Of a stretch of 37,663 nucleotides of DNA, positions 1-37,663 are shown in pieces; the stretch's first letter is position 1, and each line of letters begins with the position of its first letter. Source of the DNA: an uncultured archaeon (GTDB lineage Archaea; Aenigmatarchaeota; Aenigmatarchaeia; CG10238-14); assembly GCA_964392445.1 (NCBI GenBank), contig CAYMPD010000010.1:1-37663 (forward strand). Reading direction: 5' to 3'. The translations under genes and the position numbers were made by a program. The notes under the pieces are model-generated. The model saw nothing but the letters and a program-made list of their open reading frames with translations. It did not search any database and was not told the DNA's origin.

Positions 1-1
1 T

Positions 2-577
2 AAAAAAGAATGGGTATATAGAGAAATACTATATCAAGTATTAGAGGAGAAAAATAATTTCCTTACTCAAAATTTTCTTTCTGAAAAATGTGAAGTTTCC
101 TTAGGAAATGTTAATCATGCACTAGAAGTACTGGTATCAATGGGTGCTATAGAAAAAAAGCCCAGGGGATTCAAAATAATTAATCCAAAAAAAAATCTTC
201 TTTATTGGGCCTCTATTAGAAACTTAGATAAAGATATCATTTACGAAACTTCTTCTAATAAATCTATTATAGAAATAGAAAAAGAAATGCCACAGGTAAT
301 ATTTACAGGTTATTCAGCATTCAAATTCAAATTCGGATATATACCATCCGACTATTCAGAAATATTTGTTTATGGAAAAAAAGAAAAAATCAAAGAAAGA
401 TTTCCTAAAAAAGAAGGTAGGTCAAAGGTTATTGTACTCGAACTAGATGATCATCTAAAAAAAATCAAGGAACTACCTATGGCCCAGTTATTTGTTGACT
501 TATGGAACATAAACACGTGGTACTCTCAAGAATTTTTAAAAGAAATGGAGAAGAAGATAGATGGAATTTTGGAATGA
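2..577 (+). CDS. wHTH-domain protein, AbiEi-like antitoxin/transcriptional regulator (5'-truncated by the window edge)
   Basis: The frame is open from position 2 (KKEWVYREILYQVLEEKNNFLTQNFLSEKCEVSLGNVNHALEVLVSMGAIEK...), so the track start at 140 is internal. LTQNFLSEKCEVSLGNVNHAL is HTH-like. The stop overlaps the start of the downstream nucleotidyltransferase. Confidence 0.6.
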   Translation, partial: KKEWVYREILYQVLEEKNNFLTQNFLSEKCEVSLGNVNHALEVLVSMGAIEKKPRGFKIINPKKNLLYWASIRNLDKDIIYETSSNKSIIEIEKEMPQVIFTGYSAFKFKFGYIPSDYSEIFVYGKKEKIKERFPKKEGRSKVIVLELDDHLKKIKELPMAQLFVDLWNINTWYSQEFLKEMEKKIDGILE

Positions 578-1199
578 TGTTGCCACAGACAAAAGTTGGG
601 ATGTATTGATAGAATTATCAAAAGAATTAAACTTCATACTAATCGGCGGATGGGCAGCTTATCTTCACACAAAAACCCTAAAGTCCAAAGATATAGATAT
701 AGTAGTGAATTTTGGTACTCTAGATAAATTAGCAACTAAATACAGATTAAAAAAGAATATGAACCTCAAAAAATACGAAATAGTTATCGATCAAGTATCT
801 GTAGATATTTATGTTCCCTATTTCTCTGATCTGGTCATACCACTAGAAGAACTAGATAATTTTACCACGAGCATAGAAGGTATTAGGGTCATTAAACCAG
901 AATTACTTCTGATTCTTAAACAAGAAGCCGAAATGGTGAGAAAAGATTCAATTAAAGGTCAAAAAGATAGGACTGATATAATTAATGTTCTAATTAATTC
1001 TGATATTAAGTTAAAAAAATACTTCAGTCTCGTTAAAAAATATGAATTATTTGAATATCCGAAAAGACTTGAAAAAATAATAAAAACTGCTAAAAAGGAA
1101 TTTGAATACTTAGGTATAAGAAATCCCAGAAAAATAAAACTGATTAAGAAAAGATTAATTAAGAAAATTAAAGTGGGTAGGACTAAATTGGAAAGGTAA
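561..1199 (+). CDS. Pol-beta superfamily nucleotidyltransferase, AbiEii/type IV TA toxin-like
   Basis: Motif LIGGWAAYLH...SKDIDIVV (GG-x-A...DxD), a third Asp in VSVDIYV, and a late KxxA...KGQKDRTD helix; translationally coupled to the wHTH gene. Confidence 0.65.
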   Translation: MEFWNDVATDKSWDVLIELSKELNFILIGGWAAYLHTKTLKSKDIDIVVNFGTLDKLATKYRLKKNMNLKKYEIVIDQVSVDIYVPYFSDLVIPLEELDNFTTSIEGIRVIKPELLLILKQEAEMVRKDSIKGQKDRTDIINVLINSDIKLKKYFSLVKKYELFEYPKRLEKIIKTAKKEFEYLGIRNPRKIKLIKKRLIKKIKVGRTKLER

Positions 1200-1206
1200 T
1201 TTCATC

Positions 1207-2493
1207 CTAAGGACTCAATCTTGTCCTATCTCTTGGGAACATACACGCTTCTCGGATATTCTTAACACCAGTTAGAGTCATTGTCAATCTCTCCAACCCA
1301 ATTGACCAACCAGCATGGGGCGGCGCACCATATCTGAAACAGTCTACATAGAACTTGAAATTATCTGGATTCAGATTCTTAGACTTAAGTTGTTTTATCA
1401 GTAATTCAGGTATATGCACCCTTTGGGTTCCAGAAGATATCTCAATTCCATGAAAAACTAGATCGAAGGCATGACAAACTTTTGGATTATCTTCATAAGG
1501 CATTGCATAAAAGGCTTTAATTTCTGTAGGCCAGTCCTTAAGGAAAAATGCATCACCAAATAATTTAGCTAACATCCTCTCCTGTGGTTTTGAAAAGTCA
1601 TCCCCCCATTCTATCTCTTCACCTTCTTTTTGCAAAGCTTCTATACATTCAGTATAAATAACTCGTCTAAAAGGCAATTTTGGCGTTTCTAATTTTACTC
1701 CTAGTATCTCTAATTCTTCCTTACAATTCTCTTTAACCTTCTTCACTATCTCAACTACTACTCTTTCTGCAACCTTCATCACATCCTCTTCAGATTCAAC
1801 AAAACCCATCTCAATATCCATCTGCCTTATCTCGTTCAAATGTGTGGGTGTATTAAACTTCTCAGCCCTCCAAATCGGGGATATACAAAAGACCTTTCTC
1901 AGTGATATCGCACCCATCTGTTTATACAATTGTGGACTTTGTGCTAAGAAGGCTTCTTTATCAAAATAAGGTATAGCAAACAAATCCGCTCCACCTTCGG
2001 TTGCTGATGAAATTATCCCTGGTGGTTGGATTTCCATAAATCCTTCCGATCTAAGAAATCCTCTGAATGTTTCTAATATCTGATTTTGAATTTTGAATAT
2101 CGCCAAACTTCTTTTACTTCTAAAATCAAGAATCCTCCAATCCAATCTCGTTTCTAACTCAGCAGGGGTTTTTCCACTAGGATCAAATGGGAGTGGTGTT
2201 TCTGCTAATCCTTGAATTTCAATTTTATCTGGGATTATTTCTTTACCCTCAGGGGCTTCTTTATTTTTCTGAAATTTACCTACTACAGTAATAGCAGACT
2301 GCCTGGAAATTTCGTCAACTTTATTGAACAAACTATCAGAAACCTTCCCCTTCGGTAATGTAACTTGATGATTACCATCAGGAGTATGCAAATCTATAAA
2401 CTTAATTCCGCCTAAATCTCGAATCTCTTCTACCCATCCGTTAATTTTCATATTATTATTTTCGTATTGTGTTTTTTTATGTGTTTTCTTCAT
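1207..2493 (-). CDS. aspS: Aspartyl-tRNA synthetase, archaeal type (probably non-discriminating)
   Basis: N-terminal OB fold (INGWVEEIRDLGGIKF), LAQSPQLYKQ, motif 2 WRAEKFNTPTHLNE, motif 3 GAPPHAGWSIGLERL, terminal FPRDRTRLSP; GGAGGT RBS upstream of the ATG. Confidence 0.95.
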   Translation of the reverse strand: MKKTHKKTQYENNNMKINGWVEEIRDLGGIKFIDLHTPDGNHQVTLPKGKVSDSLFNKVDEISRQSAITVVGKFQKNKEAPEGKEIIPDKIEIQGLAETPLPFDPSGKTPAELETRLDWRILDFRSKRSLAIFKIQNQILETFRGFLRSEGFMEIQPPGIISSATEGGADLFAIPYFDKEAFLAQSPQLYKQMGAISLRKVFCISPIWRAEKFNTPTHLNEIRQMDIEMGFVESEEDVMKVAERVVVEIVKKVKENCKEELEILGVKLETPKLPFRRVIYTECIEALQKEGEEIEWGDDFSKPQERMLAKLFGDAFFLKDWPTEIKAFYAMPYEDNPKVCHAFDLVFHGIEISSGTQRVHIPELLIKQLKSKNLNPDNFKFYVDCFRYGAPPHAGWSIGLERLTMTLTGVKNIREACMFPRDRTRLSP

Positions 2494-2548
2494 TTTTAAT
2501 ACCTCCTCTAATTAGATTAAATTAGTCAGCTTCCTAATTTTAGTTAAT

Positions 2549-3910
2549 TTATACATCTATTATCGATAAAAAAACACTCAGAGGTAATATTGTAATAGGA
2601 TTAGTCGAAAATTCACTCTTTGATAAAATAACGAATTCATCTAAATGATCCAAATACGCTTCCTTTTTCATATTGATTTTATCAGTCCATTTGACCTCAA
2701 ACCCTTTTAATTTACCTTTATCATGAAAAACTATATCTATTTCCCCTGAATTCCTCCAATAAAACAAATTTTCATCCAGAGAGACTTTATTATATTTATT
2801 AGCCGAATATCTCGCTATATGAGTTGCAGCCACCATCTCGGCTAGTTTATTTTTTCTATTATTCAACTTCAACATAGACCAATCTTCAAATATTTCTAAA
2901 AGTAAAGGGTCTATAGGGTGTATTTTTTTATTTTTTCCGAATTTTATTCTCTTTGCACTTATATCTGTATGGTAAAGTAAAATTAAAGAGAACATAGATC
3001 TAAGTAACTGAACATAAGCGGAAACAGTTTTTGGTGATTTTATTTCTATTTCATTTGAAATACTTGCCCAACTAACAGGTGTCTGAAGCTTCTCTATTAT
3101 AGATTTAATAATTTCCCTCGCTATATTATCGCTTCTTTCTGATTTAAGAACTTCGGTTTTTATCCAATTCAAATAGGTCTTTTTAGCCCCTGTTTTTTCT
3201 TCTAGTGCTAATGGAAAACCACCAACTCTGAAATATTCATTTAAGAGACTATCTAATTCTTTATTAAATACCATAGCTTGGGTTGCTTTATTTTTTAATT
3301 CTTTATTTGATAATTCCTTTACAGGTTTTATTTTTTTATGAACCTCAGGTTTATATATTTCCAAAAATTCTCTGAATGATAACGGTAAAAGTAAGAAATC
3401 CATTCCTTGACCTCTTCTACCAGGAAATAATTCCGTTTCTCGGCGTATATTTAAACTACTCGAACCCGTAAGAATTAAAACATCATTTCTAAAAACTCCC
3501 TTATCAATTTTAGACTTTATGGATTTATACCAAGATTCAGGAGAAGTTATTTCATCTAGAAAAATATATGAAGTTTTTATTCCAGAATTCTCTTTAAATT
3601 CCATGTAAATTTCGATAATTTCAGAAAGTTCTTTGTAGTCCAAAAGTTCTTCGCAATTAAAATAAAAAACACTCCTAGGGTCTTTCTTTTCGAGAAGTTT
3701 CTTTATCATTATTTTTACTGTTGTCGTTTTCCCAACCTGTCTTGGACCAAGGATTATATGTAAAGAATATGGCTTTAACTTTATTTTATTTACAATAGAA
3801 GGTATCCATTTATGTTTTTTTTCTTTCCACTTAACAATATCGTAATCCCTTTCTATCAATTTTTTATTCTTCCACCAATTATTTTGTTTAGTTAAAATCT
3901 CCAAGTTCAT
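2549..3910 (-). CDS. AAA+ ATPase (AAA_14) with C-terminal DUF4143/PD-(D/E)xK-like domain
   Basis: Walker A GPRQVGKTT, Walker B IFLDEI, ILTGSS, GGFP, central wHTH-like segment (SWASISNEIEIKSPKTVSAYV), C-terminal EIDIV...GFEVKW. Confidence 0.85.
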   Translation of the reverse strand: MNLEILTKQNNWWKNKKLIERDYDIVKWKEKKHKWIPSIVNKIKLKPYSLHIILGPRQVGKTTTVKIMIKKLLEKKDPRSVFYFNCEELLDYKELSEIIEIYMEFKENSGIKTSYIFLDEITSPESWYKSIKSKIDKGVFRNDVLILTGSSSLNIRRETELFPGRRGQGMDFLLLPLSFREFLEIYKPEVHKKIKPVKELSNKELKNKATQAMVFNKELDSLLNEYFRVGGFPLALEEKTGAKKTYLNWIKTEVLKSERSDNIAREIIKSIIEKLQTPVSWASISNEIEIKSPKTVSAYVQLLRSMFSLILLYHTDISAKRIKFGKNKKIHPIDPLLLEIFEDWSMLKLNNRKNKLAEMVAATHIARYSANKYNKVSLDENLFYWRNSGEIDIVFHDKGKLKGFEVKWTDKINMKKEAYLDHLDEFVILSKSEFSTNPITILPLSVFLSIIDV

Positions 3911-3911
3911 A

Positions 3912-3970
3912 TCAGTATTTAGAATACCGATATTTATATATTTTTCGGTATTTAGAATACCGATATTTAT
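3912..3970 (-). promoter_or_regulatory. Two palindromic operator-like boxes flanking a TATA box upstream of the AAA+/DUF4143 gene
   Basis: GTATTTAGAATACCGATATTTAT occurs at 3915-3937 and 3948-3970. Palindrome TCGGTATT-TAG-AATACCGA lies at 3945-3963, with a one-mismatch copy at 3912-3930. Minus-strand TATATAAATA (3940-3931) lies between them, 21-30 nt before the ATG. Confidence 0.7.
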
Positions 3971-5178
3971 CGTCTACCCATAAAGTTATCTAATTTGTCA
4001 AATGCCTCTTCCATTATCTCAACTGGAGGTAAAATAACCGAACGGAAATGGCCTTTACCATATTTTTCATCAAACCCAGAACCATAGGGAAATACAACAC
4101 CTTTTTCTTTAATTAAATCCAAGCAGAATTCTTTATCAGTTTTCCATCTATCCCCTAGATATACTTTCGGAAAGATATAAAATGCACCCTCTGGTTTTTG
4201 TGCAGATATCCCCTCTATTTCATTTAATCTCTTGTAAGCAAATTCAGCTCTTCTTTTCAGTTTTCTGTTTGTCTCCTTGACGTGATTCTGAGAACCAGAA
4301 TAAGCTACTTTACAAGCTTTCATTATTGGTGTGGAAGGTGATAACCTAAGTCTGGCTTCTTTGAGAATAGAATTTTTGAAATCCCCTAAAATTCCTTGAG
4401 GGTCATGAAAATACATATAGCCCATTCTCCAACCAGGTATAAGGTAAGATTTTGAAAATCCATTCAAACCGATGACAGAAACATTCTTTGCAAGTGAAGC
4501 TAAACCTGGAGAATCTTTTCCGCTAAAGATTAATTGATCATAAATCTCATCTGTTATCAAAAGCAATTGTTTTTCTTCAGCTATTTTTACAATTTTCTTC
4601 AAAGATTCCTTACTAAACACCGCACCCGTTGGATTATTAGGATTAATAACTACTATCGCCTTAGTTTTTTCAGTTATTTTTCTTTCTAAATCTTCTATAT
4701 CTGGACTCCATTTATTTTCTTCATCTGATCTATAAGTTACAGGAACTCCACCGAAGAACCTTGACAACTGGATGTAAATAGGATAAGCAGGTCCTGCCAT
4801 AAGTATTTCGTCTCCTCTACCGGGCTCAATTAATGTCCCGAGCAAAAAATTGATGCCTTCACTAATTCCTTGGGTCACCACAACATCATCTGATGTTAGT
4901 TCAAGATTGTTCTTTTTATTCTCCCTCTCCGATATTGCTCGTCTTAATTGTTCTTCCCCCTGAGAATCACCGTAATATCCCGCTTTCTCTTCTTTCATTA
5001 TCCTTATCATTTCCTCTCGCATGAATTCTGGGGTTTTAAAATCGAATTTGTTGGGATCACCGATATTGAAATAGTAGACTTTTTTTCCCTCTTTTTCTAC
5101 CTTTTTTGCAGGACCTATGACATCCCTGATTGCATATTCTATATCCTTTGATCTTTGACTTGGTTTTATCATAAGCAA
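3967..5178 (-). CDS. Class I/II PLP-dependent aminotransferase, alanine aminotransferase-like
   Basis: FNIGDPNKFDF, INPNNPTG, DEIYD, PLP-lysine motif FSKSYLIPGWRMGY, PEGAFY. Confidence 0.88.
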   Translation of the reverse strand: MLMIKPSQRSKDIEYAIRDVIGPAKKVEKEGKKVYYFNIGDPNKFDFKTPEFMREEMIRIMKEEKAGYYGDSQGEEQLRRAISERENKKNNLELTSDDVVVTQGISEGINFLLGTLIEPGRGDEILMAGPAYPIYIQLSRFFGGVPVTYRSDEENKWSPDIEDLERKITEKTKAIVVINPNNPTGAVFSKESLKKIVKIAEEKQLLLITDEIYDQLIFSGKDSPGLASLAKNVSVIGLNGFSKSYLIPGWRMGYMYFHDPQGILGDFKNSILKEARLRLSPSTPIMKACKVAYSGSQNHVKETNRKLKRRAEFAYKRLNEIEGISAQKPEGAFYIFPKVYLGDRWKTDKEFCLDLIKEKGVVFPYGSGFDEKYGKGHFRSVILPPVEIMEEAFDKLDNFMGRR

Positions 5179-5248
5179 TTATTTCGTTTATAAATTATTA
5201 AAGGATTTTTACTTTTAGAATATAAGATTAAATTGGGTTAGATTATAC

Positions 5249-5530
5249 ATGGGAACTTTACGAAAGAGTTATGATTTATCTCCATCATATTATATTAGAG
5301 GTAAAACGGGGTTTTATGCTTTAGATGAAATTCCTGAAGGGCTTGAAGGAAAAAGTCTGATAAGAGAGGTTATAAATAGGCAAGGAGAACATATACAAGT
5401 AATCTCAGAATTTGGATTAATACAAAAATTAGAAAGACACGGATTCTATCCAAATAGTGTAAGGAGTACCGTAAAAAATATTGATCTATATGATATTATT
5501 TCTCTGGAAGAATTGAGAAGATCACCTTAA
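5249..5530 (+). CDS. Hypothetical protein (93 aa)
   Basis: ATG ORF filling an intergenic gap with genome-like codon usage; no recognisable motif. Confidence 0.55.
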   Translation: MGTLRKSYDLSPSYYIRGKTGFYALDEIPEGLEGKSLIREVINRQGEHIQVISEFGLIQKLERHGFYPNSVRSTVKNIDLYDIISLEELRRSP

Positions 5531-5564
5531 TTCTTATATTTCACTTTTTCCAATAACTTATAGT

Positions 5565-6116
5565 ATGTCAAAGCAGAAAACCAAAAAGAAAAAGAAACAC
5601 AAATTCACAGACAAAAGAATTTTCCTAAACTATGCTATGCCTTGTATGGTGGAAAGAGTAAGAAGGGGAGAATTTACCCAGGAAGAATTTGAAAAATTCT
5701 GTGAGGATCTAGTTGAAGAAAGGAAAATTCCAGATGAAGAGTTGTATAATTTATTTCCGGTCGCAATGAACTTTGTTGATAAGTCTGCGGAGAAGTTAAA
5801 TAAAGCTAAAGCTGATGAAGTAATTATTGATAAAGATGTAGTCAGACAATATTTCTGGTATGATCATGACGAAGTTGTTAAAAAAAGAATGACTCACGAT
5901 AGAGAAGATTATTGTTTAGTTCTTCCGGGGAAGATTAAAGAAATCAAAGGTAAAGAAGGACTAGTAGAAACACCTAGGGGAAAAAGAAAAATAAATTTAG
6001 TTTTCCTAAAAGAGAAAGATTTGAAAAACAAACACGTAACTGTCCATTATTATCACGCATGTGAAGTTATTTCTGAAGAAAATTTCAATAAATTATGGGA
6101 GATGAAAAGTGGATAA
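5565..6116 (+). CDS. DUF6390-like protein with a HypC-like C-terminal OB-fold segment
   Basis: FLNYAMPC at the N-terminus, DYCLVLPGKIKEI, and C-terminal HVTVHYYHACEVISEE, which resembles HypC YVLVHxGFA..IxEE. Family assignment is from remembered motifs only. Confidence 0.5.
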   Translation: MSKQKTKKKKKHKFTDKRIFLNYAMPCMVERVRRGEFTQEEFEKFCEDLVEERKIPDEELYNLFPVAMNFVDKSAEKLNKAKADEVIIDKDVVRQYFWYDHDEVVKKRMTHDREDYCLVLPGKIKEIKGKEGLVETPRGKRKINLVFLKEKDLKNKHVTVHYYHACEVISEENFNKLWEMKSG

Positions 6117-7020
6117 AGAAACCAAGGGAACATTGTTTGCTTTTGCTACTGCTTTGATTAGTGGTATTGCTATTCCAGTGAACAAATTAATTGTAATTAA
6201 TATGGATCCGACAGTTTTCACGGCAACTAGGGCTTTAATAATAGGATTAACTTTCCTTGTAATCGCTTGGAGGAGTGAAAAATTGGATAAAAGAATTTTA
6301 GAAGAACAGAAATGGTTATACCTTATCCTAATCGGCTTAATAGGTGGTGGTTTAGCTTTCCTACTTTATTTCCATGGTTTACAAATAACAACTTCATCAA
6401 GGGGAGCGTTCTTACATAAAACTCTCCCACTTTATACGACCATCCTCGCATTTATTTTCTTGAAGGAAAAAATACCACAAAAACAACTTATCGCCTTAGG
6501 ATTAATGTTATTAGGAACTATAGTAATTTATTACAACAAAATCGATCCAAATGTTGCAAAATGGCCTGATCCTTCTCTTGGGGATATACTTGTTATTCTT
6601 GCTACAATTCTTTGGGCAATTGAAAATACAATTGCAAAAAAAGCTATGATTAAGGGTGAATCTAATTATGTTGTTTCGGGTGCAAGGATGTTAATTGGAT
6701 CTTTGTTCCTGTTCGGAGTTATAATTCTACTGGGAAACATGGGTTATTTACTTTCTTTATCTTTAACTCAAATTATAGGTCTTTTAGTGTCAACTTTTAT
6801 TCTATTGGGATATGTGTTTTGCTGGTATTCTGCTGTAAAGCTGATTAATGTCTCCAAGGCCGCAACTTTCCTCCTCTTATCTCCTGTAATCTCGATGGTC
6901 TCAGGTATATTGATATTCGAAGAACCCACTCCAATCATCCAATTGGTAGGGTCAATTCTAATTCTTACGGGCGGATACTTAGTAAGTAAGGTGAAAAGTG
7001 AGTTTGTGGAAGGAGTTTAA
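6109..7020 (+). CDS. DMT/EamA family transporter
   Basis: About 10 hydrophobic segments in two EamA-like repeats; overlaps the upstream stop codon. Confidence 0.85.
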   Translation: MDKETKGTLFAFATALISGIAIPVNKLIVINMDPTVFTATRALIIGLTFLVIAWRSEKLDKRILEEQKWLYLILIGLIGGGLAFLLYFHGLQITTSSRGAFLHKTLPLYTTILAFIFLKEKIPQKQLIALGLMLLGTIVIYYNKIDPNVAKWPDPSLGDILVILATILWAIENTIAKKAMIKGESNYVVSGARMLIGSLFLFGVIILLGNMGYLLSLSLTQIIGLLVSTFILLGYVFCWYSAVKLINVSKAATFLLLSPVISMVSGILIFEEPTPIIQLVGSILILTGGYLVSKVKSEFVEGV

Positions 7021-7023
7021 GTC

Positions 7024-7764
7024 TCAATGTGCCCAAATTTTGGTAAGTAAATACATTATTAATAAACCTAAGAAGAAAACTAAACTCTGAACTAACGTAT
7101 TCTTACCTTCATGTTCCTTATGTATTTCCGGCATAATATCAACCAATGCTAAATAAATGAAACCACCTGCAGTAATAGAAAGAATTACAGGTATTAGATT
7201 TTCACTAATTCCGTCAAAATAAATAGTAATTAAAGAACCAAGAACAGCGACTAATGCAGATAAAAGATTGAATATTAGAGCCTTTTTCGGCTTTAAACCA
7301 GCGTGGACAAGTATACCAAAATCTCCAAGTTCTTGGGGTATTTCATGAAAAATAACTGCCAAAGTCGTAATCATTCCCAGATTAAAACTATGAAGATAAC
7401 TGGCTGCTATAAGGGCTCCATCTATTAAGTTATGGGCTCCATCACCGATAAGATTGAGATAAGCCAAAGGTTTGACGTCACAATCCCCTTCATGACAATG
7501 ATGCCAATGAACATATTTCTCGAGGGCAAAGAAAATCACTATGCCTACTAGAACAAAACTGATATTACCTGAGCCGTATTCATTCACTACTTCCGGTAGT
7601 ATATCAAAAAAAGTTGCACCTAAAAGTGAACCAGCAGCAAAAGATACCAAAATAAACAGAATTTTCTTCAACATTTTTCTCTTGATAACCATTACTATTA
7701 TACCAAGTACAGAAATCAAACTTACTAATAATGCAGATCCAATTATAACTAAATGACTTGTCAT
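7024..7764 (-). CDS. ZIP family divalent metal transporter
   Basis: SFAAGSLLG, His-rich loop HWHHCH, GDGAHNLIDG, HEIPQELGDF, AGGFIYLA. Confidence 0.92.
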   Translation of the reverse strand: MTSHLVIIGSALLVSLISVLGIIVMVIKRKMLKKILFILVSFAAGSLLGATFFDILPEVVNEYGSGNISFVLVGIVIFFALEKYVHWHHCHEGDCDVKPLAYLNLIGDGAHNLIDGALIAASYLHSFNLGMITTLAVIFHEIPQELGDFGILVHAGLKPKKALIFNLLSALVAVLGSLITIYFDGISENLIPVILSITAGGFIYLALVDIMPEIHKEHEGKNTLVQSLVFFLGLLIMYLLTKIWAH

Positions 7765-7836
7765 TTTTAATAAATGGGAATGGAGAGATTAAAAGATAAT
7801 ATAAGAATATTTGAGACTAATAATAAATCGAGTAAT

Positions 7837-8565
7837 ATGGAAAAAATTCTAGAAGTAATCAAAATCGAAAAAGAAACCCATGACGTAAAAACATTCAGGC
7901 TAAAACTAGAAAAGAAACTAGATTTTATCCCTGGTCAATATTGCCTTGTTTCTTTTCTGGACGATAAATATCCTGAGGATGAAAAACCTTTCACTTACGC
8001 AAGTTCACCTACTCAAAAAGATTACATGGAATTAACCGTTAAAAAAATGGGAACATTCACTAAAGCACTCCACTCACTAAAAGTAGGTGAGAAACTTAGA
8101 ATAGATGGCCCAAGAGGAGAGTCATTAAATTTCGATCAATCTGTTAAAGAGAATGTAGTTTTCATAGCTGGGGGGTCTGGGATAACACCATTCATGTCAT
8201 CACTAATATACGCGGTAGATAAAAATTTACCTAATAATTTTGTTTTGTTTTTCAGTAATCGAACTGTAAAGGATATAATATATCGGGAAGAATTGGATGA
8301 AATGGGGAAAAGAGATAATATAAAAGTAATAAATACACTAACGCAAGAAGCACCTGAAGACTGGAGAGGTGAAGAGGAGAGAGTGGATAAAGAAATGATA
8401 AAAAAATATGTAAACAATCTCTCGGATAAACTCTGGTATATATGTGGTCCACCGCCAATGGTGGATGCTATGGAAAAAATATTAATCGAGTTAAATGTCC
8501 CTGAAGATAACTTAAGAATCGAAGATTGGCAAATACCTGGTAAACATGATCAAGGAGATGAATAA
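7837..8565 (+). CDS. FAD/NAD(P)-binding oxidoreductase, ferredoxin-NADP reductase family
   Basis: FIPGQY, KPFTYAS (RxYS-like), GTFT, GPRG, IAGGSGITPF, YICGPPPM. The start was moved to M22 of the track ORF (7837) because the track start collides with the divergent ZIP gene. Confidence 0.85.
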   Translation: MEKILEVIKIEKETHDVKTFRLKLEKKLDFIPGQYCLVSFLDDKYPEDEKPFTYASSPTQKDYMELTVKKMGTFTKALHSLKVGEKLRIDGPRGESLNFDQSVKENVVFIAGGSGITPFMSSLIYAVDKNLPNNFVLFFSNRTVKDIIYREELDEMGKRDNIKVINTLTQEAPEDWRGEEERVDKEMIKKYVNNLSDKLWYICGPPPMVDAMEKILIELNVPEDNLRIEDWQIPGKHDQGDE

Positions 8566-8567
8566 TT

Positions 8568-8711
8568 ATGACGAAGAAATTTTGGAAATGTAGTGTTTGT
8601 GGTGACATCCACTTTGGAGAAGCGGGTCCTGAGATTTGTCCTACTTGTAAAGCAGAAGATGCTTATGAAAATATTGACAAAGAAACCGCAAAGAAAAAAA
8701 TGAAGTTGTAA
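8568..8711 (+). CDS. Rubredoxin-like small protein (47 aa), absent from the ORF track
   Basis: MTKKFWKCSVCGDIHFGEAGPEICPTCKAEDAYENIDKETAKKKMKL: WxCxxCG...CPxC; starts 2 nt after the FNR stop, with GGAG upstream. Confidence 0.85.
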   Translation: MTKKFWKCSVCGDIHFGEAGPEICPTCKAEDAYENIDKETAKKKMKL

Positions 8712-8755
8712 AACAGTTAATTTAATTTATACCCGTTCAGAAATAATTATACTAT

Positions 8756-9895
8756 ATGTCAAGTATATTGCCATTCTTTATCGTAATAACAGCAGGGTTA
8801 GTATTCTCGGAAATATTTAAAAGATTACACCTACCCTATGTAACCGCATTAATAATAGCTGGATTGCTAATAGGTCCATATGGATTAAATCTAGTTCAAT
8901 TGGATGACACAATCAATTTCATAGGAGCTATTGGTATAGTTTTCTTGATGTTTATTGCCGGAAGCGAAATAAAATTGGAAAGCCTCAAAGAAACAGGTAG
9001 AGAAGTGGTCCTCTTATCTATATTGAATGGTTTACTTCCCTTCCTAATAGGTCTTGGTATTGGATTCTTCTACAATTACGGAATAATGACTTCTTTAATT
9101 CTGGGAACCGTATTCATCTCTTCTTCTGTTGGAGTAGTAATACCGACATTGGAATCGAGTGGGTTAATTGACAAAAAAATTGGTAAAACCATAGTATCTG
9201 CTACAATATTCGAAGATATAGTAAGCTTGATTTTACTTGCATTAATACTACAAAGTTTTACTCAGAAAACACCAGTTCCTCTTCCTTTATATGTCCCATT
9301 AATATTCTTCATCTTGGTAGCACTAAAAGTAATTGTAACAAAATTGGAAGATTGGTATCTTGAAAAAAAAGGTAGGGATTTGTATGAAGGGAAATTGAGG
9401 TTTGTTTTTGTTGTATTACTCGCCACAGTGGCTTTGTTTGAATTTATTGGTATGCACTCGATAGTCGCAGGATTTATAATAGGTATTTTACTTGGGGATT
9501 CGATTGAAGGTAAGGTCGAACATAAAATAAGAACGATTAGTTATGGGTTGTTTATTCCCACTTTCTTTTTGGTTATAGGTATGAGGACAGACTTATCAGT
9601 ATTCAGCTCTATCACTTCAACTAATCTAATAATTACTGTTGTACTAGGATTGATATTATCGAAGATACTTAGTGGGTTGATCGTAGGTAATATACTGAAA
9701 TACTCCAAGAAAAAAAGTTTCCTTATAGGTTTTTCTACTATACCTCAGTTATCAACTACTTTAGCCGTGAGCTTTAGCGCCCTTGAATTGGAACTTATAA
9801 GCCAAGAAGTGGTAACATCACTCGTTATCCTATCTATTGTAACTACATTCACCGCTCCATTAATGGTTAAGAAACTTTCTTCGAGAATTAAATAG
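8756..9895 (+). CDS. Cation:proton antiporter, CPA2 family
   Basis: About 12 TM segments; AGLLIGP, FLMFIAGSE, ISSSVGVV, IFEDIVS, PTFFLVIG. Confidence 0.88.
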   Translation: MSSILPFFIVITAGLVFSEIFKRLHLPYVTALIIAGLLIGPYGLNLVQLDDTINFIGAIGIVFLMFIAGSEIKLESLKETGREVVLLSILNGLLPFLIGLGIGFFYNYGIMTSLILGTVFISSSVGVVIPTLESSGLIDKKIGKTIVSATIFEDIVSLILLALILQSFTQKTPVPLPLYVPLIFFILVALKVIVTKLEDWYLEKKGRDLYEGKLRFVFVVLLATVALFEFIGMHSIVAGFIIGILLGDSIEGKVEHKIRTISYGLFIPTFFLVIGMRTDLSVFSSITSTNLIITVVLGLILSKILSGLIVGNILKYSKKKSFLIGFSTIPQLSTTLAVSFSALELELISQEVVTSLVILSIVTTFTAPLMVKKLSSRIK

Positions 9896-9914
9896 GTATT
9901 TCTTCACATTGCTA

Positions 9915-11150
9915 TTATTCAACTATTATCTCCTCAACTGCATAAGTACTGGTGTGATTATCATCTATCCTAAAGTAACTATCTACACCTTTAACTTCTT
10001 CCCCCGGTTGAGTAGTATTTGAAAAGTAAAGATAATCAATATTTGTTTTCCCAGTATCCACGCTCAATTGATGAGCAATAAAATTAGTTTTATTAACAAA
10101 ACTCTCCAGTCCGATTTCATTAGTAGTCTGGGAAGAATATTTACTCTGTATGCCTAATTTACCTTCCAATCTATCAAGAAAACTTGGTCCCTCAGAACTG
10201 GAATAATAATAACCTTCAACAACATGATCAACAAAATTCTCAATGAACCAAACCTTACCATTATCGCCGTCAACTAAAACATATGTATTGTTTGGAACCA
10301 CAGTAAGATTAATCCCATAAACATAAGGAACATTAGTAGTATTCTCTGGTTCAAGTTCAGAAGCCACCCCCAGATATTCATTAAGAATCCAACTATCAAC
10401 TTGAGTAGGATCATTCATTACCAAAGCCCGACTAGATTTATTAGGATAACTAACAGCAGAAGAACTATCACCCTTAAATGTAATACCCCTCACCCAATCA
10501 TTATCCCCTGACCCAGAATCAAGCAACTGAGTAAAATTACCTTCATAAGGACTCTCGTCAATTTTCCTAGTTATCATTCCATTAGTGTTCAAAGGATAAA
10601 GCGCATCCTCAAAGCCAGAAACTGAAACTACTTGACTAGCGGTATAATTTCTAACAATAGAAGCAACATTATTTTTATCAGTTATGTTAATAGTTAAATC
10701 AGATTCTACCAGAAGATTAAAACTATCATAAGCCTTAACTTCAAGATCCCTAAAATCAATGCTCAAATAATAACCTTTCAAATCTCCAATATCCTCCATA
10801 TTCCCCGACCAATCGGGTATAGTTGAATTCTCCATCATCTCTTCTTCTGTCCCGTTAAATGTTCCGTTCATCATTAACTCTTCTATAACCTCGTCAGCAT
10901 TAGTTAAAGCTACCCCATCCCCAATTACATTACTTGTTGAAATTGATATTGCCCTTTTAGCGATTATATCCAAAGTTTTCCCAGCATCCCGAATTATATT
11001 GTCGTAGAGATCATTCATGTCTTTGATTCTGTTCTTGACGTAATACTCTTCTCTCTTGTGAAATATTATCCCTCTCTGGACAAGAATTATCTGGACTATT
11101 GTTAAGGTTGCTAGTACCATTATCAGACTGAACATCATTGCTTTTCTCAC
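9915..11150 (-). CDS. Secreted pilus-associated protein with a class III-like signal peptide
   Basis: GTG start, MRKA|MMFSLIMVLATLTIVQII hydrophobic N-terminus, Asn/Thr/acid-rich extracellular body; co-oriented with the minor pilin operon. Confidence 0.65.
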   Translation of the reverse strand: MRKAMMFSLIMVLATLTIVQIILVQRGIIFHKREEYYVKNRIKDMNDLYDNIIRDAGKTLDIIAKRAISISTSNVIGDGVALTNADEVIEELMMNGTFNGTEEEMMENSTIPDWSGNMEDIGDLKGYYLSIDFRDLEVKAYDSFNLLVESDLTINITDKNNVASIVRNYTASQVVSVSGFEDALYPLNTNGMITRKIDESPYEGNFTQLLDSGSGDNDWVRGITFKGDSSSAVSYPNKSSRALVMNDPTQVDSWILNEYLGVASELEPENTTNVPYVYGINLTVVPNNTYVLVDGDNGKVWFIENFVDHVVEGYYYSSSEGPSFLDRLEGKLGIQSKYSSQTTNEIGLESFVNKTNFIAHQLSVDTGKTNIDYLYFSNTTQPGEEVKGVDSYFRIDDNHTSTYAVEEIIVE

Positions 11151-11234
11151 AAAAATGACCTGAATTAGTTTTGGTGTTTAGGTGTAATAAAAGTTGTGAT
11201 GAGGTATTTAACTTTAATTGGTAAATAGTTAGAT

Positions 11235-11393
11235 ATGGATTCCATGGATGAATTTGACCAAATGCATGGTCTTGAAGATGTGGAAAAGAATGATATTATG
11301 TCCTTTGCTGGAGCTTGGTCTATGAGTGATTCAGACACAGATAAAATCAAGAAAAATCTAAGAGAGATGTGGAAAAAAAAGGTAAACCAATAG
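11235..11393 (+). CDS. VapB-like antitoxin (52 aa, possibly degenerate)
   Basis: MDSMDEFDQMHGLEDVEKNDIMSFAGAWSMSDSDTDKIKKNLREMWKKKVNQ; IMSFAGAW...LREMW resembles archaeal antitoxin C-termini. Not in the ORF track. Confidence 0.5.
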   Translation: MDSMDEFDQMHGLEDVEKNDIMSFAGAWSMSDSDTDKIKKNLREMWKKKVNQ

Positions 11394-11500
11394 ATATAAG
11401 GGATTTGTTCATCGGGCCTATTTGTTTGGTTAATTCTTTCAATCTACTTACGGAAAATAAAAAACATTTTAAGAATATAGAAGGATTAGAATTTTTATGA
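11381..11500 (+). pseudogene. C-terminal fragment of a VapC/PIN toxin
   Basis: GKPIDIRDLFIGPICLVNSFNLLTENKKHFKNIEGLEFL* matches the PIN C-terminal pattern D-x-x-I...L-x-T-x-N-x-K-H-F...GL. There is no start codon and no N-terminal half. Confidence 0.7.
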
Positions 11501-11535
11501 AAACCAACTCTCAGTTCTATTTATAAGTCTAAAAT

Positions 11536-12468
11536 CTAATCAACATAAAACCAAAAATCACCAATATAGTAAATGTCCTTTGTCATGTAGATGTAAAATC
11601 CAAGATAAGACCAGTCAACCGTTTCTGGAATATCTCCTTTAACATACAAAGGAAAACTAACAACTCTTTCTACTCCCCCACTTGAAGTACTAATGTCTTC
11701 AATAACATAATCTCCAAGCTCAAAGTAATCTGCCATTGGACCATAAGCTTTAACAACCTTTACACTACCCTCTAAATTGGATAAATCTTTAGCAAATAAT
11801 CTAAATATACCAACATAATCGCTCATCTCATAAGTCTCGTCAAAACCGATTCCCTCGTAAAAACTCGTATTTATAGTAGTGTTTGTTTTTTCCAAAATCA
11901 CATAATAAGGAAGAATATCTTTTACAAAACATGAAGATGAATCATCAAATTTATCAGCACTTATATCGGTTTTACCAGAACAAATACCAAAAACATCAAG
12001 AGTCAAAATCCTAGTTCCTTCTGGGGCTTCTTCCCTTATTGGATAACCTATACCTGCCCCACTTGACTCTGAACCCGATTCTCCCCCTACTGCTCCGGGT
12101 GATGGAATTGACTCTAACTCTTGTCGAGGTGTTTTTTCTTCGGGTTGTGTTACGACTTCACCCCTACTTGAAAATATTTCTGTTAATTTTGGTTTAGAAA
12201 CCACTAAATCTATTCTTTCACAGCCAGCAACTCCAGTACTAAGTGTAAATTCATGTCTTAAACTTCTCCTTGTATCTAATAAAGTTTTACCAGAAGGTTG
12301 ACAAACCACTATTATATGGACTTGTGCAAAGACGAAAAAACCTAGCCAAAATCCCACAAATAGACCCAGAGAAAATATCGTGAATAAATAAGGATTCTTG
12401 AAAGTTAACCAATCTGGTTTCTCGAATTTTGATTTCTTTGATTTCTTTTTTGACTTTTTCTTTTTCAT
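11536..12468 (-). CDS. Membrane-anchored hypothetical protein in the pilus locus
   Basis: Lys-rich N-tail, a single TM, Ser/Gly-rich linker and paired cysteines. Confidence 0.65.
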   Translation of the reverse strand: MKKKKSKKKSKKSKFEKPDWLTFKNPYLFTIFSLGLFVGFWLGFFVFAQVHIIVVCQPSGKTLLDTRRSLRHEFTLSTGVAGCERIDLVVSKPKLTEIFSSRGEVVTQPEEKTPRQELESIPSPGAVGGESGSESSGAGIGYPIREEAPEGTRILTLDVFGICSGKTDISADKFDDSSSCFVKDILPYYVILEKTNTTINTSFYEGIGFDETYEMSDYVGIFRLFAKDLSNLEGSVKVVKAYGPMADYFELGDYVIEDISTSSGGVERVVSFPLYVKGDIPETVDWSYLGFYIYMTKDIYYIGDFWFYVD

Positions 12469-12519
12469 ATAATATAATTATTGGTATCGTTGGAATAAAA
12501 TTGTATTGTCCTAAATGTA

Positions 12520-15156
12520 TCACTTTTCCCATACAACTACTTTGACCAAACTAGGTCCCCATAACCATTTAATACCGACCAAAGTCTGGTTTTCAACCGC
12601 TATATCATCCTCAGTAATGTTAACATAATCTTCAACCTCTTCAACCAATCTTTGAATAGCATCATCTATAGCAAGCTCAGAGGTGTTGAAAACCTCACCA
12701 TACCCAACTGAACCTTTAACTCTTCCTGTGTAAATAACTCTACTATCTGGAGAACCACCCGTAGCATTTTGGGGTGATAATCCAGTACCAATCCTCACAG
12801 AATTATTTCCAGTGCTAATCATATCAACAGGGATTTGAACAATATAAGGATCACCCAAACTTGTGTAATCATTTCCATAATCCCCAAGCCAATAAATTCT
12901 TGTCCAGTTAGTGGCGGTTCTATTTTTCAGGTACAATCTATCAGTCCAATAATCAGAAGAATAAGACGTTATCTTGGCGTCAATAATTTTTATTTCATCA
13001 GAAACATTAAACCAACCTTCTTTGTAAGGTAAATCTATATCATCACCACTTAAATCTCCTAATCTATCTGTCTCTCTTGTAAAAGATATCTCCCCATAAT
13101 CATAGGGGATCAATAGTGGCGTATAATTAAAATCTATATAAGAATCCTGGTATAACTGATTATCAGTAGTTACTTCCCCTGTGATGTTTATCGTCTGAGT
13201 TTGATATGTTATCTCCACTATCTCTTCTGCAATTCCTTGGTATATTTCTTGAAGTTCAGTAGCATTATCGCTCGCATAATAAGAACCATCACCACAACTC
13301 GCTATTTCCTGAAGAGTTTGATTTCCTGTTGGACAATCAGCAACAGGTCCAAAACCAATCGAATGAATAGTAGCATTAATATCATCATGGGTATTACAAG
13401 AATCCTGTATGGCATCATTTGAAGCTTGTTCAGATACCCAATCATCACATTCGTATTCAAGACAGTCGTATCTCCCATAACATTTACAATACCACTCATA
13501 AGGGCATCTATAATTAATACAACCCACAGTATCGTCCTCATTATTAGGATCGCATTGTACATTAGCTAAACCATCTGTCATTAATACGATAAACTTCTGC
13601 TTGGAAAGATCACCTTGATTCTCTAATATAGTTTTGGACTTCCTTATTGCACCACAAATACCAGTAGCACCACTTGGAGTATATTCCTCTTCTATTTGAC
13701 CCTTTAGACTATTCTCATCCGTGCTTAAGTCGTGATAGTTCCTGATAGTATGACTATCACTGGTACACATATAATTAGGTAAACCGCTATAACCCACTAG
13801 ACCTACCCTGTTCCCTGAAGTATTCAAGATCGTCCTAACAAAATCTTTTGCTAAACATTTAGCAAGACTTATCCTCTTTGTACTAGGATCATACAAATCA
13901 GGATCATCACAATCTCTTTCAACACCTGTACTCCCACTATCTAACCTCCAATTCATTGAACCAGATAAATCAGTCACCAAAATCACATCAGCATTCCCTT
14001 CTCCAGTTACAACAGAAGTTAAAGCATCTGTCCCCAACCTTATTGGAATAGTCTTCCCACTCAAGTTTCCGTAATTCAACAACCCGGAAAGAGTCTCATT
14101 GGTTATATCAACCTCCCGTTCCCCAGTCTCGTTACTTTCAAATACATCAGCATCCCCAATAGTGAGATAAGTTGTATAATTATTTCTGTAATGAAGATGA
14201 ACAGACATATCAGTTAGATTACCGGGAACATAAAAAGAGGAATAAAGATTGATAAATCCATGAATTCCCGGGAAAAAATATCTGTCCGTGCCTATCTCAC
14301 CATCAGAAGCTAACTCAGAAGTTTCATAGGTAATTTTTAAATAACCACCACCAATATAAGCCCTTTCCCCTGTGAAATTGAAAGTCAATGTATTGTCCCC
14401 CTGCTGGAAATATTGATGGTAAGAAGGATCTAAATACCATTTATCTGCGGTCATGTTTCCTCCCCCGCCAGAACCTTTCAAATAGTCTCCAGCGAAATTG
14501 TCATTAATATAAAGATTAAAGTCGTCTCCAACATCCATTTCCATGTAAACTTCCTGTATTTCGTTAAATGAAAGAGATATATTTCTAGTAATATTACCAT
14601 CACCGACATATCCACCAAAGTAGATGTAGGAATTAGTAGTTCTGCTAGTAATACTTGAAAGAAAAGCTCTAGAAGTATATCCATCAGAAGGACGCCCTAT
14701 CTCATAACCGGTTTCTATTTTTGTAGAGACAGAATAATCTTTTTCACTTGATTTATTGCAAGATTGATACAAAGTTTCATTAGATACAGATATCTCCAAA
14801 CAAATATCAGAAGAAATATTTTGTAAAACATCTTCAAGTACCTGCCCCGCCAGTGTTTCATTGCCTGAATAAAATAAACTTGTAGAGATGTCTAGGACGC
14901 TTTTTTCTAAGTCTTCATCTTTTAGTTCTCCTTGAGAGATTAATTGCTGTATTGTCGGCGTGTTTTGAACTTCATTAACTCTAAGACTGGAAAGAATATT
15001 GATTACATCCTCAGACTGGTAATTAAGTTTCTGATATCTCTGATCTTTGTAATTCAAATCAGATTGAAAAAAATTAAAAGTTAATATTATAGATATCACT
15101 AGAATTAAGCCAATGAAAGTGTCCATTGTAAATACAAATCCTTTTTTCATTGCCAC
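12520..15156 (-). CDS. vWA-domain pilus-associated adhesin with a class III-like signal peptide (878 aa)
   Basis: MKKG|FVFTMD N-terminus plus TM; MIDAS motifs DLSGS, TPSGAT and LMTDG; IHSIGFG; Cys-rich inserts. Confidence 0.85.
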   Translation of the reverse strand: MAMKKGFVFTMDTFIGLILVISIILTFNFFQSDLNYKDQRYQKLNYQSEDVINILSSLRVNEVQNTPTIQQLISQGELKDEDLEKSVLDISTSLFYSGNETLAGQVLEDVLQNISSDICLEISVSNETLYQSCNKSSEKDYSVSTKIETGYEIGRPSDGYTSRAFLSSITSRTTNSYIYFGGYVGDGNITRNISLSFNEIQEVYMEMDVGDDFNLYINDNFAGDYLKGSGGGGNMTADKWYLDPSYHQYFQQGDNTLTFNFTGERAYIGGGYLKITYETSELASDGEIGTDRYFFPGIHGFINLYSSFYVPGNLTDMSVHLHYRNNYTTYLTIGDADVFESNETGEREVDITNETLSGLLNYGNLSGKTIPIRLGTDALTSVVTGEGNADVILVTDLSGSMNWRLDSGSTGVERDCDDPDLYDPSTKRISLAKCLAKDFVRTILNTSGNRVGLVGYSGLPNYMCTSDSHTIRNYHDLSTDENSLKGQIEEEYTPSGATGICGAIRKSKTILENQGDLSKQKFIVLMTDGLANVQCDPNNEDDTVGCINYRCPYEWYCKCYGRYDCLEYECDDWVSEQASNDAIQDSCNTHDDINATIHSIGFGPVADCPTGNQTLQEIASCGDGSYYASDNATELQEIYQGIAEEIVEITYQTQTINITGEVTTDNQLYQDSYIDFNYTPLLIPYDYGEISFTRETDRLGDLSGDDIDLPYKEGWFNVSDEIKIIDAKITSYSSDYWTDRLYLKNRTATNWTRIYWLGDYGNDYTSLGDPYIVQIPVDMISTGNNSVRIGTGLSPQNATGGSPDSRVIYTGRVKGSVGYGEVFNTSELAIDDAIQRLVEEVEDYVNITEDDIAVENQTLVGIKWLWGPSLVKVVVWEK

Positions 15157-15629
15157 ACCAAAGTATCAATAAAAACAATAGTACTATTCAATATCCCTAA
15201 TCTCTGATTTTTAGAGACGAATTCCGAATCAGTGGGATAAATCCCAAAACTGAAAGTTGTGTTATTATCTGAATCATAAATCCTCAGGTAAAAATCATAA
15301 AAACCCAGTCCACCAATTCTTTTAACTTCCTCATAACCTATATCATCCAAATAATCAATCTTAGTTTGATTTAACCTGGAGTTAGTCATTAATCCTAAGT
15401 CAACTACATTTGAGGGCTCCCAATTTTCTGGAACACCTCCCCTCATCCAAACTTCAGATAATTGATCAGATGTCTTGCTTATTTGTCTTATTTTCTGGAA
15501 ATCACTAACTTGAATGTTAGAGTATCTGAAAAGTTGGAATATAAGTAAAACAATTAAAAGAAAGATTGTAGATGCTATGAAAAAATCATAAGATATACTT
15601 TGACCTTTAGTTGACATATATAACACCAT
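15147..15629 (-). CDS. Minor pilin-like protein
   Basis: MSTKG|QSISYDF class III signal followed by a hydrophobic helix. Confidence 0.75.
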   Translation of the reverse strand: MVLYMSTKGQSISYDFFIASTIFLLIVLLIFQLFRYSNIQVSDFQKIRQISKTSDQLSEVWMRGGVPENWEPSNVVDLGLMTNSRLNQTKIDYLDDIGYEEVKRIGGLGFYDFYLRIYDSDNNTTFSFGIYPTDSEFVSKNQRLGILNSTIVFIDTLVWQ

Positions 15630-15993
15630 CCATATTTCTTATCGTATTCCAACCTTTACTAATACTGCCATTTACGGATTGAGTGATTATTCTCGAGGAT
15701 TTTGAATTATCTCCCCAATCTAAGGAAACACTATAATTGCTCACATAAAAACTATAATTTGAAAATCCATCAATTGCCTTTTCCAAATAAAATTCTCTCT
15801 TATACCCCTTTCCCGCGGTGACTGCAGAATTAATTTCAAAACATACTTTATCAAGAAGATTCTCAGCATCGATTTCAGCTTTAATTTTAATGAGTTTTCT
15901 GCTATTTGTGAAGTGATTGAGCATGAAAAAACTTCCAATTAACAAAACAAATCCAAGGTATACCAAAAATTCAATACTTATTTGTCCTTTCAT
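15607..15993 (-). CDS. Minor pilin, EppA-type class III signal
   Basis: MKG|QISIEF (Q+1, E+5) followed by a hydrophobic helix. Confidence 0.85.
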   Translation of the reverse strand: MKGQISIEFLVYLGFVLLIGSFFMLNHFTNSRKLIKIKAEIDAENLLDKVCFEINSAVTAGKGYKREFYLEKAIDGFSNYSFYVSNYSVSLDWGDNSKSSRIITQSVNGSISKGWNTIRNMDGVIYVN

Positions 15994-16397
15994 TAAACCA
16001 CACTTATATCAACATAGCCTTCATCTGCCGTCAAAGAAATGTAATAGTTCCCCGCCCTTGTGGGGATGGATCCTACTAATTGAGGGATAGTTTGGTAGAA
16101 TATATCATTGACTCCTGAACTAGTCTTAACCTTGAAAAGTAGCGTTTTATTGGAAAAAGATATTTCCTCGATCCCCTTGGGTATATAAATCTCTATCTGC
16201 ATCTTAGCTGGTGGACCCTGACTAAAAACTAAATCTGAAGTTTCCCCTATCTTATAAACGGTATTTTTAGCCAAAGAAATCTTATTTTCGTCCACATATT
16301 CATTATAAGTCCTCAGTAAAAAATTACTACTCAAAAGAATAAGTAATATACCTATACCTGTTATTATCATATATTCTATTGAAACCTGTGCCTTCAT
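15993..16397 (-). CDS. Minor pilin, EppA-type class III signal
   Basis: MKA|QVSIEY (Q+1, E+5); first gene of the minus-strand pilin operon. Confidence 0.85.
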   Translation of the reverse strand: MKAQVSIEYMIITGIGILLILLSSNFLLRTYNEYVDENKISLAKNTVYKIGETSDLVFSQGPPAKMQIEIYIPKGIEEISFSNKTLLFKVKTSSGVNDIFYQTIPQLVGSIPTRAGNYYISLTADEGYVDISVV

Positions 16398-16466
16398 TTT
16401 ATCTAAAAGTAATTTATTATTGTAAGAATTAATTAATTATATAAGATAATTTGATATGTGATATGA

Positions 16467-17234
16467 ATGATGCTCAATTTTCTAAAAAATAAGAAGAAGA
16501 AACGGAAAAAAATAGATAAAGAGAAAAGAGAGAATAAGAAAAAATTGATAAAGAAACTAGTAAATTCCAAAAGTTTCTCTACAGTAAATATCAAAACATC
16601 TGTAAAAGAAGTCATGTCCACTGACGTTAAAACTCTGAAACCTAAGGACAATATTGGTTATGCACTGGAATTATTCTCTGAATATTCCATAGCTGGTGCA
16701 CCTGTAATTGAGAAAAAAAAGTTATCTGGACTAGTCACACAAAAAGATATAATAAAATTAATGAATAAAAGGAAGCTTTTTGATGCCGATAAGGATGAAA
16801 TTAAGGTTGAAGAACTCCAAAAAATAAAAATCAAAGATATAATGAACAAGGATTATCTTCAGATAAATCAAAACGAAAAATTAACAGATGCCATAGAAAT
16901 GATGGCCAAAAACCATGTGGATAAATTGATCGTAATCGATAAAAAAAAGGATTTGAAAGGTGTGATAACACTTGAAGATGTAATGACTGGATTGAGTGCA
17001 GAATTCTTTGTAGATTCTATAGAAAAGGCTACTGATAAGGTTATTGAAAGTGAAATCGATAAATTGTTAGAAATAATAGAAAAGAGAAAGAAAATTAGTA
17101 TTGACGATTTAGTAAAAGAGCTGGATCTTAAAAAGAAGCATTTGGAAAACTTATCAAAAATTCTAGAAAAAAGAAACTTAGTTGAAATAGAATATGGGAT
17201 AATCGGTTCCCCGGTAGTTAAGGTGAAGTCATGA
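16467..17234 (+). CDS. Tandem CBS-domain protein with a C-terminal winged-helix-like domain
   Basis: VKEVMS...GAPV...LSGLVTQKDI and IKDIMN...KLIV...LKGVITLEDV form a Bateman pair; C-terminal ISIDDLVKELDL...LSKILEKRNLVEIEY; ATGA overlap with the ATPase gene. Confidence 0.85.
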   Translation: MMLNFLKNKKKKRKKIDKEKRENKKKLIKKLVNSKSFSTVNIKTSVKEVMSTDVKTLKPKDNIGYALELFSEYSIAGAPVIEKKKLSGLVTQKDIIKLMNKRKLFDADKDEIKVEELQKIKIKDIMNKDYLQINQNEKLTDAIEMMAKNHVDKLIVIDKKKDLKGVITLEDVMTGLSAEFFVDSIEKATDKVIESEIDKLLEIIEKRKKISIDDLVKELDLKKKHLENLSKILEKRNLVEIEYGIIGSPVVKVKS

Positions 17235-18754
17235 CTAAAAATAAATCTTTAGATGAATATGAGGTCACTGCAGACAAAGTAATCGGTAAAGTTAAAATTG
17301 AAGAGGATTCAAATGAGTTTGTTCCAATATATAAAATGAAAATACCTGAAATAGAAAGAGGAACCTCAATCCTATTAGAACAGATAAAAGAAGAGATAAT
17401 ATCAGAGATAAAAATAAGCGTGTCCGAGTTATTGGATCCAAAAAAAATAAAAGAAGTTAAGAAAAAATTCTATCTGAAATCCATAGAAATGATGGATAAG
17501 CAAATACCAAACCTCCCAAGTAATAAAAAACAATTTCTTGCCGGACTACTAGTTCACGAAATGATTGGTCTTGGAAAAATTGAAATGTTAATAGGGGACG
17601 GAAACTTAGAAGAGATAGTAATAAACAATTCAAAAGATCCTTGTTGGGTTTATCATAAGAAATTTGGTTGGTTAAAAACTAATATAAAACTCGAAACAGA
17701 AGCAAAAATAGAAAATTACGCGTCATCAATCGGGAGGAGAATCGGCAAACAAATAAGCACATTAAATCCTTTATTAGACGCTCATCTAATCACGGGAGAT
17801 AGAGTTAACGCTACACTATTTCCAATATCAACAAAGGGTAACACAATAACAATAAGACTGTTTAGAAGAAACCCATGGACGATTACAGATTTGATCGACA
17901 ACAAGACTGTTGACATTGGAAGAGCAGCACTTATCTGGTTAGGAATGCAATACGAAATGAATATATTAATCTCAGGAGGCACAGGAAGTGGGAAAACAAG
18001 TTTCATGAACGCAATAATACCCTTTGTCCCTCCAAATCAAAGAATAATCAGTATTGAAGATACAAGAGAAATAGTTCTACCAGAGTTCTTACACTGGGTA
18101 CCACTAACAACTAGAGAACCAAATCCTGAGGGAAAAGGAGAGGTAGACATGTTAAATCTTCTAATCAATAGTCTAAGGATGAGGCCAGATAGGATAGTCG
18201 TAGGTGAGATAAGAAGAGAAAAGCAAGCTCAGGTTCTATTCGAAGCAATGCATACAGGTCACAGTGTTTATGCTACTCTCCACGCAGATACAGCAGACGA
18301 AACCCGAAGACGTTTAATAAATCCGCCAATAAATGTTCCTGAAACCCTTGTAGAGGCAATAAATCTAATAGTGGTCATGTACAGGGACAGAAGATCGGGA
18401 ATAAGGAGAGTATATGAAATCGCTGAATTTTCGAGAAAAAAGAATAAAACAGGAATTGAAATAATTTCAAAGTGGGATCCTAAAAAAGATAAAACTAAAA
18501 ATGTTGCTAAAAAAATGCAATTCATAGAAAAAATTAAAATGTTCACAGGATTTTCAAAGACAGAAATTGATAAAGACTTGTCTGAAAAGGAGAAAATCCT
18601 AAAATGGTTTGTTAAAAATAAAGTGAACACTGTTAATGCTGTTGGTAAAATAGTAGCAGATTATTATAGCGATTCTGATAGAGTACTAAAAGTAGTGAAA
18701 AAAAATAAGAAACCAACAAATTTAGTCCCAAAAGAATGGTTGAAGGTTGTTTGA
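17231..18754 (+). CDS. Type IV pilus/secretion ATPase (CpaF/TadA/VirB11 family)
   Basis: Walker A GGTGSGKT, ISIEDTRE, LRMRPDRIVVGEIR, His box TGH...TLHA. Confidence 0.93.
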   Translation: MTKNKSLDEYEVTADKVIGKVKIEEDSNEFVPIYKMKIPEIERGTSILLEQIKEEIISEIKISVSELLDPKKIKEVKKKFYLKSIEMMDKQIPNLPSNKKQFLAGLLVHEMIGLGKIEMLIGDGNLEEIVINNSKDPCWVYHKKFGWLKTNIKLETEAKIENYASSIGRRIGKQISTLNPLLDAHLITGDRVNATLFPISTKGNTITIRLFRRNPWTITDLIDNKTVDIGRAALIWLGMQYEMNILISGGTGSGKTSFMNAIIPFVPPNQRIISIEDTREIVLPEFLHWVPLTTREPNPEGKGEVDMLNLLINSLRMRPDRIVVGEIRREKQAQVLFEAMHTGHSVYATLHADTADETRRRLINPPINVPETLVEAINLIVVMYRDRRSGIRRVYEIAEFSRKKNKTGIEIISKWDPKKDKTKNVAKKMQFIEKIKMFTGFSKTEIDKDLSEKEKILKWFVKNKVNTVNAVGKIVADYYSDSDRVLKVVKKNKKPTNLVPKEWLKVV

Positions 18755-19629
18755 TGGAAAGAATACCGTTTATACCATTTCCAATGTCTTTAATGTTAAA
18801 AATAGCCAAGAAATTCAGAAGTATTGGTGTGTTTTTTTCAAAGATATCTCCAAGCACTAAAACTGATCTTATCAAAGCTGATATTGAAATAGACGCTAGA
18901 GATTATCTCACCATAGGATTTTTATCAAGTGTATTCTGGGCTTTAATTGTTCTTGGAATACTATTGATATTATCAACAATTAAGGACTTCTCCTCTCTAG
19001 TATTGTTTATAGGAGCACCTTTACTAGTTCTCTTTTCTAGTTTTTTTTATATTCAGAATTATCCCAAATTAATTATAGCAAGAAAAATAAAGAAGTTAGA
19101 CAAAAACTTGTTATTCGCATTAAGGAGTATGGAGATACAAGTGAGCTCTGGTGTTAGCTTGTTCGATAGTATTGTCTCAATATCCAAGGAAAAATATGGT
19201 CTAATCTCAGAAGAATTCAAAAGAGCGGTTAAAAAAATGAGTACTGGTAAATCTGAAATAGAAGCATTAGAAGATTTAATTTTAAAAAATCCTTCATTGT
19301 ATTTCAGAAGAATTATATGGCAAATAACTAACTCGTTAAGATCTGGAACTGACCTTTCTTCTACTTTAAAAGTTATTGTTGAAGATTTGTCTTACGAAAG
19401 GTTAATAGAAATAAGGAAATATGGCTCAGAGTTAAATCCTATGGCTATGATGTATATGATGATGGCTGTCATTTTCCCAAGTCTAGGTGTGAGTTTTCTT
19501 ATGTTATTATCCTCATTTTCCAGCATAAACTTAACCAATAATATTTTCTGGATGATATTAGGTTTTACAGCATTTTTTCAATTCATATTTGTAGGATTTA
19601 TTAAAAGTAAAAGACCCGTGATAGAATGA
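18736..19629 (+). CDS. Type II secretion system F family (TadC-like) membrane platform protein
   Basis: LLFALRSMEIQVSSG, YGLISEEF, C-terminal TM helices; follows the ATPase. Confidence 0.85.
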   Translation: MVEGCLMERIPFIPFPMSLMLKIAKKFRSIGVFFSKISPSTKTDLIKADIEIDARDYLTIGFLSSVFWALIVLGILLILSTIKDFSSLVLFIGAPLLVLFSSFFYIQNYPKLIIARKIKKLDKNLLFALRSMEIQVSSGVSLFDSIVSISKEKYGLISEEFKRAVKKMSTGKSEIEALEDLILKNPSLYFRRIIWQITNSLRSGTDLSSTLKVIVEDLSYERLIEIRKYGSELNPMAMMYMMMAVIFPSLGVSFLMLLSSFSSINLTNNIFWMILGFTAFFQFIFVGFIKSKRPVIE

Positions 19630-20654
19630 AAAAAGAAGTTTTAGAAAAAGTTGAAGATAAGGTAATAGGAAATATTTATAGGTTCGTCTATAATCAAACA
19701 CCTAAATCATACAAAAGATTCTCTGTAAATTGTTTTAAGTATGCTGACATAGATATAGCTGTTGATATTTGGTTCGGTTTTTTTATATTGTACGGAATTA
19801 TTCTGGGAATTTGTACCTTCTTTCTTATAAACGTAACTAAATGGTTTAACATTCCAATAACCCTAGCTCTATCATTCGGGGCATTTATCCTATTTGAAGT
19901 TTTTTTTCATTATTATATATTCTCAATTGGTGAAAAGAGGGGTAAAATAACTGAAGAAGTTCTACCAGATGCACTCAAACTTATGGCATCAAATATAAGA
20001 TCCGGTTTAACGCCTGACAAGGCCTTAATGTTATCTGCGAGGAAAGAATTTGGACCTTTGGAAATTCAAATAAGAAAGAGCGCTAAGAGAAGTTTATCTG
20101 GAGAATCAATTCAAGACTCATTAAAGGTTATACCAGAAAATATAAACTCAAAAGTTTTGAAAAGGACAATTAAATTGATTTCGGATGGTATTTCAAGGGG
20201 TGGGGATTTATCTAGCTTATTAGATAGTATTGCAGAAGATATCAGTAGAACAAGAATTCTTAAAAAAGAAGTAAAGGCTCAAGTGATGATGTATTCTATT
20301 TTCATATTCTTTGCAGCTGCTATTGGTGCACCCATCCTTTACTCTATTTCCTCCCATTTGGTATCAGTTATGGGGGAGCTAAGTGGAGAAATGGATGTGG
20401 ATGCAATACCAAAAACAGGTTTAATTAATTTGAGTTTGAGTAATTTTAACATAGAAGGAAGTTTTCTGAGGACTTATTCAATCATATCCCTATTAGTAAC
20501 ATCTATTTTTGGTGGACTTCTAATGGGTATACTTAAGGGGGGGACAGAAAAGGATGGTATAAAATATATTCCTACACTCGTGATAGTTAGTTTGATGGTT
20601 TATTTTCTTTCAAGAATCGTTATAGGAAATCTCTTCAGTAGTTTTATTGGTTAG
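19626..20654 (+). CDS. Type II secretion system F family (TadB/TadC-like) membrane platform protein
   Basis: LPDALKLMASNIRSGLTPDKAL, EFGPL, GGDLSSLLDSIAED; ATGA overlap with the preceding gene. Confidence 0.88.
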   Translation: MKKEVLEKVEDKVIGNIYRFVYNQTPKSYKRFSVNCFKYADIDIAVDIWFGFFILYGIILGICTFFLINVTKWFNIPITLALSFGAFILFEVFFHYYIFSIGEKRGKITEEVLPDALKLMASNIRSGLTPDKALMLSARKEFGPLEIQIRKSAKRSLSGESIQDSLKVIPENINSKVLKRTIKLISDGISRGGDLSSLLDSIAEDISRTRILKKEVKAQVMMYSIFIFFAAAIGAPILYSISSHLVSVMGELSGEMDVDAIPKTGLINLSLSNFNIEGSFLRTYSIISLLVTSIFGGLLMGILKGGTEKDGIKYIPTLVIVSLMVYFLSRIVIGNLFSSFIG

Positions 20655-20700
20655 AAAAACTTATTAATAGGAGAAAACAAATAATTCTAGAGGTCATTAA

Positions 20701-21078
20701 ATGAAAAAGAAAGGACAAGCAGCAATGGAATATTTGATGACTTATGGATGGGCTATCCTCATAATCATAGTAGTAGTAGGGGCCCTATTTGCGATGGGTG
20801 TATTCAAGACAGAGAGTTCAATAGCATGTAGTCCATGCTTCAGTGACTTTGCTTTTGTGGATTATGCCGGTGGGACATTAGTACTAACAAATGGTCCTAA
20901 TAAACTCAGTGCTATTAGTATTAATGATGGAACTATACAAACTTCAACTCCCATTGAACCAGGAGAGGAGGTAAGAATTACAGAGATAACAACTTCGGGA
21001 GACGTTGATCTAACAATAACATATAATATGACAGCTTCCGGATTGAACCACACAGATACAGCAACAATTCATAACTAA
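20701..21078 (+). CDS. Probable major pilin, EppA-type class III signal
   Basis: MKKKG|QAAMEYLMTYGWAILIIIVVVGAL; has its own BRE/TATA-like GAAAAACTTATTAA (20654-20667), a GAGGT RBS and a T-rich tract after the stop. Confidence 0.88.
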   Translation: MKKKGQAAMEYLMTYGWAILIIIVVVGALFAMGVFKTESSIACSPCFSDFAFVDYAGGTLVLTNGPNKLSAISINDGTIQTSTPIEPGEEVRITEITTSGDVDLTITYNMTASGLNHTDTATIHN

Positions 21079-21166
21079 TCCATAAGTTGAATTTTTTTAT
21101 TTTCCTTATTTTTGTTTAAGGGTTATTAGAGAAATTGTTTAATTCTTAAAAGTTAAAATAATTTTC

Positions 21167-21607
21167 ATGAGAAAGGTTGTTATTGGAATAGGAAATCCCT
21201 TGAAGAAGGATGATAATATTGGAAATGTTGTTGTTGAAGAATTTAAGAAAAAAATTAAAGATGATAATGTTCTTTTTATACTCGCCGAGACAAACCCTGA
21301 GAATTTTCTAGGTAAAGTAAAGTCATTTGATCCCAAGGTTATTTACTTTGTTGATGCCGTGGAGTTTGATGGTGAAGTGGGCGAAGTTAAAGTTTTTTCT
21401 ATAGATGACGTTCTTAATCAAAGCTTATCTACTCATGGTATATCTGTCAGAATTTTCAAAGATTTTTTTCCTGGTGCCAAGATTTATGTTATTGGAATCA
21501 AACCTGAAAGGATAAGTTATGGTGAGAACTTGGGTTTAAAATTAAGAGAAAAATTAAATAAAATAATCGAGGATGTAGAGAGTCTAATAAATTCATCCCA
21601 TGTCTAG
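21167..21607 (+). CDS. hycI: [NiFe]-hydrogenase maturation endopeptidase
   Basis: GIGNPLKKDDNIG, ETNPEN, FVDAV, STHG. Confidence 0.88.
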   Translation: MRKVVIGIGNPLKKDDNIGNVVVEEFKKKIKDDNVLFILAETNPENFLGKVKSFDPKVIYFVDAVEFDGEVGEVKVFSIDDVLNQSLSTHGISVRIFKDFFPGAKIYVIGIKPERISYGENLGLKLREKLNKIIEDVESLINSSHV

Positions 21608-21609
21608 CC

Positions 21610-23073
21610 TTAATCAATATCTATCTGGGCTCTCTGTAATTTTCCAGAATAATCAACGTAAACTGTTTTTGTTTCTGAAAACTCGTCTAATGCTTCCCAA
21701 CCTCCCTCTCGTGTTCCATTACCTGTATCCTTAACACCACCAAACGGAAGATGAACCTCTGATCCGATCGTACTCGCATTCACATAAGTAAGCCCAGCTT
21801 CAATTTTTTCAATCGCTTTGAAAGCCTTATTAACATCTTGTGTGTATATTGAGGAAGACAATCCATATTTAATTGAATTCATAGTCTCAATCGCTTCTTC
21901 AAGATTTTTAACATCTATTACTGAAACTGTTGGTCCAAATATCTCTTCCTGAGCTATTTGCATATCTGTTGTAACCTCGGTGAAAATTGTTGGTTGATAA
22001 AAGTATCCTTTTCCCCCAATTTTCCTACCACCATAAAAAAGCTCAGCCCCTTCTTTCAATCCAATTTGAGTATAACTATCAACCTTCTCAACAGCTTTTT
22101 GATTAACTAAAGGACCAACATCTGTGTCTTTCTTTAAACCATTACCTAATTTCAATTTCTGTGTTCTCTCGAGAAACATATCCAAAAAATTTTCCTTGAT
22201 TTTTTCATGCAGAATAACCCTTGAAGCTGCGGTACATCTTTGACCTGTTGTGCCAAAACTTCCCCAAATAACACCATCCAAAGCCAAATCCAAATTAGCA
22301 TCATCCATGATTATAATTCCGTTCTTACCTCCTAGTTCTAATCCAACTTTTTTGAGTCCGGCTTTTTTTGCAATTTTCAATCCTACCTCTCGAGATCCAG
22401 TAAATGATAATGCTTGAACCTTGGGATTGGTTACTATTTCATCTCCCACAGTTGATCCTGGTCCTGTGACTAAGTTAACAACACCTTTTGGTAAACCAGC
22501 TTCTTCAAGAATTTTAACAAACTCTATCGCGCATAACGGGGTATCAGATGCAGGTTTGAAAACAATAGTATTACCACAAATCAACGCAGGAGTAATTTTC
22601 CATGAAGGTATTGCCACAGGAAAATTCCAAGGACTTATTAATCCAACTACACCTAATGGTCGACGAACAGTCATACAGAATTTATCTGGTAATTCGGATG
22701 GAGTTGTGTGTCCAAATAATCTTCTTCCTTCTCCTGCCATATATGCTGTCATGTCAATTGCTTCCTGAACATCCCCCAATCCTTCCGAAAGAACCTTCCC
22801 CATTTCTTTTGTTACTAATTCACCTAGTTTTTGTTTATTTTTCTTAAGTAATTGATAAGCTTTAAAAAGAATTTCTCCCCTTCTTGGAGCAGAATAACTA
22901 GACCATTTTTCAAACGCGTCTTCGGCAGCATCTATAGCTGCTCTCACATCTTCTCGGTTTCCTTTTTGGAATTTCCCTAAAGCCTCTTCGGTTGCAGGAT
23001 TTACACTTTCAAATGTCTCTCCAGATTCAGATTCCACCCATTTGCCATTAATAAGGATTTTGTGAGTTGTCAT
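21610..23073 (-). CDS. NAD(P)-dependent aldehyde dehydrogenase
   Basis: ISPWNFP, KPAS, FTGS, catalytic LELGGKN and GQRCTA, EEIFGP, PFGGVK. Confidence 0.93.
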   Translation of the reverse strand: MTTHKILINGKWVESESGETFESVNPATEEALGKFQKGNREDVRAAIDAAEDAFEKWSSYSAPRRGEILFKAYQLLKKNKQKLGELVTKEMGKVLSEGLGDVQEAIDMTAYMAGEGRRLFGHTTPSELPDKFCMTVRRPLGVVGLISPWNFPVAIPSWKITPALICGNTIVFKPASDTPLCAIEFVKILEEAGLPKGVVNLVTGPGSTVGDEIVTNPKVQALSFTGSREVGLKIAKKAGLKKVGLELGGKNGIIIMDDANLDLALDGVIWGSFGTTGQRCTAASRVILHEKIKENFLDMFLERTQKLKLGNGLKKDTDVGPLVNQKAVEKVDSYTQIGLKEGAELFYGGRKIGGKGYFYQPTIFTEVTTDMQIAQEEIFGPTVSVIDVKNLEEAIETMNSIKYGLSSSIYTQDVNKAFKAIEKIEAGLTYVNASTIGSEVHLPFGGVKDTGNGTREGGWEALDEFSETKTVYVDYSGKLQRAQIDID

Positions 23074-23115
23074 ATAATCACCTAGATAATAATTGGGAGA
23101 ACTTGGTATTATTTT

Positions 23116-23499
23116 TTAATGTGATTTATTCTTATTAGTCGAATCTTTTGATTTTTCATTAGAATTTAATTCTTCCATTATCTCTTTTACTGAATTTTTT
23201 AACTTCGGTATCTTATTAGTGACAATATCCCAAACGATTTCTAGATTAACTCCAAAATACTCGTGAATAAGGATATCTCTCATTCCAGCAATCTTTTTCC
23301 ATTCAAGATCAGGATACTTCTCTCTTATATTTCGGGGAAGATTCTTTACGGCTTCTCCTATTACTTCAAGATTTCTAATAACTGCATCAATTATCATATT
23401 GTCTTTGTTAAATTCTATCTGAGGAATTCCCTCTGTATAATCTTCGATTTTCTTTATAGCATCCAAAATATCATCTAAATATAACTTATAATCCCTTGA
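23116..23499 (-). CDS. HEPN RNase toxin (DUF86/HepT-like)
   Basis: RX4HXY motif RDILIHEY. Start taken as MSRDYKLYL (23499), overlapping the MNT stop. Confidence 0.88.
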   Translation of the reverse strand, partial: SRDYKLYLDDILDAIKKIEDYTEGIPQIEFNKDNMIIDAVIRNLEVIGEAVKNLPRNIREKYPDLEWKKIAGMRDILIHEYFGVNLEIVWDIVTNKIPKLKNSVKEIMEELNSNEKSKDSTNKNKSH

Positions 23500-23800
23500 C
23501 ATAAACAGCTTCCTCTTTAACATATTTCAACGCAGGTTTCAAATTATCCCCAACGACTAAATCAACCTTTCTACGAAATAATCTTTCCAATAAAAACTTC
23601 AGTTCCATGTAATTGTCAAATGTTGGTTTATCAAACATAACGAGAAAATCCATGTCACTTTTTTTGTGTTGTGTTCCTCTTAAGAATGACCCAAATAAAC
23701 CTAACTTCTTTACACCATGTTTCTTAATATCTCTTCTATGATTTTCAAGGATCTCTATGACTTTTGATTTAGTCAATTCTTCATCTGATTTTTTTACCAT
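23486..23800 (-). CDS. Minimal nucleotidyltransferase antitoxin (MntA-like)
   Basis: GSX10DXD motif GSFLRGTQHKKSDMD, KVDLV; GAGGT RBS; directly upstream of the HEPN gene. Confidence 0.88.
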   Translation of the reverse strand: MVKKSDEELTKSKVIEILENHRRDIKKHGVKKLGLFGSFLRGTQHKKSDMDFLVMFDKPTFDNYMELKFLLERLFRRKVDLVVGDNLKPALKYVKEEAVYVKGL

Positions 23801-23892
23801 TTTAAATGACCTCTCCTTAATTTATAGTAATATTTTAAGATTTTAATGCTTATTAATTATACACTCCATCCAATTTGATACTAAAGAATATC

Positions 23893-24267
23893 TTATTCCA
23901 TTCTACTTACCAATTTTTCCTTATCCTTATCAGCCAACTCAAACTTGCTCGTGAACCAAATACAATCAACAGGACAAACATCCTCACATAGACCACAACG
24001 AATACATTTACCAACGTCAATCTTATGAATGGGGTGAACTATTTTTTGGTGTTCAACTCCTCTTACTCTGAACTTTTTCTTTCTCCAAGTTAATGTAATC
24101 GCATCCGAAGGACATATTGCTCTACATAAACCACAGCCAATACACTCCTTCTTATCGAAAGTAATTTCTCCCCTAAATCTATCTTGTGTATCAATCTCCT
24201 CTTTAGGGTAATTCTTAGTAGAGGGTTTCTTAAACAGATTTTTTAATGCTTCTATTTTGATTCCCAT
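23893..24267 (-). CDS. 2x[4Fe-4S] subunit of a group 4 hydrogenase (EchF/MbhN/NuoI-like)
   Basis: CIGCGLCRAICP and CIRCGLCEDVCP; N-terminal KKPSTKNYP...RFRG. Confidence 0.9.
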   Translation of the reverse strand: MGIKIEALKNLFKKPSTKNYPKEEIDTQDRFRGEITFDKKECIGCGLCRAICPSDAITLTWRKKKFRVRGVEHQKIVHPIHKIDVGKCIRCGLCEDVCPVDCIWFTSKFELADKDKEKLVSRME

Positions 24268-25149
24268 TTACCACACCACAAAATGTATTCTGATAAATTC
24301 TGCAACCGCTATCATCAAAACAATAATTAGCCAATTAAAAGTCTGATCTGTTCTGTATCTAGCACTCGTCGCCTCACTGAATAACAAAATAAAGAAGGTT
24401 AAAATAAACAATAAAACAAAAGTCAAAGGACTAGTAGGATTAAATAAAAATCTAACTAAAAGTAGAATGAAAAACAAAAACTTCAGTTGTCTTGAAAGTT
24501 CTATGAATCCCAAACCTTTACCACTATATTCTGTTTCCACACTTCCCATTATCTCCGGTTCTGCTTCAGCAGTATCAAACGGTGTTATTCTTGTCTCGAC
24601 CAAAGTAATTATGACTAAACATAAACTCCCTAGCGGCAACTTAAGTACCAACCAATTCTGCTTTAATTGCTCTAAAGACAAGACATCAACATAAACAAAA
24701 AAAGTGAATAGAACTACTACGAGACCGACCTCGTAGCATATCATCAGCAACATGTCCCTCATAGATCCAAACACCCCAAAAGGTGAATTGGAAACTAAAC
24801 CCATCAAAATATACAAAGCACTACTTAAGATAATTATGTAAACGAAGAGAATGAAATCGAATTGGAAATGAATGATTCCTAGTATAAACAAAAATAAAGA
24901 ATAAGTAGAAATAAAATGAAGGAAGGGGATTATCCTGAAAAACAAACTCTTATAACCCCTTGAATCACTATCTTCTTTTTTAAACAATTTAATTACATCA
25001 TAGAAGGGTTGTAATATCGACGGACCCATTCTATTCTGCATCCTTGCCAACATTTTCCGAAAGATACCATCCACTAGCAAAGCTATCGGAAGTATTATCA
25101 GCATTCTAATGATGGTGATCACAATACTTATGTAAAAATTCATGTTCAT
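24268..25149 (-). CDS. Membrane anchor subunit (EchB/MbhM/NuoH-like)
   Basis: RKMLARMQNRMGP, QPFYDVIKLFKKE, TPFDTAEAEPEI, ETEYSG. Confidence 0.9.
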   Translation of the reverse strand: MNMNFYISIVITIIRMLIILPIALLVDGIFRKMLARMQNRMGPSILQPFYDVIKLFKKEDSDSRGYKSLFFRIIPFLHFISTYSLFLFILGIIHFQFDFILFVYIIILSSALYILMGLVSNSPFGVFGSMRDMLLMICYEVGLVVVLFTFFVYVDVLSLEQLKQNWLVLKLPLGSLCLVIITLVETRITPFDTAEAEPEIMGSVETEYSGKGLGFIELSRQLKFLFFILLLVRFLFNPTSPLTFVLLFILTFFILLFSEATSARYRTDQTFNWLIIVLMIAVAEFIRIHFVVW

Positions 25150-26263
25150 CTAAAACCTCTCTTTTTTTATCTTTAACAACAATTACTCTTTCCATACATG
25201 AAAAACATGGATCAAGTGAATGGAGTATGACTGGGACGTCGCCAATAGGTCTGTTCTCGAGTAAAACTGGTAAAATGTTTATCACCGCAAAGGTTGGTGT
25301 TCTTATTTTGGCTCTATCAACCTTGTTTTCCTTGATAATTGTGAAGTAAAAATTCTCTCCTCTCGGTGCTTCAACTTGGGATGTTGACATTCCCTCTTTG
25401 ACATAAACTAACTTAGGTTTAGGTATCTTTTGTTCGGGTAGATTTTTCATCAGTTGTCTTATTATCTTTATTGATTCGAATATTTCTTTTAGTCTGACCA
25501 TTAATCTGGCATAAGCATCTCCTTTTTTATCCATAATAACATCAAAATCGATATCAGCGAAAGCGTCATAGGGATGCTTGTCTCTTATATCATTATTGAA
25601 CCCAGAAGCTCTGGCATTAGGACCTACCAAACAAAATCTTTTTGCTCTTTGTTTTGAGATTATTCCAACATCAACCAATCTTTCCTTAGTTACTTCATTC
25701 TTCTTGATTATACCCGTGTATTTGGTAAATTGTTTTTCAAGTAGATCCATTTTCTCGATGATGAAAGTTATGTCTTGTTTTCTTAAATCGTACTTGACTG
25801 TTTTTGGTTTGTTTATAGCGTGATGTACCCTTCCACCTGCGACCCTTTCAAAAGTCTCAAGAATGTGCTCACGATCCCTTAGCAAATACTGGAACATGGT
25901 CTCAAAACCAAACTCATGGAACATAAACCCCATCCAAAGCATGTGGGACTGGATTCTTTCTAACTCTGTAACCAATGTCCTGATGAACTTAACCCTCTTC
26001 GGGGCATCATAATTCAACATTTTTTCTATACTCTGATTGAAACCATTACTATGACAAAATGAGCAAATACCACATATTCTCTGAGCTATGTACAAAGCCT
26101 GTTCTATTTTTTTACCTTCCAAAAGATGTTCTACCCCTTTGTGGACATATCCTAATTGGAGTTTAGCTGTTCGGATTATGTTTCCATCTAGGTTTAACTG
26201 GACACAAGTTGGTTCCTTTATTGACGGATTAACTGGGCCTATTGGTAATGAAAAGTCATGCAT
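25106..26263 (-). CDS. Group 4 [NiFe]-hydrogenase large subunit
   Basis: All four Ni ligands are present: L1 RICGIC and L2 DPCFSC, followed by ER and a C-terminal extension (typical HycI cleavage after Arg); GYVHKGVE, EAPRGE. Confidence 0.92.
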   Translation of the reverse strand: MHDFSLPIGPVNPSIKEPTCVQLNLDGNIIRTAKLQLGYVHKGVEHLLEGKKIEQALYIAQRICGICSFCHSNGFNQSIEKMLNYDAPKRVKFIRTLVTELERIQSHMLWMGFMFHEFGFETMFQYLLRDREHILETFERVAGGRVHHAINKPKTVKYDLRKQDITFIIEKMDLLEKQFTKYTGIIKKNEVTKERLVDVGIISKQRAKRFCLVGPNARASGFNNDIRDKHPYDAFADIDFDVIMDKKGDAYARLMVRLKEIFESIKIIRQLMKNLPEQKIPKPKLVYVKEGMSTSQVEAPRGENFYFTIIKENKVDRAKIRTPTFAVINILPVLLENRPIGDVPVILHSLDPCFSCMERVIVVKDKKREVLDEHEFLHKYCDHHH

Positions 26264-26621
26264 AATTATGTTCCCTCTTTTTCTTTATTAGCGGTGGTTT
26301 CCCCTTAAAATCCTCTGGTAAAAACAATTTCTCATGTAAATTAGGATTACCTTCAAACTCTATACCAAAGAAATCATGTGTCTCTCTCTCGTACAATTCA
26401 GCCGAAGGAAATTGAAAGACAACAGTTGGCATTTTAGGGTTATCTTTTGGTATAACAAACCTCAAAGCTTCAACATCATCCTTGTCATCAAAATGATAGT
26501 AAACCGAGAACTCTTTACCCTCGTCCACCCCAGCTATGGCTATCAGTCTTCTATTTTTCCTTTTTTCCATTTCTTTTTCAAAATCCTTAAGCTTTAATTT
26601 TTTTACCTTTATCTGCACCAC
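26256..26621 (-). CDS. EchD/MbhK/NuoC-like subunit
   Basis: SAELYERETHDFFGIEFEGNPN...LFLP. Confidence 0.88.
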   Translation of the reverse strand: MVQIKVKKLKLKDFEKEMEKRKNRRLIAIAGVDEGKEFSVYYHFDDKDDVEALRFVIPKDNPKMPTVVFQFPSAELYERETHDFFGIEFEGNPNLHEKLFLPEDFKGKPPLIKKKREHNYA

Positions 26622-27006
26622 CTAATAATTTAACAACCCCATACACAATCGCTTCAGTAATCGGAGGACAACCAGGAATATACATATCAACTGGAATAAC
26701 CTCATCAACTGTTTGTTTGGTATTATAACCATCCTTAAAAACACATCTTGATATCGCACAATTGCCAACAGCTATAACTTTTTTTTCTTTTGGTGTTTGA
26801 TCATAAATTCTTTTTAATGTGTGTTTTGTTTTTTCATTTGTGGGACCTGTTACCAGGAGTATATCAGCATGTCTTGCACTTGGTTTTAATTGTACACCGA
26901 ACCTTTCCACGTCGTACTTAGGAGTAATTAGAGGTAGGCAAGAAATTGCACAGCCATTGCATCCCGAGCAGTTTATGAGACTTACCCATGGAGATTTTTT
27001 AATCAT
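26587..27006 (-). CDS. Group 4 hydrogenase small subunit (EchC/MbhJ/NuoB-like)
   Basis: CNGC, ARHADILLVTGP, VGNCA, IPGCPP. The ATG at 27006 is preferred over the TTG at 27012. Confidence 0.92.
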   Translation of the reverse strand: MIKKSPWVSLINCSGCNGCAISCLPLITPKYDVERFGVQLKPSARHADILLVTGPTNEKTKHTLKRIYDQTPKEKKVIAVGNCAISRCVFKDGYNTKQTVDEVIPVDMYIPGCPPITEAIVYGVVKLLGGADKGKKIKA

Positions 27007-27008
27007 CG

Positions 27009-27155
27009 TCAAACTAACACCACCACTAGTAAAAACAATATTGCTAAAACTAAGTAAAGTAATCTTTTACTGAAAAACATATCGAAATCTTTTGGTAAAA
27101 CCTCATTCTGTTTGTAATCCTCTCCTCCCAAATATGTCGTCTTTTTCTTTCTCAT
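27009..27155 (-). CDS. 48-aa single-TM hydrogenase micro-subunit, absent from the ORF track
   Basis: MRKKKTTYLGGEDYKQNEVLPKDFDMFFSKRLLYLVLAILFLLVVVLV*. The ATG directly follows the upstream TAA, and its TGA ends 2 nt before the small-subunit ATG. Confidence 0.75.
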   Translation of the reverse strand: MRKKKTTYLGGEDYKQNEVLPKDFDMFFSKRLLYLVLAILFLLVVVLV

Positions 27156-28061
27156 TTATCCCACCCAACTAAGTATCCAATATTGTAATTGTGAAAATAA
27201 ACCTAATACTATACAAGTGAAGGTTAGAACTACTGCTATACCATTCAACAACCAAGGACTTTTTTCTTTGACTTTACTATCTCCCACCGAAAGTACATAA
27301 ACTACTTTAAAGTACATCACAAATAGAAGCAATGCTAAGAATATTCCAAAGATAGTTATGACGGGTGAAATCAGGAATGCTTTCTGGAATAATAACCATT
27401 CACTCACAAACATGTTCAACCCTGGAACTCCCGCCAAAGATAATGCTGCAATGCTAGCACAAACAGTTATTAATGAATTCCTGTAATTGGATCCCCGAAG
27501 TTGGGTTATTCTTGTTCGTCTGTTATCCTTTGATAAAATTCCTATGGTTAAAAAAAGCAATGAGCCCGCAAAAGTGTAATTGAAAATTTGGATAGTCCCC
27601 AACTGCATTATCTTACCACCAACACTTGCAACAGTTAAATCAAGAAACACAAACAAAGTCTGAATAAAATTAGAAATAATCAAGTATTTTTCAAGATCAT
27701 CCTCAAATATTCCCTGAATAGTAAGATAACACATCAGAATCAGTGTGGAAATAATTATCAAAGTACTATGTTCGAGGAAATTGTACAAGAAGAAATTGAA
27801 AAGAAAATACGCAAAAACGATTGAACCTATCATCGAGAAGGTGACCAACTGTGTGTAAGAAGTTTGTTTGGCGAAGAGCAGTGAATATAGCAAAAGACTT
27901 AGTCCCAAAGCAGATGCATACCATTCCTGGCGGACGATAAAAAGAAAGGAAACCAGAATCAGGAAGACAAATATCCCATCCCAAGATTTGTTGTAATAAC
28001 AGTAAGCAAGCATAGTAAAGGCAAATACTAACAAAAGTGCGGTGAAAAATCCAGCTAACAT
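27156..28061 (-). CDS. Shortened antiporter-like proton-translocating subunit (EchA/MbhH/NuoL family)
   Basis: EDDLEKYLIISN (like QxDLKRLLAYS), LLFLTIG, SLAGVPGLNMFVSEW; only 301 aa. Confidence 0.8.
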   Translation of the reverse strand: MLAGFFTALLLVFAFTMLAYCYYNKSWDGIFVFLILVSFLFIVRQEWYASALGLSLLLYSLLFAKQTSYTQLVTFSMIGSIVFAYFLFNFFLYNFLEHSTLIIISTLILMCYLTIQGIFEDDLEKYLIISNFIQTLFVFLDLTVASVGGKIMQLGTIQIFNYTFAGSLLFLTIGILSKDNRRTRITQLRGSNYRNSLITVCASIAALSLAGVPGLNMFVSEWLLFQKAFLISPVITIFGIFLALLLFVMYFKVVYVLSVGDSKVKEKSPWLLNGIAVVLTFTCIVLGLFSQLQYWILSWVG

Positions 28062-28094
28062 TGGTTATCAAACTTAATTTAAGTTTTCCTTAAC

Positions 28095-28766
28095 TTATAA
28101 TTTATTTCTCCTCAAAAATAATATCATACCCAGAACAAAGATAAAAGTTAGTATTCCATAAACTATGTTTGCAGCTAAACCTGTCGCTGACACAAACTTC
28201 GCTGTTATTCTCTGACTTGAAAATAACCACAATAGGGATAATCCGGAACCCAAAATAATAATAATTTTAAGTAAATCTTCTAGTACCTGTTTTCTATTAT
28301 AAGCTACTCCCTCTTCATATTCTCTTTTTTCTTCCTCAGTAACTTCACCAACCCCAACCTCGTAATTAGCACCTACAACAAATCTTTGAACTACTTCTCT
28401 CGTTAAATCATCTTTTCTTTCTTCTACCTGGTCTCTAATCGGACGATCTGGATCTAATTTTCCCCTTAAACTATAAGGAATTTTATTTGTTTTAACAATA
28501 ACATTATGTCCTTCTACATCAATATAATCCTGGATTGGTGGTTCCATTTCATTGTATCTAGAATCTCTTTCAGTGATACTTATCACACCATTGCTTTCCC
28601 TTCTCGCAGTGACCTCGACATTATATTCTTCACCTCTATCGTCAACCAAAGTTGTATCATAAACTTTTTCAGGAAATTCTCCTTCTATGGTCTCACGAAG
28701 GTGTCTTCTTAGACCGGGAGTTAATCCTTTATTATCAAGCTCATAAGCTTCAACATCATCCGTCAT
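28095..28766 (-). CDS. Hypothetical protein with two C-terminal TM helices
   Basis: Acidic soluble N-terminal domain and two hydrophobic C-terminal helices. Confidence 0.65.
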   Translation of the reverse strand: MTDDVEAYELDNKGLTPGLRRHLRETIEGEFPEKVYDTTLVDDRGEEYNVEVTARRESNGVISITERDSRYNEMEPPIQDYIDVEGHNVIVKTNKIPYSLRGKLDPDRPIRDQVEERKDDLTREVVQRFVVGANYEVGVGEVTEEEKREYEEGVAYNRKQVLEDLLKIIIILGSGLSLLWLFSSQRITAKFVSATGLAANIVYGILTFIFVLGMILFLRRNKL

Positions 28767-28856
28767 ACTAATAAATTAGAATCTCAGAATAAATTGGTAT
28801 CTGAGTAAGGAATAGAATTATAACTTTGATTTACTGATTAATCCTTAGACCTCAAA

Positions 28857-28915
28857 TCCGATGATGACTGACAGGCGGACTGAAACCAGATGAAGAATCC
28901 TTTAAGTTCAGAGGA
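28857..28915 (+). ncRNA. Box C/D guide sRNA, predicted to target 16S rRNA
   Basis: TCC-G-ATGATGA(C, 28861-67)-CTGACAGGCGGA-CTGA(D', 28880-83)-AACCAG-ATGAAGA(C', 28890-96)-ATCCTTTAAGTT-CAGA(D, 28909-12)-GGA; both guides are 12 nt; terminal stem TCC/GGA. Confidence 0.8.
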
Positions 28916-29074
28916 GAGGAAATAACGTTCATTTTTTAATTTATCTTCCCTATCCTCTTCAAATAATTCCAAACCTTCACCACAATCTTCCTTTCCGAAT
29001 CCCCATTTAATTAGTTATTGGAAATATTGAAAAAGATTAAAAGTTAGGATTTTGCTTAATATTAATATGATTAC

Positions 29075-29269
29075 ATGAAGTTCAAGAGGATTTTTATCAT
29101 ATTAACATCAACAGGATTAGGAATTTTATTACCTTGGGTAGTCTTTCTGATCACAAAGAACGATAATGCTTACTATGGGCTAGCTATTTTACCCTTAATT
29201 GCGTTGAGTATAGTTCTGGGTTTATTAAGTTTTATAATATCATTCTTTCTAGTAAGAAAATCTCTTTGA
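29075..29269 (+). CDS. Small two-TM membrane protein (64 aa)
   Basis: Two hydrophobic helices; co-oriented with the next gene. Confidence 0.55.
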   Translation: MKFKRIFIILTSTGLGILLPWVVFLITKNDNAYYGLAILPLIALSIVLGLLSFIISFFLVRKSL

Positions 29270-29316
29270 TTGACCAAGTTTTTATATTCTTTAAGACAAA
29301 AATTATAATTGATTGG

Positions 29317-30450
29317 ATGAAAGGGAAAGCCATCAAATTACTGATTCTTCTTTTTACTCTAACCCTAATCCCTAGCATCTTAGCATTTGAACTTAAGGTT
29401 GGTGGAGATGTATATATTCCTTCTGACACCACAATAGATGATGACTTCTATGTAACTGGAGGTAAAATAATTCATGGTGGTACCGTCAATGGGGACTTAG
29501 TTGCTGCTGGTGGAGATATTGATCTTAGTGGTAAGACAACCGAAGACCTAATAGTCGTAGGAGGAAACATTGAAATATCAGGAATAATAGGAGATGATCT
29601 AAGAGCTGCTGGTGGGAAAATCGAACTTGATGGTTATGTTCAAGATGATGTGTTTATTGCTGGTGGGCAGATTGTTCTTTCAAGTGATTCCAAAATAGAG
29701 GGTAACTTAATAATAACCGGAGGACAGGTAAGAACAGAATCTATTGTAAAAGAGAATGTCTCGATAAGTGCGGGCAGAGTTAAATTAGGCGGAAAAATAT
29801 CTGGTGATGTTACCGTAAATGGTGGAACAGTAAAAATTCTCCCAAACACAGTGATCGAAGGCAACTTAAACTGTACATCCTCTAAAGAAATTGAAATTCC
29901 TGCTAGTGCAACAATTGAGGGTGAATTCAACCAACGAGTAGTTAGAAGATTTTTTAGATTTCCAAGAGAATTCAAATTAAGATCAAAAATAGTCTCAAGT
30001 ATGAGAAAATACTTTATGCCTCTTTTTGTGGGAATAGTACTTATTTTACTGCTAGAAAAAACTTTATTAGATATTTCCCAGAGAATAATCGATCGTCCTT
30101 TAACTTCGTTTGTTCTCGGATTTTTATTCCTTATCTTTACCCCCATCATGTGCATATTCCTAATAATTACTATTATCGGAATACCGGTTGGCATAATTCT
30201 GTTCTTTTTCTATTTGATTACCCTATACCTAAGCAAAATATTTGTTTCAGTTGTGATCGGTGAGAAAATCCTAGGTAAAAGTAAGAAAAAATTTGGGTTG
30301 ATAGTTAAGTTTGCTTTCGGATTATTAGTATGGTTAACTTTGAGATTATTACCTCTAATCGGATTTCTATGGGATATAATGACGATTTTATTTGGTTCAG
30401 GTGCAGTGATATCTGTATTTAGAAAAAGAAATCGAAAAAAGGGGATTTAA
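29317..30450 (+). CDS. Polymer-forming (bactofilin-like) beta-helix repeat protein with a C-terminal multi-TM domain
   Basis: Signal peptide, repeated G-D-[LV]-x-[AV]-x-G-G-x-[IV] units (GDLVAAGGDI, EDLIVVGGNI, DDLRAAGGKI, DDVFIAGGQI), then 4-5 TM helices. ATG at 29317. Confidence 0.75.
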   Translation: MKGKAIKLLILLFTLTLIPSILAFELKVGGDVYIPSDTTIDDDFYVTGGKIIHGGTVNGDLVAAGGDIDLSGKTTEDLIVVGGNIEISGIIGDDLRAAGGKIELDGYVQDDVFIAGGQIVLSSDSKIEGNLIITGGQVRTESIVKENVSISAGRVKLGGKISGDVTVNGGTVKILPNTVIEGNLNCTSSKEIEIPASATIEGEFNQRVVRRFFRFPREFKLRSKIVSSMRKYFMPLFVGIVLILLLEKTLLDISQRIIDRPLTSFVLGFLFLIFTPIMCIFLIITIIGIPVGIILFFFYLITLYLSKIFVSVVIGEKILGKSKKKFGLIVKFAFGLLVWLTLRLLPLIGFLWDIMTILFGSGAVISVFRKRNRKKGI

Positions 30451-30452
30451 CC

Positions 30453-30920
30453 TCAATCCTGTAATACTCTCTTCACAGGGTCTTCTGGTTTGTATTTGAC
30501 TATGTCATAAACTATCAATGTTTCTGATTTTTCTACAACTTGCATTTCATGAAGCCGTTTAAGAAGGGATGTTAGTTCATCTATGTCTTTTACAATTACC
30601 TCTAGCAGGATGTCGAATTGACCATAAAGATAGTTCATTTGAGATATTTGGGGAATTCTCTTCAATTTTTTTTCTGCGTCCTTTCTTAGCTCCTTTTTTG
30701 GACTAGCTTTTAGTAATATGTAGGCTTTAAGTTTTAGATCTAACTTTTTCAAATCTAGTTTTGAGGTGAAGTTTTTTATGAATCCTTTTCTCTTCAGCGA
30801 TTTTATTCTACTATAGACTGTTTGTCGAGTTAAACCAACGTTTTTACCTATATCCGCATAAGAAGACCTTCCGTCGATTAGTAAGTTCAACATAATCTTT
30901 TTGTCTTTTTCGTCTATCAT
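30453..30920 (-). CDS. Lrp/AsnC family transcriptional regulator
   Basis: IDEKDKKIMLNLLIDGRSSYADIGKNVGLTRQTVYSRIKSL HTH; RAM domain with LYGQFDILL. Confidence 0.92.
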   Translation of the reverse strand: MIDEKDKKIMLNLLIDGRSSYADIGKNVGLTRQTVYSRIKSLKRKGFIKNFTSKLDLKKLDLKLKAYILLKASPKKELRKDAEKKLKRIPQISQMNYLYGQFDILLEVIVKDIDELTSLLKRLHEMQVVEKSETLIVYDIVKYKPEDPVKRVLQD

Positions 30921-31051
30921 ACAAATGTTATTTTACTAGTTAATTATTTATAATTATGTTAAATTTAGTTCTTATTTTATTTTATTTGTAAAAAAAATTC
31001 CTTTTTAATTATATATTGTGTCAGATTTAGAATGATAGAGAAGGTGAGTCT

Positions 31052-31264
31052 ATGACTGAAGAAGAAATAGCGTATATTGAAGTAGATGGTGAGAGATATT
31101 GTGGATCCCCAAATGATGTGAGAAGTAGAATGGGATTTTTAATGGAACAAGATTTATTAAGAGGTTCTCCAAAAATTGAGACTGTTACTCCAGAGAATTT
31201 AGGACAAGCGAGACCAATATCTGATTTAGGTAGTCAATTTAGGAGTCTACCTTATTGGCGATAA
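31052..31264 (+). CDS. Hypothetical protein (70 aa)
   Basis: AGGTGA RBS upstream; the TAA overlaps the next ATG. Confidence 0.55.
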   Translation: MTEEEIAYIEVDGERYCGSPNDVRSRMGFLMEQDLLRGSPKIETVTPENLGQARPISDLGSQFRSLPYWR

Positions 31265-31524
31265 TGATTATTGAAACACTTGATAAGAAAATTGAAAAAA
31301 ATATGTCAACCAGAATTTTTACGAGAAATATAAACGAAGGTACATTATTTACCTGGGAAGAAATCAATAGATTTGGTCTCATAAGAGATGCTCCTTATTT
31401 TAAAGGTACCGGTATTATATACAGATATCCAAATTCAAGATGGCGTTCTTTTGTTGTAAATGAAGTTCAAAAAAATGGTAGAAAAGAATATGAAGTGGTT
31501 AGAATACTTAATTCTGGTACTTGA
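31264..31524 (+). CDS. Hypothetical protein (86 aa)
   Basis: TAATG coupling to the previous ORF; ATG at 31264 is preferred. Confidence 0.5.
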   Translation: MIIETLDKKIEKNMSTRIFTRNINEGTLFTWEEINRFGLIRDAPYFKGTGIIYRYPNSRWRSFVVNEVQKNGRKEYEVVRILNSGT

Positions 31525-31570
31525 AAACATTATAATCTACCTAGCTCACGCTAAACAAATCTTAATTCTA

Positions 31571-31586
31571 AAAGAAAAAGTAAAAT
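31571..31586 (-). terminator. U-rich tract downstream of the 23S processing stem
   Basis: Minus strand TTTTACTTTTTCTTT immediately after the outer processing stem; archaeal terminators are oligo-U tracts. Confidence 0.45.
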
Positions 31587-31771
31587 TTCATAGGCTTACC
31601 AACTTTAGCAATCTAGGTCTCTCAAACGATTAGTAACAGTAGGCTAAATATCTCGAGCGAACTCTTGATACGTACACCTCTGTTCTATCAAACTCATCGT
31701 CTATGAGTGTCTTCGCCACAAAACCGTATATCGCTACACAGCATTGTGAATGTTGGTCTATTTTTGAGGTC

Positions 31772-31804
<33 letters not shown>

Positions 31805-31923
31805 GTTACAGCGTAGCTACCCGGCGATGCAATCACAACCGGTACACCAGAGGCTGCGAGATCATGTTCCTTTCGTACTTGTGATTTCTTCCTCTCAGAC
31901 CAACAGCACCTTCAATAGAGAAC

Positions 31924-31957
<34 letters not shown>

Positions 31958-32084
31958 AACGTCCCCCTTTGATCAGTGGACACCTGCACCCTTGGTTGCT
32001 ACTGCACAACCAGGAGGGGGGGAGCCGACAGCGGAGAAGCAATGCGCCTCGTCGATGTGGACTCTCGGAGGCCACGACTCCATT

Positions 32085-32213
32085 TTAGGGATTTAATCTA
32101 ACTTATCTAATAAATTCATTTTTCTATCAGGATGTGAAAATTCGATTCTCTCGTGGTATTTCCTCAAATTCTCTTTCCCATGAATTATTTTTGTTTTTTA
32201 GCTAAATTAAACT
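32085..32213 (-). mobile_element. 129-nt BHB-type 23S intron after U2449 (E. coli numbering) with a homing endonuclease relic
   Basis: Removal restores GGGGAU|AAUGGAGUCG. Central helix GGGG/CCCU, bulges AU|A and AA|A, 12-bp intron stem; the exon-side helix is weak (relaxed BHB). Confidence 0.85.
32093..32197 (-). pseudogene. C-terminal relic of a LAGLIDADG endonuclease
   Basis: KTKIIHGKENLRKYHERIEFSHPDRKMNLLDKLD*, with no start codon; compare the C-terminus of the intact neighbour, SISNDESIRKFNSLIPFQHPDKKSKL. Confidence 0.7.
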
Positions 32214-33550
32214 ATCCCCGAGGTAGCTTTTCTGATACCACCAGGCCCCATTAAGAGGCACATGATGTATCGCTAACCCACGCTTTCACGGCTGGATTCC
32301 TTATTGGGTAGAATCCAGTCAAGCCAGCTTTTGCGTTTGCACTCTACTCCCGATTCCTGTCCGGGATGAGCTGGCCTTTGGGCTCCGTTGATGAATTTTC
32401 AACGGAGTACCGCCCCAGCCGAGCTGTCCATCTAGCATTGTCCCGCTATCGCGGTGAGCGCTGCGTTTTTGGAAGGGTAGTGTTCCATGGTCGTCTCCAC
32501 TTGACCCGAAAGTCAAGCATTAACAACTCCTACCTACACTCTGCAACCAAAACCACAGCACAGCACCAAACTACAGCAAAGCTCTACGGGGTCTTCGCTT
32601 CCCATTGAAGGTCTGTGGCATATTCACCACAAGGCAGTTTCACTAGGCCTTAGTTTGGGACAGTGAGGAGATCGTTAAGCCACTCAAGCAGGTCGTCAAT
32701 TAAACGACAAGAGATTACGCTACTTTATGACGGTCAGAGTTACCGCCGCCGTTTAGTGGGGCTTAGGTTGGTTGAAACCAACTTTGACACACCACCACTG
32801 GGCAGGCCTCAGGAACTATACTCAGGATTTCTCCCTAGCAGTCCCCTATGTTTTTGTTAAACAGTCGCCTCCTCCTTGTTACTGAGACCTGCGACCCGGT
32901 TAAAGGTCACAGGCACCCCTTATACCAAAGGTACGGGGCCATTGTTGCCGAATTCCCTAAACTAAGTTCACCTAGGACGTCTTCTCCTTTTCAGAGAGGG
33001 GCACCTGTGTCAGTTCTGAGTACGAACATGAGAAATCCTTTAAAAAACCATTTTCATTGTCCCCAGGAACAAACAAAACTTATCATAAGATAAGCTCTTC
33101 TACCTTCATTTGGTTCTCTTCTTGACGAATCTCCCCAAATTTAAATAGCTGACTTGCGTTCGCCTATCCCAAAGTGTCTGGTTTTTTACTTGTGTCGCCA
33201 CGTGTATTCTCATGGTATAGGAATATTAACCTATTTCCCTTTCCCCAAGCTCAGTTAAGACTTAGGTTAGGATCGACTAACTGCCAGATGATCAACATTG
33301 CTGGCAAACCCTTGCCCTTAAGACGGTTGGGGCTCTCACCCAACTACGCTGCTACTCGCATCAGGATTTTCATTTCTTAACGGTCCATAGGATCTCACGA
33401 CCCTACTTCTATCCATTAAGGACGCCTCGATACCACATTCCTTTCGGAGTCCAAGGTCTCGGTAATCAACTTAGTGTCTTCCATTTTCAGAGCTCATAAC
33501 CTCGGTTGGTGAACTGTTACGTACTCTTTAAAGGATGGCTGTTTCTAAGC

Positions 33551-34180
33551 TTAGGCCAATAATAGTGCTAGTTTCGATTTCTTATCTGGATGTTGAAAAG
33601 GAATTAAAGAATTGAATTTTCTTATAGATTCATCGTTACTTATAGATAGAACAAATCTCGGATAATTACTCATCCTTGTTTTAGTTCTCAATCTTACTCC
33701 CCCTGTTTTTATTTTTAAACTTATGAGGAAATTTCTAATATCCCTCAAAGGTGGGCATTCTTTGGAATTATTCCATGAGTGATAAAAGTCTATGTTTATA
33801 TACTTTTTATCATCTTTTTTGTAAACACCTATTCCACCTTCTGCGTCAAAAAATCCTGCTATATACCATCTAATCATTTCCCTATCTTTTATAAAAGATG
33901 GTGTTCCCCAGAATATTTGTTCTCCTGAAAATGGAAATTCTTTTCCTAAGAGCCAATTGAATAGTTTTTTACTAGAAAATTTTAATTTATAACCATTTCT
34001 AGCATTCTTAATAGGAGTTTTAATGTTGAAAACTTCTATTAGAATTTTTTGGATAAACTCCAACCAATTTTTGTTTTTCTGCCAAATTACTATATTGTAT
34101 TTTTTATTGTTAAACTTCGCTGATCCATCTCTGAAAGCCCCTAGAAAATAAGATTCCAATAATTTTTTATCTTGAATCAT
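33551..34180 (-). CDS. Two-motif LAGLIDADG homing endonuclease
   Basis: YFLGAFRDGSA and WYIAGFFDAEGGI. ATG at 34180 (track uses TTG at 34189); the stop TAA ends exactly at the 3' splice site. Confidence 0.9.
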   Translation of the reverse strand: MIQDKKLLESYFLGAFRDGSAKFNNKKYNIVIWQKNKNWLEFIQKILIEVFNIKTPIKNARNGYKLKFSSKKLFNWLLGKEFPFSGEQIFWGTPSFIKDREMIRWYIAGFFDAEGGIGVYKKDDKKYINIDFYHSWNNSKECPPLRDIRNFLISLKIKTGGVRLRTKTRMSNYPRFVLSISNDESIRKFNSLIPFQHPDKKSKLALLLA

Positions 34181-34253
34181 AGTATCCAATGTATATATAT
34201 TAATTTTTATACTATTTAAGTTTTTCCAAATAAGAAAACAGCACTATTACTGT
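33551..34253 (-). mobile_element. 703-nt BHB 23S intron after G1062 (helix 43, GTPase-associated centre)
   Basis: Removal restores GGAGGUAG|GCUUAGAAACAGCC. Canonical BHB: exon helix UUGGG/CUUAG, central helix AGGU/GCCU, bulges AG|A and AA|G, 14-bp intron stem. Confidence 0.92.
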
Positions 34254-34513
34254 CTACCTCCCAACTGTCTGAGGATATGAACATCCTTCAGCAGTTAGTT
34301 GATATTTAAACACCTTAACCCTGGTCTCGGTTTTTCCCGTTTCGGAGGCCCGGCTTACCCGGACACCCTCACTTTGGATCTTCTACGACGATAAGAGATT
34401 CGGAGTTTAACAGGAAAGCTGAGCCTTTCGACCCTCGACAATCCAATTGGTAGCTCTACCCTCTTATCTATCTCTGATCCGGCTGCACTAAGATGCATTT
34501 TTCGAGGAACCCG

Positions 34514-35278
34514 CTATTTCCAGTCTCGATTGGCTTTTGGTGCTGGATTTGCTGAAAAAGTATTAATCATAATATTAAGAACTTCGTTTTTAGTATGGTT
34601 CTTCCATCTTTTGCTCCCATGTATTTTTACGTTTTCTATAAAACCGATCTCATTCCGGTATTTATTGAATTGATCAATTCCACTTATTCTAATTTCATTA
34701 AAAGTTTTTGTCGTATTATATCCACAATCTTTAATTAATTTATCCCAATCCTTCCTCAAATTTGGATTATGACATCGAAGAAACAATCTTCTTTGCCAAT
34801 AAGATTTTTCTCTTACCTTAATCTTATGGAATTCAATACCACCATCGGTACTCATAGCAATTTTGACGGCGATTTTTTTACGACTTAAAGGTCCATTTTT
34901 TATTATAGATGGAATTTCTGCTGGAGGATAACCATTAATCGGTTTACATTCCCTACAAGCAGCTTTTTCTGGAACTCCCTTTAATTTCGGACAAATTGGA
35001 TAAGTTTCACATTTTCTAGTTCTATAACTTCTAGAAAATTTTAGCAAGTATTTTGCTATACTAACATCACAAATCCGTACTTTAGTTACTGTGGAACTTT
35101 TTATCTCCTTAAAATCTAACTTTTTTCCGAATATTTCATTCATTTCTATTTTAAAGAGTTCACGTATGCTTTTTGAATTGCTCGTCAAAAATATTTCATA
35201 ACTGTTTTCACTGAGTCTCGAAATACCTCCATCAGTCAATAGCAAAGTAATTACTGAAACTAAAGGAATTTTGTCCAT
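34514..35278 (-). CDS. Two-motif LAGLIDADG homing endonuclease with a Cys-rich insert; the ORF runs past the 3' splice site
   Basis: ITLLLTDGGI and IAMSTDGGI; there is no stop codon inside the intron. Confidence 0.85.
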   Translation of the reverse strand: MDKIPLVSVITLLLTDGGISRLSENSYEIFLTSNSKSIRELFKIEMNEIFGKKLDFKEIKSSTVTKVRICDVSIAKYLLKFSRSYRTRKCETYPICPKLKGVPEKAACRECKPINGYPPAEIPSIIKNGPLSRKKIAVKIAMSTDGGIEFHKIKVREKSYWQRRLFLRCHNPNLRKDWDKLIKDCGYNTTKTFNEIRISGIDQFNKYRNEIGFIENVKIHGSKRWKNHTKNEVLNIMINTFSANPAPKANRDWK

Positions 35279-35322
35279 ACTAAATAAACGAATTTCTAGG
35301 TTAAAAAATCAACAAATCCAGT
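34537..35322 (-). mobile_element. 786-nt BHB 23S intron after A782 (helix 35a loop region)
   Basis: Removal restores GGGGUGAA|AAGCCAAUCG. Central helix GGUG/CACC, bulges AA|A and AA|A, 13-bp intron stem CUGGAUUUGUUGA/UCAGCAAAUCCAG. Confidence 0.92.
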
Positions 35323-36269
35323 TTCACCCCTAACCCCAAGTCACCCGAGCGATTGGTCCTCAGCATCGGTAACAGTCCTCCATCCAGCTTTCGCCGGACT
35401 TCAACTTACTTAGGGTTAGATCGACTGGCTTCGGGTCTTATCCCAGTGATTTATAGGCGCTTATCACACCCCGAGCCACACTGAAGCAAGCTTCAGCTAC
35501 GCTCTTGTTGCTTTCGCTAAAATTTTCATTTCACCACTGAAATAAACTCCCTGACCCATTCTTCAAAACGGATGTTGCAACACTGATAAACTTTCGTGCC
35601 GCAACTGCCTATATCTGCTTGGTTTCAGGCTCTTTTCGCCTCCCGTTAAGGATGCTTTTCAGTTTTCTCTCACGATACTAAATACGCTATCGGACTTCGG
35701 TTATATTTAGGGTTGGATGTAAATGTCACCCAAATTCTTGGTCTATATCCAAAGAACAGTACTCAGGATACTTGGCATTTCACTTCTTGTATCTTTCTAC
35801 GAGACTATCACTCTCTATGGTGTCCCTTTCCAGGGAACTTTAAATTAACAAGTTAGAGAAGACCCAAGTCCTATAACACCACATTCTTACTAGTTCATCA
35901 CTAGCAAGTTCGGTTTGCCCTTTGTCGCTTTTATTCGCCATTACTCACGACATCTCAATTGATTTCTCTTCCTGCGGGTACTAAGATGCTTCAATCTCCC
36001 GCGTCAGATTTCCTTTCGGAATGTCCCGAAGGACAGGATTTCCCATTCAGACATCTCAAGATCAAAGGCTGCATGCGCCTACCTTGAGCTTATCGCAGCT
36101 TACCACGTCCTTTATCTCTTCCAAAGCCTAACCATCCACCAAACAGAATCTACGACCTAGATTTTTGCTGTTGGTAAACCTATGATAGAATCATCAAAAT
36201 CTTCCTTACGGTCGATTTTCTTCTCTTAACCCCTCATAGCATCCTGAAGAGTCGCATCTTTTGTTTTTT

Positions 36270-36330
36270 GGCTCAAATGGTGTCCTTTCTCTTCATCTTA
36301 AATCAGAGAGACAGTTCGTCTATCACAGCC
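36270..36330 (-). ncRNA. Box C/D guide sRNA in the 23S leader, complementary to this 23S PTC
   Basis: GGC-U-GUGAUAG(C)-ACGAACUGUCUCU-CUGA(D')-UUUAAG-AUGAAGA(C')-GAAAGGACACCAU-UUGA(D)-GCC. The C/D K-turn carries a compensatory A-U pair; the guides match the plus strand at 31927-31937 and 31978-31984. Confidence 0.8.
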
Positions 36331-36337
36331 AAAAAGA

Positions 36338-36398
36338 ATTGTAACTAGATAAAACCAATGCATCATTTTATTCAGACATACTGGCACCTAGTTTACAA
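36338..36398 (-). ncRNA. H/ACA-like K-loop hairpin in the 23S leader
   Basis: Basal stem AACUAG/CUAGUU followed directly by ACA, an internal pocket, a short upper stem, and an apical CUGA-AUAAA-AUGAUG K-loop. No target identified. Confidence 0.5.
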
Positions 36399-36418
36399 GA
36401 ATAATATTGGTAGGAGCA

Positions 36419-36434
36419 TATTTAAATAGTTTAT
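36419..36434 (-). promoter_or_regulatory. Probable promoter (TATA box) of the 23S precursor
   Basis: Minus-strand TTTAAATA at 36426-36419 would place the start site near 36400, at the first leader hairpin; no other clear TATA lies between it and the 23S. Confidence 0.55.
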
Positions 36435-36452
36435 GAATAAATTCAAATTGTC

Positions 36453-37196
36453 CTAAAATCTTTTACTCAAACTTCTTTTATGCCAAATTATAGCTACAAT
36501 GAAAAACAGGGTAGTAAAACCTAAAAGGATTACTAAGTTCAAAATTGGTGACAAATAGCTACTACCTTCGATCGAATATCTGGCTATATCTGTATAATAA
36601 GTTAAAGGGGAAATGAATGAGATAAGTCTACTTGCACCAGGCATTTGACTAAGAGGAATAAAGACCCCGCTTATAAAAATTAAAGGAAATTTTATCAGGG
36701 AGGATAACATCATTATATTGGAAGGTTTATCAGTAGGGGGTGCAGATAGGACTAAACCGAATGCAGAGAAACAGAAAGCAGCTATTATTGTCCCTAATAC
36801 CAGACTTAAGGTTATAATCTCAATTCCCAATAACGCAACACCTAATAAAAGGACAAAGGTTATTACAAAGAGTCCAAATAAAAAGGATGCTAACATATCC
36901 CCAAAAATGATTGCCCATAGAGATATTGGAGCTGAAACAATACGCTCGAGAGTTTTTGTACTAGTCTCCATTGGAGCTATAGCTGGACCAATAGAGGTTG
37001 ATGTGAAAAAAAGGGCCATAGGTAATAAACCAGAAAACAAGAATTCCATTGTCAGTTCTTTACCCAAAGCAAAAGATACGAACAAAAACGCGGGTAAAAG
37101 CAGACCAAAAATTATCACCGGTCCTTTCATGTAATATATGGATAAATCTTTTTTAACGATTGCTAAAGATCTTTTTATCTGATCCAAAATGTTCAT
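36453..37196 (-). CDS. ABC-2 type transporter permease
   Basis: Six TM helices; TLERIVSAPIS, FISGVFIPL, ISPLTY. Confidence 0.88.
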   Translation of the reverse strand: MNILDQIKRSLAIVKKDLSIYYMKGPVIIFGLLLPAFLFVSFALGKELTMEFLFSGLLPMALFFTSTSIGPAIAPMETSTKTLERIVSAPISLWAIIFGDMLASFLFGLFVITFVLLLGVALLGIEIITLSLVLGTIIAAFCFSAFGLVLSAPPTDKPSNIMMLSSLIKFPLIFISGVFIPLSQMPGASRLISFISPLTYYTDIARYSIEGSSYLSPILNLVILLGFTTLFFIVAIIWHKRSLSKRF

Positions 37197-37663
37197 TTCT
37201 TCTCACCAGTCAATTTTACAAATATGTCTTCAAGATTTGGGCCCAAAGTGTTAATAGATAAAATTTTATTTTTTGAAGATTGAGAATACTTGAACAGAAG
37301 AGGTATGACTTCTTCTGGGTTTTCCGTATAAAGTTTTACTTTATCGCCTTTCTTTTTTATCTCCACGACTTCTTTGAACTGGAGTTTTTCCATATTCACT
37401 TTTTTATCAAAAGCGACCTCGATGGATGAAGTACTCTGAATTATATGCTTTAATCTGGCAGGTCGATCTAAGGCTACAATCTTTCCATAATTCATGATGG
37501 CAATTTTATCACATAAACTATCTGCTTCCTCTATATTATGAGTTGTCAAGATGATAGTTGTTCCTTCATCATTAAATTTTCTGATAAGTTTTCTTATCAG
37601 TCTAACACTTTCCACATCAAGACCAGAAGTGGGTTCGTCTAAAAATAATAATTCCGGATCATT
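37193..37663 (-). CDS. ABC transporter ATP-binding subunit (5'-truncated by the window edge)
   Basis: The frame is open from the window end: NDPELLFLDEPTSGLDVESV (Walker B/D-loop), ILTTHNIEEA (H-loop). Confidence 0.92.
   Translation of the reverse strand, partial: NDPELLFLDEPTSGLDVESVRLIRKLIRKFNDEGTTIILTTHNIEEADSLCDKIAIMNYGKIVALDRPARLKHIIQSTSSIEVAFDKKVNMEKLQFKEVVEIKKKGDKVKLYTENPEEVIPLLFKYSQSSKNKILSINTLGPNLEDIFVKLTGEKK

Follow-up and report, generated by a model that had tools for sequence, protein, structure and literature searches.

The leader of the 23S rRNA gene in this small genome of an Aenigmatarchaeota archaeon raises the question of whether a ribosomal RNA precursor can carry the guide for modification of its own peptidyl-transferase centre (PTC). 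The stretch of DNA analysed here (the window; 37,663 nucleotides) is contig C10 of genome G000, which comprises 1.2 Mb with 34% G+C and a completeness of 94.9%. We regard it as quite probable that the element in question is a box C/D sRNA that is co-transcribed with the 23S rRNA and guides 2'-O-methylation of U2552 and A2600. The transcription of the element, its co-transcription, the two methylations and any action in cis are the parts of this explanation that we infer.

Anatomy of the leader element and its locus

The 23S rRNA gene (36163-31610, minus strand; Rfam LSU rRNA match) differs from that of an intron-less relative by three insertions (35321-34539, 34253-33554 and 32212-32085), the second of which encodes a LAGLIDADG protein. 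The gene is single and unlinked, as the 16S rRNA is located on another contig, and upstream of both the 23S rRNA gene and the sRNA is an ABC-2 permease gene with its end at 36453. The original prediction of a complete 61-nt C/D RNA at 36270-36330 was borne out, with every box found on the minus strand at its claimed place. Read from 36330 to 36270 on that strand, the element consists of GGC, UGU, GAUAG, ACGAACUGUCUCU, CUGA, UUUAAG, AUGAAGA, GAAAGGACACCAU, UUGA and GCC, and with its 8-bp terminal stem it extends to 36335-36265. Its features are as follows:

36328..36335, minus strand: 5' strand of the terminal stem, UUUUUGGC, pairing with 36272-36265
36320..36327, minus strand: 5' strand of the K-turn, a 3-nt bulge UGU leading into C box GUGAUAG; UGAU invariant in 13 relatives
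36307..36319, minus strand: D' guide ACGAACUGUCUCU, 13 nt; CGAACUGUCUCU invariant in 13 family genomes
36303..36306, minus strand: D' box CUGA; the same in all relatives
36297..36302, minus strand: D'-C' spacer UUUAAG (K-loop); sequence and length vary freely among relatives
36290..36296, minus strand: C' box AUGAAGA; UGA-GA invariant, with variants AUGACGA, GUGACGA and UGAUGA
36277..36289, minus strand: D guide GAAAGGACACCAU with core GGACACC; core invariant in the family, flanks variable
36273..36276, minus strand: D box UUGA (a CUGA variant); U1 pairs with A6 of the C box, invariant in the family
36265..36272, minus strand: 3' strand of the terminal stem, GCCAAAAA, which covaries with the 5' strand

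The C box GUGAUAG is a variant form of RUGAUGA whose sixth position, here A, pairs with position 1 of the D box. The earlier suggestion that an A-U pair compensates here for the usual G-C pair is supported by covariation of the A6-U1 pair across the order, where the C/D box combinations found were UGAUA/UUGA, UGAUG/CUGA, UGAGC/GCGA, UGAGU/ACGA and UGAUC/GUGA. K-turn pairs 3b-3n/4b-4n likewise alternate among U.U/A-U, U.U/G-C, G-C/C-G, G-C/U-A and U.U/C-G. In the terminal stem five pairs change on both sides, two-sided changes occurring in alignment columns that include 6-73, 7-72, 8-71 and 10-69, and the observed covariation was reached in none of 500 shuffles. The K-turn is made up of GUGAUA/UUGA with a 3-nt bulge and tandem GA/GA pairs beside the terminal stem, while the invariant internal boxes CUGA and AUGAAGA surround a 6-nt loop whose free variation is that expected of an unconstrained loop. 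The C' box AUGAAGA is also that of the sRNA at 28861-28912, as previously claimed. Both guides measure 13 nt in G000 and 12-13 nt in relatives, in agreement with the guide length of about 12 nt expected of this class, and those of G000 are 1 nt above the usual optimum (13 versus 12).

Rfam searches of the window at gathering thresholds yielded LSU rRNA alone, with no match to a curated C/D family; as the Rfam C/D families are guide-specific, this miss leaves membership of the class possible. Below threshold, the only Rfam families matching across the element on the same strand were CD-box snoRNA families with exactly the right coordinates, the best being snoZ163 (20.4 bits, E = 0.037). A strict scan of the genome for canonical C/D sRNAs returned few candidates and missed the leader sRNA owing to its variant C box. 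Judged by these sequence features, the element at 36335-36265 is a genuine dual-guide box C/D RNA within the 23S leader.

Guide pairing, covariation and conservation

The two guides are complementary to the following segments of the 23S rRNA:

31978..31984, minus strand: A-loop target GGUGUCC (E. coli 2550-2556); predicted 2'-O-methyl site U2552 at 31982
31927..31937, minus strand: helix 93 target GAGACAGUUCG (E. coli 2597-2607); predicted site A2600 at 31934

The D' guide pairs with 31937-31927 through 11 Watson-Crick bp (-19.9 kcal/mol), and the D guide pairs with 31984-31978 (GGUGUCC) through 7 bp in G000 and 8-9 bp in most relatives. The N+5 nucleotide is Watson-Crick paired for both guides and falls on A2600 and U2552, respectively, in agreement with the original assignments, the E. 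coli numbering of 31934 and 31982 having been obtained by alignment to the E. coli rrl gene. The two predicted sites lie 48 nt apart. Dennis et al. (2015, PMC4644070) applied a criterion of 9 bp of complementarity, less strictly for double guides; the D' guide exceeds this length whereas the D guide of G000 falls below it. Chance expectations were estimated from 200,000 composition-preserving guide shuffles, in which a shuffled D' guide matched 11 bp anywhere in the spliced 23S and 16S rRNAs in 0.32% of cases. A shuffled D guide matched 7 bp at most 100 nt from the helix 93 site in 6.7%, and placed N+5 exactly at U2552 in 0.034%.

Further complements of the D guide were considered as targets and rejected. 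A second perfect GGUGUCC occurs in exon 2 of the G000 23S rRNA (near 34365), and this site changes in relatives while the guide remains fixed, which leaves the A loop as the sole conserved complement of the D guide. Matches of 7-8 bp at 23S positions 129, 286 and 406 were set aside because either the site or the guide flank was not conserved.

Across the order the A loop reads either GGUGUCC or GGUGCCC (U2554 or C2554), and the guide was found to change with it. All 21 genomes with the U2554 form carry guide GGACACC, while nine of the 14 with C2554 carry GGGCACC or GGGUACC and the other five retain GGACACC. An A.C mismatch is present in the A-loop duplex of five genomes from two genera (G017 and G013; G090, G092 and G039), and no genome among those compared combines a G guide with a U-type A loop. 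Guide variants GGGUACC and GGAUACC retain pairing to G2553 through a G.U wobble. On a tree of 23S 5' parts, the guide character and the A-loop character each change at least six times, with three sister contrasts in which they change together (G082 versus G104; G052/G097/G096 versus G103; G107 versus G117/G113/G036) and none on this tree in the opposite direction. A phylogeny-aware independent-pairs sign test was not significant, its four pairs being too few to reach significance. The guide-target covariation that the original prediction had proposed to look for was seen at the A loop, at position 2554. The spacing of GG[A/G][C/U]ACC, 2 nt and the D box was the same in every parsed homologue, so that N+5 falls on U2552 in each of them. 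Comparative support for the predicted pairing of the D guide with the A loop can thus be considered good.

The proposal that relatives should keep the element upstream of the 23S rRNA also held. The sRNA was present in 13/13 same-family genomes that have this flank, and blastn comparison of the leader with 40 relatives showed it as a conserved island; its distance 5' of the 23S rRNA is about 100-110 nt in 12 relatives that represent five genera, and it is always on the same strand as that gene. The boxes and guide cores are invariant in the family alignment, the guide cores being the most conserved parts of the element. A covariance model gave 17 further matches in three other families of the order (f2, f5 and f6), all 130-290 nt upstream of a 23S rRNA, and laxer searches together with direct inspection of leaders added homologues beyond this set. 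Overall, an sRNA with the A-loop guide was found in 46 of the 51 leaders examined across the order, and the five leaders without it belong to genus g20. Outside the order the guides were found in G159, the only genome there to match the covariance model across the phylum sample, and one C/D candidate was found in G186. When 40 leaders belonging to other orders of the class were inspected directly, no GG[A/G][C/U]ACC motif was detected, and apart from G159 and G186 the leaders of 38 genomes from such orders yielded nothing. On these data the leader arrangement is confined to one order plus family f23. A pattern scan of public genomes placed the relatives of G000 among metagenome-assembled genomes of Candidatus Aenigmatarchaeota; its matches in bacteria were discarded as chance, and one in Conexivisphaerales as not adjoining a 23S rRNA.

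Guide-target covariation is impossible for helix 93, as this target is universally conserved. Leaders of families f2, f5 and f6 carry tandem sRNAs, and the same helix 93 guide, (G)CGAACUGUCU, forms the D guide of the second, which has a covarying terminal stem of its own and is flanked by the first sRNA on one side and the processing stem on the other. The D-box spacing of this second sRNA gives N+5 at A2600 in about 22 of about 30 cases; a helix 93 guide shortened by 1 nt, as found in about seven genomes (G027, G081 and genus g20), points to C2601. In f2 the second leader sRNA has CUGACAGCGU as its D' guide, for which no target was found, the only rRNA match being same-sense. The window's family lacks the second sRNA and has the helix 93 guide at the D' position of the first. 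Because other families have two tandem sRNAs, one per PTC target, the ancestral state looks tandem, and the window's family looks to have merged both PTC guides onto one sRNA and lost the second.

These observations bear on whether the element targets anything. It could instead be a structural or processing element of the leader, an L7Ae-binding K-turn whose guide-like stretches have no targeting role, as would suit its K-turn and its place in a pre-rRNA spacer; Tang et al. are said to have described, in 2002, a 16S-D RNA with a K-turn in spliced pre-rRNA spacers. We consider such an explanation extremely improbable, since no part of the element is better conserved than the guide cores, the D guide and its target covary, two different sRNA contexts retain the helix 93 guide, and the shuffle frequencies oppose chance complementarity.

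The protein core of a C/D RNP, which the original prediction had suggested looking for, is present in the genome, with fibrillarin (270.5 bits), Nop5 (208.7 bits) and L7Ae (106.2 bits) all above Pfam cut-offs. They are encoded at C8:34709-35347, C8:34027-34665 and C6:44309-44575, respectively. No RlmE/FtsJ was detected in G000, where the best PF01728 match (19 bits) was a PCMT protein and the best TIGR00438 match was fibrillarin. PF01728 gave no match above 41 bits across 118 genomes of the order, and the weaker matches that were checked proved to be RsmB/F-type and PCMT methyltransferases and were dismissed as FtsJ candidates. The idea that the guide replaces RlmE/FtsJ survives in part. The missing enzyme fits guided formation of Um2552 as a possible replacement. 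However, RlmE is missing in 150/151 genomes of the phylum sample (a true FtsJ was found in one), including genomes from orders whose 23S leaders show no such guide, and its loss is therefore not tied to the leader position.

U2552 is 2'-O-methylated in E. coli, where loss of the modification slows growth, and all organisms studied have a modification in the A loop at positions equivalent to U2552 and/or G2553 (PMC7994747). The sRNA might nevertheless act mainly as an assembly chaperone that clamps the A-loop and helix 93 strands for ordered folding of domain V, with methylation absent or incidental at one site or more. Such a role has been proposed for double guides (PMC4644070) and would accommodate the short A-loop duplex (7 bp in G000), the A.C mismatches tolerated in two genera and the 1-nt register shift at helix 93 in some lineages, suggesting that the pairing itself counts for more than which nucleotide is reached. 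It would not account for a core-to-D-box spacing that is fixed in every homologue and always sets N+5 at U2552, nor for the retention of fibrillarin, and no other enzyme for Um2552 was found in the genome; we therefore judge a mainly chaperoning role very unlikely.

Transcription, processing and proposed mechanism

The candidate promoter and the 23S processing stem, whose two strands were identified by sequence, frame the leader as follows:

36419..36426, minus strand: candidate TATA box TTTAAATA for the sRNA-23S unit, with an A-rich BRE-like stretch before it; putative promoter
36154..36184, minus strand: 5' strand of the processing stem, comprising CAUAGGUUUACCAAC, AGCA, bulge AAA (36165-36163) and AUCUAGGUC
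31589..31619, minus strand: 3' strand of the processing stem, comprising GACCUAGAU, UGCU, bulge AAA and GUUGGUAAGCCUAUG

About 12 of the 13 genomes of the family have a AAAnnTTTAAATA-like motif upstream of the sRNA, at a distance of about 85-95 nt. G003 also has this motif, with a tRNA and part of a 16S rRNA further upstream, whereas in G018 the only motif seen was a TATA-like one, about 35 nt upstream. In the window's genus (g1), inspection of the 105 nt between the sRNA and the 23S rRNA revealed no conserved promoter and no T run of five or more. From the conserved promoter about 90 nt upstream, and from the lack of a conserved one between sRNA and 23S rRNA in the genus, we infer that the two are co-transcribed.

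Alternatively, the same RNA with the same targets could be the product of an independent gene, expressed from its own promoter or released immediately and acting in trans only, in which case its position would reflect shared regulation or gene order. Genus g4 has two additional TATA-like elements, TATTTAAAT at about 35 nt upstream of the sRNA as well as an AT-rich sequence between the sRNA and the 23S rRNA, on the basis of which transcript architecture may differ between genera, and in G000 a T5 run directly precedes the sRNA on its 5' side. Archaeal C/D sRNAs are moreover able to mature from any transcribed context through protection of the RNP body (PMC7994747), and bulge-helix-bulge cleavage would part the leader from the 23S rRNA in any event. 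An independent gene is nonetheless unlikely in our estimation, given that a single promoter is conserved upstream in nearly all of the 13 family genomes, that neither a conserved promoter nor a T run of five or more was seen in the sRNA-23S gap of genus g1, and that the leader position has been held in about 50 genomes although the flanks diverge freely.

The processing stem is a canonical 3-4-3 bulge-helix-bulge placed directly on helix 1. Its outer helix begins at 36184, giving a gap of 85 nt to the sRNA, the distance originally stated. In wetland metatranscriptomes, contigs of close relatives lose their match at 36165 and pass into the 23S 3' end, which is the junction of a circular pre-23S rRNA, a form that other archaea are known to have (PMC7038931). 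In one relative, an RNA-library contig (depth of about 2) covers the sRNA part alone, which is weak evidence for the stable RNA of about 50-70 nt expected of a C/D sRNA. These metatranscriptome runs hold relatives only and were read as contigs, hence blind to starts, ends and strand; that they leave 36186-36247 and 36341-36460 uncovered says nothing about transcription in G000.

For a leader sRNA co-transcribed with its substrate, the following course of events can be proposed. Transcription would start at the conserved promoter and proceed through the sRNA into the 23S rRNA, and L7Ae would bind the C/D K-turn (GUGAUA/UUGA) and the C'/D' K-loop of the nascent leader, to be joined by Nop5-fibrillarin. 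Once domain V is made, the D guide would pair with the A loop so that U2552 stands opposite guide position 5, and the 5' strand of helix 93, which follows 48 nt further on, would be bound by the D' guide with A2600 opposite position 5. Both riboses would then be 2'-O-methylated ahead of the folding of the peptidyl-transferase centre. Cleavage of the bulge-helix-bulge by the splicing endonuclease would subsequently separate the leader from the pre-23S rRNA, and the protein-covered body of the sRNA would outlast trimming and may also work in trans.

A stronger form of this mechanism, in which each pre-23S rRNA carries a tethered C/D RNP at its 5' end until bulge-helix-bulge cleavage, is possible but tentative, and we hold it to be rather doubtful. 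If true, it would provide one-to-one co-transcriptional methylation together with chaperoning of the A loop and helix 93, a 7-bp duplex could suffice, and a lineage without RlmE would have a route to Um2552. Such a tethered RNP would also be the pre-rRNA counterpart of the pre-tRNA-Trp intron guide and would represent a prokaryotic case in which a factor for ribosome assembly is encoded by the spacer of the RNA on which it acts.

Relation to known guides and significance

In yeast, the snR52 C/D guide RNP makes A-loop Um2921 (equivalent to E. coli U2552), with the FtsJ-type enzyme Spb1 as a backup, and snR52 is an independent gene; RlmE/FtsJ makes the equivalent modification in bacteria. The role predicted for the leader sRNA resembles this system in that an A-loop Um would be formed by a C/D guide RNP. 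The two differ in that yeast retains an FtsJ-type enzyme, whereas no FtsJ homologue was found in G000, and in that the archaeal guide is embedded in the leader.

Among archaea, sRNA-guided methylation of U2552 has been predicted in five of seven species (Dennis et al. 2015, PMC4644070). The same work predicted that six of the seven share a conserved site, C2606, at the helix 93 base, did not include A2600 among the predicted sites, and found double guides with sites no more than 100 nt apart to be common (PMC4644070). The closest likeness is to sR10 of Nanoarchaeum equitans (PMC4644070; Randau 2012, PMC3491384), which is also a dual-guide C/D sRNA of a small-genome DPANN archaeon and has one guide directed to the first A-loop nucleotide (U2826, equivalent to E. 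coli U2552) and the other to helix 93. The likeness is drawn here at the level of target sites. In sR10 the D' guide is directed to the A loop and the D guide to U2880 (E. coli C2606), whereas in the leader sRNA the D guide would be directed to U2552 and the D' guide to A2600, and the portions of the sR10 literature that were searched report no link to a 23S leader.

A second parallel is the C/D guide within the pre-tRNA-Trp intron (Clouet d'Orval et al. 2001, via PMC7994747). This guide is likewise embedded in the precursor of the RNA that is modified and is removed through the bulge-helix-bulge splicing endonuclease pathway. It lies in an intron with its tRNA target a few nt away, while the leader sRNA lies in a 5' leader with targets about 2.6 kb (spliced) or 4.3 kb (gene) downstream. 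The genomic contexts given for archaeal C/D sRNAs in a 2021 review are ORF overlaps, clusters, tRNA-sRNA dicistrons and the cis-acting tRNA intron, with no pre-rRNA leader among them (PMC7994747), and no description of a C/D guide in a pre-rRNA leader was found in the reviews and papers searched. C/D guides for U2552 and helix 93 are thus already known, and it is the position in the 23S leader, conserved across an order of DPANN archaea, that is new.

In summary, the leader guide provides a clean example of guide-target co-evolution at a catalytic centre and a case in which the movement of guide modules between sRNAs, from two in tandem to one, can be followed. When 23S leaders and C/D sRNAs are annotated in these metagenome-assembled genomes, the leader motif is an easy landmark, and the leader guide offers a natural system in which tethered, co-transcriptional modification of archaeal rRNA can be tested. 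For the organisms themselves, the leader guide likely explains, on present sequence comparisons, how a lineage that lacks RlmE keeps a near-universal methylation of the A loop.

Conserved elements of the 23S leader and its gene neighbourhood

A GGUG(N5-6)AUG motif is kept in the window's family between the candidate promoter and the first leader sRNA, the dual-guide box C/D sRNA upstream of the 23S gene (window 36340-36400, minus strand), and two further leader elements are conserved across the order (window 36185-36264, minus strand; loci L041-L057, L166 and L167). One of these is a hairpin, GCAACUCUUC...GAAGGGUGAAG, immediately 3' of the first leader sRNA, and the other, GAUGAAAC(Y)AUCAUAGG, directly adjoins the processing stem. 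In genome G003 of the same genus (locus L011, contig C15), the region upstream of the promoter-sRNA-23S unit contained a tRNA together with a partial match to 16S; an ABC transporter operon occupied this place in the window's genome.

A leader sRNA of the window's family type was also identified at locus L111 (JBDRNN010000093.1, 2337 nt), which is filed in a 'Bathyarchaeota' MAG. The 23S 5' end at this locus showed 82% identity to that of the window, and the D' guide of its leader sRNA has one additional nucleotide ahead of CUGA. This contig was probably mis-binned.

Additional C/D sRNAs and FtsJ/RlmE

Two further C/D sRNAs were recorded, one in the window and one in f2, another family of the same order with two tandem leader sRNAs:

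28861-28912, plus strand: second dual-guide C/D sRNA of the window; boxes AUGAUGA (C, canonical), AUGAAGA (C') and CAGA (D)

L044, L054, L057 and L157-L160: second leader sRNA of family f2

The window sRNA has its C' box in common with the first leader sRNA, and its D guide pairs with 16S over 11 bp (one G.U). For the f2 second leader sRNA, the complement of the D' guide CUGACAGCGU was not found in the rRNA parts searched; compared with the 23S segment GGACAGCGUCAG(A/G)UGGGCAGUU, this guide is of the same sense and not complementary. Among 151 phylum genomes sampled, the only true FtsJ/RlmE, the U2552 methyltransferase, was located in genome G209 (contig C78, 2408-2953; L209; 186.8 bits), where its presence could reflect transfer, contamination or retention.

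Insertions in the 23S gene and the circular pre-23S junction

Comparison with an intron-less relative identified three insertions in the window's 23S gene:

35321-34539: 23S insertion 1

34253-33554: 23S insertion 2

32212-32085: 23S insertion 3

The ORF at 33551-34189 encodes a LAGLIDADG protein (37.7 bits), and the ORF at 34514-35278 had no Pfam match.

Metatranscriptome contigs of close relatives (RNA runs X4, X7, X9 and X13) showed the 23S 3' end fused to the 23S 5' end at the bulge-helix-bulge motif, joining the following segments:

36154-36169 with 31607-31619: junction segments in window coordinates, from these contigs

Position 36165 is where the contig match to the window stops; reverse-complementing the loose end gives ...GAGAGACCUAGAUUGCU. 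This contig junction at the bulge-helix-bulge motif is the circular pre-23S junction.
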